From: a virus
Taxonomy: Duplodnaviria; Heunggongvirae; Uroviricota; Caudoviricetes
Virus record (IMG/VR): IMGVR_UViG_2703718802_000011
Length of the DNA stretch: 48,734 nucleotides
Direction: 5' to 3' (one strand)
Shown here: positions 1 through 48,734 of the stretch, piece after piece
Position numbering within the stretch: the first letter of the stretch is position 1
Layout of the letters: each line of letters begins with the position of its first letter
The notes under the pieces: generated by a model
Told to the model about the DNA's origin: nothing
Databases searched by the model: none
Seen by the model: only the letters and a program-made list of their open reading frames with translations
Made by a program: the position numbers and the translations under genes

Positions 1-8672: not shown

Positions 8673-9565
8673 TTTGATACCTCTTTGTTTACTGGGTTTA
8701 ATATCTGAGATGGTAGTTCTGAAAGATTCTCTTGTTCAAGTATATTTTGAAAGCTTTTATTCATCATTATGATGTTAAAAATCTCATTTATTATTAGTAG
8801 ATTGGTTTTTATAAATTTCGAGTTGTTATAAACAGATTTATGTTCAGCGATACTATTTTCATAAAGCTCAATCAACTCCTCTGCAGTCATCCTTTTTGAT
8901 GGTTTGTGATAATAAAATCCGGCTGCTTTTGCACCTTTATTCCCAACTGTTCTTTGATTTAGAATGTATTTTATCTTTATAATGTCCCGACTTTTTATTA
9001 ATTTTTTATCATATGCTTCGGTAAGAATATCTTGTGCTTCCTCAGTTTCACATCTTGCAAATTGCACTGCGAGATACAGAGGCAAATTGCCCCGTTCGAC
9101 TGCTGAGAGAAGTTTATGCTCTCCCTTATCAAGAAGCATATTAATACTGCTCACCCAGTTCGATGAATATCCAGTAATCTCACTTATTTCGGAGTCTGAA
9201 AGTCCTCTGATTTTCATGTCTTTAATCACCTGTAATAACTCATTAGAACGTGGTCTTCTCCTTGCAATGTTTTCAACTAAACTCATAACGTAAGCATCTT
9301 CTTCTGATACATCTCTTATAATTGCTGGAATAATAGTTTCACCTAATGCAACAAGAGCCTCTATTCTCCCTTGACCACAAATTAAAGCATATTTGAAATC
9401 GTCTTCATCAATAGCTCTTACGCTTATAGGCTTGCTTAATCCTCTTTTTTTTATGCTTTCCTTTATTTCTTCATGCACTACCTTATTTCTTGTTCGTGGG
9501 TTAAGAAATTTTATTTTTGCAATCTCAATTTGAATTATTGGGAATTCATTTTTTTCAGGCAGCAT
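8669..9565 (-). CDS. ParB-like partition/nuclease-domain protein with HTH
   Basis: 298 aa; 'ISVRAIDEDDFKYALICGQGRIEALVALGETIIPAII' (ParB box-like) followed by an HTH-like 'LSDSEISEITGYSSNWVSSI'; overlaps the recombinase 3' end. Confidence 0.5.
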   Translation of the reverse strand: MLPEKNEFPIIQIEIAKIKFLNPRTRNKVVHEEIKESIKKRGLSKPISVRAIDEDDFKYALICGQGRIEALVALGETIIPAIIRDVSEEDAYVMSLVENIARRRPRSNELLQVIKDMKIRGLSDSEISEITGYSSNWVSSINMLLDKGEHKLLSAVERGNLPLYLAVQFARCETEEAQDILTEAYDKKLIKSRDIIKIKYILNQRTVGNKGAKAAGFYYHKPSKRMTAEELIELYENSIAEHKSVYNNSKFIKTNLLIINEIFNIIMMNKSFQNILEQENLSELPSQILNPVNKEVSK

Positions 9566-11111
9566 ATAGTTCCCTCACTTTCATGCGAGTAATAATTTGT
9601 AGAAATTTATCAAGATTATCAAATCTATAGAGATCTAACCGAATGTTGTTTGTTTCCATCATACACATTTTACTATATTCGTTTTCAATCTTTGGTATGA
9701 TATAAAAATCAAGAGGTGAAATATTTTGTGAATTCATTCGTATAACAATTGTTATGTCTGCTTTCTGTGAGTTATCAAACCGGACTTTCCATCTAAGTTT
9801 ACCTGATTTCATATGTATGCATTTAGTAACAAGGACGGAAATTAAAAACTCATCATTGATGTAAAGCATTGGGTAATATTTATACTCGTCTATATGACAG
9901 TTACTTTTTAATATTTCGCCCTTAAAATCCTCAATTATCTCTGAGTAAAATGATCTTAGTGCTTCATTTATTTGGAGATAGCTGTAATCATGTTCTGGCT
10001 TATAACCAATCAAAGTATATGCTCTTAAAAGACCACCAAATCGGGTTCTATAAACAGAAGATGAAGGGCCTGTATCATCTTCATCAATGATAAAGCCTGA
10101 TAGTTTTCCATTAGATTCTAATTTTTCTTTTAGCTTTTCTAATAGATCTTCATTAGTCAAATGAATGGATCGGAGCTGAATTATTTCTTGAGCTTTATTA
10201 TATTTTTTCTTTGAAATAATTGGTTTATATGCCTTGTCACATCTAATCCATTCATGTTTGGGGTTTTTTACAAGCTTACTTTTTAGTTTAGATGAGGTTT
10301 TGTTATATATGTTGTTTCCAATATATTTTTCATTTGTCAAAATTTGATGTATTTTTGCACGAGTCCATGATGTTCCATTTTCTGCAGGTATGCTCTGTTC
10401 ATTTAATCTCTCAGCAATAATGAATTCTGGGACGTTACTATCTATAAAGAGATCATAGATTCTATTTACAATTTTTATTTCATTTTTTGGTCCCGGAATT
10501 AATATTACCCTATCTGTTTGAATACTCTTTCTTTTGCGGAAATTCAATATTTCTTTAGCTATGCCATTTTCGTCTACTAAAAGACGTCTCAGCCCATAAC
10601 CAGCCATACCGCCTTGATGATAACCAAGCTTTATTAAATTTACTTGCCCTATAAATACCTTTTCAGATAGATTCCTGCTGTGATATGCAGCACTTGATCT
10701 TTTTATATTCAGTATAACAGAGGACTCTAAAGGGAAATCTTTAGTGGGTATAGGTTCGGAACAATATATAAGATCTACACCATTTCTTTCAAATAGAAAG
10801 GAATAATATGCAGCTTCATCACTATTTTGAAAACGACCAAAACGGCTCACATCATAAAATAATACAGCCTGTATATCTATTTTCTTTTGTTCTACATCGC
10901 TAAGTAACTGCTGCAAAGAATGCCTGCCTACGATACTGACTCCGCTCTTACCTGCATCATCGTAGGTATAAGCGATTTCCATATTGTTCTTTTCAGCATA
11001 ATCTTTGATATATTCAGACTGATTATGTAAAGAATATTGCTGATGGTCGGTAGACATCCTCAAGTACTGTGCGACCCTAACTCTATGATTTTTTTCATTT
11101 CCGCTAGCCAT
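9555..11111 (-). CDS. Large serine recombinase
   Basis: N-terminal catalytic motifs 'YLRMSTDHQ' (Ser nucleophile), 'DDAGKSG', 'GRHSLQQLL', 'DVSRFGR', plus a large C-terminal domain. ATG at 11109-11111 (track ORF begins at TTG 11117). Confidence 0.7.
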   Translation of the reverse strand: MASGNEKNHRVRVAQYLRMSTDHQQYSLHNQSEYIKDYAEKNNMEIAYTYDDAGKSGVSIVGRHSLQQLLSDVEQKKIDIQAVLFYDVSRFGRFQNSDEAAYYSFLFERNGVDLIYCSEPIPTKDFPLESSVILNIKRSSAAYHSRNLSEKVFIGQVNLIKLGYHQGGMAGYGLRRLLVDENGIAKEILNFRKRKSIQTDRVILIPGPKNEIKIVNRIYDLFIDSNVPEFIIAERLNEQSIPAENGTSWTRAKIHQILTNEKYIGNNIYNKTSSKLKSKLVKNPKHEWIRCDKAYKPIISKKKYNKAQEIIQLRSIHLTNEDLLEKLKEKLESNGKLSGFIIDEDDTGPSSSVYRTRFGGLLRAYTLIGYKPEHDYSYLQINEALRSFYSEIIEDFKGEILKSNCHIDEYKYYPMLYINDEFLISVLVTKCIHMKSGKLRWKVRFDNSQKADITIVIRMNSQNISPLDFYIIPKIENEYSKMCMMETNNIRLDLYRFDNLDKFLQIITRMKVRELYAA

Positions 11112-11393
11112 GCACAAAACCTCATGGATGATTCAATACAATGTAGAGGATAAAATTGATCAAATTTTAACCGAATTCAACTGTTTTATCATTGATTAGA
11201 GCGAATTTGGTAGTTCTTCGAGGTGTATGATAATCGAGAAGAGATGTGAATTATTTAGCTGATATGACCGACAGCTTTCGTTATGTGGCCTCAAGGTACC
11301 CATTTGTAAATGGCTATGCTTAGTCCACATAGGTTAATGGTGTGATCATTAATTCTTCAAATAAATCAAGATAGTTAACCCATCATGGAAGAG

Positions 11394-12623
11394 TTATGCG
11401 GCAATAACTTTGTATTTTTGAGACGAAACATAGTCACTCCACCATTGCATGAGAACCACACGTTCTGTGAGATACTCTGCACGATTGTAGGCTGCAATTA
11501 TTTCATCTTTTTTCGAGTGGGCAAGGGCGGCTTCTAAGACATCAGTTCTAAACTTGCCACACTCCTCAGCCGCCGTTCTAGCGATTGATCGCATACCATG
11601 AGCTACAAGCTCACCTCCGAAGCCCATACGGATTATAGCCGCATTAGCTGTTTGTTCATGCATGTGATTGAGTGGAGCTTTGATACTGGGAAAAACCCAC
11701 TCTCTATGCCCGCTGATGGCTTTCATTGAATCCAAGACTCGCAAAGATTCTTTGCTCAGTGGAACTTTGTGAGGCTTCTTCATTTTCATAAACTCCGCCG
11801 GGATGTTCCACATGCTGGTTTCTATATCAATATCTGACCATCTTGTGCGAACAGCTTCACCAGGGCGAACCCATGTGAGAAGTTGCCACTCAATCAGTAG
11901 CCTTGTTTCTAAACGGATAGAAGCATTGTTTAGAGCAACCAGGAAGCGGGGGAGTTCGGAAGGGGGTAATGCTGGCATATTCTGTTTTTTTGGCTTGCTG
12001 AACCGTTGCCCCAGGTTGTCAGCCGGATTGAATTCTATGAGTTCTTCTGTTGCTGCATAGCGGAAAATTTCATTCAGGCGGGATATGACGCGGCGAAGTG
12101 TTTCAAGGACACCTCGTTTTTCTATGGGGTCTAAATGCTGTTTAAGCATTTTAGGGCGAATCTCCTTAATGGGGGTATCACCCAACGTTGGAAAGATATT
12201 TCTCTCTAGGCTTCGCCAGATGTCGTTAGCATGATCCTGGGAGATGCCTGACGTTTTGACTTTCTCATCAAGCCACTTCTTGGCTACTGCTTGAAATGTA
12301 TGTTCCGTTGCATCCTTAAGGGCATTGGCTTTGTGGGTGTTATGAACTTGTGGGTCTATACCATTTGCAAGCAACGACAAGTACTCATCACGTAAAGCTC
12401 GTGCCTTCGCAAGTGTAAGGTGAGGATAGGTTCCTAAGCTCACCTTAGTTCGCTTTTTGGTCACAGGCACTGCATATCTGAAATACCAATTTTTCTTTCC
12501 TCCCTTCGCTAAGGGGGCGATTCGCAGGAGCAAACCATCGCCGTCAAAAAGGTTAACCTCTTTCTCGGCAGGTTTGGTGCTTTTGATTTCAGTGTCAGTG
12601 AGCTTCTTAGCGATTTTTGCCAT
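11394..12623 (-). CDS. P4-type tyrosine integrase
   Basis: Starts at ATG 12621-12623 ('MAKIAKKLTDTEIK'); P4-like N-terminal arm-binding region and C-terminal catalytic region ending with a Tyr motif ('YNRAEYLTER'); adjacent to the ssrA 3'-end repeat. Confidence 0.8.
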   Translation of the reverse strand: MAKIAKKLTDTEIKSTKPAEKEVNLFDGDGLLLRIAPLAKGGKKNWYFRYAVPVTKKRTKVSLGTYPHLTLAKARALRDEYLSLLANGIDPQVHNTHKANALKDATEHTFQAVAKKWLDEKVKTSGISQDHANDIWRSLERNIFPTLGDTPIKEIRPKMLKQHLDPIEKRGVLETLRRVISRLNEIFRYAATEELIEFNPADNLGQRFSKPKKQNMPALPPSELPRFLVALNNASIRLETRLLIEWQLLTWVRPGEAVRTRWSDIDIETSMWNIPAEFMKMKKPHKVPLSKESLRVLDSMKAISGHREWVFPSIKAPLNHMHEQTANAAIIRMGFGGELVAHGMRSIARTAAEECGKFRTDVLEAALAHSKKDEIIAAYNRAEYLTERVVLMQWWSDYVSSQKYKVIAA

Positions 12624-12720
12624 GTTTGGGACCCTCATGTTTTGGACCCTTTGTGTTGGGTCCCAAAAAGGGTGCCATAACGAGTAGATTCTAGCAATTC
12701 TCGGTAGACTACTATAGACG

Positions 12721-12754
12721 TAAAAAAGCCCGCAAGGCTGGTTCCATGCGGGCT
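12721..12754 (-). terminator. Rho-independent terminator downstream of the displaced ssrA 3'-end copy
   Basis: Stem agcccgca/tgcgggct (12727-12734 / 12747-12754) followed on the minus strand by a T-run (complement of aaaaaa at 12722-12727). Confidence 0.55.
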
Positions 12755-12788
12755 TGATAGACTTCACTGAACTTCAATATATCAAAAA

Positions 12789-12834
12789 TTGGTGGAGCTG
12801 GCGGGAGTTGAACCCGCGTCCGAAATTCCTACAT
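12789..12834 (-). repeat. attR-type direct repeat: 46-bp copy of the ssrA 3' end
   Basis: 'ttggtggagctggcgggagttgaacccgcgtccgaaattcctacat' is identical to 47674-47719 and diverges immediately after. Confidence 0.85.
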
Positions 12835-12889
12835 ACTATTATTTAACTATCTAAATCATAGGTTTATTAATAGTATCAATGGGATAGTT

Positions 12890-13981
12890 TTAGACTGTGT
12901 TAGGCATTTTTACGTCGTTAAACTTCTTTGTCGCCATTTTGCCGCCACTGGAAGCTTTTATAACGTTAGGCTTTGTATATTTATCCCAGTGAGGAGAATA
13001 AATCGGACAATCAAGTGTAATATATTGATCAAAAAGAAATCTAAAGTCTGTTTCATATATGTAATTAATTATATGTTCATACGGACCTAATTCGGCACCA
13101 TAAATTATCGTTTTTATTTTTCTTGTTAGATATATACTTGCCTCAACGAATTCAAGAAAAGCATTTTCTTCGTGAGCAAAAGTAATAATACTGTATTCAT
13201 TGATCGATATTTTATATCTTGCCCGCATAATACTGTCGATACAGAGCTTTTCAAAAATCATGGCTGTTTTGTTAGAAACAGAATTTATTATTCTAAGGTA
13301 CTCCAGTGGTTTATTTTCTGGGGCCAGTTTCCTTGGTTTTAATGCGTTATCTATATCTCTAAGTAATACTTCTATTTCTTCTAGGAACTTGCTGCTTGGT
13401 TCGAAGTTAGATAGGCTGTGTGGGGCTGAGTTGGGGTATATTTTTTTATAGAGCAAGTAAGGATTTGTAATTTTAACTTGATCGGTAGTTGCTATTTTTT
13501 CATTATCAATTTCCTTGGACGAAATGATGCTTCCATCTTTGTTAGATAGATTTAAAATTGTGAAAGTAGATAAGTGGTTTATTTTTTCGATGAAGTTTTT
13601 TTCATGAGCCAAATATCTGTCAACGGCATTTTTGCTATCAACTGCTTGTATTTGTGCTTCGGTTTGAATTGTGCGATGAATATTGTTTACTATCGATGCG
13701 AGAGGAACGGAACTTGCTAGTAGCAATAAAGGAAACTTGCTGATCTCATAAAATCTAAAATATCCGTGAGCAGTGAGGACAGGTGTTTTTCCACTCCATG
13801 CAAAGTAACCAAAGTAAAAAAATGAAAAAACAGGAAGTAAAATCGATAACCAAAATAATTTTTGGCGGTATAGATTTCTTTTGTCTAACTTGTACCATCT
13901 TCTCCAAATGGAAATGATTAAAATTAATATAATTATTGTTGCATAAATATAAATGTATATATAGTCAGGATATGTTTTCAT
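12890..13981 (-). CDS. Membrane protein (N-terminal transmembrane helices), AT-rich moron translationally coupled to int
   Basis: 363 aa; hydrophobic N-terminus ('IIILILIISIW', 'LFWLSILLPVFSFFYFGYFAW'); ATG overlaps the int stop (ATGA at 13978-13981); strongly AT-rich compared with neighbouring phage genes. Confidence 0.5.
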   Translation of the reverse strand: MKTYPDYIYIYIYATIIILILIISIWRRWYKLDKRNLYRQKLFWLSILLPVFSFFYFGYFAWSGKTPVLTAHGYFRFYEISKFPLLLLASSVPLASIVNNIHRTIQTEAQIQAVDSKNAVDRYLAHEKNFIEKINHLSTFTILNLSNKDGSIISSKEIDNEKIATTDQVKITNPYLLYKKIYPNSAPHSLSNFEPSSKFLEEIEVLLRDIDNALKPRKLAPENKPLEYLRIINSVSNKTAMIFEKLCIDSIMRARYKISINEYSIITFAHEENAFLEFVEASIYLTRKIKTIIYGAELGPYEHIINYIYETDFRFLFDQYITLDCPIYSPHWDKYTKPNVIKASSGGKMATKKFNDVKMPNTV

Positions 13982-15000
13982 ACGTGATTTATACTATTTA
14001 GTGGGTTTTTGGTTACTGCATCTTCAAGATGTTCAGGGGAAAAATGTGCATATACCATGGTCATCTTGATATCTGAGTGACCCAATATATCTCTCAATAC
14101 TAGGATATTTCCGCCGTTCATCATAAAATGGCTGGCGAATGTATGGCGCAACACGTGAGTGCATTGGCCATCAGGTAGTTCGATACCGGCCCGTTTTACT
14201 GCACGCTCAAAGGCTTTTCTGCATGGTGTGAATAACTTCCCTCTGTTTTTGGGTAGCTCGTTGTACAGATCCTGAGATATCGGTACGGTGCGGTTTTTTT
14301 TACCCTTTGTCTTTGTATAGGTAATCCGGTATTTCGATAGTTGATGTCCCTGCAGGTTTTCAGCTTCACTCCAACGTGCACCAGTTGCTAGGCATATTTT
14401 TGCAATCATCAGCAGACTGGGGCTTTGAGAATCAGCACAGGCATCTAGCAGACGTTTAATTTCTTCCGGAGTCAAGAACGCCAGTTCACCTTCAGTAATT
14501 TTAAATGTTGGAAGCCCGGCAAGAGGGTTGGGGGCTGACCAGTGGCCCAGCTTTTTCAGTGTACCAAAAACCGATGATAGGTTGCGTTGTTCAAGATTTA
14601 CCGTGCGGGGCTTAACGGGCGACATTAGCGTGCCATCTTCATTTCGCACTTCACCTTTTAGCCGTGCTTCGCGGTATTTCGTAAAGTCACCGGCAGTCAG
14701 CTCTGAAGCGATGGGATCGCCTAGACCATTACAGATAATTCTAAGTTTCGCCATGAGGCGCTTGGGGTCTGCGAGTGTTTGACCATATAGGGAATACCAC
14801 AGCTCAATTAATTCTGATAGGCGTCTGCGATCTTCCTTTTCCCCCAACCATGGTTTTTTGTTCACTTCTTCCATTGTGAAGCTTTCAAAAGCAATGGCTT
14901 CGCCTTTTGTAGCAAATTGCTTACGTACGCGCTTGCCATTGCGTCCATTGGGATAGCACTCACACAACCATTTACCGTTTGGCTGTTTTCTGACAGTCAT
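13978..15000 (-). CDS. int: P2/186-type tyrosine integrase
   Basis: 340 aa (P2 Int is about 337), 'MTVRKQPNGKW...' N-terminus, C-terminal 'HVLRHTFASHFMMNGGNILVLRDILGHSDIKMTMVYAH' tyrosine-recombinase catalytic region. Confidence 0.85.
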   Translation of the reverse strand: MTVRKQPNGKWLCECYPNGRNGKRVRKQFATKGEAIAFESFTMEEVNKKPWLGEKEDRRRLSELIELWYSLYGQTLADPKRLMAKLRIICNGLGDPIASELTAGDFTKYREARLKGEVRNEDGTLMSPVKPRTVNLEQRNLSSVFGTLKKLGHWSAPNPLAGLPTFKITEGELAFLTPEEIKRLLDACADSQSPSLLMIAKICLATGARWSEAENLQGHQLSKYRITYTKTKGKKNRTVPISQDLYNELPKNRGKLFTPCRKAFERAVKRAGIELPDGQCTHVLRHTFASHFMMNGGNILVLRDILGHSDIKMTMVYAHFSPEHLEDAVTKNPLNSINHV

Positions 15001-15002
15001 GT

Positions 15003-15635
15003 TTAGATACTCTTTATTACTTTGACTGCGCGCCCAATAATTTCCACATCATCAGCAGAACACTCGAAAGACGCTTCATCTTGATTTACTACAATCTTAT
15101 TGCCGGGAATCCGCATGATTTTTGCAATAATAATCATTCCATCAATATTGATTAGCCAGAATCCATTGCTGACTTGTTTAACTGATTTATCGATGAGATA
15201 ACAATCAGTTGGGGTTTCTAAGAACATCGATTCTTCATAATGTGCAGGTAATATGCTGTGGTCTAGGAAAATATCTTCATCAATACTGAGTTTTCCATTC
15301 TCTAAGGTTCCTTTAGGAATAGATGGAGTTATGAGTTTGGATAGTGGTTTAATTGCTTGTTTGTTCTCATTATGAGATCTTTTCTCAGGCTCACATCCTC
15401 CTTTCATGCTTCCCTGGCCTGTAGCTAACCAAAGCAACGAAACACCGGTTTCTAGTGCGCACTGAATTATCCAGTCAGCAGGAAAACTGTCGCGTAACAC
15501 TCTGTTTGCCATAGTGCTTTTTGAGACATTCAGGTGCTCGCTTAATGCCTGCTTAGTTGTGAATCCATAAGCCTCAAGCAGCCTCTCAATAGCTGCCTTG
15601 CCTCCCGTATCGGAACCCATTCTGATGTTTAACAT
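15003..15635 (-). CDS. cI: CI-like immunity repressor (HTH)
   Basis: Divergent from apl/cII; HTH-like 'TKQALSEHLNVSKSTMANRVL'; likely start at ATG 15633-15635 with a GGAG RBS (track ORF extends to 15683); size about 210 aa, similar to 186 CI. Confidence 0.6.
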   Translation of the reverse strand: MLNIRMGSDTGGKAAIERLLEAYGFTTKQALSEHLNVSKSTMANRVLRDSFPADWIIQCALETGVSLLWLATGQGSMKGGCEPEKRSHNENKQAIKPLSKLITPSIPKGTLENGKLSIDEDIFLDHSILPAHYEESMFLETPTDCYLIDKSVKQVSNGFWLINIDGMIIIAKIMRIPGNKIVVNQDEASFECSADDVEIIGRAVKVIKSI

Positions 15636-15756
15636 TGGTAATCTCCATTTGACAATCTTGAGTCGAGATCGTAATGTCTTCATGTCTCTTGATGTGAGAG
15701 TTTAAGAGACGGACTAAAACGAACTAACACGCACACAAAGTAAGAGATACTGCACT

Positions 15757-15999
15757 ATGAGTACTGATATTTCAATTCGTGTACCAAAAGAGATGGCTAC
15801 GCCTGCAGAGTTCGCAGAGTGGGAGGGCATTTCCCGTGGCTCTGTTTACCAAAAAATTCACCATGGCCAACTTGCTAAATACATGGTCAAGAAAGAAAAA
15901 AACAAAGGCCGCGTAAGCCTGCGTTATCTGATGTACAAAACCGATCAGGTCCGTGAATCCCTCGGTCATTCCAACTTCCGTGTCATTGTTGGTAAGTAA
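15757..15999 (+). CDS. apl: Apl/Cox-like excisionase and transcriptional regulator
   Basis: 80-aa first gene of the lytic operon, divergent from cI; HTH-like 'AEFAEWEGISRGSVYQKIH'. Confidence 0.55.
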   Translation: MSTDISIRVPKEMATPAEFAEWEGISRGSVYQKIHHGQLAKYMVKKEKNKGRVSLRYLMYKTDQVRESLGHSNFRVIVGK

Positions 16000-16031
16000 G
16001 TTCAATTATGGGAACTTTCTAAGGGGGCAGC

Positions 16032-16541
16032 ATGTTTGATTACAGGATTTCCAAACATCCGCATTTTGATGAAGCCTGTAGAGCTTTTGCACTACGTCAC
16101 AATATGGCGAAGCTGGCAGAACGTGCAGGAATGAATGTCCAGACTCTGCGAAACAAACTCAACCCAGATCAACCGCATCAGCTCAATGCGCCAGAAATCT
16201 GGCTGCTTACCGATCTGACTGAAGATTCAACGCTGATAGATGGTTTTCTGGCACAGATTCACTGCCTGCCATGTGTACCGATTAATGAGGTAGCAAAAGA
16301 GAAACTGCCGCATTACGTCATGAGTGCAACCGCAGAGATCGGGCGTGTTGCTGCAGGTGCGGTATCTGGCGATGTAAAAACCAGTGCAGGTCGTCGTGAT
16401 GCTATCAGCAGCATTAACTCTGTAACACGACTGATGGCGCTGGCTGCTGTTTCATTGCAGGCCCGTTTACAGGCTAACCCTGCGATGGTGAGTGCAGTTG
16501 ATACCGTGACTGGCCTCGGTGCTTCATTCGGTTTGCTGTGA
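16032..16541 (+). CDS. cII: CII-like lysogeny establishment regulator
   Basis: 169 aa (same length as 186 CII), immediately after apl, with an N-terminal HTH-like region. Confidence 0.55.
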   Translation: MFDYRISKHPHFDEACRAFALRHNMAKLAERAGMNVQTLRNKLNPDQPHQLNAPEIWLLTDLTEDSTLIDGFLAQIHCLPCVPINEVAKEKLPHYVMSATAEIGRVAAGAVSGDVKTSAGRRDAISSINSVTRLMALAAVSLQARLQANPAMVSAVDTVTGLGASFGLL

Positions 16542-16548
16542 GGTGCTT

Positions 16549-16845
16549 ATGTTGACGAAAGAACCATCATTTGCATCGCTGCTGGTAAAACAAAGCCCGG
16601 CAATGCACTACGGTCACGGCTGGATCATGGGTGAGGATGGTAAACGCTGGCATCCATGTCATTCACAAGATGAATTGCTGTCTGAATTGACCACGAGGAA
16701 ACGGAGAAAGTCAAAATGTATGCAGCGGAAAGTGAAGTGGTTTATCAGTTTCGTTACAGAGGGGAGAGTTATTCAGTACCTGAAGATGATTTGCTCTGTT
16801 GTTATCCGTCGTTGTCGGGCGATGGCAGTTACTTTTTCACGCTAA
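16549..16845 (+). CDS. Hypothetical early protein (position of 186 fil/dhr); overlaps the next ORF
   Basis: ATG at 16549 follows GAGGTG; 3' part overlaps ORF 16716-16940 in another frame, so one of the two is mis-delimited. Confidence 0.3.
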   Translation: MLTKEPSFASLLVKQSPAMHYGHGWIMGEDGKRWHPCHSQDELLSELTTRKRRKSKCMQRKVKWFISFVTEGRVIQYLKMICSVVIRRCRAMAVTFSR

Positions 16846-16940
16846 GGGATGGGACGTTTTTACGGGGAGAGCAGGTTAAAGAGACGATACGAAAAAATGT
16901 ATCTCCTCTTGAACGTTACCGTAAGAAAAAAGAACGATAG
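16716..16940 (+). CDS. Hypothetical early protein
   Basis: 74-aa ORF with GGAGA RBS upstream of ATG 16716; protein-like composition. Confidence 0.4.
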   Translation: MYAAESEVVYQFRYRGESYSVPEDDLLCCYPSLSGDGSYFFTLRDGTFLRGEQVKETIRKNVSPLERYRKKKER

Positions 16941-16962
16941 TTGCGTTTGGGGGATATGAATT

Positions 16963-17304
16963 ATGGCAATTAATGGCGCTGCGGCGACTGTTCCATTAAG
17001 CCCCGGTGAACGCCTGAATGGACTTAATCACATTGCGGAGTTAAGGGCGAAAGTATTTGGCCTGAATATTGAGTCAGAGCTTGAGCGGTTTATTAAAGAT
17101 ATACGTGATCCACGGGATATCAATAACGAACAAAATAAACGAGCACTGGCTGCCATATTCTTTATGGCAAAAATTCCAGCTGAACGTCATAGCATCAGCA
17201 TTAATGAGCTGACCACTGACGAAAAGCGGGAGTTGATTAAAGCAATGAATCATTTTCGTGCAGTGGTGAGCTTATTTCCCAAACGGCTAACCATGCCGAA
17301 TTAA
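16963..17304 (+). CDS. Hypothetical early protein
   Basis: 113-aa ORF with RBS; conserved position in the early operon. Confidence 0.5.
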   Translation: MAINGAAATVPLSPGERLNGLNHIAELRAKVFGLNIESELERFIKDIRDPRDINNEQNKRALAAIFFMAKIPAERHSISINELTTDEKRELIKAMNHFRAVVSLFPKRLTMPN

Positions 17305-17371
17305 CCAACTAATGAAATTAATGGCGTAAACCCGCCGGGCATCCCTTTATCTAAATTCAGGAGAATTGATT

Positions 17372-17605
17372 ATGCGTAATATTGAAATCCTCACGACTAA
17401 AACCGGACCGGATGATGCAGGGCTTAATATTTTACTGACAGAGGCTCGTCTGGAAGAACGCCGGGCAAGGGCTGAAGCAATGGCAGCTCGCCTTGATAGC
17501 CTGGCGTGTCATATCTCATCCCGTCAGCTAAACCACGTGGAAGCGGCAGAACTGCTGCGTGTGACTGCTGAAGCAATCCAGAACGAAGCGCAGGAGATCC
17601 ACTAA
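17372..17605 (+). CDS. Hypothetical early protein
   Basis: ATG 17372 after AGGAG; 77 aa; stop overlaps the next start. Confidence 0.5.
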   Translation: MRNIEILTTKTGPDDAGLNILLTEARLEERRARAEAMAARLDSLACHISSRQLNHVEAAELLRVTAEAIQNEAQEIH

Positions 17606-17832
17606 TGGCTGATGCAATGGATCTCGTACAGCAGCGCGTTGAAGAAGAACGCCAGCGCCATATCCGTGCTGCCCGTGCCAAAACACCGGGTGTGTCTCGC
17701 GTGCTTTGCATTGAGTGTGAAGCGCCAATTCCGCCAGCACGACGCCGCGCCATTCCGGGTGTGCAGCTTTGCATTACTTGCCAGGAAATCGCAGAGCTGA
17801 AAGGCAAACATTACAACGGAGGTGCTGTATGA
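17605..17832 (+). CDS. TraR/DksA-family C4 zinc-finger protein
   Basis: 75 aa with 'CIECEAPIP...' and 'CITCQ' (CxxC-N17-CxxC), typical of phage TraR-like proteins. Confidence 0.6.
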
Positions 17833-18131
17833 CAAGGGCAGTGCGTATCCATCAATTAAAAATTGCACCTAAGTATTTCAACGCTGTGGTTGCAGGTCAA
17901 AAGACGGCTGAACTTCGTAAAGACGATCGTGGCTATAAAGTTGGTGATGTTCTTTCTCTTTGCGAATGGAAGCATGGCGTATTTACGGGTAGGGAATGGG
18001 CCGCTGTTATCTCTCATGTGCTTCCGGTTAATGACGTCATGGCAGTTTCAGAACAATGGGTGATGCTATCAATTCGCCCATTAACCCCATTAGAAGCTTT
18101 AGGATATGTTATTGCCGGAGGTGCTGTATGA
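17829..18131 (+). CDS. Small conserved phage protein (ASCH/DUF3850-like)
   Basis: ATG 17829 overlaps the upstream stop (ATGA); 100 aa '[42 protein letters not shown]'. Domain assignment is tentative. Confidence 0.45.
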
Positions 18132-18982
18132 GCACCATCCTGAAATGGGCGGGAAATAAAACCGCCATTATGCCAGAACTGAAAAAACACCTTCCAGCTG
18201 GCCCGCGACTGGTTGAACCTTTCGCGGGTTCCTGTGCGGTGATGATGGAGACGGATTATCCAAGCTATCTGGTTGCGGATATTAATCCTGATTTAATCAA
18301 CCTCTATAAAAAGGTTGCCGCTGATTGTGAATCGTTTATATCTCGCGCCAGAGTTTTATTTGAGATCGCAAACAGGGAGGTAGCTTATTACAACATAAGG
18401 CAGGAGTTTAATTACTCAACTGAAATTACTGATTTCATGAAAGCGGTATATTTCCTGTATCTCAATCGTCACGGTTACCGTGGTTTATGTCGCTATAACA
18501 AGAGCGGGCATTTCAATATTCCCTACGGTAATTATAAAAATCCGTATTTCCCTGAAAAAGAAATTCGCGCATTTGCAGAAAAAGCCCAGCGGGCAACGTT
18601 TATCTGCGCCAGCTTTGATGAAACGCTGGCGATGTTGAAGGCGGGGGATGTGGTGTATTGCGATCCGCCGTATGACGGTACGTTTTCCGGCTATCACACT
18701 GATGGTTTCACTGAAGATGACCAGTATCACCTGGCATCCGTTCTTGAACATCGAGCATCTGAAGGACATCCCGTCATTGTTTCTAACAGTGACACGTCTT
18801 TGACCCGGTCTCTTTATCGTAATTTCACTCACCACTACATCAGGGCGAAACGCAGCATCGGCGTTGCAGCGGGGGAGGGAAAATTTGCAACAGAGATGAT
18901 TGCCACTAAATCTGCTAATTGGTTTAGTGCCGATTTTAGTAGGGGACGTGACTCTACTGTTATTTTCGGGGTGCAAGTGTGA
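18128..18982 (+). CDS. dam: DNA adenine methyltransferase (Dam-like, N6-A MTase)
   Basis: '[11 protein letters not shown]' N-terminus, 'EPFAGSCAV' AdoMet motif and 'DPPY' catalytic motif ('[15 protein letters not shown]'); ATG overlaps the upstream stop. Confidence 0.8.
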
Positions 18983-19809
18983 AAGAAATGCACCACGAAA
19001 TTCATCATTTCCATGGGACGCCTGTCTGGGGAAGTGCTGGCGACGTTCATCGTATTGCGGTGAGCGGAGCTGGCGCTTTCGTCTCCTATGTACGACCAGA
19101 TCAGATTGCGGCGTCCATTCAGCATGCTCAGGTCGTCGGCATTGATAACGGCGCATTTTCTGCATGGGTGCGTGGGCTAAAAATTAACTGGAGTGATTTT
19201 TATAAATGGCTCCTGAACTATTACCACCATCCTAAGGTCGCTTTTTTTGTCATTCCTGATGTTGTGGACGGCGGTGAACGTGACAATGATGCCCTGATAA
19301 ACGAAGTTCCGAAAATGTTCTACGGGAAGGCAACTCCCGTCTGGCATCTGCACGAGTCAATCGATCGGCTTATCGAGCTATGTCGTGAATGGCCTCGTGT
19401 CTGCTTTGGATCGTCTGGTGAATATGCGGCTATCAGAACTGCGCACTGGCATCGTCGTATGCAGGACGCTTTTGAAGCAATTTATTGCCGACACAATTTC
19501 AAAACAGCTGTTCATGGTTTGCGCATGCTTGACGGTCGTGTGTTGGGAAATTACCCACTGGCGACTGCCGACAGTACAAATCTTGCCTGCAATGTCCCCA
19601 AATTTAATAGCAAATATCCTGAGCTTACGCGGGCTATTCAGGAGGCTGAGTATTCGCGCAATCTGACGGAAAAGGAGCTGAAAGCTGTCATTCTGAAAAA
19701 CCGTTGCGCAATTTTAAAAGGTGCAATTGAAGCTGTTCGCCCACCTTCAGTTTCTGATTGGCTGTCGAATGGTTTGCAGCCTTCACAGCTCGAACTGGAG
19801 ATTGCGTAA
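18979..19809 (+). CDS. Hypothetical protein between dam and the replication gene
   Basis: 276-aa ORF (GTG 18979 or ATG 18988) overlapping the dam stop and the A start; no motif I can assign. Confidence 0.45.
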
Positions 19810-22181
19810 TGAACTACAGCTATTCCTGGAATGCTGAGAAAAAAGCAATCAATCCTTACGTAGGGACAGAAGAGCAATCTTCAGTTTCTGCGCTTTCAAA
19901 CCTGATCGCTCTGTACGCTGCCGATAACGAGCAGGAACACCTGCGCCGCGAGGTACTGAGTGATCAGGTCTGGGAGCGTTATTTCTTTAATGAATCCCGT
20001 GATCCTGTCCAGCGCGAAATGGAGCAGGATAAGCTCATTAGTCGGGCAAAGCTGGCGCATGAGCAGCAGCGTTTTAATCCGGACATGGTCATTCTGGCTG
20101 ACGTCAACGCCCAGCCTTCCCATATCAGCAAGCCGCTGATGCAACGTATTGAATATTTCAGCAGCCTGGGCAGGCCAAAGGCTTATTCCCGCTATTTGCG
20201 TGAGACGATTAAGCCATGTCTGGAACGACTGGAGCATGTACGCGACAGCCAGCTATCTGCATCTTTTCGTTTTATGGCAAGCCATGAAGGGCTGGACGGT
20301 CTGCTGATCCTGCCTGAAATGAGTCAGGATCAGGTGAAACGCCTGTCTACCCTTGTCGCTGCGCATATGAGCATGTGTCTTGATGACGCTTGTGGTGATT
20401 TGTATGCCACCGATGACGTTAAGCCAGAAGAAATCCGCAAGACATGGGAAAGGGTGGCAGCAGAAACCCTGCGACTGGATGTCATTCCACCTGCGTTTGA
20501 GCAACTCCGCCGGAAAAGAAACCGCCGTAAACCCGTGCCCTATGAACTCATTCCGGGTTCGCTGGCGCGTATGTTGTGCGCCGACTGGTGGTATCGGAAA
20601 TTATGGAAGATGCGTTGCGAATGGCGGGAAGAGCAGTTGCGCGCTGTCTGCCTGGTCAGCAAAAAAGCATCTCCCTATGTCAGCTATGAAGCCGTGATGC
20701 ATAAACGTGAGCAGCGCCGTAAGTCGCTGGAGTTTTTTCGTTCTCATGAACTGGTGAACGAAGACGGCGACACGCTGGATATGGAAGACGTGGTAAACGC
20801 CAGCAGCAGCAACCCTGCGCATCGCCGCAATGAGATGATGGCCTGTGTTAAAGGTCTGGAGCTTATCGCGGAAATGCGCGGTGACTGCGCCGTTTTCTAC
20901 ACCATCACCTGTCCGTCACGTTTCCATTCCACGCTAAATAACGGCAGACCAAACCCGACCTGGACAAACGCGACAGTAAGACAAAGCAGTGATTATCTGG
21001 TCGGCATGTTTGCTGCATTTCGTAAAGCGATGCACAAAGCTGGATTGCGCTGGTATGGCGTGCGGGTGGCTGAGCCGCATCATGACGGTACAGTTCACTG
21101 GCACCTGTTGTGTTTTATGCGCAAAAAAGATCGCCGAGCCATTACTGCTTTGTTGCGTAAGTTTTCCATTCGTGAAGACCGCGAGGAGCTGGGTAATAAC
21201 ACGGGACCACGCTTTAAGTCTGAGCTGATAAACCCGCGTAAAGGTACGCCAACAAGCTACATCGCGAAATACATCAGTAAGAACATTGACGGACGTGGTC
21301 TGGCTGGTGAGATCAGCAAGGAAACGGGTAAATCCCTGCGTGATAACGCTGAATACGTTAATGCCTGGGCGTCTCTGCATCGTGTTCAGCAATTCCGCTT
21401 CTTTGGTATTCCGGGGCGTCAGGCTTACCGTGAACTGCGATTGCTGGCTGGTCAGGCGGCAAGGCAGCAGGGGGACAAAAAAGCAGGTGCGCCGGTACTG
21501 GATAACCCACGCCTTGATGCCATCCTGGCTGCTGCTGATGCTGGCTGTTTTGCCACCTACATCATGAAGCAGGGCGGCGTGCTGGTTCCCCGCAAATATC
21601 ACCTTATCAGAACAGCTTATGAAATTAACGAAGAGCCGACCGCCTATGGCGATCACGGCATTCGTATTTATGGCATCTGGTCACCCATTGCAGAGGGCAA
21701 GATCTGCACTCATGCAGTGAAGTGGAAAATGGTTCGTAAAGCCGTTGACGTTCAGGAGGCGGCAGCCGACCAGGGCGCTTGCGCCCCTTGGACTCGTGGC
21801 AATAACTGTCCCCTTGCTGAAAATTTGAACCAACAGGAGAAAGATAAATCAGCTGATGGGGACCCCAGAACGGACATTACCCGCATGGATGACAAGGTGT
21901 TGCACGATTACCTGCACAGTATGAACAAAAAGAAGCGCCGGGAATTGGCTGCAAGGTTACGTCTGGTGAAACCGAAACGGCGTAGAGACTACAAACAGCG
22001 AATTACAGACCATCAACGACAGCAGCTTGTCTATGAACTGAAATCCAGAGGATTTGATGGCAGCGAGAAAGAGGTCGATTTACTCCTTCGCGGCGGCAGT
22101 ATTCCGTCAGGAGCAGGCCTGCGTATCTTCTATCGGAACCAGCGTTTGCAGGAAGATGATAAGTGGCGGAACCTGTATTAA
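19809..22181 (+). CDS. A: Rolling-circle replication initiator endonuclease (P2 gpA / 186 A homologue)
   Basis: 791 aa from ATG 19809 (overlapping the upstream TAA); HUH motif 'VHWHLLCF' and tyrosine motif 'YIAKYISK'; conserved position upstream of the cargo hotspot. Confidence 0.85.
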
Positions 22182-22274
22182 TTACGCTGGTTAACAATTC
22201 GTGCTCTTAATAATACCAGGCATATCAGGCTGATAAGCGTAAAAAAAACGTTTTACATCAGTAAGATTATTATA

Positions 22275-22294
22275 TACTGTAAATATAAACAGTG
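22275..22294 (+). promoter_or_regulatory. LexA (SOS) box TACTGTAAATATAAACAGTG
   Basis: Perfect CTGT-N8-ACAG with AT-rich spacer (CTGT 22277-22280, ACAG 22289-22292), about 45 bp upstream of ATG 22336. Confidence 0.7.
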
Positions 22295-22335
22295 GTTATA
22301 CATACAGTATTGCGTGTGGTGTCATAGGAGGAAAG

Positions 22336-22524
22336 ATGCAGGACTATTTTTTGGAGTCTTTGAAGCTCCAGCGCATTGATTTTTTTCTTAAGCTTGTAGC
22401 GGCTAGTGAGTGCGATGATGAAGAGAAGCGGCTTGCTATCCAGTGGGTTTCGGAGCTGACCGATGAGTTAATGGCGAAAATCCGTACTCATGAGTACAAC
22501 CGTTCAATGGATCTCCCCGGTTAG
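22336..22524 (+). CDS. Small LexA-regulated protein, candidate Tum-like antirepressor
   Basis: 62-aa ORF with AGGAGG RBS (22326-22331) directly downstream of the SOS box; same relative position as the SOS-controlled tum locus of phage 186. Confidence 0.5.
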   Translation: MQDYFLESLKLQRIDFFLKLVAASECDDEEKRLAIQWVSELTDELMAKIRTHEYNRSMDLPG

Positions 22525-23109
22525 GCTTAGGAACGTTGCTGGCGTTAGGACTTGATTCTGACGCTAGCAAGGTTGATCAACGAGCCATGCGAGGCGTTAG
22601 TCATGGGCAAAAAAATAGTAACTTCCAGATTTTGTTTCGTGCCAGGTATTGAGTAGTTTTATCGCCAGAGGGGCTGTTAGCGCTCAAACTACTAATGGAG
22701 CCACACCTTAGATGAGTGATTTGGCTTAAGCTATGATTATATAGTTTTGCTGTACGGCGGCCTTGCTTTTTATTGAAGCGACCAGACTGGAACAACGGCG
22801 AAAGGAGACTAACGATACGCACCAGTTTTTTGAAAAGGTACAGTTATCTAGATTGGTTGCCAATTTTCGTTGAAGCCTGACATACCATTAGGTCATTGCT
22901 TTAGAAAAATTAATACTTGATGTGAGAATTGCTTCAAAACATCTAGAATTAAAGTTTCTTTACTAGTATGCTTCACCACTTGGTCGTTGGGTTGAGTGCA
23001 AAAGCTAAGGCTGATGCCCAGTACGCTATCCGCATTATTGCCAGAGAACCGATTCGAAACCGGAATCTGGCAGAGCATGGGCGCAAGTGCTGGCTTCCCA
23101 ACGGCCTCG

Positions 23110-24078
23110 TTATTTATAATATGCTGACTTCAAAACCACTCGTCTTTCAACCTGCTGTGATAGCATTACCGCGTTAGTCCAATCTTTTGGATACCTTATT
23201 TCTTCTATAACACGAATATAAGCACATACTTTATTTTTTCCCTCTCCTTTGGCATAAGTAACCTCTAGATTATTAAATTTCAATAAGTGCTCTCTTCTTT
23301 GGTAAGTAAAACAGCCGTAATCACGGACATCAGAAGAAGTAATAGCATGAGTTGAAGGAAACCGAACTAGTAAATTTCTCAAGTAGGGAATAATGTCCAA
23401 ACTCGTTGCTTTGTTTTCTTCTCTGCGACTCTTTCTGAACATATGTCTCCAACCCAGCCGTGTAAGCTCGATTTTCCCAAGCACCGGAGATGTGATTTCT
23501 TTCTGTTCAGAATAACGTTTTTTAACAAACGCTCGCCGATTATTAAGTAGTGAGTTTCTTCTTCTTACATGGATTCCTTTTGCTCCAGTTTCACCTGCAC
23601 GTACCATGGACATACAGCGAGCCAGGTCAAACCGTGTAGCCGGAGTGATTAAGTGATATTCTCCATAAGTTTGGTTTTTAAGGGTAGTGTTTGGATGTAT
23701 ATAGGCCCAAAATGCTTTACGATTAGTTCTGTCAACCCAAACGACACATATATGGTGAGTTGTCCTTTTGGCTGCTTTTTTTGCGGCCGAATTTAATACA
23801 AAACCTTTCTCTAATAAATGACCATAAGTTGCCCCTGATTTAACTTGCGACAATATAAGCATTCTTTCTTTTGATGCCCATGGATGTTCGAAGGATAATA
23901 TTAAATCTATTTTTGAATTGTCGTCTTCCCTGGAACCCCAGTGCCCCTCTCCTCTACAAGCAAGAATGAATTGACTCATTGCATAAGATTCGGCGTCACT
24001 GCCGTTAACTGAGTTAAACTGTCTTGTTTCTAGCACAGTTGGTATTGGTCGTGATGCAAGTAAACTGAAAGATCCCAC
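23110..24078 (-). CDS. Hypothetical cargo protein in the A-Q hotspot
   Basis: 322-aa ORF on the opposite strand to flanking phage genes, AT-rich, with no P2/186 counterpart at this position. Confidence 0.5.
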   Translation of the reverse strand: MGSFSLLASRPIPTVLETRQFNSVNGSDAESYAMSQFILACRGEGHWGSREDDNSKIDLILSFEHPWASKERMLILSQVKSGATYGHLLEKGFVLNSAAKKAAKRTTHHICVVWVDRTNRKAFWAYIHPNTTLKNQTYGEYHLITPATRFDLARCMSMVRAGETGAKGIHVRRRNSLLNNRRAFVKKRYSEQKEITSPVLGKIELTRLGWRHMFRKSRREENKATSLDIIPYLRNLLVRFPSTHAITSSDVRDYGCFTYQRREHLLKFNNLEVTYAKGEGKNKVCAYIRVIEEIRYPKDWTNAVMLSQQVERRVVLKSAYYK

Positions 24079-24515
24079 TTATAGTTCTCTCCAAAAAATT
24101 GCATAATCTTGAACGCTAAAAAATAGTATACAAACTAAAGTATTTTTTCATTTAATTCAATGTATTGGCTAAAATTAAGACATTTATAGCTATATGTACT
24201 AGATAACATAGCGTTGTTTTCCTTTTGAAATCTCTTCTTGTGGTAACACAACAGTATTTACTCAAGTAGTTTGTCACTGCATGGGGAGATTTCGCTATGT
24301 CCGCGGCATCATACAGATGCGATAGATTTTCAGCATGACCTTGGGTAGCAAATCTGTAGGTATCATCCATTGCACCTCAAAGTAACTCTGGTGCATACCT
24401 ATGCTGCATGAAAATGAATGATCGCTAGTGGATCGTTTATGTCGAAGCCTGCCAGTTCTGACGGGCTTTTGCTTATGTTATGCAACTGCATGAAAACCAC
24501 TACACAAAGCGGGCA

Positions 24516-24534
24516 GGCGTGGCGGGGATACGAG
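24516..24534. other. Candidate cos cohesive-end sequence (GGCGTGGCGGGGATACGAG)
   Basis: GC-rich 19-mer in an AT-rich intergenic region; the first 13 nt match the 186/P2 cohesive-end sequence as I recall it (GGCGTGGCGGGGAAAGCAT / GGCGAGGCGGGGAAAGCAC). Confidence 0.35.
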
Positions 24535-24686
24535 CGCGCGCTAAGTCATATAAGAGTTATATATTGATTTGATTGCTGGACATGCATACAGTATCGCTCT
24601 ATCATCTAATAAATCTTAGAGTATTTGACAATGTTTGGATAAAATGGAACCTAACTTATTCATAATCCGCTAAACAGGGATGTCAG

Positions 24687-25601
24687 ATGCCATACCAATT
24701 GGTAGAGCTTAGCCCCGTAGCTAACGATCTTGAACAGTTAGGAACCAAAGAGAAGTTTTGGTTCTATTTCTCCGATGACACTGTAAATTTGCAGTTGTTT
24801 AAGTACTCTAGGCCAGGTACTGGCGAGCATTGGTCTGAAAAGTGTGCTGCTGAGTTATGTCATTTGCTTAACATTCCACATGCTAGCTATGATTTGGCGC
24901 GATACAATGGTCGATTCGGTGTGGTGACTCAGAATATCATTCCATCTGGTTTCCGGATGGTAATGGGAAATGAAGTGCTTCACAGTTCGACATTCGATTA
25001 TCCTGGGCCTTTACAAGCCGGGGAAAAGCCGGTAAGGGTCAGAGAACACACTGTCACAAGGGTATTGGGTTGTTTGGATAGGGAATCTATCAAGCCTCCT
25101 CCGAGTGTATATGATCTAACCGGGCTAAATGCAGCAGATGTATTTTGTGGATATTTGATGCTCGATGCACTTGTGAGTAATCAAGATCGCCATCATGAAA
25201 ATTGGGCGATCATGCTTAACAATGAAACTGGTGAGCAGTTTTTGTGTCCAACATACGATCATGCCGCTAGTTTAGGAAGGGAGATGTTAGATGATGAGCG
25301 TAACGAACGGCTTAATACTAAAGATAAAAATCGACAAATCCCATGTTTTGTAAGAAAAGCTCGCTCTGAGCTATTCAAAGCAAAAACTGATAAAAAGCCC
25401 TTGCTGACCGTTGAAGCATTTCAACATGCAGTTGAAGGGAGAGTTGCCGCTCGCGACCATTGGTTAGGTAAGTTGAGCGTTTTAACAGAAGATTCCATTA
25501 CAGATGTGTTTAACCAAGTGCCTTCATCGTGTATATCCGACAGTGCACGTAGATTTGCAACGTTAATGGTAATGGAAAATCGCAGAAGGTTACTAGAATG
25601 A
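24687..25601 (+). CDS. HipA-like (HipT-type) serine/threonine kinase domain protein
   Basis: 304 aa; 'LGTKEKFWF' (HipA P-loop-like) near the N-terminus, catalytic 'SNQDRHHENWA' (D-x-H-x2-N, about nt 25185) and 'CPTYDHAASLG' (HipA D332-region-like). Confidence 0.65.
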   Translation: MPYQLVELSPVANDLEQLGTKEKFWFYFSDDTVNLQLFKYSRPGTGEHWSEKCAAELCHLLNIPHASYDLARYNGRFGVVTQNIIPSGFRMVMGNEVLHSSTFDYPGPLQAGEKPVRVREHTVTRVLGCLDRESIKPPPSVYDLTGLNAADVFCGYLMLDALVSNQDRHHENWAIMLNNETGEQFLCPTYDHAASLGREMLDDERNERLNTKDKNRQIPCFVRKARSELFKAKTDKKPLLTVEAFQHAVEGRVAARDHWLGKLSVLTEDSITDVFNQVPSSCISDSARRFATLMVMENRRRLLE

Positions 25602-26338
25602 CTAATACAAACTCCGTTTACGTCGCATGGCAGGCACCAGATACCAGAGACTGGCATGTTGTTGGTAACTTGCAAGAGCGCAAATCGGGGTATGTTTTCA
25701 GGTATACCAAAGGTGCTCTTAAATCTACTAAATTTACAAAGTTTAGCGGCATGAGTGATGTTCGTGAAACTTATGTTTCGGAAGAATTGTTTCCTCTTTT
25801 TAAAAATCGCCTTTTATCACCGAGACGTCCAGAGTATCCGAGTTTCATTAAATGGCTTGGATTTGAAGAAGATAAGGTAAATCCTATCGATATTCTTGCT
25901 CGCTCGGGAGGCTTACGAAGCACTGATCAGCTGCAGATTTTCAAAAAAATTGATGTTGATTCTGATGGTAACTTTGAGCATTTTTTCTTCTTACATGGAC
26001 TTGGTTACTTAAATAGCTTAGCTAATGCTCGTGTATCTGAATTGAAACCGGGGCAAATTTTGCGTCTTTGCTTGGATCTTCAAAATGAATACGATGGGGA
26101 TGCTGTTGTCGTTCGTGCAGATAAACCAGCTGAAATCGTTGGTTACTGCCCTAGGTATTTAAGTAATGATATCAAGAAGATGTTATTGGATGATCCAAAA
26201 TCAATCACTTTAACGGTCGAAAAGATTAGCGATGATGCTCCTCATAACTATCGGTTATTATGTAAATTATCAGGAGTACTAAGCCAAGCCTGTCAATCGA
26301 CGCTGATTCCTCAGGATGAGTTTGAACCTATTGAGTAA
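25598..26338 (+). CDS. HipA N-terminal (HipS-like) domain fused to a HIRAN-like domain
   Basis: ATG overlaps the kinase stop (ATGA). N-terminus 'VVGNLQERKSGYVFRY...EELFPLFKNRLLSPRR...NPIDILARSGGLRS' resembles the HipA N-subdomain; C-terminus 'ILRLCLDLQNEYDGDAVVVRADKPAEIVGYCPRYLS' resembles the HIRAN consensus. Confidence 0.5.
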   Translation: MTNTNSVYVAWQAPDTRDWHVVGNLQERKSGYVFRYTKGALKSTKFTKFSGMSDVRETYVSEELFPLFKNRLLSPRRPEYPSFIKWLGFEEDKVNPIDILARSGGLRSTDQLQIFKKIDVDSDGNFEHFFFLHGLGYLNSLANARVSELKPGQILRLCLDLQNEYDGDAVVVRADKPAEIVGYCPRYLSNDIKKMLLDDPKSITLTVEKISDDAPHNYRLLCKLSGVLSQACQSTLIPQDEFEPIE

Positions 26339-26344
26339 ATGAAG

Positions 26345-26368
26345 AAAAGCCACCAAACGGTGGCTTTT
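26345..26368. terminator. Bidirectional rho-independent terminator between the kinase module and Q
   Basis: Perfect 10-bp stem aaaagccacc/ggtggctttt with 4-nt loop, flanked by A-run and T-run. Confidence 0.7.
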
Positions 26369-26372
26369 CTTA

Positions 26373-27413
26373 TTATGGGACTATATCTAGCGAGTAGGTA
26401 TTAAACTGTATCGCCTCCTTGCCAAGCCAATCATTCATCTCCTGTAATCGCTTTTGTAGTGGCATTAGCTCATTTCGGACGAATACACGGCTTGCCTTTT
26501 CCACATCCCCAAACCCCCCAACATTATTCGGCATAATCCCCATCATTTGTGGCGGCACGCGGTGCGCTGCCATCATGTCATCCCGACTCACGTTCTTGAT
26601 GTTAAGAAATTCATCCTTCGCCGCGACTTCTGACAATGGGATGATCTGAAGCCCGTCTTTTTTGCCGTTAGGTGAGTACATAAACAGGTTGCGGAAGTTG
26701 CCTGGACCTTTGGCGCTTTTCATCGCGTTGCGGAGGTTGTTCACATCCTCCTGATTCTGCGCGGCATCGGTCATGTACATGATGAAGCCTGCATGGCTGC
26801 CATTGATGTAATACTTACGGCGGAACAGCGTGGCGGACTCGTTGAGCAGAGCGGATGGAATAGCAGAAAGATAGCCAGGCAGGCCGTAGATCTCCTGGTT
26901 GATGTCCGGTTCCATCAGATGAAAGATGCTGCCTTTCGTGAACTGATACGGCTGGGTTGTCATACCGTATTGCACAAACCAGTAGGTATCCAGGTCTAAC
27001 CCGCGTCGGGTGTATTTTGCCAGAGCAGGCTCAAGGGCGATAATTTCACCGAAGCGGTTCGTGCGTTTCTCCAGGTAGGCGTTACCAAATACCAGATAGT
27101 CCTGCACAAAACGTGAAAAAGCCTGCTGGCTGAGCAACGGGTGAGGGATATAGGTGCTGGTCAGAATGTTGCACTTTACTGCAATCGGTGAGCTGTGGTG
27201 TACGGCGGCGCGGAAGGTTCGCGCCAGGCCGTCGAAACTCACTGGTGGCTCATACCAACGGTCCATCTGTACGCATTCCACATAGTCCAGCAGTTCGCGG
27301 CGGTCCAGAACAGGAACGGGATCGCCGAAGCTGAATGCTTCGGCTGTAGTTTGACTTTTAAGCTGGATCTGTTTCGTCGCCGCAGCGCGGTTCTTCTTAC
27401 TCTTTCCCATCAA
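26373..27413 (-). CDS. Q: Portal protein (P2 gpQ homologue)
   Basis: 346 aa (P2 Q is about 344); downstream of the terminase large subunit in the leftward operon. Confidence 0.8.
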   Translation of the reverse strand: MMGKSKKNRAAATKQIQLKSQTTAEAFSFGDPVPVLDRRELLDYVECVQMDRWYEPPVSFDGLARTFRAAVHHSSPIAVKCNILTSTYIPHPLLSQQAFSRFVQDYLVFGNAYLEKRTNRFGEIIALEPALAKYTRRGLDLDTYWFVQYGMTTQPYQFTKGSIFHLMEPDINQEIYGLPGYLSAIPSALLNESATLFRRKYYINGSHAGFIMYMTDAAQNQEDVNNLRNAMKSAKGPGNFRNLFMYSPNGKKDGLQIIPLSEVAAKDEFLNIKNVSRDDMMAAHRVPPQMMGIMPNNVGGFGDVEKASRVFVRNELMPLQKRLQEMNDWLGKEAIQFNTYSLDIVP

Positions 27414-29176
27414 AAAATCTCCACAATATTGCTGGTATTGGCGGATTCGCCCTGCAGCGGTTCGTTAAACAGTGCGTGCATCGTTGCCCAGGCCAGATCG
27501 GCGTGGCTGGCTTCTTCGCTGCGGCTGGCTTCATAGGTCGGGCGGTTGCCACTGGCGGTGGTGGCGCGACGGATTGCCATAAAGGACTGCGCTATGTCGG
27601 TGTGTCCGGCGTCAAACTCCAGACGGCGGTGGCTGATAATGTCGTAGGCCTTGAGTACCAGGGCGTTTTTAACGTTGGGGCTGTAGACAAACTCCCGGAC
27701 GGCAGGAAAAAACGCTTTCACGTTCTCGTAAACCCCGTGACCAACGCCGGTTGAGTCGATACCGATATAGGTCACGTTGTACTGTTCGGTCAGTTTTTTG
27801 ATGGCGTCAGCCTGGGCGCGGAAGTCCATTCCGCGCCACTGGTGACGCTCAAGAATGCGGAACTTACCGCCCGGCACGGCTGGCGGAGCCACCACCACGC
27901 ATCCGGCGCTGTCGCCGTTCTGCGTACCTTTCGCCGGGTCATATCCGATCCACACTTCGCGCCAGCCAAACGGGCGCAGGGCCAGTGCATGAAAGTCGGT
28001 CCAGACTTCCCAACTGTCCACCATGCACGCCTGCAGCTCGCTGAGCGGGAACACGGACGCGAGATCGTCCACGAACTCACACATCAGCAGGTTCTGGTAT
28101 TCGTCCGGGCTGTACTCCATGCGCAACTGGTCGAGGTCGAATAGGTTACAGCCGCCGCGCACCGCATCTTCCACAGTGACTATCTGGCGGTACTGCCCGT
28201 CTGCGCACAGCAGGCCGGGGGCCAGATTGCTGTGGGACAGGTCGATGTCCACCTTATCGGCTTTGTTGCGCCCTCGGTTGAACAGCGCACCGGACCAGAA
28301 CGGATAAGCACTGTGTGTCAGGCTGGATGGCGTGGAAAAATAGGTTTGTCGCCATTTTTTGTGAATAGCCATACCGGAAGCCACTTTGCGCAGCTCCTGG
28401 AATTTCGGTATCCAGAAATATTCATCCAGATACAGGTTGCCGTGGTAACTCTGGGCCGTGCGGGCATTGGTGCCGAGGAAGTACAGCGTGGCCCCGTTAG
28501 GAAGCACCATCGGATCGCCTTTCAGCTCCACCTCCACTTCTTTGGCGAAGTCGATGATGTACTGCTTAAAGACGTGGGCCTGAGCCTTGCTGGCGGAAAG
28601 GAAAATCTGGTTACGCCCGGTCAGCAGGGCGTCAATCAGGGCTTCACGGGCAAAATAGAAGGTCGCGCCGATCTGGCGTGACTTCAGCAGGTTGCGGATG
28701 CGGTTGGTTTTTCCGGCTTCCCACCAGTGGCGCTGGTAGTTGAACATGGAGGAATGGAAGATTTCTTTCAGCTTCTCAATCTGTTCATCGGTGAAAACGT
28801 TCTTTTCCGGCTGACGGCGCGGGCCTTTGTTGCGGTTGGCGACGTTAGGGTTTAAGTCGGCTTCGTTGCCGCCATTGTTAAACTTGCCGATCCGCGCATG
28901 GCGCTCCGACTGGCGCGCCAGCAGGTCAATCTCTTTGAAATCTTTCCCTTCTTTGTGCTCCTTCATAATGAGCTGGCAGTAGCGTGCGGCGGTGGTGAGC
29001 TGCATCTGATCCAGCGGCCCATAGTCACCCCACTTGTCGCGTTTTTTCCAGCTGTGAACGGTTGCAACTTTCTCGCCCAGCATTTCAGCAATGCGGGCTA
29101 CGCGGTATCCCTGAAAGTACAGCAGCATGGCCTGCCGACGGGGATCGAGATCTGCGGGTGTCAGTGTGGTGTTCAT
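27410..29176 (-). CDS. P: Terminase large subunit (P2 gpP homologue)
   Basis: 588 aa (P2 P is about 590); divergent from O; ATPase/nuclease-sized protein. Confidence 0.8.
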   Translation of the reverse strand: MNTTLTPADLDPRRQAMLLYFQGYRVARIAEMLGEKVATVHSWKKRDKWGDYGPLDQMQLTTAARYCQLIMKEHKEGKDFKEIDLLARQSERHARIGKFNNGGNEADLNPNVANRNKGPRRQPEKNVFTDEQIEKLKEIFHSSMFNYQRHWWEAGKTNRIRNLLKSRQIGATFYFAREALIDALLTGRNQIFLSASKAQAHVFKQYIIDFAKEVEVELKGDPMVLPNGATLYFLGTNARTAQSYHGNLYLDEYFWIPKFQELRKVASGMAIHKKWRQTYFSTPSSLTHSAYPFWSGALFNRGRNKADKVDIDLSHSNLAPGLLCADGQYRQIVTVEDAVRGGCNLFDLDQLRMEYSPDEYQNLLMCEFVDDLASVFPLSELQACMVDSWEVWTDFHALALRPFGWREVWIGYDPAKGTQNGDSAGCVVVAPPAVPGGKFRILERHQWRGMDFRAQADAIKKLTEQYNVTYIGIDSTGVGHGVYENVKAFFPAVREFVYSPNVKNALVLKAYDIISHRRLEFDAGHTDIAQSFMAIRRATTASGNRPTYEASRSEEASHADLAWATMHALFNEPLQGESANTSNIVEIF

Positions 29177-29222
29177 GGCACAAACCTACAGCCTTGAATG
29201 AAGGCTTTCCCCGCCTGCGGTT

Positions 29223-29240
29223 TGTGTGGTTGTCGGTACA
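29223..29240. promoter_or_regulatory. Late-promoter activator site TGT-N12-ACA (P/O divergent region)
   Basis: TGTgtggttgtcggtACA in the P-O intergenic region, about 80 bp upstream of the O start; matches the Ogr/B-dependent late promoter element of P2/186. Confidence 0.6.
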
Positions 29241-29318
29241 AATACCGCGCATTGTTTCACTGCCCCCATCACCGCAACCATAAGGCTCCAGTAAGTTTTT
29301 TCTAACGGAGCACGGCTC

Positions 29319-30152
29319 ATGACAGTGAAAGCAAAGCGTTTTCGCATCGGGGTGGAAGGTGCCACCACCGACGGACGCGAAATCCAGCGTGAATGGCTGG
29401 AACAGATGGCAGCCAGCTACAACCCGGCGGTGTATACCGCGCTGATTAACCTTGAGCACATCAAGTCTTATCTGCCGGACAGCACCTTTAACCGCTACGG
29501 CAAGGTGACGGCGTTGTTTGCTGAAGAAATCACGGAAGGTCCGCTGGCAGGCAAGATGGCGCTGTATGCCGACGTTGAGCCAACGGAGTCCCTGGTGGAA
29601 CTGGTGAAAAAAGGCCAGAAATTATTCACCTCTATGGAAGTCAGCCCGAAGTTCGCTGATACGGGCAAAGCCTATCTGGTCGGCCTGGCTGCCACTGATG
29701 ACCCTGCCAGTCTGGGCACTGAAATGCTGACATTCAGCGCCAGTGCAGCTCATAACCCGCTGGCAAACCGCAAGCAGAATCCCGCCAATCTTTTTACAGC
29801 TGCAGAGGAAACGGTGATCGAACTGGAAGAAATCCAGGACGACAAACCGTCCCTGTTTGCCCGTGTCACGGCGCTGTTTACCAAAAAAGAGCAGTCCGAT
29901 GACGCCCGATTCTCTGATGTGCATAAGGCCGTGGAGCTGGTCGCCACTGAGCAGCAGAACCTGAGCGCACGCACCGAAAAATCCCTGTCTGAGCAGGAAG
30001 AACGCCTGTCTGAGCTGGAGACTGCTCTGCAGGAGCAGCAAACCGCCTTTAACGAACTGGTGAATAAGCTGAGTCATGAAGACAGCCGCCAGGACTACCG
30101 CCAGCGTGCAACAGGCGGTAACGCCCCCGCTGACACTCTGACCAATTGCTGA
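29319..30152 (+). CDS. O: Capsid scaffolding protein (P2 gpO homologue)
   Basis: 277 aa, acidic coiled-coil-rich C-terminus, first gene of the rightward head operon. Confidence 0.8.
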   Translation: MTVKAKRFRIGVEGATTDGREIQREWLEQMAASYNPAVYTALINLEHIKSYLPDSTFNRYGKVTALFAEEITEGPLAGKMALYADVEPTESLVELVKKGQKLFTSMEVSPKFADTGKAYLVGLAATDDPASLGTEMLTFSASAAHNPLANRKQNPANLFTAAEETVIELEEIQDDKPSLFARVTALFTKKEQSDDARFSDVHKAVELVATEQQNLSARTEKSLSEQEERLSELETALQEQQTAFNELVNKLSHEDSRQDYRQRATGGNAPADTLTNC

Positions 30153-30168
30153 TGGAGCACAAAACCTG

Positions 30169-31227
30169 ATGAAGAAGAATACCCGCTTTGCTTTTAACGC
30201 TTACCTGCAGCAACTGGCACGTCTTAACGGTGTGGCAGTTGAAGAACTGTCCAGCAAGTTCACTGTAGAGCCGTCTGTGCAGCAGAAGCTGGAAGACCAG
30301 ATCCAGCAGTCCGCCGCTTTCCTGACGCTGATTAACGTCACGCCAGTGACTGAGCAGTCCGGTCAGCTGCTGGGGCTGGGTGTTGGCAGCACCATTGCCG
30401 GAACCACTGACACCACCGCGAAAGAGCGTGAACCTGTCGATCCGACGCTGATGGTCGATGTGGAATACAAATGCGAGCAGACCAACTTTGACACGGTGCT
30501 GACCTACGCGAAGCTGGACCTGTGGGCGAAGTTTCAGGATTTCCAGGTGCGTATCCGTGACGCCATCGTGAAACGTCAGGCACTGGACCGCATCATGATC
30601 GGCTTTAACGGCGTGAAGCGTGCGAAAACCTCCAACCGTAGTGAAAACCCGCTGCTGCAGGATGTGAACAAAGGCTGGCTGCAGAAAATCCGTGAGGATG
30701 CACCGGATCACGTCATGGGCAGCACCACCACGAGCGGCGAAACCACACCGGGTGCGGTGAAAGTCGGGAAAGGTGGCGAATATGCCAACCTGGACGCTGT
30801 GGTGATGGATGCGGTCAATGAGCTTATCGACGTGGTCTACCAGGACGATGACGATCTGGTGGTGATTTGCGGTCGTGAACTGCTGTCTGACAAGTATTTC
30901 CCGCTGGTCAACAAAGAGCAGGAAAACAGTGAAAAACTGGCAGCCGATATGATTATCAGTCAGAAACGCATGGGCGGTCTGCAGGCCGTGCGTGCGCCGT
31001 TCTTCCCGCCGAATGCGCTGCTGATCACCCGTCTGGATAACCTGTCCATCTACTGGCAGGAAGACACCCGCCGCCGTTCAGTTATCGACAACCCGAAACG
31101 TGACCGGATTGAAAACTTTGAATCTGTTAACGAAGCCTATGTGGTTGAGGACTACCGCTGCGCTGCACTGGTGGAAAACATCCAGATTGGCGATTTCAGC
31201 GCCGCCGCCGCAGAAGCCGGAGCATAA
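30169..31227 (+). CDS. N: Major capsid protein (P2 gpN homologue)
   Basis: 352 aa (P2 N is about 357), follows the scaffold gene. Confidence 0.85.
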   Translation: MKKNTRFAFNAYLQQLARLNGVAVEELSSKFTVEPSVQQKLEDQIQQSAAFLTLINVTPVTEQSGQLLGLGVGSTIAGTTDTTAKEREPVDPTLMVDVEYKCEQTNFDTVLTYAKLDLWAKFQDFQVRIRDAIVKRQALDRIMIGFNGVKRAKTSNRSENPLLQDVNKGWLQKIREDAPDHVMGSTTTSGETTPGAVKVGKGGEYANLDAVVMDAVNELIDVVYQDDDDLVVICGRELLSDKYFPLVNKEQENSEKLAADMIISQKRMGGLQAVRAPFFPPNALLITRLDNLSIYWQEDTRRRSVIDNPKRDRIENFESVNEAYVVEDYRCAALVENIQIGDFSAAAAEAGA

Positions 31228-31230
31228 ACC

Positions 31231-31881
31231 ATGAGCCTGAGTCCCGCACGGCAGCATCGCCTGCGCGTTCAGGCTGAACAGGCCGCCCGCGAGGGCGGCA
31301 GTGTTCGCCACGCGTCGGGCTATGACCTGATGCTGCTGCAACTGGCGGAAGACCGCCGCCGTCTCAAGGGCGTTCAGTCCACGGTCAAAAAAGCGGAAAT
31401 CAAGGTGGAGCTGCTGCCGAAGTACGCCGCCTGGGCAGAGGGTGTCCTGGCTGCCGGAGGCGCTCAACAGGATGACGTGCTGATGTACGTGATGCTGTGG
31501 CGCATTGATGCCGGAGATTATGCCGGGGCGCTGCAGATCGGGCGTCATGCCCTGCGTCATGGCTGGGTGATGCCGCTGGGTAATCGCAATGTGCAGACCG
31601 TGCTGGCAGAGGAAATGGCAGACGCTGCGCAGAGCGCAATGCTTGCCGCCACCGGCTTTGATGCCGATCTGTTGCTGCAGACGCTGGAGCTGACAGACGG
31701 TCTGGATATGCCGGACCAGTCACGGGCGCGTCTGCATAAAGCGATTGGCGCTGTCCTGAGTGAAAGCAATCCGGCTTCCGCCCTTAATCATCTCAACCAT
31801 GCGTTACAGCTCGATCCCCGCTGTGGCGTGAAAAAAGACAAACAGCAGTTGGAGCGCAGACTGCGCAATGACAGCCGCTGA
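31231..31881 (+). CDS. M: Terminase small subunit (P2 gpM homologue)
   Basis: 216 aa following N. Confidence 0.7.
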   Translation: MSLSPARQHRLRVQAEQAAREGGSVRHASGYDLMLLQLAEDRRRLKGVQSTVKKAEIKVELLPKYAAWAEGVLAAGGAQQDDVLMYVMLWRIDAGDYAGALQIGRHALRHGWVMPLGNRNVQTVLAEEMADAAQSAMLAATGFDADLLLQTLELTDGLDMPDQSRARLHKAIGAVLSESNPASALNHLNHALQLDPRCGVKKDKQQLERRLRNDSR

Positions 31882-31976
31882 CAGAACGTGCCCCCGCGCA
31901 CGGGCGGCACGGGGGGGCGAAAGGCACTGCCACATCAAAACCCCGTCCACCGCCCTTTATTTCAGGAGAAAGCAGC

Positions 31977-32441
31977 ATGAAGTTTGTTGCGCCAGAACAG
32001 GCACCGGAACAGGCGGAAATCATCAGAAATACGCCGTTCTGGCCTGATGTGGACCTGTCGGAGTTTCGCAGTGTCATGCGCACTGACGGCACGGTGACGC
32101 AGCCGCGTTTAAAGCAGGTTGCGCTGTCGGCAATTTCGGAGGTCAACGCAGAGCTGTATGAGTTTCGCAGACGCCAGCAGATGCTGGGGTATGCCTCGCT
32201 GGCAGAAGTCCCGGCGGAACAACTGGACGGCAAAAGCGAGCGCATTCAGCACTATTTCAACGCGGTTTACTGCTGGGCACGCGCCATGCTCAACGAACGT
32301 TACCAGGACTATGACGCCACGGCATCCGGTGCGAAGCGAGGCGAGGAACTGGCGGAAGCAAGCGGTGATTTGTGGCGTGACGCCCGCTGGGCCATCAGCC
32401 GGGTGCAGGATGCGCCGCACTGCACAGTGGAGCTTATCTGA
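31977..32441 (+). CDS. L: Head completion/stabilisation protein (P2 gpL homologue)
   Basis: 154 aa, conserved position after M. Confidence 0.7.
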   Translation: MKFVAPEQAPEQAEIIRNTPFWPDVDLSEFRSVMRTDGTVTQPRLKQVALSAISEVNAELYEFRRRQQMLGYASLAEVPAEQLDGKSERIQHYFNAVYCWARAMLNERYQDYDATASGAKRGEELAEASGDLWRDARWAISRVQDAPHCTVELI

Positions 32442-32644
32442 TGAAAGTGCGTGCGCATCAGTATGACACGGTGGACGCGCTTTGCTGGCGTCATTACGGG
32501 CGCACGCAGGGTGTCACGGAGCAGGTACTGAAGGCAAATCCGGGGCTTGCCGAATACGGCCCCTTTTTACCTCACGGGTTGCAGGTGGAGCTGCCGGACA
32601 TACCGACAACCACCACCGTGCAGACCGTCCAGCTATGGGACTGA
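32441..32644 (+). CDS. X: Tail protein X (P2 gpX homologue)
   Basis: 67 aa (same as P2 X); ATG overlaps the L stop. Confidence 0.7.
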   Translation: MKVRAHQYDTVDALCWRHYGRTQGVTEQVLKANPGLAEYGPFLPHGLQVELPDIPTTTTVQTVQLWD

Positions 32645-32647
32645 ATT

Positions 32648-32863
32648 ATGACGCTTGAGCGAATCAGCGCCTTTATCACGTATTGCATCGCCGTCGTGCT
32701 GGCCTGGCTGGGCGATTTGTCCATCAAGGATGCCTCAACGCTGGGCGGCCTGATGATTGGTGTGCTGATGCTGGCTATCAACTGGTACTACAAACACAAA
32801 GCCTACCAGCTTCTGCGCGACGGGCAGATCTCGCGGGAGGACTATGAATCCATCAATCGTTAA
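32648..32863 (+). CDS. Holin-like small membrane protein
   Basis: 71 aa with a hydrophobic segment ('ISAFITYCIAVVLAWLG', 'GGLMIGVLMLAINW'), directly upstream of the endolysin. Confidence 0.6.
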   Translation: MTLERISAFITYCIAVVLAWLGDLSIKDASTLGGLMIGVLMLAINWYYKHKAYQLLRDGQISREDYESINR

Positions 32864-33356
32864 ACGCTGCCTTGTCGGGGGCGTGCTGGCTATTGCTGCC
32901 ACGCTGCCGGGTTTTCAGCAGCTTCACACCTCCGTGGAGGGACTGAAACTGATTGCCGATTACGAAGGCTGTCGTCTGCAGCCGTATCAGTGCAGCGCGG
33001 GTGTCTGGACCGACGGCATTGGTAATACATCGGGCGTCATTCCCGGCAAAACAATCACGGAACGACAGGCAGCAGAAGGGCTGATCTCCAACGTGCTGCG
33101 TGTGGAGAGGGCGCTGGAAAGGTGTGTGAAGCAACAGCCGCCGCAGAAGGTGTATGACGCTGCGGTGTCGTTTGCCTTCAACGTGGGTACGGGCAATGCC
33201 TGCAGTTCCACGCTGGTGAAATTGCTCAATCAGCGGCGCTGGGCGGATGCGTGCCGACAGTTGCCGCGCTGGGTGTATGTAAAAGGTGTGTTTAATCAGG
33301 GGCTGGATAACCGCCGTGCGCGGGAGATGGCCTGGTGCTTACAGGGAGCAAACTGA
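32844..33356 (+). CDS. K: Endolysin (lysozyme-like, probable SAR type)
   Basis: 170 aa; N-terminal hydrophobic 'LVGGVLAIAATLPG' then lysozyme-like motifs ('EGLKLIADYEGCRLQPYQCSAGVWTDGIGNT'). Confidence 0.8.
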   Translation: MNPSIVKRCLVGGVLAIAATLPGFQQLHTSVEGLKLIADYEGCRLQPYQCSAGVWTDGIGNTSGVIPGKTITERQAAEGLISNVLRVERALERCVKQQPPQKVYDAAVSFAFNVGTGNACSSTLVKLLNQRRWADACRQLPRWVYVKGVFNQGLDNRRAREMAWCLQGAN

Positions 33357-33357
33357 A

Positions 33358-33735
33358 ATGAAAAAGAAATTAATCAGCGGACTGTTTCTGATGTTATGGA
33401 TGGCGCTGTTAATCGCAGCAATGGTGTATCCGCAGGGGATTTTTCCGGTACTGGCAGCGTCCGGTGTCTGGGTAGCTTGTCTGCTGACATGGGCGGTAAT
33501 TCCGGTAGCACTGGCTGCGTTAATTAAGAACGGCCCGCTCTGGCAGGAGTTGAGGGCATCTTTGCTAAAGACCATTACTCGAAAAGAAAACGTATTTATC
33601 AGCTGGATGATGCGATTGCTGATTGTCGTCAGTCTCGCCTGGACGGGGTGGGCTATTACCCTGGTCTTTTATCTGCTGACCGTTATTGCCTTCTGGATCA
33701 CCCGTAATCAGATGGCGCAACAGGTAGCAGCATGA
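33358..33735 (+). CDS. lysA: LysA-like membrane protein (lysis timing)
   Basis: ATG 33358 after GGGAG; multiple transmembrane segments; position as in P2. Confidence 0.6.
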   Translation: MKKKLISGLFLMLWMALLIAAMVYPQGIFPVLAASGVWVACLLTWAVIPVALAALIKNGPLWQELRASLLKTITRKENVFISWMMRLLIVVSLAWTGWAITLVFYLLTVIAFWITRNQMAQQVAA

Positions 33736-34160
33736 ACCGGGTACTGCTGGTTGTGCTGGCGTTATTACTGGCGGCGCTGGGCTGGCAGACGTGGCGGCTG
33801 GCTGATGCCAGCCAGACCATCAGCACGCAGGCAGACGAGCTTCGGAGCAAAAGCCAGGCACTGGCAAAGAGCAACAGCCAGCTGATCAGCCTGTCCATTC
33901 TGGCTGAAACCAATAACCGGGAGCAGGCGCGGCTCTATGCCAAAGCAGAACAGACCAGCGCACTGCTGAGACAACGACAACGCCGGATCGAGGAACTGAA
34001 ACGTGAGAACGAGGATTTACGCCGCTGGGCTGATACTCCTTTGCCTGCTGACATTATCCGGATGCGGGAACGCCCCACACTCACCGGAGGTGCAGCTTAC
34101 CGTCAGTGGTTGTCCGCGAGTGACGCCGTGTCTGCTGGATCAGGCAACGCTGCGCACTAA
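33732..34160 (+). CDS. lysB: LysB (Rz-like inner-membrane spanin)
   Basis: 142 aa; N-terminal TM 'VLLVVLALLLAALGW' then a coiled-coil-like region. Confidence 0.65.
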   Translation: MNRVLLVVLALLLAALGWQTWRLADASQTISTQADELRSKSQALAKSNSQLISLSILAETNNREQARLYAKAEQTSALLRQRQRRIEELKRENEDLRRWADTPLPADIIRMRERPTLTGGAAYRQWLSASDAVSAGSGNAAH

Positions 34161-34293
34161 CGGTGATCTGAACGCGTTGCTGGATGAAACGGAGGCCGCC
34201 TGGGCGGTCTGTGCAGACAAAGTGGACATGATTATTGCGTGTCAGGAGCGAAACAGTGAACAAACCACAATCCCTGCGCCACGCCCTCAATAA
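34003..34293 (+). CDS. lysC: LysC (Rz1-like outer-membrane lipoprotein spanin), overlapping lysB in another frame
   Basis: GTG 34003; signal peptide with lipobox 'LLTLSGC'; 96 aa as for P2 LysC. Confidence 0.55.
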   Translation: MRTRIYAAGLILLCLLTLSGCGNAPHSPEVQLTVSGCPRVTPCLLDQATLRTNGDLNALLDETEAAWAVCADKVDMIIACQERNSEQTTIPAPRPQ

Positions 34294-34687
34294 AGCAGTG
34301 CCTTATGTCCGCAATAACCCGGACAAACTGCATCTGTTTGTGGATAACGGTTCGCTGGTTGCCACGGGGGCCAGCTCCATGTCATGGGAGTACCGCTACA
34401 CCCTGAACGTGGTGATTGAGGATTTCAGCGGCGACCAGAATCTGCTGATGGCCCCGGTTTTGCTGTGGCTGCGTGATAACCAGCCCGATGCCATCAATAA
34501 CCCGGCGTTACGGGAAAAGCTATTCACCTTTGAGGTGGATATTCTGCGCAACGATGTCTGTGATCTCAGCCTCAACCTGCAACTGACGGAGCGTGTGCTG
34601 GTCAGCACTGACGGCAGTGTGTCGAGCGTTGAAGCTATAGCGGAACCTGATGAACCTGAAGAAATGTGGACGGTGAAACGTGGCTGA
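34256..34687 (+). CDS. R: Tail completion protein R
   Basis: GTG 34256 preceded by AGGAG; sequence 'NKPQSLRHALNKAV...LHLFVDNGS' resembles the P2 gpR N-terminus as I recall it (track ORF begins at TTG 34235). Confidence 0.7.
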   Translation: MNKPQSLRHALNKAVPYVRNNPDKLHLFVDNGSLVATGASSMSWEYRYTLNVVIEDFSGDQNLLMAPVLLWLRDNQPDAINNPALREKLFTFEVDILRNDVCDLSLNLQLTERVLVSTDGSVSSVEAIAEPDEPEEMWTVKRG

Positions 34688-35126
34688 ACTGCAGAAAGTT
34701 GACGACTGGCTGAGTGCCTTGCTGGCGAATCTGGAGCCAGCCGCAAGAAGCCGCATGATGCGCCAGCTGGCGCAGGAACTACGCCGGACACAGCAGCAAA
34801 ATATCAGAATGCAGCGCAATCCAGATGGCAGCAATTATGAACCGCGACGGGTAACAGCACGCAGTAAAAAAGGCCGTATCAAACGTCAGATGTTTGCAAA
34901 GCTGCGCACCACAAAATACCTGAAAACTGCCGCCAGCGCCGACTCTGCCAGCGTGCAGTTTGAAGGCAAGGTACAGCGCATTGCCCGTGTTCATCACTAC
35001 GGCTTACGTGATCGCGTCAGCCGCAAAGGACCGGAGGTCCGTTACGCAGAGCGTCGCCTTCTGGGTGTAAATGATGATGTTGAGGCAATGACCCGCGACA
35101 TGATTCTGCAATGGCTGGCGGGGTGA
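34680..35126 (+). CDS. S: Tail completion protein S
   Basis: 148 aa (P2 S is about 150); start overlaps the R stop. Confidence 0.7.
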   Translation: MAELQKVDDWLSALLANLEPAARSRMMRQLAQELRRTQQQNIRMQRNPDGSNYEPRRVTARSKKGRIKRQMFAKLRTTKYLKTAASADSASVQFEGKVQRIARVHHYGLRDRVSRKGPEVRYAERRLLGVNDDVEAMTRDMILQWLAG

Positions 35127-35130
35127 TTTT

Positions 35131-35148
35131 TGTATCAGCACTGATACA
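35131..35148. promoter_or_regulatory. Late-promoter activator site TGT-N12-ACA upstream of V
   Basis: TGTatcagcactgatACA, itself an extended palindrome (TGTATCAG-ca-CTGATACA), 47 bp upstream of the V ATG. Confidence 0.65.
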
Positions 35149-35194
35149 AGTTGCAGCACTGCCGCCTTTCTTCCCCTGATGGCAACCTTTCCCT

Positions 35195-35773
35195 ATGAAC
35201 GCACAATTAACCGAAATCATGCGCCTTATCACCAACCTGATCCGCACTGGGGTAGTCACCGAAGTGGACAGGACAAACTGGCTTTGCCGGGTGAAAACGG
35301 GCGACCTTGAAACCAACTGGATCAGCTGGCTGACGCTGCGTGCCGGGAATGCCCGGACATGGTGGCGACCATCGGAAGGTGAGCAGGTGGTGCTGCTGAG
35401 TATGGGCGGTAATCTGGAAACAGCTTTTGCGCTGCCCGCCATCTATTCGAATCAGTTCGCACCACCGTCGACGTCGGCGGACGCCTGCGTGACAGAACAT
35501 CCTGATGGTGGCTGGTTTGAATATGAACCCGCCACCGGGCGCTGGTATGTCAGGGGCATCAAATCTATGGTCATTGAGGCCGTCGACAACATCACCCTGA
35601 AAACCAGTGAGTTTGTGCTGGAGGCTGACCGCACGCGTATTAACAGCGAAGTAGTGATCAATGGTGGCGTTACCCAGGGCGGCGGTGCAATGAGTTCTAA
35701 CGGGATCGTGGTTGATGCGCATCAGCATACTGGCGTTCTGAAAGGCGGTGACACCACCGGAGGCCCGGTATGA
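35195..35773 (+). CDS. V: Baseplate spike protein V
   Basis: 192 aa, first gene after the late promoter; conserved position. Confidence 0.75.
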   Translation: MNAQLTEIMRLITNLIRTGVVTEVDRTNWLCRVKTGDLETNWISWLTLRAGNARTWWRPSEGEQVVLLSMGGNLETAFALPAIYSNQFAPPSTSADACVTEHPDGGWFEYEPATGRWYVRGIKSMVIEAVDNITLKTSEFVLEADRTRINSEVVINGGVTQGGGAMSSNGIVVDAHQHTGVLKGGDTTGGPV

Positions 35774-36129
35774 CGCTTTATAGCGGGATGAACAATATCA
35801 GCGGTAAGGCCATTACTGATATTGACCATCTGCGCCAGTCGGTGCGGGACATTTTGCTGACGCCGCAGGGTAGCCGCATTGCCCGTCGTGAATATGGTTC
35901 CCTGCTGTCGGCACTGATAGACCAGCCACAAAATCCGGCATTACGCCTGCAGGTCATGTCGGCAGTGTATGTGGCGCTGAGTCGCTGGGAGCCACGGCTG
36001 ACGCTGGATTCCATCACCATCAACAGCAACTTTGACGGTTCTATGGTGGTGGAGCTGACCGGGCGGCGGAATAACGGTGTGCCTGTGTCCCTTTCCGTAT
36101 CAACAGGAGCAGAGAATGGCAGTGATTGA
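35770..36129 (+). CDS. W: Baseplate protein W (gp25-like)
   Basis: 119 aa (P2 W is about 115); overlaps the V stop. Confidence 0.75.
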   Translation: MTLYSGMNNISGKAITDIDHLRQSVRDILLTPQGSRIARREYGSLLSALIDQPQNPALRLQVMSAVYVALSRWEPRLTLDSITINSNFDGSMVVELTGRRNNGVPVSLSVSTGAENGSD

Positions 36130-37024
36130 CCTTTCGCAGTTGCCTGCACCGCAGATTGTGGATGTGCCGGACTTTGAGACGCTGCTTGCCGAACGCAAGG
36201 CAGAATTTGTGGCGCTTCATCCGAAAGATGAGCAGGAAGCAGTGATCCGCACGCTGGAACTGGAATCTGAACCCGTCACCAAATTGCTGCAGGAGAACGC
36301 TTACCGTGAGTTGCTTCTGCGCCAGCGCATTAACGAAGCCGCACAGGCGGTGATGGTGGCTTACGCGATGGGCGGCGATCTTGACCAGCTCGCTGCCAAC
36401 TACAACGTGACACGCCTGACGGTGACGCCTGCTGATAATGATGCTGTGCCGCCCGTTGCAGCTGTGATGGAAAGCGATGAAGCGTTACGCCTGCGTGTGC
36501 CTGCAGCCTTTGAAGGGCTTTCTGTTGCGGGGCCAACTGCAGCTTATGAATTTCATGCTCGAAGCGCCGACGGTCGGGTGGCGGATGCCAGTGCAACCAG
36601 CCCGGCACCTGCAGAGGTGGTGCTGACTGTCCTTAGCCGCGAAGGCGATGGAACTGCAGAAAAAGACCTGCTGGACGTGGTGGAAAAAGCTCTGAACAGT
36701 GAGAACGTCCGCCCGGTGGCTGACCGTCTTACGGTTCGCAGCGCAGAAATCATACCGTACCGCGTGGAAGCCACCATTTTTCTCTATCCGGGGCCGGAAG
36801 CAGAGCCGGTAATGGCAGCGGCAAAAGCCAGCCTGCAGAAGTACATCGCCAGTCAGACGCGGCTTGGTCGGGATATTCGCCGTAGCGCCATCTTTGCCGC
36901 CCTGCATGTTGAGGGTGTGCAGCGTGTGGAGCTGGCTTCGCCGCTGGCGGATGTGGTTTTGAACAAAACGCAGGCGGCATCATGTACGGAGTGGAGCGTG
37001 ACCAACGGGGGAACGGATGAATAG
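36116..37024 (+). CDS. J: Baseplate protein J
   Basis: ATG 36116 after AGGAG; 302 aa, same as P2 J. Confidence 0.8.
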   Translation: MAVIDLSQLPAPQIVDVPDFETLLAERKAEFVALHPKDEQEAVIRTLELESEPVTKLLQENAYRELLLRQRINEAAQAVMVAYAMGGDLDQLAANYNVTRLTVTPADNDAVPPVAAVMESDEALRLRVPAAFEGLSVAGPTAAYEFHARSADGRVADASATSPAPAEVVLTVLSREGDGTAEKDLLDVVEKALNSENVRPVADRLTVRSAEIIPYRVEATIFLYPGPEAEPVMAAAKASLQKYIASQTRLGRDIRRSAIFAALHVEGVQRVELASPLADVVLNKTQAASCTEWSVTNGGTDE

Positions 37025-37622
37025 TCTGCTGCCATCGGGGTCAACTTCACTGGAGCGCCGACTGGCGCAGACCTGTAGCGGGATTTCTGATCTGCAGGTG
37101 CCGCTGCGTGACTTGTGGAATCCGGCTACCTGCCCGGTCAGCTTCCTGCCTTATCTCGCCTGGGCGTTCTCTGTGGATCGCTGGGACGAAGGCTGGACAG
37201 AAAGCGTCAAGCGCCAGGTGGTGAAGGATGCTTTTTATATTCATCAGCATAAAGGGACCACCAGTGCCGTGCGGCGGGTGGTGGAGCCGTTCGGCTTTCT
37301 GATCCGCATTATTGAGTGGTGGCAGACCGGAGAGGCACCGGGCACGTTTCGTCTGGATATCGGCGTGCAGGACCAGGGCATCACTGAAGATACCTATCTG
37401 GAACTTGAGCGGCTGATAAGCGATGCCAAACCATGTAGCCGTCACATGATCGGCATGTCCATCAATCTGCAGACCAGCGGTCCGCATTGGGTGGGGGCCG
37501 CCAGCTATCTTGGCGAAGAAATCACGATCTATCCGTATATCAACGAAACAATTATTTCCGGCGGCACCGCGCATGAAGGTGGGGCGGTCCATGTTATTGA
37601 CACAATGAGAGTGAATCCATGA
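37017..37622 (+). CDS. I: Baseplate protein I
   Basis: 201 aa, overlaps the J stop; conserved position. Confidence 0.7.
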   Translation: MNSLLPSGSTSLERRLAQTCSGISDLQVPLRDLWNPATCPVSFLPYLAWAFSVDRWDEGWTESVKRQVVKDAFYIHQHKGTTSAVRRVVEPFGFLIRIIEWWQTGEAPGTFRLDIGVQDQGITEDTYLELERLISDAKPCSRHMIGMSINLQTSGPHWVGAASYLGEEITIYPYINETIISGGTAHEGGAVHVIDTMRVNP

Positions 37623-39349
37623 GCACAAAATTTTATACCCTGCTGACGGATATTGGCGCGGCGAAACTTGCCAGCGCCGCCGCGCTCGGTGTGCCTTTAA
37701 AAATTACCCATATGGCGGTCGGCGATGGCGGCGGAACATTGCCAACGCCGGACGCAAAGCAGACAGCATTGGTAAATGAGAAACGCCGGGCTGCGCTGAA
37801 TATGCTCTATATCGACCCGCAGAACAGCAGCCAGATTATTGCCGAACAGGTGATCCCAGAAAACGAGGGCGGTTGGTGGATACGTGAAGTGGGCCTGTTT
37901 GATGAGTCCGGGGCATTGATTGCCGTGGGCAACTGCCCGGAAAGCTATAAGCCACAACTGGCTGAAGGCAGCGGGCGCACCCAGACCGTGCGCATGGTGC
38001 TGATTACCAGCAGTACGGACAATATCACCCTGAAAATCGACCCTGCTGTCGTGCTGGCAACCCGCCATTATGTAGATCAACAAATAGAAATTCATGAGCA
38101 ATCGCGCCGCCATCCTTCTGCGTCTTTGACAGAAAAGGGATTTGTACGTCTGTATAGCGGTGTGGAAAGCAATGATGAAACAGTCGCTGCAACGCCAAAA
38201 GCAGTGAAAATAGCGATGGATAATGCCAGCGCCAGACTGGCAAAAGACCGCAATGGTTCTGATATTCCCAATCCGGCACTGTTTGTTCAGAATCTGGGAT
38301 TGAAAACGACTGTTGATAAAGCTGCATCAGCGATTCAGCCAGGAGATTATGGAATTGGCCTGGCTTATCTGAAAACCATGGGAACCAAATCGCAATTTTT
38401 TGCTTATGGTACAGCTGTCGGCTATCCAGAAGTGCCAACACATGGTGCTGGTTTCCAGGCCTGTTACAACGACAATCGACGTGCACAAATTTATGTCGCT
38501 AATGATGGCAAGATGTACTGTCGATTCAGCATGTTATCGAAAATTGCCGATGATGAAACACCGTGGAATCAGGTGTTCACCAGTGCACATTATCCAGAAG
38601 CATCAGTGAGTGTTAAAGGAATGGTGCAACTGGGGAACGATGTAAACAGCGTGTCAGAAAATGTTGCGGCGACATTGAAAGCGGTAAAAATTGCGATGGA
38701 CAACGCCAGTGCGAGACTGGCAAAGGACCGCAATGGTGCTGATATTCCTGACCCGACTTTGTTTATTCAGAATCTGGGACTTAAACCGACGGTTGATAAG
38801 GCTGAAAGTGCTCTGCAACAGGGAGCATACGGAATCGGTAGCAATAATAACTACGAAATGGGTGAGGTTTCACAGTTTCTTGCATATTCAGGTAATGCAG
38901 ATGAAGTGCCATCGAATGGTGCAGGTTTTCAGGCTGCGTATAACAAGAACAGACGCGCGCAGATTTTCATCACCGGAGCAGGGGAAATGTATCACCGTTT
39001 CAGCGGCTCTGATACGGTTAAAGACAATACAACACCATGGCGTCGGGGTGTTTGTGAAGATGAATTTTCATTTGGCAGCAATTATCACCGAATAACTGGC
39101 GGTGTGCTGAAGCAGTTTTTTAACAGTTATTTTTCCGGGGCAACTGGTGTGGTGAATAAAGAGTATCAGGTGAATTTTCCGACACCATTTGCCCGTCAGT
39201 GCTGGTACGTGATCCCCGTTTTCCGTTCGCCACACGGTGGGAGTGTTGAGGGTGTCGCCATTACAGCTATTACTGCAACTGGCTTTACTCTGAGCATCAC
39301 CGGAGATAACGGTGGATGGAATATTGGGTTTATTGCGGAGGGGGTCTGA
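37619..39349 (+). CDS. H: Tail fiber protein H, with an internal duplicated module
   Basis: 576 aa; conserved N-terminus; contains two diverged copies of an approximately 160-aa module. Confidence 0.8.
   Translation: MSTKFYTLLTDIGAAKLASAAALGVPLKITHMAVGDGGGTLPTPDAKQTALVNEKRRAALNMLYIDPQNSSQIIAEQVIPENEGGWWIREVGLFDESGALIAVGNCPESYKPQLAEGSGRTQTVRMVLITSSTDNITLKIDPAVVLATRHYVDQQIEIHEQSRRHPSASLTEKGFVRLYSGVESNDETVAATPKAVKIAMDNASARLAKDRNGSDIPNPALFVQNLGLKTTVDKAASAIQPGDYGIGLAYLKTMGTKSQFFAYGTAVGYPEVPTHGAGFQACYNDNRRAQIYVANDGKMYCRFSMLSKIADDETPWNQVFTSAHYPEASVSVKGMVQLGNDVNSVSENVAATLKAVKIAMDNASARLAKDRNGADIPDPTLFIQNLGLKPTVDKAESALQQGAYGIGSNNNYEMGEVSQFLAYSGNADEVPSNGAGFQAAYNKNRRAQIFITGAGEMYHRFSGSDTVKDNTTPWRRGVCEDEFSFGSNYHRITGGVLKQFFNSYFSGATGVVNKEYQVNFPTPFARQCWYVIPVFRSPHGGSVEGVAITAITATGFTLSITGDNGGWNIGFIAEGV
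38135..39060 (+). repeat. Internal tandem duplication (2 x about 480 nt, diverged) within tail fiber gene H
   Basis: Protein copies '..VAATPKAVKIAMDNASARLAKDRNGSDIPNPALFVQNLGLKTTVDKA..GAGFQACYNDNRRAQIYV' and '..VAATLKAVKIAMDNASARLAKDRNGADIPDPTLFIQNLGLKPTVDKA..GAGFQAAYNKNRRAQIFI' at a 160-aa offset. Confidence 0.75.
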
Positions 39350-39783
39350 TGAGTTATTTTTACAGTCCATCAAGAAATGCATTTTATAACAGTGAACTGA
39401 AATCTGATTATTACGATGCTCTCGATGCGTGGCCGGATGACTGTATTGAGGTAAGTGATGCAGTCTATCAGGAGTTTTATCTTGGTTATCGGGAAGGGTA
39501 CAAAATGGTTGCAGGCACTGATAACCAGCCATCATGGGAAGAACGTCCACCATTGACCCATGAGGAACAGGTGGAACAGGCAGAAATGATGAAACAGATG
39601 CGCATTAATGAGGCTAACAACCTGATTAATGAAAAACAATGGCCATCAAAATTACAGCTTGGCAGGCTGAACGAAATGGAGACAACCAGATTTAATGCGA
39701 TGCTGGATTATCTTGAGTTACTTGAAAATATTAATGTAAGTGATGCCCCGGATATAGTCTGGCCTTTATCACCAGAAGTCTGA
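39349..39783 (+). CDS. G: Tail fiber assembly protein G
   Basis: ATG 39349 overlaps the H stop (TGATG); 144 aa. Confidence 0.7.
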   Translation: MSYFYSPSRNAFYNSELKSDYYDALDAWPDDCIEVSDAVYQEFYLGYREGYKMVAGTDNQPSWEERPPLTHEEQVEQAEMMKQMRINEANNLINEKQWPSKLQLGRLNEMETTRFNAMLDYLELLENINVSDAPDIVWPLSPEV

Positions 39784-39788
39784 ATACA

Positions 39789-39806
39789 TCCCCGCGTCTG
39801 CGGGGA
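39789..39806 (+). terminator. Hairpin after G (tccccgc / gcgggga)
   Basis: 7-bp GC-rich stem with 4-nt loop followed by a T-containing stretch; tentative. Confidence 0.35.
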
Positions 39807-39822
39807 TTCCTGTATCCGCCGT

Positions 39823-39840
39823 TGTGCCATTTTTCATACA
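39823..39840. promoter_or_regulatory. Late-promoter activator site TGT-N12-ACA upstream of FI
   Basis: TGTgccatttttcatACA, 76 bp upstream of the FI ATG. Confidence 0.65.
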
Positions 39841-39915
39841 AACCACATAACGTGCATCCTGCTCGTATCAACCAGAACATAGGCAGACCCCCTCTACTAC
39901 CGGAGAGACTGCCTT

Positions 39916-41088
39916 ATGGCTCAGGATTACCACCACGGGGTGCGCGTTGTTGAAGTCAACGAAGGCACCCGATCCATTACCACGGTGAGCACCGCCATCG
40001 TGGGTATGGTCTGCACGGGCGATGATGCCGATGCAAAAATGTTTCCTCTTAACAAACCTGTGCTGATCACTGATGTGCTGACTGCCAGCGGTAAAGCGGG
40101 TGAGTCCGGCACGCTGGCCCGTTCGCTGGATGCCATCGCTGACCAGGCAAAACCCGTGACCGTTGTTGTGCGTGTGCCGCAGGGGGAAACGGAAGACGAA
40201 ACCACGACTAATATCATCGGCGCAGTGACCGCTGAAGGTAAAAAAACTGGCATGAAAGCCCTGTTATCTGCCCAGTCACAGCTCGGGGTGAAACCGCGCA
40301 TTCTGGGTGTACCAGGTCACGACACCAAGGCGGTAGCTACTGAGTTGCTGAGCGTGGCGCAAAGCCTGCGTGGGTTTGCTTACCTGTCAGCGTATGGCTG
40401 CAAGACGGTGCAGGAGGCGCTCACTTACCGTGAAAACTTCAGCCAGCGAGAAGGGATGCTGATTTGGCCTGACTTTACTGGCTGGGACACGGTGTTGAAT
40501 GCTGAAGCAACGGCATATGCCACCGCCCGTGCGCTTGGTCTGCGCGCCAAAATTGATGAGCAGACCGGATGGCACAAAAGCCTGTCCAACGTGGGCGTGA
40601 ACGGTGTCACCGGAATTTCTGCAGATGTGTTCTGGGATCTGCAGGGCCCGGCAACAGATGCAGGTCTGCTGAACCAGAACGACGTCACCACGCTTATCCG
40701 TAAAGACGGTTTCCGCTTCTGGGGTTCCCGCTGCCTGAGTGATGACCCGCTCTTTGCCTTCGAAAACTACACCCGCACGGCGCAGGTACTGATGGACACG
40801 ATGGCAGAAGCGCATATGTGGGCGGTGGACAAACCGCTGAACCCGTCGCTGGCCCGCGACATTATCGAAGGTATCCGCGCCAAAATGCGCAGCCTGGTCA
40901 GTCAGGGCTATCTCATTGGTGGTGATTGCTGGCTGGACGAGTCGGTGAATGACAAAGACACGCTGAAAGCCGGAAAACTCACCATCGACTATGACTACAC
41001 GCCAGTGCCGCCACTTGAAAATCTGATGCTGCGTCAGCGCATCACCGATCAGTACCTGGTGAATTTTGCCAGCCAGGTCAGCGCGTAA
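39916..41088 (+). CDS. FI: Tail sheath protein FI
   Basis: 390 aa (P2 FI is about 396), first gene of the FI-FII-E-T-U-D operon. Confidence 0.85.
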
Positions 41089-41097
41089 GGGGACAAC

Positions 41098-41613
41098 ATG
41101 GCTTTACCACGCAAATTAAAACATCTGAACCTGTTTAACGACGGGAACAACTGGCAGGGGATCGTAGAGTCTCTGACGCTGCCGAAATTCACCCGCAAAT
41201 ATGAGAAGTATCGCGGCGGCGGAATGCCGGGTGCAGTGGATGTGGATCTGGGGCTGGATGACGGCGCACTGGATACGGAATTTTCCATTGGTGGTACTGA
41301 ACTGCTGCTGTTTAAGCAGATGGGCAAAGCCACGGTGGATGGTATCCAGTTGCGCTTTACCGGCTCTATCCAGCGTGACGATACCGGGGAAGTGCAGGCC
41401 GTGGAGCTTGTGGTGCGTGGACGTCACAAAGAAGTGGATTCCGGCGAGTGGAAGACGGGCGAAAGCAACACCACCAAAGTGACCAGTACCAACAGCTACG
41501 CGAAGCTGACTATAAATGGTGAGGTGCTCTATGAAGTGGACCTTATCAACATGGTGGAAATTGTGGACGGTGTGGACCTGATGGAAGCGCACCGCAACGC
41601 CCTCGGCCTCTGA
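41098..41613 (+). CDS. FII: Tail tube protein FII
   Basis: 171 aa (P2 FII is about 172). Confidence 0.85.
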   Translation: MALPRKLKHLNLFNDGNNWQGIVESLTLPKFTRKYEKYRGGGMPGAVDVDLGLDDGALDTEFSIGGTELLLFKQMGKATVDGIQLRFTGSIQRDDTGEVQAVELVVRGRHKEVDSGEWKTGESNTTKVTSTNSYAKLTINGEVLYEVDLINMVEIVDGVDLMEAHRNALGL

Positions 41614-41667
41614 TGTATCTGAACGGCGCGGGATACCGCGCCAGAACCCAATTTACAGGACAGCAAA

Positions 41668-41970
41668 ATGAGCGATAAGCAGACTGAAAAGACTATTCAA
41701 CTGGATACCCCCATCAAGCGCGGTAAAACAGAAATCACCGAAATTGTGCTGCGTAAACCGCAGTCCGGTGCGCTGCGCGGTACACGCCTGCAGGCCATTA
41801 TGGATATGGATGTGAACGCGATGATGACCGTGATCCCCCGCATCTCCAGTCCGGCACTGACTGCACAGGAAATTGCAGAGATGGACCCGGCAGATCTCAC
41901 TGCCATGTCGGTTGAGGTTGTCACTTTTTTGTTGAAGAAGTCGGTGCTTGCCGGTTTACCGACAGCCTGA
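41668..41970 (+). CDS. E: Tail assembly chaperone E
   Basis: 100-aa ORF containing the slippery heptamer TTTTTTG (41925-41931) near its 3' end. Confidence 0.75.
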   Translation: MSDKQTEKTIQLDTPIKRGKTEITEIVLRKPQSGALRGTRLQAIMDMDVNAMMTVIPRISSPALTAQEIAEMDPADLTAMSVEVVTFLLKKSVLAGLPTA

Positions 41971-42104
41971 CGGTTGACGATCTGGTGGCTGATATCGCCA
42001 CCATCTTTCACTGGCCGCCATCCGTTACTGACGTTATGCCGCTGACCGAAGTGCTGGAATGGCGGTATAAAGCGATTCAGAGAAGCGGGGCCAACGATGA
42101 GTGA
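41668..42104 (+). CDS. E+E': E+E' tail chaperone produced by -1 programmed frameshift at TTTTTTG
   Basis: Hand translation of the -1 frame from 41931 gives 57 sense codons with no stop until TGA 42102-42104, overlapping the T start; product about 143 aa, as for P2 E+E'. Confidence 0.65.
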
Positions 42105-45100
42105 TAATAACCTGCGCCTGCAGGTCATTCTTAATGCGGTTGACAAACTCACCCGCCCATTCCGTGCTGCACAGGCCAGTTCGAAAGAGCTGGCTGGCGC
42201 AATTCAGAATACCCGAAACAGCCTCAAAGAACTGAATAAGCAGGCTGGCAGAATTGATGAATTTCGCAAGACGCGCTCGCAACTAGCCATAACAGCCAAC
42301 AACCTGAACGCAGCCCGCGAAGAGGCGGCAAAACTCGCCACACAATTTGCTGCCACTAACAGGCCAACCGCCGCGCAGGCAAAGTTATTCAGTCAGGCCA
42401 AAACACGAGTACAGGAACTTCAGCAGACCTATAACGGCTTGTTGGGGGCGGTCCAGAGACAACGTCAGGCACTTAAAGAATCAGGGATTGATACCAGACA
42501 ACTCAGTAGTGCCCAGCGAGAACTTAAGAAAAATGCCGAAGAAACTCGTCAGGCACTGGAGGGCCAGCAAAAAGCACTTAAACGTCTGGGTGAACAACAG
42601 GCACGGATGAACGCTGCCAGAGAACAATACTCAAGACGGCTTGAAGTGCGCGATCGCATCGCAGGAGCCGGAGCCACCACCACGGCTGCAGGGCTGGCAA
42701 TGGGCGCGCCAGTGATGGCGGCGGTAAAAAGCTATACCAGCATGGAAGATGCCATGAAAGGTGTGGCAAAGCAGGTCAATGGTCTGCGTGACGATAATGG
42801 CAACCGCACTGCGCGTTTTTACGAAATGCAGGATGCCATCAAAGCTGCCAGTGAACAGCTGCCAATGGAAAACGGTGCTGTGGACTTCGCCGCACTGGTT
42901 GAAGGTGGTGCGCGCATGAATGTGGCAAACCCTGACGACAGCTGGGAGGACCAGAAACGTGACCTGCTGGCCTTCGCCAGTACGGCAGCAAAGGCGGCAA
43001 CAGCCTTTGAGCTGCCAGCGGATGAACTGTCAGAAAGTCTGGGGAAAATCGCCCAGCTCTACAAAATACCAACCCGCAATATTGAACAGCTCGGTGATGC
43101 GCTGAACTATCTGGATGATAACGCTATGTCGAAAGGGGCAGACATCATTGATGTCATGCAACGCCTGGGCGGTGTGGCTGATCGTCTGGATTATCGTAAA
43201 GCGGCGGCGCTGGGTTCCACCTTCCTGACACTGGGTGCTGCGCCGGAGGTCGCTGCCAGTGCTGCCAACGCGATGGTGCGTGAATTGTCCATTGCCACCA
43301 TGCAAAGCAAGAGTTTCTTTGAAGGAATGAATCTGCTGAAACTCAATCCTGAAGTGATTGAAAAGCAGATGACGAAGGATGCGATGGGAACTATCCAGCG
43401 CGTACTGGAGAAGGTGAACGCACTGCCGCAGGATAAGCGCCTGTCTGCCATGACCATGTTGTTTGGTAAAGAGTTTGGCGATGATGCGGCGAAACTGGCA
43501 AACAACCTGCCGGAACTGCAGCGCCAGCTAAAACTGACAGCTGGCAATGATGCGCTCGGTTCGATGCAGAAAGAATCCGACATTAACAAGGACTCACTTT
43601 CTGCGCAGTGGTTGCTGGTCAAAACCGGAGCGCAGAACACCTTCAGCAGCCTGGGCGAAACGCTGCGCCAGCCGCTGATGGATATTCTGTACACGGTGAA
43701 AAGCATCACGGGGGCGTTGCGTCGCTGGGTGGAAGCTAACCCTGAACTGACGGGCACACTGATGAAAGTAGCAGCGGTTGTGGCTGCTGTTACTGTGGGC
43801 CTCGGCACCCTGGCTGTGGTGTTGGCTGCTGTGCTGGGACCGCTGGCAGTCATCCGTCTGGGATTCTCTGTGCTGGGTATCAAAACGTTACCTTCCGTTA
43901 CGGCAGCAGTAACGCGAACCAGCAGCGCGTTGTCCTGGTTGGCTGGCGCACCACTTGCACTGCTGCGACGCGGGCTTGCTTCATCGGGCAACGCCGCAGG
44001 TTTACTTACTGCGCCGTTGTCGTCTTTGCGCCGCACGGCATCACTGACGGGAAATGTCCTGAAAACTGTAGCAGGTGCGCCGGTTGCACTTTTGCGGTCT
44101 GGATTATCCGGTTTACGTGCTGTTGCTGTGATGTTTATGAATCCTCTGGCGGTACTGCGCGGTGGACTGGCCTCCGCAGGCACGGTGCTGCGAGTACTGG
44201 CATCTGGTCCACTGGCGATGCTGCGCGTTGCCCTGTATGCCGTATCTGGTCTGTTAGGTGCTCTGCTCAGTCCGATAGGTCTTGTGGTTACTGCACTGGC
44301 GGGCGTGGCGCTGGTTGTCTGGAAATACTGGCAACCCATCACCGCATTTCTTGGTGGCGTGGTGGAAGGATTCAAAGCGGCGGCAGGTCCCGTCAGTGCA
44401 GCATTCGAAGCGCTTAAGCCCGTGTTCCAGTGGATTGGCGACAAAGTACAGGCGCTGTGGGGCTGGTTTACTGATCTGCTGACGCCCGTTAAGTCGACCT
44501 CTGCCGAACTGCAGAGTGCAGCGGCAATGGGGCGGCGATTCGGGGAGGCACTGGCGGAAGGGCTGAATATGGTCATGCATCCGCTGGACTCCCTGAAATC
44601 CGGCGTTTCCTGGTTGCTGGAGAAACTCGGCATTGTCAGTAAAGAGGCTGCAAAGGCGAAACTGCCGGAAAGAGTGACGCGTCAGCAACCTGCGACGGTG
44701 AATGCAGACGGTAAAGTGATGATGCCATCGGGGGGGGTTCCGTCATGGGGATATGGCTTTGCGGGGATGTATGACAGCGGCGGCTATATCCCGCGCGGGC
44801 AGTTTGGCATCGTCGGTGAAAACGGGCCGGAAATTGTTAACGGCCCGGCAAATGTGACCAGCCGGAGAAATACAGCTGCACTGGCTGCCGTTGTTGCCGG
44901 AATGATGGGCGTTGCTGCCGCGCCTGCAGAGCTTCCACCGTTGCATCCTTTGGCACTTCCCGCGAAAGGCGACGAAGCGATGGTGAGTCGTGCAGCCACT
45001 GTGCCGCCCGTTCACCGGATTGAGGCACCGACGCAGATCATCATTCAGACGCAGCCAGGACAAAGTGCGCAGGATATTGCGCGGGAGGTGGCACGCCAGC

Positions 45101-45174
45101 TTGATGAACGTGAACGCAGGCTGAAGGCAAAAGCCAGGAGTAACTACAGCGATCAGGGGGGATACGACGCATGA
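42097..45174 (+). CDS. T: Tail tape measure protein T
   Basis: 1025 aa, coiled-coil N-terminus and Ala/Gly/Leu-rich repeat region; conserved position. Confidence 0.85.
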   Translation: MSDNNLRLQVILNAVDKLTRPFRAAQASSKELAGAIQNTRNSLKELNKQAGRIDEFRKTRSQLAITANNLNAAREEAAKLATQFAATNRPTAAQAKLFSQAKTRVQELQQTYNGLLGAVQRQRQALKESGIDTRQLSSAQRELKKNAEETRQALEGQQKALKRLGEQQARMNAAREQYSRRLEVRDRIAGAGATTTAAGLAMGAPVMAAVKSYTSMEDAMKGVAKQVNGLRDDNGNRTARFYEMQDAIKAASEQLPMENGAVDFAALVEGGARMNVANPDDSWEDQKRDLLAFASTAAKAATAFELPADELSESLGKIAQLYKIPTRNIEQLGDALNYLDDNAMSKGADIIDVMQRLGGVADRLDYRKAAALGSTFLTLGAAPEVAASAANAMVRELSIATMQSKSFFEGMNLLKLNPEVIEKQMTKDAMGTIQRVLEKVNALPQDKRLSAMTMLFGKEFGDDAAKLANNLPELQRQLKLTAGNDALGSMQKESDINKDSLSAQWLLVKTGAQNTFSSLGETLRQPLMDILYTVKSITGALRRWVEANPELTGTLMKVAAVVAAVTVGLGTLAVVLAAVLGPLAVIRLGFSVLGIKTLPSVTAAVTRTSSALSWLAGAPLALLRRGLASSGNAAGLLTAPLSSLRRTASLTGNVLKTVAGAPVALLRSGLSGLRAVAVMFMNPLAVLRGGLASAGTVLRVLASGPLAMLRVALYAVSGLLGALLSPIGLVVTALAGVALVVWKYWQPITAFLGGVVEGFKAAAGPVSAAFEALKPVFQWIGDKVQALWGWFTDLLTPVKSTSAELQSAAAMGRRFGEALAEGLNMVMHPLDSLKSGVSWLLEKLGIVSKEAAKAKLPERVTRQQPATVNADGKVMMPSGGVPSWGYGFAGMYDSGGYIPRGQFGIVGENGPEIVNGPANVTSRRNTAALAAVVAGMMGVAAAPAELPPLHPLALPAKGDEAMVSRAATVPPVHRIEAPTQIIIQTQPGQSAQDIAREVARQLDERERRLKAKARSNYSDQGGYDA

Positions 45175-45656
45175 TGATGGTGCTGGGATTGTACGTGTTT
45201 ATGCTGCGCACCGTTCCGTATCAGGAACTGCAGTATCAACGCAGCTGGCGACATGCGGCAAACAGCCGGGTAAACCGTCGTCCGTCCACGCAGTTTCTGG
45301 GACCGGACAACGACATGCTGACGCTTTCTGGTGTTCTTATGCCGGAGATAACGGGCGGCAGGCTGTCGTTGCTGGCTCTGGAGCAAATGGCAGAACAGGG
45401 AAAAGCATGGCCCCTGATTGAAGGCAGCGGCACGATTTACGGCATGTATGTGATTGAGGGACTGAATCAGACTAAAACGGAGTTTTTCCGCGATGGTATG
45501 CCGCGCCGGATTGAGTTTACCCTGTCGCTCAAACGGGTGGATGAATCCCTGTCCGATATGTTCGGTGATCTCAGTGCGCAGCTGAATAATTTGCAGGATA
45601 CGGCAACGTCTGCCTTAAGCGATATCAGTAAAACGGTGGGAGGGCTGCTGTCGTGA
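45171..45656 (+). CDS. U: Tail protein U
   Basis: 161 aa (P2 U is about 159); ATG overlaps the T stop. Confidence 0.8.
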   Translation: MMMVLGLYVFMLRTVPYQELQYQRSWRHAANSRVNRRPSTQFLGPDNDMLTLSGVLMPEITGGRLSLLALEQMAEQGKAWPLIEGSGTIYGMYVIEGLNQTKTEFFRDGMPRRIEFTLSLKRVDESLSDMFGDLSAQLNNLQDTATSALSDISKTVGGLLS

Positions 45657-46753
45657 ATTTCAGCTCTGAACTGCTTAACAAAGGCGACAAAACTCCCGCA
45701 TTCAGCATCAGTATTGAGGGGAAGGATATCACCACTGTGCTGGACAAACGCCTGATGGGGCTTACGCTGACGGATAACCGGGGCTTTGAAGCGGACCAGC
45801 TTGATCTGGAGCTGGACGACGTCGACGGAAAAATCGTGCTGCCGCGCCGTGGTGCGGTCATTACGCTGGCGCTGGGTTGGAAGGGGCAGCCGCTTTTCCC
45901 GAAAGGGGCATTCACGGTGGACGAGATTGAACACACTGGCGCACCGGACCGCCTGACTATCCGGGCGCGAAGTGCTGATTTTCGGGAAACGCTGAATACC
46001 CGCCGTGAAAAATCGTGGCATAACACCACCATCGGGGAAGTGGTGAAGGAAATAGCCGCGCGGCACAAGCTGAAGATGGCACTGGGTAAAGACCTGTCGG
46101 ATAAGCCCGTGGAGCATATAGACCAGACTAATGAGAGTGACGGCAGTTTTTTGATGCGGCTGGCGCGCCAGTACGGTGCCATTGCATCGGTGAAAAATGG
46201 CAATCTGTTATTCATCCGGCAGGGACAGGGCAAAAGCGCCAGCGGTAAACCACTGCCGGTGATTACTATCACACGTAAGGACGGCGACAGTCACCGCTTT
46301 ACCCTGGCAGATCGCGGAGCTTACACGGGGGTAATTGCCAGCTGGTTGCATACCCGCGAACCCGCGAAGAAAGAAAGCACTACGGTGAAGCGTAAGCGCA
46401 GGACTAAGAAGCAGAAGAAAGAGCCGGAAGCGAAGCAGGGCGATTACCTGGTGGGGACGGATGAAAACGTGCTGGTACTTAATCGCACTTATGCCAACCG
46501 GAGCAACGCTGAACGGGCAGCGAAAATGCAGTGGGAACGCCTGCAACGTGGCGTTGCGTCATTCTCGCTACAACTGGCGGAAGGGCGGGCAGATCTCTAC
46601 ACGGAAATGCCTGTGAAGGTCAGTGGTTTTAAACAGCCAATAGATGATGCGGAATGGACCATTACGACTCTGACACATACCGTCAGCCCGGATAACGGTT
46701 TTACAACCAGTATTGAACTCGAAGTGAAGATTTATGATCTTGAAATGGAATAA
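45653..46753 (+). CDS. D: Tail protein D (late control gene D)
   Basis: 366 aa; GTG start overlapping the U stop; conserved position before ogr. Confidence 0.8.
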   Translation: MNFSSELLNKGDKTPAFSISIEGKDITTVLDKRLMGLTLTDNRGFEADQLDLELDDVDGKIVLPRRGAVITLALGWKGQPLFPKGAFTVDEIEHTGAPDRLTIRARSADFRETLNTRREKSWHNTTIGEVVKEIAARHKLKMALGKDLSDKPVEHIDQTNESDGSFLMRLARQYGAIASVKNGNLLFIRQGQGKSASGKPLPVITITRKDGDSHRFTLADRGAYTGVIASWLHTREPAKKESTTVKRKRRTKKQKKEPEAKQGDYLVGTDENVLVLNRTYANRSNAERAAKMQWERLQRGVASFSLQLAEGRADLYTEMPVKVSGFKQPIDDAEWTITTLTHTVSPDNGFTTSIELEVKIYDLEME

Positions 46754-46821
46754 AGTGTTCTCAATATTGATACTTTGTGTATCATTACAATGATTCTGAT
46801 AGCAAAGGTAGGGATCTGGAT

Positions 46822-47040
46822 ATGATGAATTGTCCAAAGTGTGGTCATGCGGCACACACAAGGAGCAGTTTTCAAGTAACTGAAAGCACCAAAGAGCGTT
46901 ACTGCCAGTGCCAAAATATTAACTGCGGGAGCACTTTTGTTACCCATGAAACAGTGGTCCGGTTTATTGTGACACCCGCACTGATTGCTACTGCTCCTCC
47001 ACATCCATTGCCAGGTGGTCAGGGGCATATGAATTTTTGA
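46822..47040 (+). CDS. ogr: Ogr/Delta-type zinc-finger late transcription activator
   Basis: 72 aa from ATG 46822; 'CPKCGHAAHTRSS...KERYCQCQNINCGSTF' is the Ogr-type Cys4 zinc finger; followed by 'PHPLPGGQ'. Confidence 0.85.
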   Translation: MMNCPKCGHAAHTRSSFQVTESTKERYCQCQNINCGSTFVTHETVVRFIVTPALIATAPPHPLPGGQGHMNF

Positions 47041-47047
47041 GAAAGAG

Positions 47048-47068
47048 AACCTGCTACGGCAGGTTTTT
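47048..47068 (+). terminator. Rho-independent terminator after ogr
   Basis: Stem aacctgc/gcaggtt with loop tacg, followed by TTTTTAT. Confidence 0.6.

Positions 47069-48734: not shown

Follow-up and report, generated by a model that had tools for sequence, protein, structure and literature searches.

A membrane-protein gene between int and the att core of an ssrA-integrated Escherichia coli prophage: a candidate anti-phage gene in a cargo slot inside attP

The prophage and the gene adjacent to int

The DNA analysed here, a stretch of 48,734 nucleotides from the E. coli chromosome (IMG/VR record IMGVR_UViG_2703718802_000011) which is designated the window in the following, contains an E. coli prophage of about 35 kb that is integrated at ssrA and is of the Fels-2/186 type (Peduoviridae). 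The prophage is bounded by a 49-nt direct repeat, which corresponds to the 3' end of ssrA and the two copies of which are 98% identical, and the tmRNA gene itself is intact (Table 1). The DNA of the int-cI segment shows 82-91% identity to that of Fels-2, RE-2010, and Cartapus (Peduoviridae), Fels-2 being the closest type phage. An earlier note on this DNA, which was made from the sequence and its open reading frames, had used P2 as reference and had described the position downstream of int as empty there; Fels-2 indeed carries no gene at this place, yet the better comparator for this prophage should be the Fels-2/186-type phages and not P2 itself. Elsewhere in the prophage, a 576-aa ORF (37619-39349) is a probable tail-fibre gene and contains an internal 239-nt direct repeat (38120-38358 and 38600-38838; copies 70% identical), likely a duplicated segment.

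Table 1 Features of the prophage ends and of the gene located between int and the att core (positions refer to the window; residues refer to the cargo protein)
Feature	Position	Strand	Basis or remark
First terminator-like hairpin 3' of the cargo gene	12727..12739	-	Displaced native ssrA terminator, beyond the att core; terminator scan
att core copy, int-proximal end	12789..12837		Displaced 3' end of ssrA; 49-nt direct repeat
Cargo gene, 363 aa, unnamed family (PHROG 17460)	12890..13981	-	ORF, ATGA overlap, homologues, dN/dS
Paired TGGCGRCA repeats, candidate Int arm-type sites (P arm)	12929..12949		Within the 3' end of the ORF, encode SGGKMAT
Fast-diverging alpha/beta domain, predicted cytoplasmic, without known fold (residues 138-346)	12944..13570	-	
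Juxtamembrane extension of TM3 (residues 102-137)	13571..13678	-	Continuous helix 91-137 in the model; alignments
Three predicted transmembrane helices, N terminus out/C terminus in (residues 1-101)	13679..13981	-	
Tyrosine integrase (Fels-2/186-type), overlaps the cargo start	13978..15000	-	Pfam Int_N and Phage_integrase
CI repressor, 186-type, first gene of the presumed cI-int-cargo unit	15003..15683	-	Pfam Phage_CI_repr and Phage_CI_C
Second copy of the paired repeats, P' arm	47608..47628		Exact 21-nt copy at the other prophage end
att core copy at the other end	47674..47722		3' end of the intact ssrA gene (47675-48037)

The gene under study, termed cargo gene here, encodes a protein of 363 amino acids. 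In agreement with the earlier note, its start codon is located within an ATGA that also contains the stop codon of int, and the ORF ends 52 nt short of the 49-nt att core, so that it occupies the space between int and the attachment site. Its AT-richness, which had been noted as well, was also found: the G+C content is 32.3% (GC3 29%) compared to 45.7% for int, 40% for cI, and 51.7% for the rest of the prophage, and this base composition is foreign to the phage backbone. A stop-free run of 363 codons is expected by chance with a probability of about 3e-13 at this composition (hand calculation), and a chance origin of the ORF was therefore dismissed. Its coding status is confirmed by a dN/dS ratio of 0.10-0.17 (Nei-Gojobori), determined against two Citrobacter alleles (loci L020 and L023) with 83-86% amino acid identity, by 96 homologue clusters, and by 1054 profile hits (representatives clustered at 50% identity). 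The dN/dS values against these alleles are 0.04-0.13 for the N-terminal and 0.08-0.18 for the C-terminal module, and diversifying selection between close alleles was not detected, omega being below 0.2 in both modules. The cargo ORF is a real and constrained gene.

In phage 186, the lysogenic promoter pL drives the expression of cI and int. A terminator scan of the minus strand revealed no terminator-like site between the int stop codon and the end of the cargo ORF, and the number of promoter-like sites that might provide the ORF with a promoter of its own is not above chance (8 compared to an expectation of 10.4 in shuffled sequence). The ORF lacks a Shine-Dalgarno sequence, and in most loci the family gene starts within -16 to +5 nt of the int stop. 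In view of the transcription of cI and int from pL in phage 186, it can reasonably be inferred that the cargo gene would be cotranscribed with cI and int and hence be made in the lysogen. The earlier proposal of a moron in the int/cI unit is well supported, whereas cotranscription is deduced from the lack of a terminator and of a promoter above chance. On the phage side of the second att core, a G+C-rich hairpin followed by a T run (AGGGGTTACGTGAAAGCGTAGCCCCTTTTTCTT) is located at about 47633-47666 on the minus strand and is identical in Cartapus. This hairpin would replace the native ssrA terminator in the lysogen and would end the cI-int-cargo transcript in the free phage.

Further candidate defence loci are present in the window. 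In the GpA-portal hotspot of this prophage, a two-gene PADLOC candidate designated PDC-M03 is present (24687-25601 and 25598-26338, both on the plus strand), with a HipA-like gene A (E=2e-122) and a gene B encoding a HIRAN domain (E=3e-93); a 322-aa ORF beside it (23110-24078, minus strand) gave no hits. A second island covers positions 1-12788 of the window and is arranged in tandem at the displaced ssrA end. It comprises a P4-type integrase (11394-12767), a large serine recombinase (9555-11117), three ParB/RepB-like ORFs (7777-9565), an ankyrin-repeat protein (610-1563), and an overlapping three-gene operon for a protein with an NA-iREase2 domain (3703-4764), a 351-aa protein without assignment (4764-5819), and a RelA/SpoT-like nucleotidyltransferase (5819-6724). 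The operon resembles a defence system of a type not described so far.

A cargo slot inside attP

The 3' end of the cargo ORF contains a 21-nt element which reads AGTGGCGGCAAAATGGCGACA on the coding strand and is composed of two TGGCGRCA units placed 11 nt apart. An exact copy is present at the other end of the prophage, where a single unit in inverted orientation is additionally found at 47579-47586. The spacing between repeats and core is fixed, with 46 nt on the far side and about 95 nt on the int side, the latter value holding for all related loci regardless of the cargo. In Cartapus, in which attP is contiguous, the order is cargo stop, 6 nt, repeat pair, about 95 nt, core, hairpin terminator, second repeat pair, and inverted unit (repeat pairs at 1036-1054 and 1242-1260 of locus L025), and joining the two ends of the window reconstructs an attP with this order. 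In Fels-2, the repeat pair (119-137 of locus L026) is located 4 nt from the int stop with no cargo in between. By analogy to the attP architecture of P2 and of lambda-type phages, the TGGCGRCA repeats are probably Int arm-type sites. Because the repeats directly follow int in the cargo-free Fels-2, the cargo slot, which is located inside attP, is bounded exactly by the int stop and the P-arm repeats.

The overlap between cargo frames and arm repeats has left traces at the DNA and the protein level. In comparisons with the Citrobacter alleles, dS is 0-0.05 for the last 17 codons and 0.4-1.0 for the rest of the gene, and such a near-zero value at the 3' end is a signature of constraint on the DNA itself. 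Cargo ORFs of unrelated families also read into the int-side repeat pair, and this reading into fixed repeats accounts for a recurring GG/GD-x-(M/L)-A-(T/A) tail ("GG-K-MAT") on C termini that are otherwise dissimilar.

The content of the slot varies between related phages and genomes. About 201 of 5426 complete E. coli genomes possess an int gene of this type, but only three of them contain the allele of the window with its 363-aa gene, whereas five others harbour an allele with about 73% identity at the DNA level. The slot of FORC_081 is occupied by a 343-aa relative, which is 38% identical over the N-terminal half only, and that of strain 120899 by an unrelated 222-aa gene. Cartapus and RE-2010 carry an unrelated 401-aa gene, Klebsiella and Citrobacter FP75 carry a relative of the cargo gene and a 397-aa gene in tandem, the latter being 49% identical to the Cartapus gene, and in Fels-2 the slot is empty. 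Hence, the slot is modular and variable, while int, the arm repeats, and the core are conserved, and the designation of the gene as a moron is borne out by its absence from Fels-2 and its replacement by unrelated genes in similar prophages. The second cargo family of about 400 aa is represented at 7184-8377 in loci L005-L008, 8093-9286 in L015, 1267-2472 in L025, and 204-1409 in L027; its members stand alone in Cartapus and RE-2010 and are located downstream of the gene of the three-helix family in Klebsiella and Citrobacter. The label "putative RES protein", which was given to this protein by the depositor of the Cartapus sequence, was not reproduced by Pfam or PADLOC.

The protein family and its predicted structure

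The cargo protein, which is labelled hypothetical protein in RefSeq, matches PHROG 17460 with E=3.5e-45 over residues 7-286, a family for which no function is annotated. A word-indexed search yielded 96 homologue clusters from Citrobacter, Enterobacter, Klebsiella, Salmonella, Cronobacter, Pectobacterium, Yersinia, Erwinia, Dickeya, and others, every one of which is labelled "hypothetical" and none of which has a Pfam domain. When a profile of 95 members was searched against 1.84 billion sequences, 1054 representatives (clustered at 50% identity) were obtained at E<=1e-3 and 507 at E<=1e-10, and the family extends across the Enterobacterales and into Pseudomonas. Since only two hits were found by tblastn in 50,697 phage records, the family is far bigger than phage records suggest.

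Searches for known domains were negative throughout. Scans of the ORF and of distant relatives with Pfam, NCBIfam, and PADLOC gave only noise (DUF6814, E=0.12; PA2928_fam, E=0.13), PADLOC-DB v2.0.0 contained no family with E<=1 for either the ORF or the distant relative P0096, ten distant family members had no Pfam domain, and the Pfam families SLATT_1-6, DUF4231, and S_4TM/S_2TM did not match the cargo protein at E<=1. A sequence profile search of the PDB retrieved only designed helical bundles or BAG domains (E>=0.02), and a search with a profile of the N-terminal module for fusions to annotated domains returned short fragments only. In the literature, nothing was found on the RefSeq accessions of the family or on its PHROG identifier. 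Homology to a phage core protein, which the earlier note had regarded as incompatible with its reading, was absent according to Pfam, PADLOC, PHROG, and the tblastn search of phage records.

Sequence conservation divides the protein into two parts, with a mean pairwise identity of 59% for residues 27-135 compared to 21% for residues 136-346. Nine columns are invariant across 95 relatives (W62, F77, P84, H102, R103, T104, Q106, Q110, and K128), and the core motif of the family alignment is ISKFPLLLLASSVPLASIVNNIHRTIQTExQI. The residues H102, R103, T104, Q106, and Q110, which follow the third hydrophobic segment, are all present in the protein of the window, and the juxtamembrane invariant polar residues found in alignments of 42 and 95 sequences comprise H102, R103, T104, Q106, Q110, K117, D121, H126, and K128.

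The strongly hydrophobic N-terminal segments described in the earlier note correspond to three stretches (residues 8-26, 42-62, and 80-101), and the prediction of structure and topology that it had proposed gave three transmembrane helices. The AlphaFold2 model, for which an alignment of the family served as input, has a pLDDT of 85.3 and a pTM of 0.69. It shows helices at residues 6-26 and 41-62, a broken helix at 71-89 that runs on as one long helix (91-137), an alpha/beta domain (139-335), and a disordered tail (347-363). Foldseek searches against PDB and BFVD revealed no fold match to the model. The mean number of lysine and arginine residues in 95 relatives is 0.76 for the N-terminal tail, 3.65 for loop 1, 1.56 for loop 2, and 3.84 for the 21 residues past the third helix (TM3). 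Based on this distribution and the positive-inside rule, the N terminus is predicted to be outside and the C terminus inside, and the variable C-terminal domain would be cytoplasmic. With its two prolines and three serines, TM3 is only marginal as a transmembrane helix; should it fail to cross the membrane, the variable domain would lie in the periplasm, and a role in blocking phage entry or at the cell surface would be favoured.

In 11 of 15 distinct contexts, the family gene immediately follows an intact integrase gene of this type, and the remaining four are all mobile-element or defence settings. In Kosakonia, a truncated copy of this integrase precedes the relative and PifA comes after it, whereas the most distant relative (P0096) is located between GpA and ogr/portal in a P2-like contig of 33 kb. 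A Yersinia relative (P0074) follows a CBASS cyclase and a 4TM effector, the latter being a separate gene, and in Dickeya (P0094) the cargo gene lies among conjugation genes of an ICE. The order int, cargo, gpD in a contig of 33.9 kb (P0040) indicates that the family gene is part of the packaged phage genome. A scan of genome representatives yielded only six loci, which are too few for enrichment statistics. The GpA-portal interval is the main defence hotspot of P2 (PMC9122126; PMC13586616), and the int-att interval of P2-like phages is a minor one, which accounts for 3% of the recognisable P2 defence systems (NAR 2026 survey, PMC13586616). In Erwinia aphidicola (locus L012, 7254-9562), an AriA/AriB-like pair (PARIS-type) and a PemK toxin are encoded just past the att site of a prophage with a family member, and the ssrA locus there is also a defence island.

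Candidate function and relation to known systems

As best explanation, we consider that the cargo gene encodes a lysogen-expressed membrane protein which acts against phages as a single gene, with a sensing C-terminal domain and a membrane output that leads to abortive infection; we assign a probability of about 0.5 to this reading. The chance that the gene has an anti-phage function of any kind is about even or slightly better. According to the proposed mechanism, the gene, an autonomous accessory module that occupies the attP slot from the int stop to the P-arm repeats, would be transcribed from the lysogenic promoter together with cI and int and would be translated by coupling to int. The three helices would anchor the protein in the inner membrane with the N terminus outside, the conserved membrane and juxtamembrane module with its HRTIQTE..Q helix would represent the output part, and the fast-diverging cytoplasmic alpha/beta domain would represent the specificity or sensor part. 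Sensing of a phage component by the cytoplasmic domain may then cause the membrane module to disturb the membrane, and the resulting abortive infection would protect the lysogen from other phages.

The interpretation as a sensor coupled to a membrane output is based on the conserved membrane module, the fast-evolving domain, the autonomy of the single gene, its carriage by phages, an ICE, and defence islands, and its occurrence in two P2 hotspots. The context favours anti-phage defence over surface conversion, and abortive infection by membrane perturbation appears more likely than a block of entry; the main reasons for this preference are the predicted cytoplasmic position of the variable domain and the presence of relatives in settings other than phages. 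Counting against an anti-phage role are the lack of detectable homology to known defence, exclusion, or abortive-infection proteins, the purifying rather than positive selection seen between close alleles, and the marginal nature of TM3. The other occupants of the slot are also without a function identified by Pfam or PADLOC, so that guilt by association within the slot is weak. More specifically, and at odds somewhat below even, the gene may represent a new and widespread single-gene anti-phage system, in which an undescribed effector composed of three transmembrane helices and the HRTIQTE helix is combined with a hypervariable cytoplasmic phage sensor of novel fold and is carried as a cassette in the attP slot between int and the arm sites, with ORFs that consist in part of recombination-site DNA.

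Among the alternatives, superinfection exclusion deserves most attention, i.e. a block of the injection of incoming genomes at the inner membrane which the cell survives, as brought about by the Sie proteins of lysogeny modules. The predicted location in the inner membrane and the place of the gene in the cI-int unit, the classical place of sie genes such as sie2009 of Tuc2009, ltp of TP-J34, and sieA of P22, are in accord with it, and the marginal TM3 (according to a hydrophobicity estimate) would permit a periplasmic C-terminal domain. We regard it as unlikely, however, since the bias of lysine and arginine in the 95 relatives puts the variable domain in the cytoplasm and thus away from the injection apparatus, the known Sie proteins are much smaller, no Sie family of PHROG or Pfam was matched, and relatives near CBASS and PifA and in an ICE are in settings typical of general defence genes. 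Still less probable is a factor for lysogenic conversion or host fitness that has no connection with phages and serves, for example, in envelope modification, stress tolerance, or colonisation. The absence of defence homology in PADLOC would suit such a factor, and an AT-rich, presumably lysogen-expressed membrane moron next to att resembles gtr and oac, the conversion genes of other temperate phages, but signatures of a glycosyltransferase, an acyltransferase, or another enzyme were not detected by Pfam, NCBIfam, or fold comparison, only three transmembrane helices are present, a cytoplasmic location is predicted for the variable domain, and one relative resides in the main P2 defence hotspot and others in defence islands.

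The overlap with the int stop and the arm-type repeat in the 3' end of the gene could point to a function in integration or excision or to a selfish addiction toxin. Both were rejected as very improbable, because the slot is empty in Fels-2 and filled with unrelated genes in RE-2010, Cartapus, and other prophages with the same int and att, because relatives occur at places remote from int, namely the GpA-portal hotspot and an ICE, and because an antitoxin-like partner is missing, the att core following 52 nt past the stop; moreover, the arm repeat is a constant component of attP which cargo ORFs merely enter. Finally, the missing Shine-Dalgarno sequence, the lack of annotation, and the RefSeq label as hypothetical protein might suggest a spurious or decaying ORF in AT-rich filler DNA. 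The likelihood of this is close to nil, as it is refuted by the length of the stop-free frame, the dN/dS values, the nine invariant columns in 95 relatives, the 1054 profile hits (clustered at 50% identity), and the confident AlphaFold2 model.

If the abortive-infection reading or another anti-phage role applies, the family would constitute an unannotated type of defence gene with a new fold and at least 1054 clusters at 50% identity which is missed by Pfam, NCBIfam, and PADLOC, the latter being the one defence-gene library searched, and it would offer a two-module protein, composed of a conserved membrane part and an exchangeable cytoplasmic part, in which the coupling of sensing to a membrane effector could be studied. 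Irrespective of function, the int-att hotspot is resolved here inside attP to the nucleotide, with modules that are stacked or exchanged and reading frames that run into the repeats. Prophage morons in P2-type hotspots as such are expected by now.

By position, the ORF belongs to the class of P2-like hotspot cargo, of which old, tin, and fun/Z are examples (Rousset et al. 2022; PMC9122126), and it has no named protein family beyond PHROG 17460. Like these genes, it is an accessory gene that varies between strains and has a fixed place between conserved core genes; it differs from them in that neither sequence nor fold relates it to old, tin, fun, or any model of PADLOC, in that its slot is defined to the nucleotide, and in that the cargo ORF overlaps an attP arm site. 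Cartapus gp33 and RE-2010 gp01 (401 aa) occupy the same slot from the int stop to the arm repeats but are unrelated non-membrane proteins. With the Sie proteins (lactococcal Sie2009, Ltp of Streptococcus thermophilus, and SieA of P22), the product shares the nature of a prophage membrane protein which is encoded next to int and repressor and is presumably expressed in the lysogen, whereas it is much larger, has a variable domain of about 210 residues (138-346) that is predicted to be cytoplasmic, shows no homology to them, and has relatives outside phages. The Gtr and Oac serotype-conversion genes differ from the ORF, which has no glycosyl- or acyltransferase domain, only three transmembrane helices, and no fold match. 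Membrane effectors of abortive infection (CBASS 4TM/2TM, SLATT, and RexB-type) likewise combine a conserved small transmembrane module, the presumed output, with a more variable soluble part and are likewise associated with mobile elements and defence islands. In contrast to these effectors, the cargo protein is a single polypeptide without signalling partner and without a match to SLATT or S_4TM, and its invariant HRTIQTE..Q juxtamembrane helix, to which no counterpart was found, sets it apart.

Follow-up and report, generated by a model that had tools for sequence, protein, structure and literature searches.

A predicted LexA-controlled tumA-type antirepressor gene in a 186/Fels-2-like prophage that lacks the DinI-like gene of its relatives

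The locus directly downstream of replication gene A in the 48,734-nucleotide stretch of viral DNA analysed here (henceforth, the window) is very probably, at a probability of about 0.88, the SOS induction module of a 186/Fels-2-like (Peduoviridae) prophage with a TumA antirepressor. On the plus strand, a predicted LexA operator (SOS box), TACTGTAAATATAAACAGTG at 22275-22294, precedes a 62-aa gene of the tumA type (22336-22524, ATG start), whose product matches phrog_698 (E = 1e-36) and shares homology with 186 Tum over the N-terminal half of the latter. This is an established system, described for p95-tum of phage 186, tumA/tumB of PSP3, Fels-2, and DuoHS; the only departure is a missing DinI-like gene. 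LexA binding, CI binding, and the inducibility of this prophage are inferred here from sequence, with the closest genetic evidence coming from a close orthologue in Escherichia coli HS.

A sequence-only reading of the window had described a LexA box with a CTGT-N8-ACAG core, followed by AGGAGG and a 62-aa ORF, and all of these elements are found where it had placed them. The core of TACTGTAAATATAAACAGTG is perfect, and the full box agrees with the E. coli consensus TACTGTATATATATACAGTA at 17/20 positions; it is the sole site with no more than three mismatches to the consensus in the 48.7-kb window, and none of 100 dinucleotide-preserving shuffles gives such a site. The bare 16-mer core constitutes weaker evidence, with two matches in the window against 0.62 expected and at least two in 12 of 100 shuffles. 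A putative p95-like sigma-70 promoter (22252-22280, plus strand) can be read from the sequence as a -35 element TTTACA (22252-22257), a 17-nt spacer, and a -10 element TACTGT (22275-22280); with TTTACA placed 17 nt 5' of TACTGT, the operator would therefore overlap the -10, as in 186 p95. This geometry fits the annotated 186 p95 (TTCACA, 18 nt, TACTGT), in which the LexA site begins at the -10, while a generic promoter scanner makes no call for the element in the window, because TACTGT is a poor -10 that agrees at 3/6 positions.

In the leader of the gene, the Shine-Dalgarno sequence AGGAGG (22326-22331, plus strand) lies 4 nt 5' of the ATG and is kept in relatives. A TACAGT hexamer (22303-22308, plus strand), located 9 nt past the SOS box, resembles a lone LexA half-site and is invariant across four relatives in which the adjacent bases are variable; the 20-mer that overlaps it (22289-22308) agrees with the consensus at 15/20 positions, its left half being poor. 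The whole 154-nt intergenic region, box included, is identical in E. coli HS, and Fels-2 and Cartapus show a small number of substitutions and indels of 1-2 nt; the putative promoter is essentially the same in all three. Further afield, a TACTGT-N8-ACAGT box (with at most three mismatches) stands 15-41 nt 5' of the start of a homologous small ORF in 11/11 relatives, namely HS, Cartapus, 186, PSP3, ESSI2_ev015, ESSI-2, Yersinia phage YenM_06.16-2, and four metagenomic contigs that encode three distant family members. The sequence around the box is otherwise unrelated between these relatives, the distant metagenomic ones included, and by this conservation the LexA site goes beyond what chance would produce. 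Where the neighbours are readable (L012-L015), the small gene sits 3' of a Phage_GPA gene; on the short contigs L016 and L017 no upstream gene is called, and L016 has an Ogr_Delta gene downstream. As a separate observation, 186 (L003, 6985-7012) and PSP3 (L004, 5025-5060) share a conserved ACATACAG...CTGT motif 5' of their p95-type promoters, in an arrangement opposite to that of the LexA box, and this motif is missing from the lineage of the window.

Within PHROGs, the 62-aa product matches phrog_698 at the E-value given above and, more weakly, phrog_8554 and phrog_1993; it has no Pfam or PADLOC family, and neither PF06183 (DinI) nor phrog_189 is matched. A weak match to PPP1R21_C (E = 0.088) was dismissed as noise. 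The protein shares 93% identity with Fels-2 STM2728 and 92% with ECHS_RS04495 of E. coli HS, and its codon differences to relatives comprise 13-14 synonymous against 6-7 non-synonymous changes, a pattern by which the ORF is judged to be under purifying selection. Relative to the HS, Fels-2, and Cartapus alleles, every difference is confined to codons 26-62, codons 1-25 being identical and the upstream region essentially so, which suggests a recombination breakpoint inside tumA. Seven codons separate the protein from the HS tum product, the last three residues among them; the changed C-terminus (MDLPG versus MDVIS) was considered as a product of the downstream deletion discussed below, and this was ruled out, since the codons pair one to one, differing by substitution, and the deletion starts past the stop codon.

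An AlphaFold2 model of the protein (mean pLDDT of 90) is a two-helix hairpin with helices at residues 2-23 and 28-58, in which the turn holds an invariant Cys26 and an acidic stretch. A sequence search of the PDB found no solved relative, and the Foldseek matches in the PDB were confined to generic helical hairpins at E > 1. An exhaustive HMM search of 1.84 billion representatives with the ORF-family profile gathered 86 members, mostly of about 55-75 aa, with a conserved core. By DNA and protein searches, the module is found in many Peduoviridae, such as Cartapus, SopEPhi, RE2010, SEN8, Fels-2, and many Klebsiella prophages, and it is present in approximately 1100 of 5426 complete E. coli genomes (about 20%). 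The databases label the phrog_698 homologues "hypothetical" or "levan regulatory protein".

The relation to 186 Tum is remote and emerges from profiles. The sequence-only reading had called for a comparison with this protein: pairwise BLASTP gives no alignment of the 62-aa ORF with 186 Tum or with PSP3 TumA, and homology to the N-terminal half of Tum becomes apparent once profiles are compared. Residues 1-70 of 186 Tum match the same three families as the ORF, namely phrog_1993 (1e-23), phrog_8554 (3e-12), and phrog_698 (6e-6). Comparison of the ORF family with the 186 Tum N-terminal family by hhalign yields a probability of 97% (E = 1.2e-10), the two being aligned in register and without gaps (residues 3-44 with 3-44) at an aligned identity of about 17%. 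The profile used for this result was built from 50%-cluster representatives and thus holds diverse members; an earlier hhalign run with shallow profiles, the members of which were at least 75-80% identical, had reached only 29%. In an hmmsearch with the diverse profile, 186 Tum scores 31.8 bits, and PSP3 TumA is undetected. These sequence comparisons make the 62-aa ORF and the N-terminal half of 186 Tum remote homologues.

This result bears on the size of the protein, from which it had been proposed that the ORF might represent a distinct antirepressor family. 186 Tum is a fusion of an antirepressor with a DinI-like protein, and its antirepressor activity resides in the upstream half (Lemire et al. 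2011, PMC3121763); a split of tum into tumA (antirepressor) and tumB (DinI-like) has been described for PSP3 and Fels-2 (PMC3121763). In the PSP3 record, the annotation of tumA reads "similar to 5' end 186 tum; UV induction of prophage" and tumB is entered as a DinI-like gene; the DinI gene of Cartapus aligns to positions 71-148 of phrog_189, the DinI-like half of Tum. The ORF is therefore shorter than 186 Tum because tum is split into tumA and tumB in this phage lineage. Moreover, many standalone homologues of the Tum N-terminus, 63-78 aa in length, already carry the NCBI name "Tum protein"; thus the ORF forms no distinct family, and the proposal gives way to homology with Tum residues 3-44.

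Functional support derives from E. coli HS. In the "Phollow" study, "tum (locus tag ECHS_RS04495)" was deleted in the P2-like prophage DuoHS (Nat Microbiol 2025, PMC12055606). Deletion of tum and the lexA(Ind-) allele each abolish the MMC-induced lysis and virion foci of DuoHS, and the host SOS reporter is still active in the tum deletion (PMC12055606). In the RefSeq table, ECHS_RS04495 is the 62-aa gene between the replication endonuclease and the DinI-like gene, and at 92% identity a gene required for LexA-dependent induction thus has a close orthologue in the window ORF. The TumA function assigned to it by orthology to a genetically tested tum is, as a sequence-based assignment, well supported.

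The presumed target of the antirepressor is the CI immunity repressor (15003-15635, minus strand; 210 aa, with the start taken from a RefSeq homologue). Its domains, an HTH of PF07022 and a C-terminal PF16452, are exactly those of 186 CI, and no S24 peptidase (autocleavage) domain is found in it; SOS induction via repressor autocleavage is therefore not expected, an antirepressor would be needed, and a 186-type CI of this kind fits antirepressor-dependent induction. According to Shearwin et al. (1998), as cited in PMC3121763, 186 Tum binds CI and blocks its operator binding. The window CI is 60% identical to Fels-2 CI, 42% to HS CI, and 30% to 186 CI; between the window CI and those of relatives, the N-terminal DNA-binding domain is 66-71% identical, as opposed to 34-56% for the C-terminal domain. 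With TumA at 92-93% identity and CI at 42-60%, one antirepressor sequence thus co-occurs with several immunity types, which suggests that the CI N-terminal domain is the target of TumA and that cross-induction is possible. Cognate recognition of the window CI by TumA is assumed here, HS CI being only 42% identical. The orthologues in HS and Fels-2, taken together with the architecture of CI, bear out the suggestion of the sequence-only reading that the ORF encodes a Tum-like, LexA-controlled antirepressor acting on a CI-like repressor, here one of the 186 type, still as a prediction from sequence.

The window departs from its relatives immediately after tumA. A separate 77-aa gene of the DinI family begins 10 nt past the 62-aa gene in Cartapus, Fels-2, and E. 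coli HS; in the window, a junction at 22525-22535 (plus strand, from the alignment with Cartapus) stands in place of this tumB/dinI gene of about 240 bp. In that alignment, homology runs past the tumA stop, is interrupted by a gap of approximately 240 bp, and resumes at the dinI stop, the gap corresponding to dinI from its ribosome-binding site to its last codons. Of 5426 complete E. coli genomes, 4 have the dinI-less junction and 1083 have tumA together with dinI. Public assemblies contain the exact 62-aa protein in 665 indexed blocks, and the dinI-less layout and the cargo recur in all eight contexts listed for it; an assembly artefact is thus excluded in favour of a circulating lineage. By analogy with Gifsy prophages, the induction of which is unaffected by non-polar dinI deletions (PMC3121763), the loss of tumB/dinI is probably tolerated; it could also alter induction.

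Directly 3' of tumA, RNA folding predicts a 15-bp stem-loop without a U-tract (22536-22570, plus strand), which may be the counterpart of t95a, the partial terminator annotated after tum in 186; in Cartapus, the homologous sequence comes after dinI. A terminator-like hairpin with a T-run (22749-22771, plus strand) is a probable end of the SOS transcript, albeit a weak candidate, as its stem is 5 bp long and such hairpins are no more numerous than in shuffles. Between the two, the gene that comes next in relatives (phrog_2100, Cartapus gp46) is reduced to a truncated remnant of 17 codons at 22603-22656, after which unrelated cargo begins.

The proposed switch would operate as follows. In an undamaged cell, host LexA would occupy 22275-22294, cover the -10 of the p95-like promoter, and keep tumA off. 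Upon DNA damage, RecA would be activated and LexA would cleave itself, whereupon tumA would be transcribed, with its strong Shine-Dalgarno sequence directing translation. The two-helix TumA would then bind the 186-type CI stoichiometrically and keep it from binding its operators, so that the early lytic promoter would be derepressed and the prophage induced. TumA represents the antirepressor (N-terminal) half of 186 Tum, the DinI-like half (tumB in relatives) having been lost here.

The module lies within what is, by its sequence, a P2-like (Peduoviridae) prophage of the 186/Fels-2 type. Its integrase (13978-15000, minus strand) precedes the CI gene, and an Apl/Cox-like excisionase (15757-15999), CII (16032-16541), and replication gene A (gpA, PF05840; 19758-22181) follow, with Fil and Dam methylase genes listed between CII and gene A. 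A cargo region comes after gene A, and then the portal gene (26373-27413, minus strand), the terminase, and the late genes. The 62-aa ORF is the first ORF 3' of the 154-nt intergenic region that follows gene A; it was rightly placed at the position of 186 tum, which in the 186 record likewise stands directly after gene A and ahead of the portal and terminase genes.

Several further genes of the window were noted in their own right. The gpA-portal cargo hotspot is occupied by two overlapping genes (24687-25601 and 25598-26338, plus strand) that form a PDC-M03A/B candidate defence pair (PADLOC, E = 2e-122 and 3e-93), the former encoding a HipA_C-like kinase and the latter a protein that combines a HipA N-terminal-like region with a HIRAN domain. 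Between tumA and this pair, a 322-aa ORF (23110-24078, minus strand) with no Pfam, PHROG, or PADLOC match may belong to the defence cargo; other assemblies show it conserved next to the same genes, with called lengths of 289-322 aa. A 276-aa gene between dam and gene A (18979-19809, plus strand) matches phrog_887, "queuine tRNA-ribosyltransferase" (E = 3e-96), is Tgt/DpdA-like with no Pfam match, and may be a DNA 7-deazaguanine modification gene; the prophages of E. coli SCU-115 and HS, though similar in other respects, lack it, and the left flank of the SCU-115 prophage also differs from that of the window. At the other end, a 363-aa ORF of phrog_17460 (12890-13981, minus strand; no Pfam match) overlaps the integrase gene of the prophage at the 3' end of the latter and probably represents cargo at the att end. 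The left flank beyond it (1-12800) looks like a second integrative element by its genes, which include a tyrosine integrase (11394-12767, minus strand), a large serine recombinase (9555-11117, minus strand), three ParB/RepB-like ORFs (7777-9565, minus strand), a RelA/SpoT-domain protein (5819-6724), a NACHT-associated iREase2 protein (3703-4764), and an ankyrin-repeat protein (610-1563, minus strand).

Other explanations of the locus were weighed against an SOS induction module with a TumA antirepressor. The chief of these accepts the SOS regulation and holds that the 62-aa protein no longer induces its own prophage, owing to a diverged CI or a defective prophage, so that the gene would either be a relic or act chiefly in trans, on 186/Fels-2-like prophages resident alongside its own. 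The near-constancy of TumA among prophages with far more divergent CI proteins is compatible with this account, antirepressor crosstalk in trans is documented in Salmonella (PMC3121763), and the tum-positive P2-like prophage BTP5 expresses tum and yields no detectable infectious phage (PMC7067206). We nevertheless regard it as quite unlikely, since the plausible target, the N-terminal DNA-binding domain of CI, is the better conserved part of the repressor at 66-71% identity, the ORF appears to be under purifying selection, the dinI-less layout circulates widely, and the replication, portal, terminase, capsid, lysis, and tail ORFs appear to be kept when compared with an annotated RefSeq homologue.

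An SOS-induced accessory gene (moron) with another function, e.g., a DinI-like modulator of RecA or the SOS response, would suit a protein that has no Pfam or PADLOC family and no solved structural relative, and the homologues of which are named "hypothetical" or "levan regulatory protein". Such a role is highly improbable given that the protein has no DinI similarity, the DinI-like part of Tum being the other half, that it is homologous to the N-terminal half of Tum, and that deletion of its orthologue abolishes induction and leaves the SOS reporter unaffected (PMC12055606). Least credible of all is a chance AT-rich palindrome upstream of an ORF that is free of LexA control. The frequency of the bare 16-mer core, with two copies in the window and at least two in 12/100 shuffles, would permit such a reading, and it is opposed by the full 20-mer match, which is unique in the window and is reached in 0/100 shuffles, by the box in 11/11 relatives with unrelated flanks, and by the block that lexA(Ind-) imposes on induction of the orthologous prophage (PMC12055606).

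Compared with known systems, the predicted TumA module is closest to DuoHS tum and Fels-2 STM2728, with which it shares the length of 62 aa, an identity of 92-93%, an identical SOS box, a near-identical promoter and leader, the placement after gene A, and a 186-type CI partner; it differs from both in the absence of the DinI-like gene 10 nt downstream, in seven codons, and in a CI that is only 42% (HS) or 60% (Fels-2) identical. PSP3 similarly has a LexA box and a tumA of about 60 aa, and serves as the precedent for the N-terminal half alone acting as an antirepressor; unlike the window, it then has a separate DinI-like tumB, and its TumA shows no similarity detectable by BLASTP or profile, the two being linked only through their common relation to 186 Tum. 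Phage 186 has in common with the window a LexA box over the -10 TACTGT after gene A, 44 homologous N-terminal Tum residues, and the CI architecture. Its Tum, at 146 aa, carries a DinI-like half at its C-terminus, and truncated modulators arise from internal starts, whereas the window holds the N-terminal module only and has no orf97 homologue downstream. Alternatively, the module can be set beside GfoA, GftA, and FsoA of the Gifsy/Fels-1 prophages and AntC of N15, in which a LexA-repressed small protein likewise inactivates a non-cleavable repressor (PMC3121763). Such antirepressor genes are often co-transcribed with a dinI homologue (PMC3121763), and in the Gifsy prophages dinI comes first in the gene order; these proteins belong to unrelated families, are carried by lambdoid or N15 phages, and act on other types of repressor.

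For annotation, the 62-aa phrog_698 family can be named TumA, by virtue of its orthology and its profile link to 186 Tum. A more tentative extension, which we consider rather doubtful at present, is that TumA is a broad-specificity antirepressor of the conserved CI N-terminal domain and that the dinI-less lineage may have altered dynamics of SOS induction. If so, one near-invariant 62-aa protein would induce P2-like prophages of different immunity types in trans, and the altered dynamics of the dinI-less, PDC-M03-coupled lineage would stem from the absence of a RecA-modulating TumB partner. The module with its TumA antirepressor predicts, on the whole, that DNA damage, such as that caused by SOS-inducing antibiotics, would induce this E. 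coli prophage via a LexA-controlled antirepressor and with no repressor cleavage; the predicted induction would thereby bear on the mobilisation of the prophage and its defence cargo.

Follow-up and report, generated by a model that had tools for sequence, protein, structure and literature searches.

A nuclease gene carried in the gpA–gpQ region of a P2-like prophage is paired, here and at every main-family locus examined, with a previously undescribed structured RNA element, and this element is our main new result. Because the gene travels everywhere with a structured RNA gene, an unrecognised RNA-plus-nuclease anti-phage module is suggested. We judge the chances to be even that the locus is such a two-part module, made up of a DREN-type nuclease and a structured small RNA and held as cargo in the prophage hotspot. 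Support comes from the fold and catalytic residues of the nuclease, the covariation of the RNA, the co-occurrence of the two and their mobile-element and defence contexts, and from these we infer how the module may work. A sequence-only reading of the same DNA had proposed a candidate single-gene factor, a description that the accompanying RNA gene does not support. The window referred to below is the whole stretch of DNA analysed (48,734 nucleotides; IMG/VR virus record IMGVR_UViG_2703718802_000011); its features are collected in Table 1.

Table 1. Features of the nuclease–RNA locus and its surroundings, in window positions
Feature	Position	Strand	Remarks
gpA	19758–22181	+	convergent with the nuclease gene
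62-aa ORF	22336–22524	+	convergent with the nuclease gene
Cargo segment, window-specific	22601–24382		1.78 kb; holds the nuclease gene and the RNA element; not in the common E. coli P2-like hotspot variant
Sigma-70-like promoter candidate (GTGAGA, 16-nt spacer, TAGAAT)	22922–22949	+	consensus scan; outside the element; tentative
Structured non-coding element, probably a small RNA gene	22976–23112	+	~140 nt; convergent with the nuclease gene; 3′ end abuts and overlaps the nuclease stop codon, then A/U-rich tail
Nuclease gene	23110–24078	−	322 aa, GTG start; stop codon 23110–23112 included; from the ORF listing
C-terminal strongly basic alpha/beta domain	23113–23583	−	residues 166–322; LPD3-like by sequence; weak likeness to BECR/RelE-fold RNases
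N-terminal DUF4365/DREN-type PD-(D/E)XK nuclease domain	23599–24024	−	residues ~19–160; E44, D58, Q78 and K80 invariant
Shine–Dalgarno GGAGAG	24087–24092	−	8 nt before the GTG start; read from the sequence
HipA-like kinase	24687–25601	+	divergent from the nuclease gene

A conserved gene carried as cargo

The 322-amino-acid (aa) open reading frame (ORF) is listed with exactly the strand and boundaries that had been reported for it. Judged by its codons it is a real gene under purifying selection: comparison with an 82%-identical homologue gave 116 synonymous and 60 non-synonymous differences, and the first 33 codons alone gave 14 and 9, respectively. RefSeq annotates only a 289-aa form that begins at an internal ATG (M34), in front of which there is no Shine–Dalgarno site like the GGAGAG of the long form. 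GGAG-like sites precede the long-form start in homologues too, which also keep residues N22, N25, G26, D28 and E30 of the N-terminal stretch. Since these first 33 codons are conserved, the long form is the better call and the RefSeq annotation is truncated; we correct it here to 322 aa. Searching the literature for the RefSeq accession WP_024187696 gave no result.

The gpA–gpQ region is an established defence hotspot in P2-like phages (PMC9122126), which bears out the assignment of the gene to such a site. The gene has no counterpart in the common variant of the prophage and is carried as cargo; BLASTN comparison with that E. coli variant (L002) placed the homology breakpoints at 22600 and 24383. 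Its AT-rich composition was also read correctly, with a GC content of 0.40–0.42 at the gene compared with 0.52–0.54 in gpA and 0.55–0.60 in the structural genes. Convergence with replication and tum genes held for the former: gpA and a 62-aa ORF run towards the gene, but the window has no tum/DinI-like gene, and the DinI-like gene of the common variant is missing here between 22515 and 22529. The stated divergence from a kinase module was confirmed, the kinase being HipA-like. The gene's neighbours in the window match PDC-M03A and PDC-M03B strongly (PADLOC-DB 2.0). A 72-aa ORF (24152–24370, same strand as the nuclease gene) was considered as a partner and rejected, being conserved in no homologue locus.

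A DREN-type nuclease domain fused to a basic domain

The fold of the protein had been called unknown. An AlphaFold2 model of the protein (pLDDT 91.6, pTM 0.86) was obtained, and in a Foldseek comparison with the PDB the top 13 matches were all SPARDA DREN–APAZ chains (for these proteins see PDB 9vx6, 9qcc, 9jt2 and 9qbp). A 64-sequence homologue alignment (A1) contains invariant residues over the entire length of the protein. Among them D58, Q78 and K80 lie on predicted strands (β2 Asp, β3 Gln-x-Lys) and correspond to the published catalytic residues D41/Q60/K62 of NbaSPARDA and Q62/K64 of TmuRE; E44 is likewise invariant. At the sequence level the window protein scores 12.9 bits against DUF4365 (PF14280; E 0.12), below the Pfam cut-off of 24.3. 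The same domain is matched by 51 of the 64 aligned homologues (best E 4.9e-7), several divergent relatives reach 37–50 bits, over the cut-off, and a precomputed PF14280 annotation is present on several database members of the family. A sequence search with the family profile against all PDB chains gave no match even at E ≤ 10. Predicted structure and residue conservation together identify the N-terminal half as a PD-(D/E)XK nuclease of the DUF4365/DREN type whose metal-binding and catalytic residues are all in place. A DREN domain on its own is an inactive monomer that must tetramerise before it can cut (PMC12205087); a fused regulatory part is therefore to be expected.

The remainder of the protein is a domain with a pI of ~10.3, which in the AlphaFold2 model packs against the nuclease domain. 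Its resemblance to LPD3 (PF18798) is weak but recurrent and falls on residues 182–236. The window protein scores 14.5 bits, below the Pfam cut-off of 27; 43 of the 64 family members match (best E 4.7e-6), most of them below the cut-off and covering only about half of the 114-position profile. LPD3 is a domain of polyvalent proteins in phages and conjugative elements; it has no assigned function and is found together with predicted RNase domains of the BECR type (Iyer et al. 2017, PMC5512222). The LPD3 of polyvalent proteins and the domain described here share conflict-system contexts, but the present one is joined to a nuclease within a small protein that stands alone. No likeness was found to the known modified-base readers SRA, EVE, YTH, winged helix and EndoIII.

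A structured element, probably an RNA gene, abuts the stop codon

The element that accompanies the gene is built from a helix, P0, that closes a multi-helix junction (P1, P2/P3, P4). Its predicted secondary structure is established by covariation. In an alignment of 22 loci (A9), which was fitted to the model and leans towards structure, 92.3% of cells were paired compared with 74.2% in shuffles, compensatory changes occurred at 27 of 38 pairs, and 78 further pair types were counted against 56.9 in shuffles. None of 500 shuffles reached the observed pairing or covariation values, and slid controls of the same alignment were only 33–42% paired. Both the multi-helix structure and the unpaired sequence blocks are deeply conserved across phyla; the P3 hairpin and junction inserts differ from locus to locus, both in sequence and in length. 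A 61-aa ORF overlapping this region (22893–23078) was considered as a small immunity protein and discarded: its reading frames are broken between loci, so that conservation there is at the level of nucleotides and structure.

Gene and RNA show strict co-occurrence in a fixed geometry. Covariance model R2 scored 101.8 bits at the window element (99.9 bits for the opposite-orientation model R1) and gave one match per homologue locus, always abutting the stop codon; there were no matches elsewhere in ~565–580 kb scanned on both strands and none in the P2 variant that lacks the nuclease gene. A scan that started from the RNA returned 39 exact-pattern matches, 18 of them genuine copies, all convergent with a nuclease homologue whose stop codon was 13–28 nt away. 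The other 21, which had no nuclease, were evaluated as a possible second RNA class and rejected. They scored below 18 bits or gave no match to the covariance model, shared no architecture, belonged to no Rfam family, had no A1-HMM match and lay in GC-rich coding sequence, three of them in the same membrane-protein gene. We attribute them to chance, because ~10–20 chance matches were estimated from the information content of the pattern and the size of the database. The RNA model found no element beside the most divergent (~305-aa) protein subfamily. Scanning the whole window against Rfam at gathering thresholds detected only tmRNA, and a permissive Rfam 15 scan of 22850–23250 gave nothing relevant.

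Several observations bear on the strand. RNAalifold gave −37.3 kcal/mol on the + strand and −18.7 kcal/mol on the other; the window element has a minimum free energy of −54.1 kcal/mol (z = −2.9), and in 11 of 12 loci this energy was lower on the strand opposite the nuclease gene. Helix P0 read in the sense of the gene contains 1 G–U cell and 18 A–C cells, and the latter become G–U wobbles on the + strand. The assignment is not unanimous, as one pair has 7 U–G cells on the gene-sense strand. Folding and wobble pattern favour the + strand for the element. Upstream of it, promoter matches are over-represented and keep their position: the best score, averaged over 32 loci, was 7.5 of 12 compared with 5.7 in control windows, 25% of loci and 3% of controls had scores of at least 9, and in many loci a TTG −35 stands at the same place. 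The window's own candidate reaches a weak 9 of 12 and is separated from the element by ~25 nt more than at most loci; judged by eye, its −10 lines up with the perfect TATAAT of the closest homologue locus (L039). Because the P0 wobbles are strand-biased and the promoter is conserved, we consider the element to be probably an RNA rather than a DNA-level structure.

Two other identities were examined for the element. A 3′ untranslated region or terminator of the nuclease mRNA is disfavoured because the gene-sense fold is much weaker. Integron attC sites are simple imperfect hairpins with RYYYAAC ... GTTRRRY cores at a cassette boundary, whereas in the element a freely covarying helix closes a junction of several helices, and this identity was rejected. 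In a Vibrio cassette array (L041) the two are physically separate, with attC repeats at ~5841–5971 and 7153–7257 and the element at 6962–7105.

Homologues recur in defence and mobile contexts

Far from being an orphan, as had been supposed, the protein has at least 179 database homologues at E ≤ 1e-3, most of ~320 aa, covering 99% of the query and sharing one architecture. Within E. coli the gene was present in 4 of 5426 complete genomes, SCU-115 (NZ_CP054368) among them, and identical copies were found on five IMG/VR viral contigs. The stretch common to the window and two homologue loci (L039 and L040) is just the gene and ~125 nt downstream.

Homologues occur beside CBASS II, Gabija/OLD-family genes, integrases and restriction–modification genes; one shares an island with a PLD–SNF2 helicase, an SLFN-like helicase and MrcB_N–NOV_C together, one lies inside a Dnd/SBD–HNH cluster, and that of Vibrio parahaemolyticus is an integron cassette. 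No protein neighbour was conserved in 19 loci, where the commonest family accounted for 4 of 138 neighbour proteins. TBLASTN against 50,697 GenBank phage records gave no match to the window protein, and no family in PADLOC, PHROGs or NCBIfam matches it. Homology to a phage structural or replication protein, named beforehand as what would speak against a defence or exclusion factor, was sought in Pfam, PADLOC, PHROGs, NCBIfam and the GenBank phage records and none was found. The recurrence in defence and mobile contexts supports the candidacy proposed for the gene, whose putative defence function is read from this genomic context.

Discussion

We propose that transcription of the RNA would start at a promoter of its own on the strand opposite the nuclease gene, run towards that gene and end at its stop codon. 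In an uninfected lysogen the nuclease would be kept harmless by the RNA, which could bind the basic C-terminal domain, pair with the nuclease mRNA at its 3′ end, or do both. An infecting phage might then upset this balance: a short-lived RNA could, for example, be lost once host transcription is shut off, be cleaved, or be displaced by a phage molecule. The freed DREN domains would self-associate, as SPARDA requires, and cut DNA, perhaps RNA as well, without discrimination. Destruction of the invader's DNA or abortion of the infection would shield the prophage and the population of lysogens from phages that compete with it.

A more general proposition, to which we give somewhat less than even credence, is that the locus represents an unrecognised class of immune module. 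In it a compact DREN-type collateral nuclease would be tied obligately to a structured RNA that is dedicated to it and transcribed independently; the basic C-terminal domain would bind this RNA, which would serve as a switch (antitoxin or sensor) or as a targeting cofactor. In the boldest version the C-terminal domain would be a BECR-like RNase that processes or monitors the RNA, so that the protein would combine DNase and RNase activity and take the signal for its activation from the state of the RNA.

The convergent geometry, with an RNA that overlaps the gene's 3′ end, could also be explained by a nuclease acting on its own, for example an innate or modification-dependent restriction enzyme whose C-terminal domain reads phage DNA, with the RNA as a type-I-like antisense regulator. 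A read-through nuclease mRNA would then be fully complementary to the element, so that pairing would trigger degradation and low expression. Single-gene defence does use a nuclease joined to a C-terminal sensor, as in the END nucleases (PMC12191111), and the homologue in the Dnd/SBD–HNH cluster would suit this explanation. We nevertheless think it unlikely: a multi-helix structure and unpaired blocks kept across phyla exceed the needs of antisense pairing, the C-terminal domain does not resemble the modified-base readers, and the DREN domains characterised to date are collateral nucleases specific for neither sequence nor modification. Less probable again is an RNA that acts as scaffold or guide and directs or licenses the nuclease, the complex recognising invading nucleic acid through the RNA before cutting, so that one protein and one RNA would do the job of the SPARDA Argonaute and its guide. 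The nuclease domain is indeed the one found in RNA-guided SPARDA, the RNA–protein linkage is obligate, the C-terminal domain is very basic, and the P3 hairpin and junction inserts differ between loci. These variable parts are hairpins, however, and not obviously single-stranded guide segments; between the window and its close relative L039 they differ by only a few bases, and no repeat–spacer or other evident acquisition mechanism was seen.

That the conserved unit is so small and sits in many unrelated contexts would also fit a selfish mobile unit, in which a stand-alone PD-(D/E)XK endonuclease of the homing type (compare I-Ssp6803I) lies next to a recognition or recombination structure at the DNA level, and the structure could in principle form in single-stranded DNA. 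This we regard as very improbable. The unit is single-copy in all but one examined locus, the two Nodosilinea copies lying in a duplicated 13-kb block; no flanking repeats, target-site pattern, intron or intein context were found, and the element is distinct from the true attC sites of the Vibrio array. The window protein might instead belong to a validated system missed by older databases. The system in question, Divona, is a single gene carried as a cassette in the sedentary chromosomal integron (the superintegron) of V. cholerae, and experiments have shown that it protects against phage (bioRxiv 10.1101/2024.07.02.601686). Its description gives a DUF4365 nuclease at the N terminus joined to a second domain without an assigned role, together with E. 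coli homologues close to integrases, and the V. parahaemolyticus homologue of the window protein is likewise an integron cassette. Membership is doubtful all the same. The second domain reported for Divona is crr6 (PF08847), which matches none of the 64 family members and none of 10 divergent relatives at E ≤ 10 or E ≤ 1, compared with the LPD3 matches given above. No V. cholerae protein was among the best 120 matches to either an E. coli or a V. parahaemolyticus query, and the window gene is rare in E. coli. Both systems occupy integron cassettes and other mobile elements; Divona as described has a different C-terminal domain, and no partner RNA has been reported for it.

The closest structural relative of the nuclease is the DREN domain of SPARDA, with which it shares the fold and the D...QxK catalytic arrangement; both systems are associated with conflict involving mobile elements or phages, and both involve RNA. 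Unlike SPARDA, the window protein has no APAZ domain and no adjacent short pAgo gene, and no Pfam match to APAZ or Piwi/MID was found in it or in the neighbouring genes. Its LPD3-like basic domain is packed on the nuclease, whereas in SPARDA the second domain is tethered by a flexible loop, and its structured RNA is fixed and genomically encoded, whereas SPARDA acquires its guides from transcripts.

Toxin–antitoxin systems offer a second comparison. In type III systems (ToxIN) a tandem-repeat antitoxin RNA lies upstream on the same strand and is processed by the toxin, a ToxN-like RNase. In type I pairs of the txpA/RatA type an antisense RNA overlaps the 3′ end of the mRNA of the toxin, a small membrane peptide. 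Like both, the present locus places a potentially toxic nuclease beside a dedicated small RNA; as in some type I pairs this RNA runs towards the gene and overlaps its 3′ end, and a labile RNA restraining a toxin would fit phage-triggered activation, as in abortive infection by toxin–antitoxin systems. Any overlap with the nuclease mRNA itself would depend on where that mRNA ends. The element differs from type III antitoxins in being single-copy and downstream, in lacking tandem repeats and in folding best on the opposite strand. The protein, a 322-aa two-domain enzyme of DNase type, is neither a small hydrophobic or membrane peptide nor a ToxN-like RNase.

DREN nucleases have so far been understood only as effectors slaved to short Argonautes. 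If the two-part module is real, a widespread Argonaute-free DREN with its own structured RNA would be a second and far more compact coupling of RNA to a collateral nuclease, and a new RNA family would join the few non-coding RNAs of anti-phage defence (CRISPR RNAs, retron RNA, type III antitoxins and DRT non-coding RNAs). Should the RNA gate the nuclease, the module may serve as a switchable nuclease, as SPARDA does for diagnostics. Its small size (~1.2 kb overall) and its presence in E. coli prophages make it directly testable. Entries in defence hotspots that are classed as single genes can have non-coding partners which go unseen in pipelines centred on proteins.

The module occupies the same gpA–gpQ slot as tin and old of P2 and as the PDC-M03 pair, and would share with them the presumed exclusion of competing phages, but the nuclease has no sequence or fold relationship to any of these. 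The PDC-M03 kinase and HIRAN pair stands beside the module in the window and occurs without it in many E. coli prophages.

A nuclease gene in the gpA–gpQ hotspot

The window holds a P2-like prophage with genes for CI, CII, Dam methylase, gpA, portal, terminase, scaffold and capsid. The sequence-only reading had placed the 322-aa ORF in a defence hotspot between gpA and gpQ, which is borne out by the documented status of this interval (PMC9122126). In many E. coli prophages the hotspot contains a 62-aa ORF, a DinI-like gene and a HipA-like kinase/HIRAN pair, and in many P2-like prophages of this species the pair fills the site without the nuclease module. The pair corresponds to PADLOC candidate PDC-M03A/B (E values of 2e-122 and 3e-93) and to PHROGs of unknown function. 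In the window the 322-aa gene is carried by a 1.78-kb inserted segment. The rest of this cargo, ∼320 nt beyond the RNA promoter (22601–22920) and ∼300 nt upstream of the nuclease gene (24079–24382), contained no conserved ORF, related-locus homologue or Rfam match.

The ORF is a real gene, present as originally described, convergent with gpA and the 62-aa ORF, divergent from the HipA-like kinase gene, and AT-rich (GC 0.40–0.42 versus 0.52–0.60 for the phage backbone). A "tum" gene reported near it is not in the window, since this prophage has lost (deletion at 22515–22529) the DinI-like (tum-like) gene that related prophages carry 3′ of the 62-aa ORF. Nor is the ORF an orphan: a search of 5.8 billion proteins gave 179 homologues, mostly ∼320 aa long with 99% query coverage. 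Compared with an 82%-identical metagenomic homologue, the gene displayed 116 synonymous and 60 non-synonymous codon differences (14 and 9 in the first 33 codons). It was found in only 4 of 5,426 complete E. coli genomes, using both near and distant BLASTN sensitivity, and identical copies occur on five IMG/VR viral contigs.

The RefSeq protein WP_024187696.1 begins at an internal ATG and comprises only 289 aa (23110–23979), as it does in the four E. coli genomes with the gene. The near-invariant residues N22, N25, G26, D28 and E30 (64-homologue alignment) fall within the N-terminal 33 residues, for which reason the long form is preferred. As this region is conserved and a ribosome-binding site (GGAGAG, 8 nt 5′ of the GTG) precedes the upstream start, we consider the RefSeq annotation truncated. 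The same start error is probably shared by several database homologues of 289–294 aa.

Features of the window
Feature	Position	Strand	Remarks
Inserted segment	22601–24382		carries the nuclease gene
Candidate RNA promoter	22922–22949	+	GTGAGA-16-TAGAAT, best in window
Structured RNA element	22976–23112	+	opposite-strand model, 101.8 bits
Nuclease gene	23110–24078	-	322 aa, GTG start
HipA-like kinase and HIRAN-domain protein	24687–26338	+	304 and 246 aa; genes overlap by 4 nt
ssrA (tmRNA)	47675–48037	-	295.8 bits; tag peptide ANDENYALAA
Left island	1–12800		29–37% GC
Ankyrin-repeat protein	610–1563	-	left island
Operon gene 1	3703–4764		NA-iREase2, PF22723, E 6e-34
Operon gene 2	4764–5819		no family
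Operon gene 3	5819–6724		RelA_SpoT nucleotidyltransferase, E 3e-15
Two ParB_N/RepB-like genes	8136–9565	-	left island
Large serine recombinase	9555–11117	-	left island
Tyrosine integrase	11394–12767	-	left island

A DREN-type nuclease with a fixed basic partner domain

A confident AlphaFold2 model built with 64 homologues (pLDDT 91.6, pTM 0.86) consists of two domains. When it was compared with the PDB using Foldseek, the 13 top matches were all DREN-APAZ chains of short-Argonaute SPARDA complexes (E values down to 1.3e-7). The window protein itself matched Pfam DUF4365 below threshold (E 0.12); across the family, 51 of 64 members match the domain (best 4.9e-7), and in divergent relatives it scores above the cut-off. 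E44, D58 and Q78-x-K80 are invariant and located on predicted strands. D58 and Q78-x-K80 correspond to the residues shown by experiment to be catalytic in DREN, D41/Q60/K62 in one study (PMC12205087) and Q62/K64 in another (PMC10810196). The protein is therefore a DREN-type nuclease with intact catalytic residues and not, as described earlier, one of unknown fold; its N-terminal domain belongs to the known DREN/DUF4365 effector nuclease family.

The C-terminal domain (residues 166–322; pLDDT 90.9 when modelled separately) is strongly basic throughout the family, with a mean pI of 10.3 and a net charge of +15. It weakly but recurrently matched Pfam LPD3 (43 of 64 members, best 4.7e-6), a domain of phage and plasmid polyvalent proteins to which no function has been assigned (PMC5512222). 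An exhaustive profile search of 1.84 billion representative proteins recovered it in only 129 clusters, and in most full-length matches (∼300–340 aa) it is preceded by a ∼160-aa N-terminal region. The two domains thus make up a single constant architecture and are not shuffled modules, the basic domain being the fixed partner of the nuclease.

A structured RNA element abuts the nuclease gene

DNA alignment revealed a conserved non-coding block downstream of the stop codon in almost every locus, extending across gamma-, beta- and alpha-proteobacteria, Bacteroidota and a cyanobacterium. A peptide gene was rejected because reading frames are broken between loci. A first covariance model, made from eight loci in the gene-sense orientation, matched each homologue locus exactly once, in every case directly next to the stop codon, and matched nowhere else in ∼580 kb on both strands, including the P2 variant without the gene. 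In this alignment 89% of cells pair, compared with 71% in shuffles and ∼30% with slid partner columns, and 20 of 27 pairs show compensatory changes.

The element folds better on the strand opposite to the nuclease gene. For the same loci RNAalifold gave −37.3 kcal/mol and 38 pairs on this strand versus −18.7 kcal/mol and 27 pairs in the gene sense, and the single-sequence minimum free energy was lower on the opposite strand in 11 of 12 loci. In the gene-sense reading the closing helix contains 18 A-C cells and 1 G-U cell; an A-C cell read on the other strand is a G-U wobble. The opposite-strand model matches 22 loci; pairing reaches 92.3% of cells, as against 74.2% in shuffles and 33–42% in slid controls, 27 of 38 pairs are compensatory, and 78 further pair types were counted against 56.9 in shuffles, a number reached by none of 500. 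Fitting the alignments to the covariance model somewhat inflates the pairing figures, but does not explain the compensatory changes or the contrast with slid controls. The window copy (−54.1 kcal/mol, z = −2.9) has the family architecture, in which a 10–13-bp closing helix (P0) holds helices P4, P1 and P2/P3, and an A/U-rich tail after P0 runs into the last nuclease codons. Rfam 15 contained no matching family at gathering or permissive thresholds.

Sigma-70-like promoters are enriched just outside the element on the RNA strand, with a mean best score of 7.5 out of 12 versus 5.7 in control windows and scores of at least 9 in 25% of loci versus 3% of controls. Many loci have a TTG −35 and a −10 at a fixed distance, with the predicted transcription start at P0. 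By eye, the candidate in the window lines up with the perfect TATAAT of the closest relative; as it sits ∼25 nt farther upstream than its counterparts at most loci, we regard it as tentative.

The RNA is tied to the nuclease gene

Metagenome and viral collections were scanned for the RNA alone, using an exact pattern from two conserved blocks (CCAGYRCGCTAT, a 45–75-nt gap, GCAAGYRCTGG). Thirty-nine loci matched, of which 18 scored strongly with the RNA model (26–103 bits); all 18 carry a nuclease homologue on the opposite strand, its stop codon 13–28 nt from the pattern. The other 21, located in GC-rich coding sequence, scored below 18 bits or not at all, had no nuclease by TBLASTN or family HMM, matched no Rfam family and did not share the architecture. 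Their number is, by our own estimate, about that expected by chance for this pattern and database size, and they were rejected as nuclease-free RNAs. As far as this sample goes, every occurrence of the RNA is accompanied by the gene in an obligate association of fixed geometry, which does not support the single-gene factor proposed earlier.

The RNA model had no match beside the most divergent (∼305-aa) subfamily, downstream gaps included. These proteins (loci L085, L086 and L034; ∼301–314 aa) share the DUF4365-plus-LPD3-like architecture; the element may be absent or diverged past detection, and the ∼190-nt gaps downstream of their genes could hold a diverged or different RNA. At another homologue locus (L003:8958–9140) the RNA models found no match, but the element's 5′ part (gene-sense reading) is recognisable and the remainder diverges where an IS21 element abuts; the insertion may have disrupted an RNA gene here.

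Homologues reside on mobile and defence loci

Among 138 neighbour proteins at 19 loci no family occurred more than four times, and no conserved protein-coding neighbour was found. The L003 homologue stands alone beside a tyrosine integrase and the IS21 element within the trp operon. Another shares an island with a PLD-SNF2 helicase, an SLFN-like helicase, a MazG-like protein, MrcB_N-NOV_C, a resolvase and PrimPol. One lies within a Dnd cluster that also contains an SBD-HNH enzyme and HEPN/MNT pairs, and one has type II CBASS, Fic and a Tn7-like element as neighbours. Gabija/OLD-family genes, EcoRII and a methylase are neighbours at other loci, and a Pantoea plasmid homologue adjoins a DUF4041 protein. 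The Vibrio parahaemolyticus homologue (52% identity) is a chromosomal integron cassette with attC repeats on both sides, in an array of 12–17 attC-type repeats in 11 kb. As nuclease and RNA share this one cassette (L041:5841–7257), the pair is also mobilised as a unit by integrons. These settings, judged locus by locus, are typical of mobile defence cargo and agree with the conservation in defence contexts anticipated for a defence gene.

Proposed mechanism and comparison with known systems

The module combines an undescribed structured RNA with a compact nuclease that belongs to a known effector family and is fused to an uncharacterised basic domain. DREN is a collateral DNase/RNase that alone is monomeric and inactive, and is activated by tetramerisation within SPARDA filaments (PMC12205087). 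In the role we favour, the RNA would be antitoxin-like or a sensor and, jointly with the C-terminal domain, would govern how the nuclease self-associates; once a phage caused the RNA to be lost or displaced, the nuclease would be free to oligomerise and cut. We consider the gene-plus-RNA description highly probable and an anti-phage role moderately likely, whereas this specific switch is a tentative, low-confidence proposal.

The module bears only a partial likeness to type I pairs overlapping at the 3′ end. A purely antisense RNA that regulates a stand-alone, restriction-like nuclease is an unlikely reading. It is less probable still that the RNA serves the nuclease as guide or scaffold cofactor. 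A selfish homing-type unit of gene and element we consider very improbable.

In its mode of action the module would most resemble a DREN-based abortive-infection effector. The module is not SPARDA, as both the APAZ domain and Argonaute are absent. It lacks the same-strand tandem repeats of type III toxin–antitoxin systems, and the element does not have the defining features of an attC site. Among validated systems the closest is Divona, in which a single gene of the V. cholerae superintegron encodes a DUF4365 fusion; its second domain was reported as crr6, PF08847 (10.1101/2024.07.02.601686). None of the 74 family members tested contained this domain, and no V. cholerae protein was among the best matches to family queries. 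Compared by Divona's description only, membership is doubtful; were it confirmed, a partner RNA would still seem not to have been reported. There is a substantial, though less than even, chance that the pairing of RNA and protein represents an immune module of a new class.

Other elements of the window

The right end carries the tmRNA gene ssrA, a probable marker of a region where integrative elements attach. A separate AT-rich integrative island lies left of the prophage, and three co-oriented overlapping genes in it form an operon. The operon had no convincing PADLOC match and looks like an uncharacterised conflict system.

Follow-up and report, generated by a model that had tools for sequence, protein, structure and literature searches.

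The 19-nt sequence GGCGTGGCGGGGATACGAG at positions 24516-24534 of the window, by which is meant the whole 48,734-nt stretch of DNA that was analysed, is in all likelihood (a probability of about 0.93, judged from sequence) the cos site of a complete, ~34.9-kb P2-like prophage of the Fels-2/SEN8 type that is integrated at ssrA in E. coli. This assignment is founded on homology to known cos sites, on the register and position of the element, on the limits of conservation around it, on the way in which cos variants track the portal, on the completeness of the prophage, on the variability of the adjoining cargo, and on the replaceable nature of the DNA beyond the conserved block. What we infer in addition are the cutting positions, a role for the conserved TGCA motifs, and the function of the cargo. 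The features of the region are collected in Table 1.

Table 1. Features of the cos region and of the prophage that carries it, in window coordinates.
Feature	Position	Strand	Evidence or remark
Replication gene A	19758-22181	+	Pfam Phage_GPA, E 9e-127; 85% to SEN8 gpA
LexA-box-like site	22275-22294	+	Consensus with 3 mismatches; once in window, 0/100 shuffles
62-aa ORF	22336-22524	+	87% to SEN8_47; matches phrog_698
Left-hand cargo bay	22513-24390	-	40.1% G+C, 1.9 kb
322-aa DUF4365/LPD3-like gene	23110-24078	-	179 full-length homologues
Full conserved cos block, ~151 nt	24391-24541		Footprint and homology breakpoints
P2/P4 55-bp core	24487-24541		29 nt left + 19-mer + 7 nt right
cosN-like 19-nt cohesive-end sequence	24516-24534	+	In register with 186, PSP3, P2 and P4; identical to SEN8 putative cos
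Right-hand cargo bay	24542-26372	+	40.5% G+C vs 51.8% in rest of prophage
Promoter-like site	24577-24605		TGGACA-17-TATCAT
HipI-like kinase, 304 aa	24687-25601	+	PADLOC PDC-M03A, E 2e-122, full length
HipN-like HIRAN protein, 246 aa	25598-26338	+	PDC-M03B, E 3e-93; Pfam HIRAN 51.3 bits (cut-off 24.7), residues 127-228
Bidirectional terminator	~26342-26371	both	-21 kcal/mol, z -7.3 on each strand; between HIRAN gene and converging portal
Portal, Q-like	26373-27413	-	Pfam Phage_portal
Large terminase subunit, P-like	27410-29176	-	Pfam Terminase_6N, Terminase_6C, Terminase_5; 99.3% to SEN8 gpP over 588 aa
Small/endonuclease terminase subunit, gpM-like	31231-31878	+	94.9% to SEN8 gpM, all 216 aa
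ogr	46777-47040		

The 19-mer and its relation to known cos sites

P2-type terminases cut cos to leave 19-nt 5' overhangs, and the window 19-mer has the G+C-rich form of the P2-family cohesive end, GGCGnGGCGGGGAnnnnnn. It lies on the plus strand and is the sole match to GGCGTGGCGGGGATACGAG in the window, even when three mismatches are allowed; none of 100 dinucleotide-preserving shuffles contained a match. Together with the next seven nucleotides (CGCGCGC), it forms a 26-nt stretch of 81% G+C, compared with 47% and 29% in the flanking 100 nt on either side, and the initial annotation was therefore right to describe a GC-rich element set within an AT-rich intergenic region.

That annotation had also noted a 13-nt match to the cohesive ends of P2 and 186. 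For comparison, the two termini of each GenBank record (186, P2, and PSP3), in which the cohesive ends are annotated at position 1, were joined in silico into circular references. The reference cos sequences do align here, and they align in register: the window element agrees base for base with the annotated 186 and PSP3 cos, GGCGTGGCGGGGAAAGCAT, over its first 13 nt, while the match to P2, GGCGAGGCGGGGAAAGCAC, extends to 12 of the 13, such that the 13-nt match holds in full for 186 and PSP3 and falls one base short for P2. Over the whole 19 nt, the window agrees with 186 and PSP3 at 15 positions and with P2 at 14. The register continues into the flanks, which share TGCATkAAAACC...AAGyGGGCr on the left and yGCGCGC on the right, as can be seen from the window (...ATGCAACTGCATGAAAACCACTACACAAAGCGGGCA/GGCGTGGCGGGGATACGAG/CGCGCGC...) and 186 (...ATGCAACTGCATTAAAACCGACCCATAAAGTGGGCA/GGCGTGGCGGGGAAAGCAT/TGCGCGC...) sequences. 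The annotated cos of P4 is likewise in register with the window 19-mer.

Relative to the 186/PSP3 and P2/P4 sites, the overhang length and register predicted for the window are the same; GGCGnGGCGGGGA and the GCGsGCr heptamers on both strands are present, as are TGCATkAAAACC at -29 and the TGCA motifs at -124 and -111, and the site likewise adjoins the minus-strand Q-P operon. The differences lie in positions 14-19, in an identity of 41-44/55 in the core, and in the distance to the portal gene, which in P2, 186, and PSP3 begins 187-198 nt from the left end, whereas in the window Q is 1838 nt away. At positions 14-19, four of the six bases differ from the experimentally sequenced P2 and 186 ends (ATACGAG versus AAAGCAy), and the context of the bottom-strand nick is consequently not identical to a verified one.

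A 55-bp core has been described as common to P2 and its satellite P4 (Ziermann & Calendar 1990, as cited in PMC5694545 and PMC3931495). Within this core, the window is identical to P2 at 41 of 55 positions, to P4 at 44, to 186 and PSP3 at 43-44, and to SEN8 at 54; for scale, P2 and 186 agree with one another at 48 of 55. Both TGCATkAAAACC and yGCGCGC are retained in the window. Furthermore, the window, SEN8, 186, P2, and P4 all have TGCA[T/A] motifs at approximately -124, -111, and -29 relative to the cut, and along the nicked strand the heptamer immediately 5' of each predicted nick is GCGsGCr, on both strands and in all six sequences compared. The presence of these heptamers on both strands confers a loose two-fold symmetry around the overhang. 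We infer that the TGCA motifs and the GCGsGCr heptamers are determinants of terminase recognition and nicking.

The conserved sequence extends well beyond the core on one side only. In an ungapped footprint of 36 distinct loci of the window's cos type, among the matches listed, positions 24391-24541 are near-invariant and the surrounding sequence falls to background identity. Similarly, the homology of the window to two other E. coli prophages breaks off at 22512 and resumes at 24392/24393. The footprint and the breakpoints thus delimit a cos block of ~151 nt that is strongly asymmetric, consisting of ~125 nt on the gpA side (the right end of the genome), the 19-mer, and the 7-nt CGCGCGC on the Q side. 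The minimal cos is ~125 bp. In the window, CTGCATGAAAA occurs twice, ~84 nt apart as read by eye, and these copies, like the TGCA[T/A] motifs of 24391-24515, are candidate terminase-binding repeats. Two further elements were considered and set aside. A conserved hairpin beside the cut site was dropped as a defined element, with folding z-scores of -0.66 for the 19-mer region and -2.1 for a hairpin inside the block. An outward promoter within the block that would serve the leftward cargo, proposed by analogy with the P2 old-tin transcript, which starts ~150 nt from the cut, is speculation, as the match at 24445-24418 reaches only 9/12 and the -35 hexamer is not conserved.

In a full-text literature search, the exact 19-mer turned up in a single paper, the genome announcement of SEN8, which gives it as the cos site. 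In the record of this Salmonella phage (KT630647.2; Felsduovirus), positions 1-19 are annotated as a 'putative cos site' identical to the window 19-mer; the record ends at the base equivalent to window position 24515, and is thus linearised between the equivalents of 24515 and 24516. The phage was isolated and its genome sequenced from virions. As in the window, the SEN8 site, which differs at a single core position, sits between the accessory genes of the DinI side and the portal, and accessory ORFs are found on both sides of it. The cargo itself differs: SEN8 carries two unrelated ORFs between cos and Q, and DinI with a 246-aa ORF on the other side, whereas the window has hipIN-like genes on the former side and the 322-aa gene, without DinI, on the latter. 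The nearest known cos is that of SEN8 and, by extension, those of Fels-2, SopEPhi, RE-2010, and the Klebsiella ST-type prophages. Kindred endings in ...ACGAG are annotated in Smp131 (GGCGTGGCGGGGAGACGAG) and in SEN4/5. No physically mapped ends of ...ACGAG variants were found in the literature, the cos sites of SEN8, Smp131, and SEN4/5 all having been annotated by analogy to P2.

A pattern scan of IMG/VR, in which the left 5 nt, positions 1-13, and the right GCGCGC were set while positions 14-19 could vary, yielded at least 120 P2-type loci, so that the conservation of the set parts in this sample is a product of its construction. Among the matches listed, the window 19-mer is the commonest variant, accounting for 37 of 121 loci with the window included. 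The portal proteins of the ...ATACGAG and ...ATACGAT loci are, in every case listed, 75-100% identical to that of the window, compared with at most 72% for all other cos variants. The cos variant therefore tracks the phage lineage. Five of the loci listed carry the variant GGCGTGGCGGGGAGAGCAT, and all five are P4-like satellites (psu, sid, alpha); in the same sample this variant occurs in no helper-type phage, and the window variant in no satellite. An exact match to the 35-mer spanning the cos/cargo junction was not found among GTDB representative genomes; the junction is present in complete E. coli genomes, and so is simply absent from the GTDB species representatives.

The prophage, its terminase and competing readings of the site

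The element in which the 19-mer lies is a complete prophage, similar in size to SEN8 (35.2 kb) and bounded by att repeats at 12789 and 47674. The tmRNA gene occupies 47675-48037, its 3' end is repeated at ~12789, and the chromosome flanking the prophage is that of E. coli. A tblastn comparison with the SEN8 proteins yielded matches in SEN8 order, mostly full length, from int (13987-15000) to D, which ends at 46750. These run through int, cI, apl/cox, cII, dam, and gpA, then through Q, P, O, N, M, L, X, the lysis genes, R, and S, and finally through V, W, J, I, H, FI, FII, E, T, U, and D. Only the N-terminal parts of the tail-fibre protein H and the tape-measure protein T match SEN8, and the SEN8 exonuclease and DinI had no tblastn match in the window. 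Q, P, O, N, M, L, and int are all intact and full length.

The position of the 19-mer within this element is that expected of cos. The order gpA (+), cos, Q (-), P (-) is the same as in P2, 186, and PSP3, and places the site between the accessory region on the gpA side and the divergently oriented Q-P operon, with Q and P (26373-29176) as the first genes in the left arm of the mature genome. The same element also encodes the cognate P2-type terminase, gpP and gpM, of which the gpM-like protein is presumably the partner of gpP in the recognition and cutting of cos.

Three other interpretations of the site can be weighed against this background. The idea that a GC-rich island in an AT-rich intergenic region is a chance motif, or that it serves some unrelated regulatory or structural purpose, for instance as a terminator or a REP-like hairpin, deserves hardly any credence. 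While the island is indeed short, the shuffled sequences contained no equivalent of it, the folding of 24490-24545 is no better than that of shuffled sequence (z -0.66), and chance is excluded by the flanks, which are homologous to genuine cos regions over ~150 nt. A role for the site as primarily that of a satellite, or as a target for P4-like piracy, is an equally far-fetched reading. P4-like satellites do carry the same 55-bp core, and several of the sampled loci are themselves satellites; yet the window cos is flanked by the gpA and Q genes of a complete helper-type phage, its surroundings lack psu, sid, delta, and alpha genes, and its ATACGAG variant occurs in 0 of the 9 IMG/VR satellites among the matches listed.

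The alternative of most substance, albeit an improbable one, is that the sequence descends from cos but no longer works, either through the changes at positions 14-19 or through replacement of the DNA from +8 onward, leaving the prophage effectively cryptic. The four altered bases among the last six are compatible with such decay, as is the wholesale replacement of the native cos-Q spacer and its terminator. Moreover, in E. coli SW071614 the same cos and cargo segment sits in a prophage that has clearly degraded and whose portal is truncated. However, the variant is the commonest one among the matches listed and is identical in SEN8, which was sequenced from virions. Among the listed relatives, 20 of 24 have more than 400 nt of other DNA starting from the same +8 boundary, so that replacement there is evidently tolerated, and in the window prophage Q, P, O, N, M, L, and int are intact and the tail genes match in SEN8 order. 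Decay is therefore unlikely, as the variant is the norm of its lineage and recurs in an isolated phage whose terminase is nearly identical. A cos that belongs to the prophage itself remains the reading adopted here.

As for the SW071614 remnant (NZ_CM129856.1), its cos and cargo segment is 100% identical to that of the window and resides at a different chromosomal site near ybjL, and its truncated portal is joined to a gpD-like fragment and ogr. Within the window prophage, the tail-fibre region contains a 239-nt direct repeat (38120-38358 and 38600-38838; 70% identity, 480 nt apart), which lies downstream of the SEN8-like portion of gpH. Beyond the prophage, the first 12,830 nt of the window contain a P4-type tyrosine integrase gene (11394-12767, minus strand; Arm-DNA-bind_3, Phage_int_M, and Phage_integrase) that abuts the partial ssrA copy at ~12789, and the DNA upstream of it is an E. 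coli island in which NACHT, ankyrin, RelA/SpoT, and ParB genes are annotated. Integrase and island together resemble another integrative element, inserted at ssrA in tandem with the prophage.

Accessory genes on either side of cos

The initial annotation had placed a HipA-like pair between cos and Q and, at the opposite end of the genome, a 322-aa gene and a 'tum-like' gene. Both placements stand: reading rightward from cos, the kinase gene is followed by the HIRAN gene and then by the converging portal gene, and on the other side the order is gpA, a 62-aa gene with a LexA box, the 322-aa gene, and cos.

On the right, the 1838-nt cos-Q interval contrasts with one of 157-179 nt, terminator included, in four relatives of the same cos type in which the site is empty, and the window departs from these relatives directly after CGCGCGC. 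The two genes that fill the interval have the architecture described for hipIN-type modules (Gerdes et al. 2021, PMC8262856). As in hipIN, PDC-M03, and the 'HIRAN-kinase' entry of the supplement of Rousset et al., a small putative HipA-family kinase of ~300 aa precedes a protein of ~246 aa with a C-terminal HIRAN domain, and the stop and start codons of the two genes overlap. The Pfam HipA_C match of the kinase, at 20.7 bits, lies below the gathering threshold of 30.5. By sequence comparison, the pair is a candidate hipIN-like, PDC-M03 defence or toxin-antitoxin module; in the literature found, no toxicity or anti-phage tests of the family are reported.

On the left, the 62-aa ORF sits directly after gpA, in the position held by tum and tumA in 186 and PSP3 and by gene 47 in SEN8, and the LexA-box-like site lies 42 nt upstream of its ATG. 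Its product gives no BLASTP alignment with 186 Tum or PSP3 TumA at E <= 100, and the designation 'Tum-like' is therefore one of position and LexA box, not of protein similarity. In SEN8, 813R9, E. coli MS1665, and E. coli 89-3156, this ORF is followed by a DinI/TumB-like gene that is missing from the window. In the MS1665 and 89-3156 prophages, homology to the window ends at 22512, and some other relatives share sequence up to ~22600. In the window, dinI seems to have given way to the left-hand cargo.

Its numerous full-length homologues, from Gamma- and Betaproteobacteria and from cyanobacteria, show that the 322-aa protein is genuine. Some of these homologues exceed the Pfam thresholds for DUF4365 and LPD3. 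The family is widespread and uncharacterised, with an N-terminal DUF4365-like and a central LPD3-like region; the corresponding matches in the window copy are sub-threshold. PGAP calls a shorter, 289-aa form, while the homologues support the 322-aa start, and the gene has no PADLOC match. A 72-aa ORF beside it (24152-24370, minus strand) was rejected as a gene, having no Pfam, PHROG, or PADLOC match and no PGAP call.

Cargo on both sides of cos, which the initial annotation had proposed for this phage, is borne out by the layout and is not unusual. Among the matches listed, 18 loci of the window's cos type, a set that counts two ...ATACGAT loci as well as ...ATACGAG, allow both distances to be measured; cargo is present on both sides in six of these, on the right only in nine, on the left only in two, and on neither side in one. 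Across this lineage, the cos-Q distance ranges from 157 to 3380 nt and the gpA-cos distance from 483 to 3643 nt, again among the matches listed. A cos-Q distance above 400 nt occurs in 20 of 24 listed IMG/VR loci of the window's type (...ATACGAG), compared with 4 of 30 of the P2 type. For the listed P2-type loci with both distances measurable, 20 have cargo on the left only and three on both sides, gpA-cos exceeding 900 nt in 23/23.

The two segments also differ in their distribution, the right-hand one being found in 21 of 5426 complete E. coli genomes and the left-hand one in 4 of 5426. HipI and HipN proteins with identical RefSeq accessions are joined to three different left-hand contents: a 176-aa hypothetical protein, an ATPase and SIR2 pair, and the 322-aa gene. 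A prophage in E. coli strain SCU-115 shows the window's gene order around cos, at about 98% identity over 11.5 kb, and its cos and cargo segment is essentially that of the window.

Packaging and the gpA-gpQ hotspot

By analogy with P2 biology, the phage's own gpP and gpM would, after induction and replication, recognise the ~151-nt cos block, for the most part within the ~125-nt arm on the gpA side and including the TGCA motifs at -124, -111, and -29. Nicks placed 19 nt apart, in the top strand before 24516 and in the bottom strand after 24534, would generate the 5' overhangs. In the packaged linear genome, GGCGTGGCGGGGATACGAG would accordingly come first, ahead of the kinase module and Q, and the 322-aa gene and then ...AAAGCGGGCA would come last. 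Since the required sequence would extend for 7 nt on the right and ~125 nt on the left, DNA immediately beyond the block would be freely replaceable. The predicted result is a pair of accessory-gene bays that diverge from cos, with the kinase/HIRAN pair between cos and Q, and the DUF4365-like gene on the other side, flanked by cos and the SOS-controlled small gene. Once cos is located, the packaged genome has defined ends and a defined map orientation, and both accessory modules would travel at the extreme ends of the virion DNA; the position of cos is also of use for annotation and for defining the boundaries of defence hotspots.

Much of this arrangement has precedents. The cos-proximal gpA-gpQ interval of P2-like phages was identified as a hotspot for anti-phage systems by Rousset et al. 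(2022; PMC9122126), and a 2026 NAR study (PMC13586616) confirmed the hotspot across 8165 P2-like prophages. An insertion site between cosL and Q was noted earlier still (Dodd & Egan 1996 and Nakayama 1999, as cited in PMC5694545). As in these hotspots, variable, low-GC accessory genes occupy the interval between gpA and gpQ in the window, next to cos; gpA forms the conserved left boundary, and gene content between gpA and gpQ varies among otherwise syntenic relatives. Table S5A of Rousset et al. even lists WP_021534477, WP_001146828, and WP_000185757 together at the gpA-gpQ locus, and these are the RefSeq 62-aa, kinase, and HIRAN proteins of E. coli genomes with a near-identical cos and cargo segment. 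In view of the SEN8 annotation and the published hotspots, the cos assignment and the cargo layout were therefore already known, and the finding, while correct, is an ordinary one, a textbook element whose arrangement has been documented before.

The sole mildly new point concerns the way in which cos parts the hotspot into two independently exchanging bays, possibly with a side preference that depends on lineage. In the passages of the Rousset 2022 and NAR 2026 texts that treat the interval, gpA-gpQ is handled as one hotspot, whereas the data here split it at cos. We lean towards the view that the hotspot comprises two cargo bays separated by the ~151-nt cos island, which would act as a fixed recombination anchor, that the bays exchange independently, and that lineages differ in the bay they fill. 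It is possible that the Fels-2/SEN8-type lineage favours the cos-Q side and the P2-type lineage the gpA side, in what is a small and pattern-selected sample. Should the two-bay reading be true, the asymmetric cos requirement (~125 nt versus 7 nt) would set where cargo can go, and the cos-Q bay would lie at the extreme left end of the packaged genome.

At the far end of the prophage, a 363-aa ORF (12890-13981, minus strand), which has no Pfam or PADLOC match, is located between the att repeat and the phage integrase gene, its start overlapping the int stop. This ORF may mark a third place for cargo, at the int-att site to which the 2026 NAR study (PMC13586616) refers.

What the first reader, a model, noticed from the sequence alone, without database searches (positions are those of the whole stretch)
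24687..26338. HipA-like kinase encoded before a HipS-like/HIRAN fusion partner in the prophage A-Q cargo hotspot
Seen: the 304-aa ORF carries HipA-type motifs ('GTKEKF' P-loop-like at the N-terminus, catalytic 'DRHHEN' at about nt 25185, 'YDHAAS') but lacks the HipA N-terminal subdomain. The overlapping downstream 246-aa ORF (ATGA coupling) has an N-terminus resembling that missing subdomain ('G.L......Y.F.Y', 'ELFPLFKNRLL', 'IDILARSGG') and a C-terminus resembling a HIRAN domain ('EYDGDAVVV...EIVGYCPRYLS', about nt 25970-26243). Established: HipA/HipT kinases are growth-arresting toxins (phosphorylating aminoacyl-tRNA synthetases); in HipBST the HipS subdomain is the antitoxin and is encoded upstream; HIRAN domains bind DNA 3' ends. 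Inference: a permuted, split HipA with a DNA-end-sensing partner, sited where P2-like phages carry defence cargo, could be a kinase-based abortive-infection or superinfection-exclusion system. No HipB-like HTH gene is evident nearby.
Basis: partly seen in the sequence, partly recalled or inferred. Interest (0 to 1): 0.75.

Follow-up and report, generated by a model that had tools for sequence, protein, structure and literature searches.

The report
Known hipIN kinase module beside cos
The two overlapping genes are a clear member of the already described but experimentally untested hipIN / PADLOC PDC-M03 family (a short HipA-type kinase plus a HipS-like–HIRAN partner), carried as optional cargo between the cos site and the portal gene of a P2-like prophage.

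Summary
ORF 24687-25601 (304 aa) is a short HipA-superfamily kinase. [quoted passage not shown] Profile, fold and motif evidence agree.

It is not new. This architecture was defined as hipIN (HipI kinase + HipN) by Gerdes, Baerentsen and Brodersen (mBio 2021). They already proposed that HIRAN senses phage DNA ends and triggers kinase-mediated abortive infection. Both proteins match PADLOC candidate system PDC-M03 over their full length (E 2e-122 and 3e-93). I found no experimental test of hipIN in the held literature.

What I add:
- The pair lies on the portal side of the cos site (24516-24534), in an interval that is 167 bp and gene-free in P2. It is not in the old/tin slot on the A side.
- This cos-hipIN-Q arrangement recurs in 38 viral contigs whose portal identity falls to 62%.
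- The gene order is kept in all 56 assessable viral loci, and on cyanobacterial and actinobacterial plasmids.
- The catalytic residues are invariant down to 31% identity.
- Only 21 of 5,426 complete E. coli genomes carry it, against 1,251 with this portal gene.

Function remains inferred.

The parts
24516..24534 (+). cos-like cohesive-end site of the P2-like prophage (GGCGTGGCGGGGATACGAG). This is context: it marks the left border of the slot that holds the module.
   Evidence: Window 24487-24542 aligns 42/56 with the circularised P2 cos region, with this 19-mer opposite P2 cosL GGCGAGGCGGGGAAAGCAC (P2 annotation). A GGCG[AT]GGCGGGG motif lies 170-285 nt upstream of hipI in 38 viral loci.
24577..24605 (+). 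sigma-70-like promoter candidate for hipIN (TGGACA-17-TATCAT)
   Evidence: Best consensus match in the region, 10 of 12. It lies downstream of cos and 82 nt upstream of the hipI ATG. This is a consensus match only; function was not shown.
24687..25601 (+). hipI: short HipA-superfamily Ser/Thr kinase, 304 aa, lacking HipA N-subdomain-1
   Evidence: PADLOC PDC-M03A E 2.1e-122, residues 2-304. phrog_8728 E 2e-184. The AlphaFold model matches CtkA, HipA and HipT. Pfam HipA_C is below cut-off.
24732..24761 (+). putative Gly-rich (ATP-binding) loop, residues 16-25, EQLGTKEKFW
   Evidence: E16, G19, K23 and W25 are invariant down to 31% identity. In the model the segment forms a strand-loop-strand with low pLDDT. 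The assignment rests on motif and position only; the alignment to the HipA loop was unreliable.
25185..25202 (+). catalytic loop D167-R-H-H-E-N172
   Evidence: hhalign places D167, H169 and N172 opposite HipA D309, H311 and N314. D167, R168, H169 and N172 are invariant in alignments A1 and A4.
25254..25271 (+). Mg-binding motif Y190-D191-H-A-A-S195
   Evidence: D191 aligns with HipA D332 and is invariant in A1 and A4.
25598..26338 (+). hipN: 246-aa partner, start codon overlapping the hipI stop (ATGA)
   Evidence: PADLOC PDC-M03B E 3.4e-93, residues 1-244. phrog_8026 E 2e-136. A homologue follows the kinase in 56 of 56 assessable viral loci.
25598..25942 (+). HipS-like domain of HipN, about residues 1-115 (the domain boundary is approximate)
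25976..26281 (+). HIRAN domain of HipN, residues 127-228
26342..26371 (.). 13-bp hairpin between the hipN stop (26338) and the portal gene stop (26373); a likely bidirectional terminator, in the position of P2 tQ
   Evidence: Minimum free energy -21.0 and -20.4 kcal/mol on the two strands, z -6.4 and -6.9, with U-rich tails on both (sequence). P2 has tQ at the same place. The consensus scan did not list it.

Best explanation
This is a hipIN module (PADLOC PDC-M03), an autonomous two-gene cassette carried as optional cargo between cos and the portal gene of a P2-like prophage.

Shown here:
- HipI is a HipA-superfamily kinase core with an intact, deeply conserved active site.
- HipN is a HipS-like domain fused to a HIRAN domain that keeps the Tyr-Asp of the DNA 3'-end pocket.
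- The two genes are translationally coupled and always travel together.

Inferred:
- When the HIRAN domain meets free DNA 3' ends (an injected or replicating foreign phage genome, or degraded DNA), inhibition is relieved.
- HipI then phosphorylates an essential host factor, by analogy an aminoacyl-tRNA synthetase. This stops translation and aborts the infection, protecting the lysogenic population and the prophage.

The confidence given (0.45) is for the whole mechanistic chain. Identity as a hipIN module alone I put at about 0.95.
For: Identity:
- Full-length PADLOC matches to both genes.
- HIRAN above the Pfam cut-off.
- Kinase fold matches CtkA, HipA and HipT.
- Partner fold matches HIRAN, HipS and the HipA N-terminus.
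- Catalytic Asp/Asn and the Mg-binding Asp align to HipA D309/N314/D332 and are invariant down to 31% identity across three phyla.
- The architecture matches the published definition of hipIN (PMC8262856).

Unit behaviour:
- The partner follows the kinase in 56 of 56 assessable viral loci, with a gap of 0-20 nt. HipI and HipN identities correlate at rho 0.97.
- The same order with overlapping genes is seen on Nostoc and Mycolicibacterium plasmids.
- It also occurs in an E. coli island, as a lone insertion in Vibrio cholerae, and in small Vibrio elements.

Accessory status and defence context:
- 21 versus 1,251 E. coli genomes.
- It lies within the A-Q region that Rousset et al. showed to hold anti-phage systems (PMC9122126).
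- Neighbouring A-side cargo differs between prophages that share an identical hipIN; one carries SIR2 plus an ATPase.
- PDC-M03 was nominated because members are embedded in BREX, DISARM or type I RM loci.
- Another HipA-family kinase pair (DS-6/HipAD) gives kinase-dependent phage defence (PMC13092281).

The HLTF 3'-end pocket residues Y93 and D94 are matched by Y165 and D166; D166 is invariant.
Against: - No experiment on hipIN was found. Toxicity, neutralisation, the kinase target, DNA binding and anti-phage activity are all unshown.
- The kinase misses the Pfam HipA_C cut-off (20.7 versus 30.5 bits), and sequence searches of the PDB reach only CtkA (E 9e-4).
- In HipA, the equivalent N-subdomain is part of an active enzyme. 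A HipS-like domain is therefore not necessarily inhibitory.
- I could not co-fold the pair.
- The hipIN divergence tracks the phage backbone (rho about 0.9). That fits long residence in one phage lineage at least as well as defence-island-style turnover.
- Promoter activity in the lysogen rests on a consensus match only.
Confidence: 0.45

Rival explanations
1. HipN is not an antitoxin but the missing lid and targeting subunit of a split kinase. It completes HipI in trans, as N-subdomain-1 does in cis in HipA. Through HIRAN it brings the active kinase to DNA ends, where the kinase phosphorylates DNA-bound phage or host proteins rather than a tRNA synthetase.
For: - Natural single-chain HipL proteins have the order kinase - HipS-like - HIRAN (PMC8262856). 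This shows the three domains can work as one polypeptide.
- The closest solved fold is CtkA, not a classical TA toxin.
- Kinase-first, partner-second order with translational coupling gives about equal stoichiometry. This is not the excess of antitoxin that is usual when the antitoxin gene comes first.
Against: - In the only studied split systems (HipBST of E. coli and Legionella), free HipS inhibits HipT (PMC8262856).
- Nothing in my data shows a DNA-bound substrate.
Confidence: 0.2
2. It is a plain addiction (post-segregational killing) toxin-antitoxin module that stabilises the prophage and other mobile elements. The HIRAN domain replaces HipB's HTH as the DNA-binding part, for autoregulation or tethering, and there is no phage sensing.
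For: - There is no HTH partner, so some other domain would have to supply DNA binding.
- The module sits on plasmids, islands and prophages.
- Its divergence tracks the phage backbone, as expected of a long-resident selfish passenger.
Against: - Solved HIRAN domains bind DNA 3' ends rather than operator sequences (as summarised in PMC8262856).
- The 3'-end pocket Tyr-Asp is conserved here.
- No palindromic operator lies around the promoter candidate. The only inverted repeat (24447-24460 / 24505-24518, 79% complementary) lies just left of cos.
- The V. cholerae copy sits alone between housekeeping genes, where nothing needs stabilising.
Confidence: 0.2
3. The pair serves the P2-like phage's own life cycle at cos. 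For example, it could recognise the recessed 3' ends of cleaved cos DNA to time host shut-off, or protect genome ends during packaging or injection.
For: - The position is fixed between cos and Q in 38 viral contigs, with Q identity from 100% down to 62% and A down to 32%.
- The spacing is constant: 41-60 nt to the Q stop, and cos 170-285 nt upstream.
- HIRAN binds 3' ends, and cos cleavage creates such ends.
Against: - P2 itself has no gene in this interval.
- Only about 1.7% of E. coli genomes with this portal gene carry the pair.
- Homologues at 29-72% identity sit in contexts with no P2-like genes at all.
Confidence: 0.05

Closest known systems
hipIN modules (HipI kinase + HipN), Gerdes, Baerentsen and Brodersen, mBio 2021 (PMC8262856); the same as PADLOC phage-defence candidate PDC-M03
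   Same: - Short kinase (279-321 aa in the paper, 304 aa here) lacking N-subdomain-1, with the Gly-rich loop near the N-terminus.
- A downstream gene for a HipS-like + HIRAN protein, and no HipB.
- Both proteins match the PDC-M03A and PDC-M03B models over their full length.
   Different: Nothing in architecture differs. The paper sampled only 14 hipIN modules and did not describe the P2-like cos-Q location. Here the HipN family spans about 1,000 clusters at 50% identity.
HipBST (E. coli O127, Legionella)
   Same: The kinase is split from its N-subdomain-1-like protein. HipN's N-domain superposes on HipS at rmsd 2.3 A. The kinase core resembles HipT.
   Different: There is no HipB. The HipS-like gene is downstream, not upstream, and is fused to HIRAN. 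The kinase is closer to CtkA than to HipT by fold score. [quoted passage not shown] By motif, an invariant Glu (E16) sits three residues before the loop Gly, but this is unverified.
HipL (single-chain kinase - HipS-like - HIRAN), same paper
   Same: The same three domains in the same order.
   Different: HipL is one polypeptide. Here there are two overlapping genes.
HipAD / DS-6 (DefensePredictor, PMC13092281)
   Same: A HipA-family kinase plus a non-HipB partner, in E. coli. The kinase catalytic residue is needed for phage defence.
   Different: The partner there carries DUF3037 and DUF1829, not HipS-like + HIRAN. I made no sequence comparison.
CtkA (Helicobacter pylori JHP0940), PDB 3akj
   Same: Best fold and best PDB sequence match for the kinase. 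CtkA is also a HipA-like core without the N-subdomain.
   Different: Only 14-16% identity. CtkA is described as a secreted proinflammatory kinase with no HipS/HIRAN partner.
P2 old and tin (lysogenic-conversion exclusion genes)
   Same: Optional cargo with their own promoters in the A-Q region of a P2-type genome.
   Different: old and tin lie on the A side of cos and are transcribed leftward. hipIN lies on the Q side of cos, in an interval that is empty in P2. The proteins are unrelated.

Membership tests
HipA-homologous kinases | Match to Pfam HipA_C (PF07804) at or above the gathering score | tested here: not met
   20.7 bits versus a cut-off of 30.5, E 3.6e-4, residues 154-225 only. Many homologues at 57-84% identity carry a precomputed PF07804 hit.
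HipA-homologous kinases | HipA/CtkA-type kinase fold | tested here: met
   Foldseek: CtkA E 1.5e-9 (TM 0.69/0.76), HipA E 5e-6 and weaker, HipT chains E 3e-5 to 6e-4. The model has pLDDT 84.9.
HipA-homologous kinases | Catalytic motif (HipA D309, N314) and Mg-binding Asp (D332) | tested here: met
   hhalign pairs D167/H169/N172 and D191 with HipA D309/H311/N314 and D332. All are invariant in alignments of 30 sequences and of 8 deep sequences.
HipA-homologous kinases | Gly-rich loop with an adjacent autophosphorylated Ser/Thr | tested here: inconclusive
   The motif E16-x-x-G19-[TS]-K-x-K23-[FW]-W25 is conserved and forms a strand-loop-strand. Alignment to the HipA loop was unreliable. T20 is Thr or Ser in 7 of 8 deep homologues.
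HipA-homologous kinases | Ser/Thr kinase activity causing growth arrest | not testable with these tools
   Needs expression and phosphoproteomics.
hipIN (Gerdes et al. 2021) | Short kinase lacking HipA N-subdomain-1 | tested here: met
   304 aa. The conserved loop starts at residue 16. The protein aligns over its full length with CtkA-sized cores.
hipIN (Gerdes et al. 2021) | Downstream gene encoding an N-terminal HipS-like plus C-terminal HIRAN protein | tested here: met
hipIN (Gerdes et al. 2021) | [quoted passage not shown] | not tested
   The reference accessions of Table S1 were not found in the held supplements. Indirect support: homologues on Nostoc and Mycolicibacterium plasmids have the same two-gene layout.
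hipIN (Gerdes et al. 2021) | Toxin neutralised by the partner | not testable with these tools
   This is a hypothesis in the defining paper as well.
PADLOC PDC-M03 | Adjacent genes matching the PDC-M03A and PDC-M03B models | tested here: met
   E 2.1e-122 (residues 2-304 of 304) and E 3.4e-93 (residues 1-244 of 246).
PADLOC PDC-M03 | Demonstrated anti-phage activity | not testable with these tools
   PDC systems are candidates nominated by embedding in other defence loci. I found no test.
HipBST | Three genes, hipB-hipS-hipT, with an HTH HipB and hipS upstream of the kinase | tested here: not met
   No HTH ORF nearby. The HipS-like domain is encoded downstream and fused to HIRAN.
HIRAN domain | Pfam HIRAN above cut-off, HIRAN fold, and the conserved 3'-end pocket Tyr-Asp | tested here: met
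HIRAN domain | Binding of DNA 3' ends | not testable with these tools
   Needs gel-shift or fluorescence assays with defined DNA ends.

The most novel reading that the evidence does not exclude
HipN would be a direct protein sensor of free DNA 3' ends that gates a HipA-type kinase. This would be the first toxin-antitoxin or abortive-infection switch triggered by DNA ends rather than by a phage protein or by host shut-off. Its fixed seat next to cos in divergent P2-like phages would reflect function. Possible examples: it is the first DNA region to enter or be expressed, or the resident phage's own cos ends must be told apart from foreign ends.
Probability: 0.15. Interest if true: 0.65.

Novelty: already known. 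Interest (0 to 1): 0.3.

Why it matters
hipIN is a widespread family: about 1,000 HipN clusters at 50% identity, in Proteobacteria, Cyanobacteria and Actinobacteria, on phages, plasmids and islands. Its function has never been tested.

This copy sits in an E. coli-type P2-like prophage, with its own promoter candidate and terminator in a cassette of less than 2 kb. That makes it an easy entry point for three questions:
- Is a HipS-like domain an inhibitor when fused to a DNA-end reader?
- Do DNA ends switch on a HipA-type kinase?
- What does the kinase phosphorylate?

The finding does not reveal a new kind of system.

Tried and rejected
- Sequence searches of the PDB with the single proteins gave nothing useful. 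The kinase profile reached only CtkA (E 9e-4). The partner profile gave only chance hits to crystallins.
- Extending the hhalign alignment to HipA beyond the catalytic region (-mact 0.01, -glob) gave alignments with near-zero confidence. I therefore do not claim a residue-level match for the Gly-rich loop or the autophosphorylation site.
- NCBIfam gave no meaningful hit.
- I looked for an operator-like palindrome or direct repeats near the promoter. The only inverted repeat is a weak one just left of cos.
- Rfam scan of 22000-26600: one hit far below its gathering score (32 versus 114 bits), lying on the terminator hairpin. I treat it as chance.
- An exact P2 cos 19-mer with up to 3 mismatches was not found. 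The site has 5 mismatches and was located by aligning the whole cos region instead.
- Literature searches for experimental work on HipI, HipN, hipIN or PDC-M03 found only the defining paper, genome-annotation mentions and an actinobacterial co-location report. Several 'HIRAN' hits were the surname Hirano.
- Brenes and Laub 2025 is not held, so I cannot exclude that it tested a HipA-HIRAN pair.
- I rejected 'core P2 gene'.
- I rejected 'decayed remnant', because the ORFs are intact and the catalytic residues invariant.
Full report
**1. What is in the sequence**

The window holds a P2-like prophage. Four backbone features bracket the finding:
- a gpA-type replication gene at 19758-22181 (+);
- the portal gene Q at 26373-27413 (-);
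- the terminase gene P at 27410-29176 (-);
- the capsid scaffold gene at 29319-30152 (+) (RefSeq annotation of a near-identical prophage).

Between A and Q, G+C falls from about 0.52 to 0.35-0.44.

The two ORFs of the finding exist as stated: 24687-25601 (304 aa) and 25598-26338 (246 aa), on the + strand. The second ATG overlaps the first stop as ATGA.

**2. What the two proteins are**

*Kinase: sequence evidence.*
- Pfam gives only a sub-threshold HipA_C hit (E 3.6e-4, 20.7 bits against a cut-off of 30.5, residues 154-225).
- NCBIfam gives nothing useful.
- The single protein finds nothing meaningful in the PDB. A 30-sequence profile reaches only CtkA of Helicobacter pylori (E 9e-4).

*Kinase: fold evidence.*
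- An AlphaFold model built on that alignment is confident (pLDDT 84.9, pTM 0.86).
- By Foldseek it matches CtkA (E 1.5e-9, TM 0.69/0.76), then E. coli and Shewanella HipA (E about 5e-6 to 1e-4), then HipT chains (7wcf, 7vkc, 8ezr).

*Kinase: active site.*
- hhalign against E. coli K-12 HipA aligns SNQDRHHENWAI with GATDGHAKNFSV, and TYDHAA with FYDIIS.
- This places D167, H169 and N172 opposite D309, H311 and N314, and D191 opposite the Mg-binding D332.
- These residues are invariant in 30 close homologues.
- They are also invariant in an 8-sequence alignment that reaches 31% identity and includes Nostoc and Mycolicibacterium plasmid copies. So are E16, G19, K23, W25, K39, G46, E47, D160 and N165.
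- The N-terminal E-x-x-G-[TS]-K-x-K-[FW]-W segment forms a strand-loop-strand of low pLDDT in the model. That fits a Gly-rich loop at the very N-terminus.
- I could not align this loop reliably to HipA's loop, so that assignment is inference.

*Partner.*
- Pfam HIRAN is above threshold (E 1.1e-13, residues 127-228). Couple_hipA is weak (E 0.018, residues 20-72).
- The model is confident (pLDDT 88.8).
- hhalign aligns residues 20-72 with HipA 11-65.
Against it, LDLQNEYDGDAVVV pairs with RDPNNPYDKNAIKV. This puts Y165 and D166 opposite Y93 and D94 of the 3'-end pocket. D166 is invariant.

The anatomical observation is therefore confirmed.

**3. It is an already named family**

PADLOC-DB matches both proteins end to end: PDC-M03A at E 2.1e-122 and PDC-M03B at E 3.4e-93. 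PDC systems are candidates nominated because members are embedded in BREX, DISARM or type I RM loci. They were not tested (10.1101/2024.01.29.577857).

Gerdes, Baerentsen and Brodersen (mBio 2021, PMC8262856) defined hipIN as:
- a short HipI kinase lacking N-subdomain-1, with

They proposed that HIRAN recognises DNA ends of invading phages and so activates the kinase to cause abortive infection.

Later papers only note the pair in genome annotations (PMC13245101) or its co-location with deoxydinucleotidases in Actinobacteria (PMC11706625).

I found no experimental study of hipIN. One relevant paper, Brenes and Laub 2025, is not held.

A different HipA-family pair, DS-6/HipAD, does give kinase-dependent defence (PMC13092281).

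**4. Unit behaviour and spread**

- The kinase search returned 955 proteins and the partner search 535. The listed best hits of both searches are mostly from Enterobacterales, Vibrio and other Gammaproteobacteria.
- A profile search of representatives at 50% identity finds 1,004 HipN-like clusters at E <= 1e-10. Nearly all are 240-265 aa and match over both domains. The family is far larger than the 14 modules in the defining paper.
- In 57 IMG/VR loci, a HipN homologue follows the kinase in 56. The remaining locus is cut 30 nt after the kinase. The gap is 0-20 nt.
- HipI and HipN identities to the window pair correlate at rho 0.97. The samples are not independent.

The same order with overlapping genes occurs in other contexts:
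- a Nostoc plasmid (36% identity) and a Mycolicibacterium plasmid (29%);
- an E. coli island with AlpA, DUF3987 and primase genes (71%);
- a lone insertion between housekeeping genes in Vibrio cholerae;
- 14-kb Vibrio elements classed under Vinavirales, next to an integrase.

No HTH gene accompanies the pair in the window, and no HTH family was reported for the flanking genes of the other loci I inspected.

**5. Where it sits: a refinement**

- Window 24487-24542 aligns with the cos region of P2. The sequence GGCGTGGCGGGGATACGAG (24516-24534) lies opposite cosL.
- In P2, cosL is at 1-19, the terminator tQ at 160-181 and Q at 187-1221. There is no gene between cos and Q. old and tin lie on the other side of cos, next to A.
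- Here hipIN fills the cos-Q interval. Its features in order:
  - a sigma-70-like promoter candidate at 24577-24605;
  - the two genes;
  - a 13-bp hairpin at 26342-26371 (-21 kcal/mol, z about -6.5 on both strands), shared with the convergent Q gene.
- A second E. coli prophage is collinear up to 22512 and again from 24393. It carries different A-side cargo (DinI-like, SIR2, ATPase) in place of the window's 322-aa and 72-aa ORFs.
- So the A-Q region has two slots separated by cos. The A-side slot turns over among prophages that share an identical hipIN: the 322-aa ORF is present in only 6 of the viral loci whose HipI is 100% identical.
- The cos-hipIN-Q layout recurs in 38 viral contigs, with Q identity from 100% down to 62% and A down to 32%. 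In the 30 of these contigs that carry long Q and P matches, 41-60 nt separate the hipN stop from the Q stop. In all 38, cos lies 170-285 nt upstream.
- HipI identity tracks Q and P identity (rho 0.92 and 0.88). This suggests long residence in this slot within one branch of P2-like phages.
- The pair is nevertheless optional. 1,251 of 5,426 complete E. coli genomes have this portal gene at 80% identity or more. Only 21 have this hipIN, and the 15 listed hits all show it next to the portal gene.
- Among deposited phage genomes, the kinase is found only in the four Vibrio elements and, more weakly, in one Clostridioides phage.

**6. Mechanism**

*Shown:*
- an intact, strongly conserved HipA-type active site;
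- a HipS-like fold;
- a HIRAN fold with the pocket Tyr-Asp;
- translational coupling;
- obligate pairing of the two genes;
- mobile, optional distribution within a region known to hold anti-phage cargo (PMC9122126).

*Inferred, by analogy with HipBST and HLTF:*
- HipN's N-domain holds HipI inactive.
- DNA 3' ends bound by HIRAN relieve this inhibition.
- HipI then phosphorylates an essential translation factor and aborts the infection.

I put about 0.45 on this whole chain and about 0.95 on the identity as hipIN.

*Rivals:*
- HipN as an activating and targeting subunit of a split kinase: 0.2.
- A plain addiction module, with HIRAN as a surrogate for HipB's DNA binding: 0.2.
- A role in the phage's own biology at cos: 0.05.

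The data here cannot separate the first two rivals from the main model. The third is disfavoured by the absence of the pair from P2 and its presence in contexts with no P2-like genes.

**7. Verdict**

However, both the architecture and the hypothesis are in the literature, and the pair is already in a defence-annotation database.

The new points are modest:
- the cos-Q slot and its conservation across divergent P2-like phages;
- the large size of the family;
- the deep invariance of the active site.

I rate novelty as already known and interest as low to moderate. What interest there is rests on the family being untested and this copy being easy to study experimentally.

Noticed in passing
window 24487-24542 (19-mer at 24516-24534): This is the cos site of the prophage. 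It splits the A-Q 'hotspot' into an A-side slot (22513-24392) and a Q-side slot (24535-26372, holding hipIN). In P2 the Q-side interval is 167 bp with no gene.
   Followed up: yes
window 23110-24078 (-) and 24152-24370 (-): A 322-aa ORF with a weak DUF4365 match (E 0.12), preceded by a 72-aa ORF on the same strand, fills the A-side slot. It has no PADLOC, PHROG or phage-database hit. It has 145 homologues, all 'hypothetical', and some carry PF14280. It is present in only 6 of the viral loci whose HipI is 100% identical. It may be an uncharacterised single-gene defence candidate.
   Followed up: partly
L001 2215-5492 (E. coli GmM062 prophage): A sister prophage with the same hipIN carries a DinI-like gene plus a SIR2-family protein and an ATP-binding protein in the A-side slot, in place of the 322-aa ORF.
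   Followed up: no
window 22336-22524 (+): A 62-aa ORF just after gene A matches phrog_698 (E 1e-36, unknown function). It belongs to the conserved backbone, not the variable cargo; the sister prophage shares the sequence up to 22512.
   Followed up: no
L070 2935-4649 (Vibrio phage 10N.222.46.E12_PE001): Four 14-kb Vibrio cyclitrophicus elements classed under Vinavirales carry a HipA-like/HIRAN pair (37% identity) next to an integrase. The module therefore also rides non-tailed, tectivirus-like elements.
   Followed up: partly
L003-L007 8001-9663 (E. coli island): A second E. coli hipIN lineage (71% identity, 146 member sequences) sits in an island with AlpA, DUF3987 and primase genes, next to a two-partner-secretion/CdiA-like locus. 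It is not in a P2-like phage.
   Followed up: partly
window 26324-26402 (-): A sub-threshold Rfam hit to Brucella sRNA BSnc120 (32 bits against a gathering score of 114) coincides with the hipN/Q terminator hairpin. It is most likely a chance match to a hairpin.
   Followed up: no
window 24732-24761 (HipI residues 16-25): By motif spacing, an invariant Glu (E16) lies three residues before the loop Gly. This is where HipA has the autophosphorylated Ser150, so it could be a built-in phosphomimic. The alignment is unverified.
   Followed up: partly

Follow-up and report, generated by a model that had tools for sequence, protein, structure and literature searches.

The analysed window, a stretch of 48,734 nucleotides, is a piece of Escherichia coli chromosome that carries a P2-like prophage. 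At the left end of the prophage lie the integrase gene (13978-15000) and a gene for a CI repressor (15003-15683; Pfam Phage_CI_repr and Phage_CI_C), both on the minus strand within 13978-15683, and the late genes extend to approximately 47 kb. One of these is an H-type tail fibre gene on the plus strand (37619-39349), an ORF of 576 codons plus stop, the product of which matches PHROG family phrog_988, labelled 'tail protein', with an E-value of 4e-163. In the 99.7%-identical sequence NZ_AP027258 (E. coli JNE151685), the gene is annotated 'phage tail-collar fiber domain-containing protein'. It is preceded by J-like and P2 I-like baseplate genes and followed by a P2 G-like gene for a tail fibre assembly chaperone, or Tfa (39349-39783, plus strand; Pfam PF02413 Caudo_TAP, E 5e-26; 'tail fiber assembly protein' in NZ_AP027258), which overlaps the stop codon of the fibre gene by 1 nt, and then by the sheath gene. 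The order J - I - fibre - Tfa - sheath, by which a P2 gpH-type fibre is recognised, is thus found both in the ORFs of the window and in the annotation of NZ_AP027258. The fibre shares with P2 gpH its gene position (J-I-H-G-FI), a homologous N-terminal domain and the G-like chaperone; it is a homologue of P2 H, and the label 'tail fibre gene H' given in the original prediction is correct in that sense.

Two other regions of the prophage are worth recording. In the P2 cargo hotspot, which separates replication gene A from the portal gene, lie two overlapping plus-strand ORFs (24687-26338; 304 and 246 aa). They match PDC-M03, a candidate defence system of PADLOC (M03A, E 2e-122; M03B, E 3e-93), and Pfam reports a HIRAN domain and a weak match to HipA_C in them. 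The same hotspot also holds a minus-strand ORF of 322 aa (23110-24078) with no match in Pfam or PADLOC. The JNE151685 prophage in NZ_AP027258 contains an additional hypothetical gene of 1206 nt between its S-like and V-like tail genes (L001 8132-9337, minus strand); this gene is absent from the window, the two prophages being otherwise near-identical.

The fibre protein is composed of an N-terminal domain, two modules of the same make-up and a C-terminal tip domain. The N-terminal domain, a baseplate-attachment (tail-collar) domain, occupies residues 1-149 (37619-38065) and matches PF12571 (Phage_tail_fib) over positions 1-149 of the 150 in the profile with an E-value of 7e-65. The modules, residues 162-321 (38102-38581) and 322-480 (38582-39058), stand at an exact offset of 160 codons. 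Each consists of a Phage_fiber_2 repeat (R), a junction or linker (J) and a domain which we term the knob (K), so that the domain order is N-terminal domain - R1 J1 K1 - R2 J2 K2 - tip domain, followed by the Tfa gene. R1 spans residues 162-209 (38102-38245), with PF03406 matching at 169-209, and R2 spans residues 322-369 (38582-38725), with a second PF03406 stretch at about 329-369. The junctions, J1 at residues 210-236 (38246-38326; DRNGSDIPNPALFVQNLGLKTTVDKAA) and J2 at residues 370-396 (38726-38806), conform to the 27-aa consensus DRNGxDIPxPxLFxQNLGLKxTVDKA. K1 corresponds to residues 237-321 (38327-38581) and K2 to residues 397-480 (38807-39058). The tip domain (residues 481-576; 39059-39346) resembles PF21882 (Gp53-like_C) over residues 508-570, a weak match (E 1.5e-4) of 22.7 bits, which is below the 24.9-bit cut-off. 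Pfam finds nothing in the rest of the fibre, the knobs included. The whole protein matches phrog_988 end to end, with K1 and K2 at separate regions of the profile (positions 299-378 and 435-527). This family is an automatic cluster without a domain description; since it holds both knobs, the two-knob architecture is already represented in phage databases.

The first line of evidence concerning the repeat is the self-alignment of the protein. Residues 162-318 align with residues 322-476 with a Smith-Waterman score of 447, which is approximately 70 standard deviations above the scores of 300 shuffled sequences (31.6 +/- 5.8, maximum 60); chance similarity between the copies is therefore rejected. 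At the nucleotide level, a direct repeat of 239 nt (38120-38358 and 38600-38838) is 70% identical, with a spacing of 480 nt, i.e., exactly 160 codons. Over the 159 aligned codons, the copies share 59% of amino acids, 60% of nucleotides and 42% of third codon positions. The proposal of a module of about 160 aa that is present twice in the fibre gene thus holds, and the interval originally proposed for it, 38135-39060, starts within about 30 nt, and ends within 2 nt, of the module limits. The long identical stretches cited in its favour, namely KAVKIAMDNASARLAKDRNG, FxQNLGLKxTVDKA and GAGFQAxYNxNRRAQI, are indeed present in both copies. Two of the three, however, lie in the junction, which is common to 186 K, and the third is the signature motif of the knob family. 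This circumstance might suggest that the similarity consists of shared short motifs only, with no true repeated domain, as the most conspicuous identical strings fall in the widely shared junction. Such a reading is refuted: the alignment goes beyond short motifs and spans the entire 85-aa knob at 49% identity, the score stands far outside the shuffled distribution, and both knobs match a single HMM built from 69 knob sequences, with E-values of 2e-35 for K1 (residues 237-323) and 3e-37 for K2.

Definition of this family of approximately 85-aa knobs, for which Pfam has no model, is another result of the analysis. A profile of the junction and knob was searched against 1.84 billion cluster representatives (50% identity) and matched 127 clusters, 71 of which carry the knob, 3 of them twice. 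The alignment of knobs across clusters delineates a well-conserved domain with the motif G.G...MG..SQF.AY...EVP.NGAGFQ..Y..NRRAQ...G..Y.RFS....D..TPW. Among isolated phages, members of the family occur in unrelated types of fibres, including the side tail fibre (Stf) of HK633, the L-shaped fibre (Ltf) of BF23, and fibres of CAjan, Proteus phage Privateer and Hafnia phage yong1. Searches with the knob HMM find no knob of this family in P2 H, 186 K or Mu S. P2 H (669 aa), like the present fibre, has two Phage_fiber_2 repeats, seen in tandem in the P2 sequence and detected here by Pfam; unlike the present fibre, it has a different distal region, and its best match to the knob HMM is a fragment with an E-value of 1e-3. 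For this reason P2 H and 186 K, proposed as places to look for single-copy versions of the module, are not such versions, as both are without the knob altogether. Single-copy versions do exist elsewhere, in the two variant genes described below.

A structure prediction of the kind called for in the original prediction was carried out for module 2. The AlphaFold2 model of the monomer, based on an alignment of 65 sequences, has pLDDT values of 87-97 over the knob, for which it predicts five β-strands (module residues 98-102, 113-121, 124-131, 136-141 and 154-156); the R and J parts are predicted to be helical with lower confidence. A model of the whole 576-aa protein computed without an alignment reached a pLDDT of 29.5. 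In size and strand number, the modelled domain corresponds to the knobs of pyocin fibres, which are antiparallel sheets of 5-6 strands in about 85 residues. The top Foldseek matches in the PDB are the fibres of R1 and R2 pyocins (6CL5 and 6CL6); these are weak (E about 0.2), with moderate scores. The other neighbours include 5EFV, 5M9F and T4 gp34, the same set that was published as structural neighbours of the pyocin knobs (PMC6116203), and structural matches in BFVD are to tail fibres too. A profile of the 65 knob sequences run against the sequences in the PDB returned only noise, with E-values of at least 0.19. Judged from the predicted model, any likeness to solved knobs would therefore be at the level of the fold only, and the family has no solved sequence relative.

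The closest known parallel is nevertheless provided by the R-type pyocins of Pseudomonas aeruginosa (PA0620; 6CL5, 6CL6 and 6CU2). The R1 and R2 pyocin fibres contain two tandem Knob domains made of 5-6-stranded sheets, which are 20% identical and have been attributed to gene duplication; binding is likely to occur at Knob2 and the C-terminal domain (Buth et al. 2018, PMC6116203). Both these and the present protein are fibres of P2-related contractile tails in which tandem knobs of about 85 aa are followed by a distal binding domain and which are encoded together with a chaperone. There is no detectable sequence similarity between the two, and the two knobs of the present fibre are 49% identical, as opposed to 20% in the pyocin. 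The spacing of the knobs differs as well, being a full Phage_fiber_2 repeat plus a Mu-type junction here and a single helix-plus-turn in the pyocin. Finally, the present fibre has neither the long iron-binding shaft nor the lectin foot of the pyocin; its tip is a small, putatively gp53-like domain. By analogy with the pyocin structures, in which the knobs are trimeric and bury their β-sheets at the three-fold interface, each knob would form a three-fold globular bead on the fibre axis of a trimer.

The junction deserves separate consideration. The segment formed by the end of R and the junction has homologues in residues 111-191 of Mu S (PDB 8JU3/5YVQ; E 7e-24) and in the corresponding part of 186 K; the R and J parts of each module are 65-67% identical at the protein level to the segment that ends the constant part of Mu S (gp49) and of 186 K. 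In the record of phage Mu, the boundary of the G segment, where gix lies, falls at LFIQN|LGL within TTATCCAAAACCTCGGTTTACAGGAA, and in the record of phage 186 the DNA of K at the junction is described as a 'Mu-like inversion crossover site'. The cryo-EM paper on Mu does not describe the junction segment. The present gene has kept the gix-homologous coding sequence in both copies of the junction. The longest exact match between the copies, the 14-mer TTCAGAATCTGGGA, is found at the position homologous to the G-segment boundary, at 38286-38299 in J1 and 38766-38779 in J2. Mu and 186 each have a single junction and lack this type of knob; the present fibre has two junctions in direct orientation. 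A Mu- or P1-type invertible segment, served by a recombinase such as Gin or Cin, was considered and rejected. The 14-mer occurs only twice in the window, both times on the plus strand, with no inverted copy, and Tfa follows directly and then the sheath gene, which leaves no room for such a segment; nothing here can therefore invert. The crossover-site homologue is a relic and not a switch, homologous at the level of coding sequence only. Conservation of the junctions is evident from the 135-nt segments that begin at KAVK, which are 81% identical in nucleotides between J1 and J2 and 78% identical between each of them and the 186 junction. Third-position identity between the modules reaches 60-80% only in J and is 20-50% across R and K.

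These values bear directly on the age of the two copies. K1 and K2 are 49% identical over the knob proper, and K2 is 50% identical to the knobs of unrelated fibres (P0125, P0127 and P0128). In a neighbour-joining tree, a clade of K1 and K2 appears in 139 of 500 bootstrap replicates (28%). Because the knobs are only 49% identical and third positions are near saturation, a recent duplication within the gene is unsupported; the conspicuous identical strings, being a junction shared across phages and a family signature, are no trace of such an event. The interpretation in the original prediction is therefore partly supported: the module is present twice, but the data do not establish that it was duplicated inside this gene, and they exclude a recent event of that kind. 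The copies were further proposed to be a substrate for recombination. RecA-dependent recombination usually needs about 20-30 bp of identity. The two copies are nowhere identical over more than 14 nt and so are poorly suited to homologous recombination, but one natural variant does resemble the product of recombination between them.

This variant is a one-knob gene (P0123) of 416 aa, i.e., 576 minus 160, carried by a 186/Midge-like phage (L004). A block of 674 nt in this gene equals window positions 38189-38268 joined to 38749-39342 with 2 mismatches (99.7% identical), and thus matches an exact, in-frame deletion of 480 nt from the present gene. Compared in the register of copy 1, L004 has no mismatches over 38189-38268, and mismatches start at 38269; in the register of copy 2, there are 9 mismatches within 38683-38738 and then 2 within 38739-39342. 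The switch from copy 1 to copy 2 falls on a 10-nt microhomology, CTGATATTCC, located at 38259-38268 in J1 and 38739-38748 in J2, both on the plus strand. The block includes the tip domain, which is 99.7% identical in the two genes, and is flanked by sequence of about 78% identity upstream and about 75% in Tfa. As the block is 99.7% identical while the divergence of K1 and K2 is saturated, the one-knob form is not the ancestor that preceded a duplication. We favour the view that it arose recently by deletion and was afterwards transferred to another phage, which explains it in a single step, with the direction set by parsimony only; or else the L004 gene may represent the recipient that acquired a foreign K1 segment. 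Its sequence suggests that a crossover at the level of microhomology happened at least once.

The L004 gene could also be invoked for a quite different history, in which a recent duplication in place created an unstable direct repeat that toggles fibre length, as a precise deletion product is what such a repeat would yield. We regard this as very improbable. The copies retain 60% nucleotide identity and 42% identity at third positions, their longest exact match is under the length that RecA usually needs, and the region containing both modules is 97-100% conserved across two backbones. Nor does the population provide alleles in transition. Of 5426 complete E. coli genomes, 48 contain knob 1, at 66 places, and the same numbers apply to knob 2 with the C-terminus; all listed accessions are shared by the two sets, a correspondence at the level of accession and not place by place. 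The genomes being the same 48, no allele with knob 1 only or knob 2 only is found among complete E. coli genomes. In some of these genomes there are two or three copies of the two-knob cassette, each presumably in a P2-like prophage of its own. A search for full-length homologues was dominated by near-identical 576-aa proteins of E. coli and revealed no architectural diversity, which came to light in the search of 50%-identity representatives with junction and knob.

Three further comparisons locate the points at which the gene has been exchanged. First, 40 of 118 full-length relatives combine an N-terminal domain only 68% identical to that of the present gene with 97-100% identity over residues 162-576, which indicates that the two-knob cassette moves as a unit between backbones. 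Second, in megablast searches, isolated phages, including Cartapus, Klebsiella phage KP12 and 4LV2017, match the first 459 nt of the gene only (37619-38077; 96-97% identity). The N-terminal domain is thus the only part with more than 95% nucleotide identity to isolated phages; no sequenced phage isolate carries the distal cassette, and the N-terminal domain ends at a mosaic boundary. This boundary also divides the two backbone types of E. coli and is seen in L004. Third, the other single-copy version, found in E. coli (allele P0247, with fragment P0122/L005), follows the present gene at 97.5% identity up to about position 38688, inside R2, beyond which it continues into an unrelated, glycine-rich distal region (LTALAGL...LPYFTG).

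An out-of-frame ORF of 134 aa is found inside the fibre gene (38691-39095, +1 frame). A naturally frameshifted variant of 491 aa (P0121) reads this ORF once knob 2 has begun; the variant is presumably a pseudogene.

Taken as a whole, the gene probably encodes a mosaic fibre with two old paralogous knob modules. The protein would form a P2-type trimeric fibre, the shaft of which would contain the two modules in series, each made of a Phage_fiber_2 repeat, a short, mainly helical junction and a five-stranded β-knob of about 85 residues. Both knobs would belong to a single family whose members are shuffled between enterobacterial tail fibres, and their divergence would be ancient. As for the origin of the tandem, an ancient duplication of the repeat-junction-knob unit within this gene lineage, with the junction kept alike by constraint at the protein level or by occasional gene conversion, is possible though in our estimate rather unlikely. 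It would account for the exact 160-codon offset and the identical architecture of the modules, it agrees with the nominal sister position of K1 and K2 in the neighbour-joining tree, and it has a precedent in Knob1 and Knob2 of the R2 pyocin, which were attributed to gene duplication (PMC6116203). The bootstrap value for that position is, however, 28%, and K2 is as close to the knobs of unrelated fibres as it is to K1. Moreover, the two junctions resemble the 186 junction almost as much as they resemble each other, and each module is known without the other from other genes, the breakpoints coinciding exactly with the repeat and junction. We therefore place somewhat ahead of it, within the same overall picture, a stacking of the modules by recombination, in which the tandem would have arisen by recombination at the conserved repeat or junction between two one-knob fibre genes.

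In the overall picture, the junctions would still serve as points of exchange, as the swapping of the cassette between backbones, the fusion of module 1 to another distal part in P0247 and the 480-nt deletion product in L004 suggest. Homology suggests that the trimer is attached to the baseplate through its N-terminal domain and that Tfa helps the C-terminus to fold. If the R-type pyocin fibres are a guide, the second module would lengthen the fibre by one helix-plus-knob unit, and the extra module may add a second, surface-exposed site for saccharide binding proximal to the tip. A more far-reaching idea, which we put forward only tentatively and consider rather unlikely, is that the Mu-type junction acts as a portable, in-register 'splice point' at which junction-knob-repeat blocks of exactly 160 codons are gained and lost, so that the length of the fibre and the number of its sugar-binding knobs would be tuned stepwise. 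L004 would then be one such step caught in the act, and K1 a functional second receptor-binding site and not a spacer.

The stacking of knob modules is an instance of ordinary tail-fibre modularity, already known from R-type pyocin fibres, and the understanding of tail-fibre evolution is unchanged by this finding. For phage engineering, the junction (KAVKIAMDNAxARLAKDRNGxDIP...), together with the one-knob, two-knob and alternative-tip variants, marks fusion points that are tolerated in P2-type fibres. For the biology of these fibres, the gene offers a clean natural example of the in-frame gain or loss of an entire structural module by a tail fibre, with a conserved linker as the site of the change.
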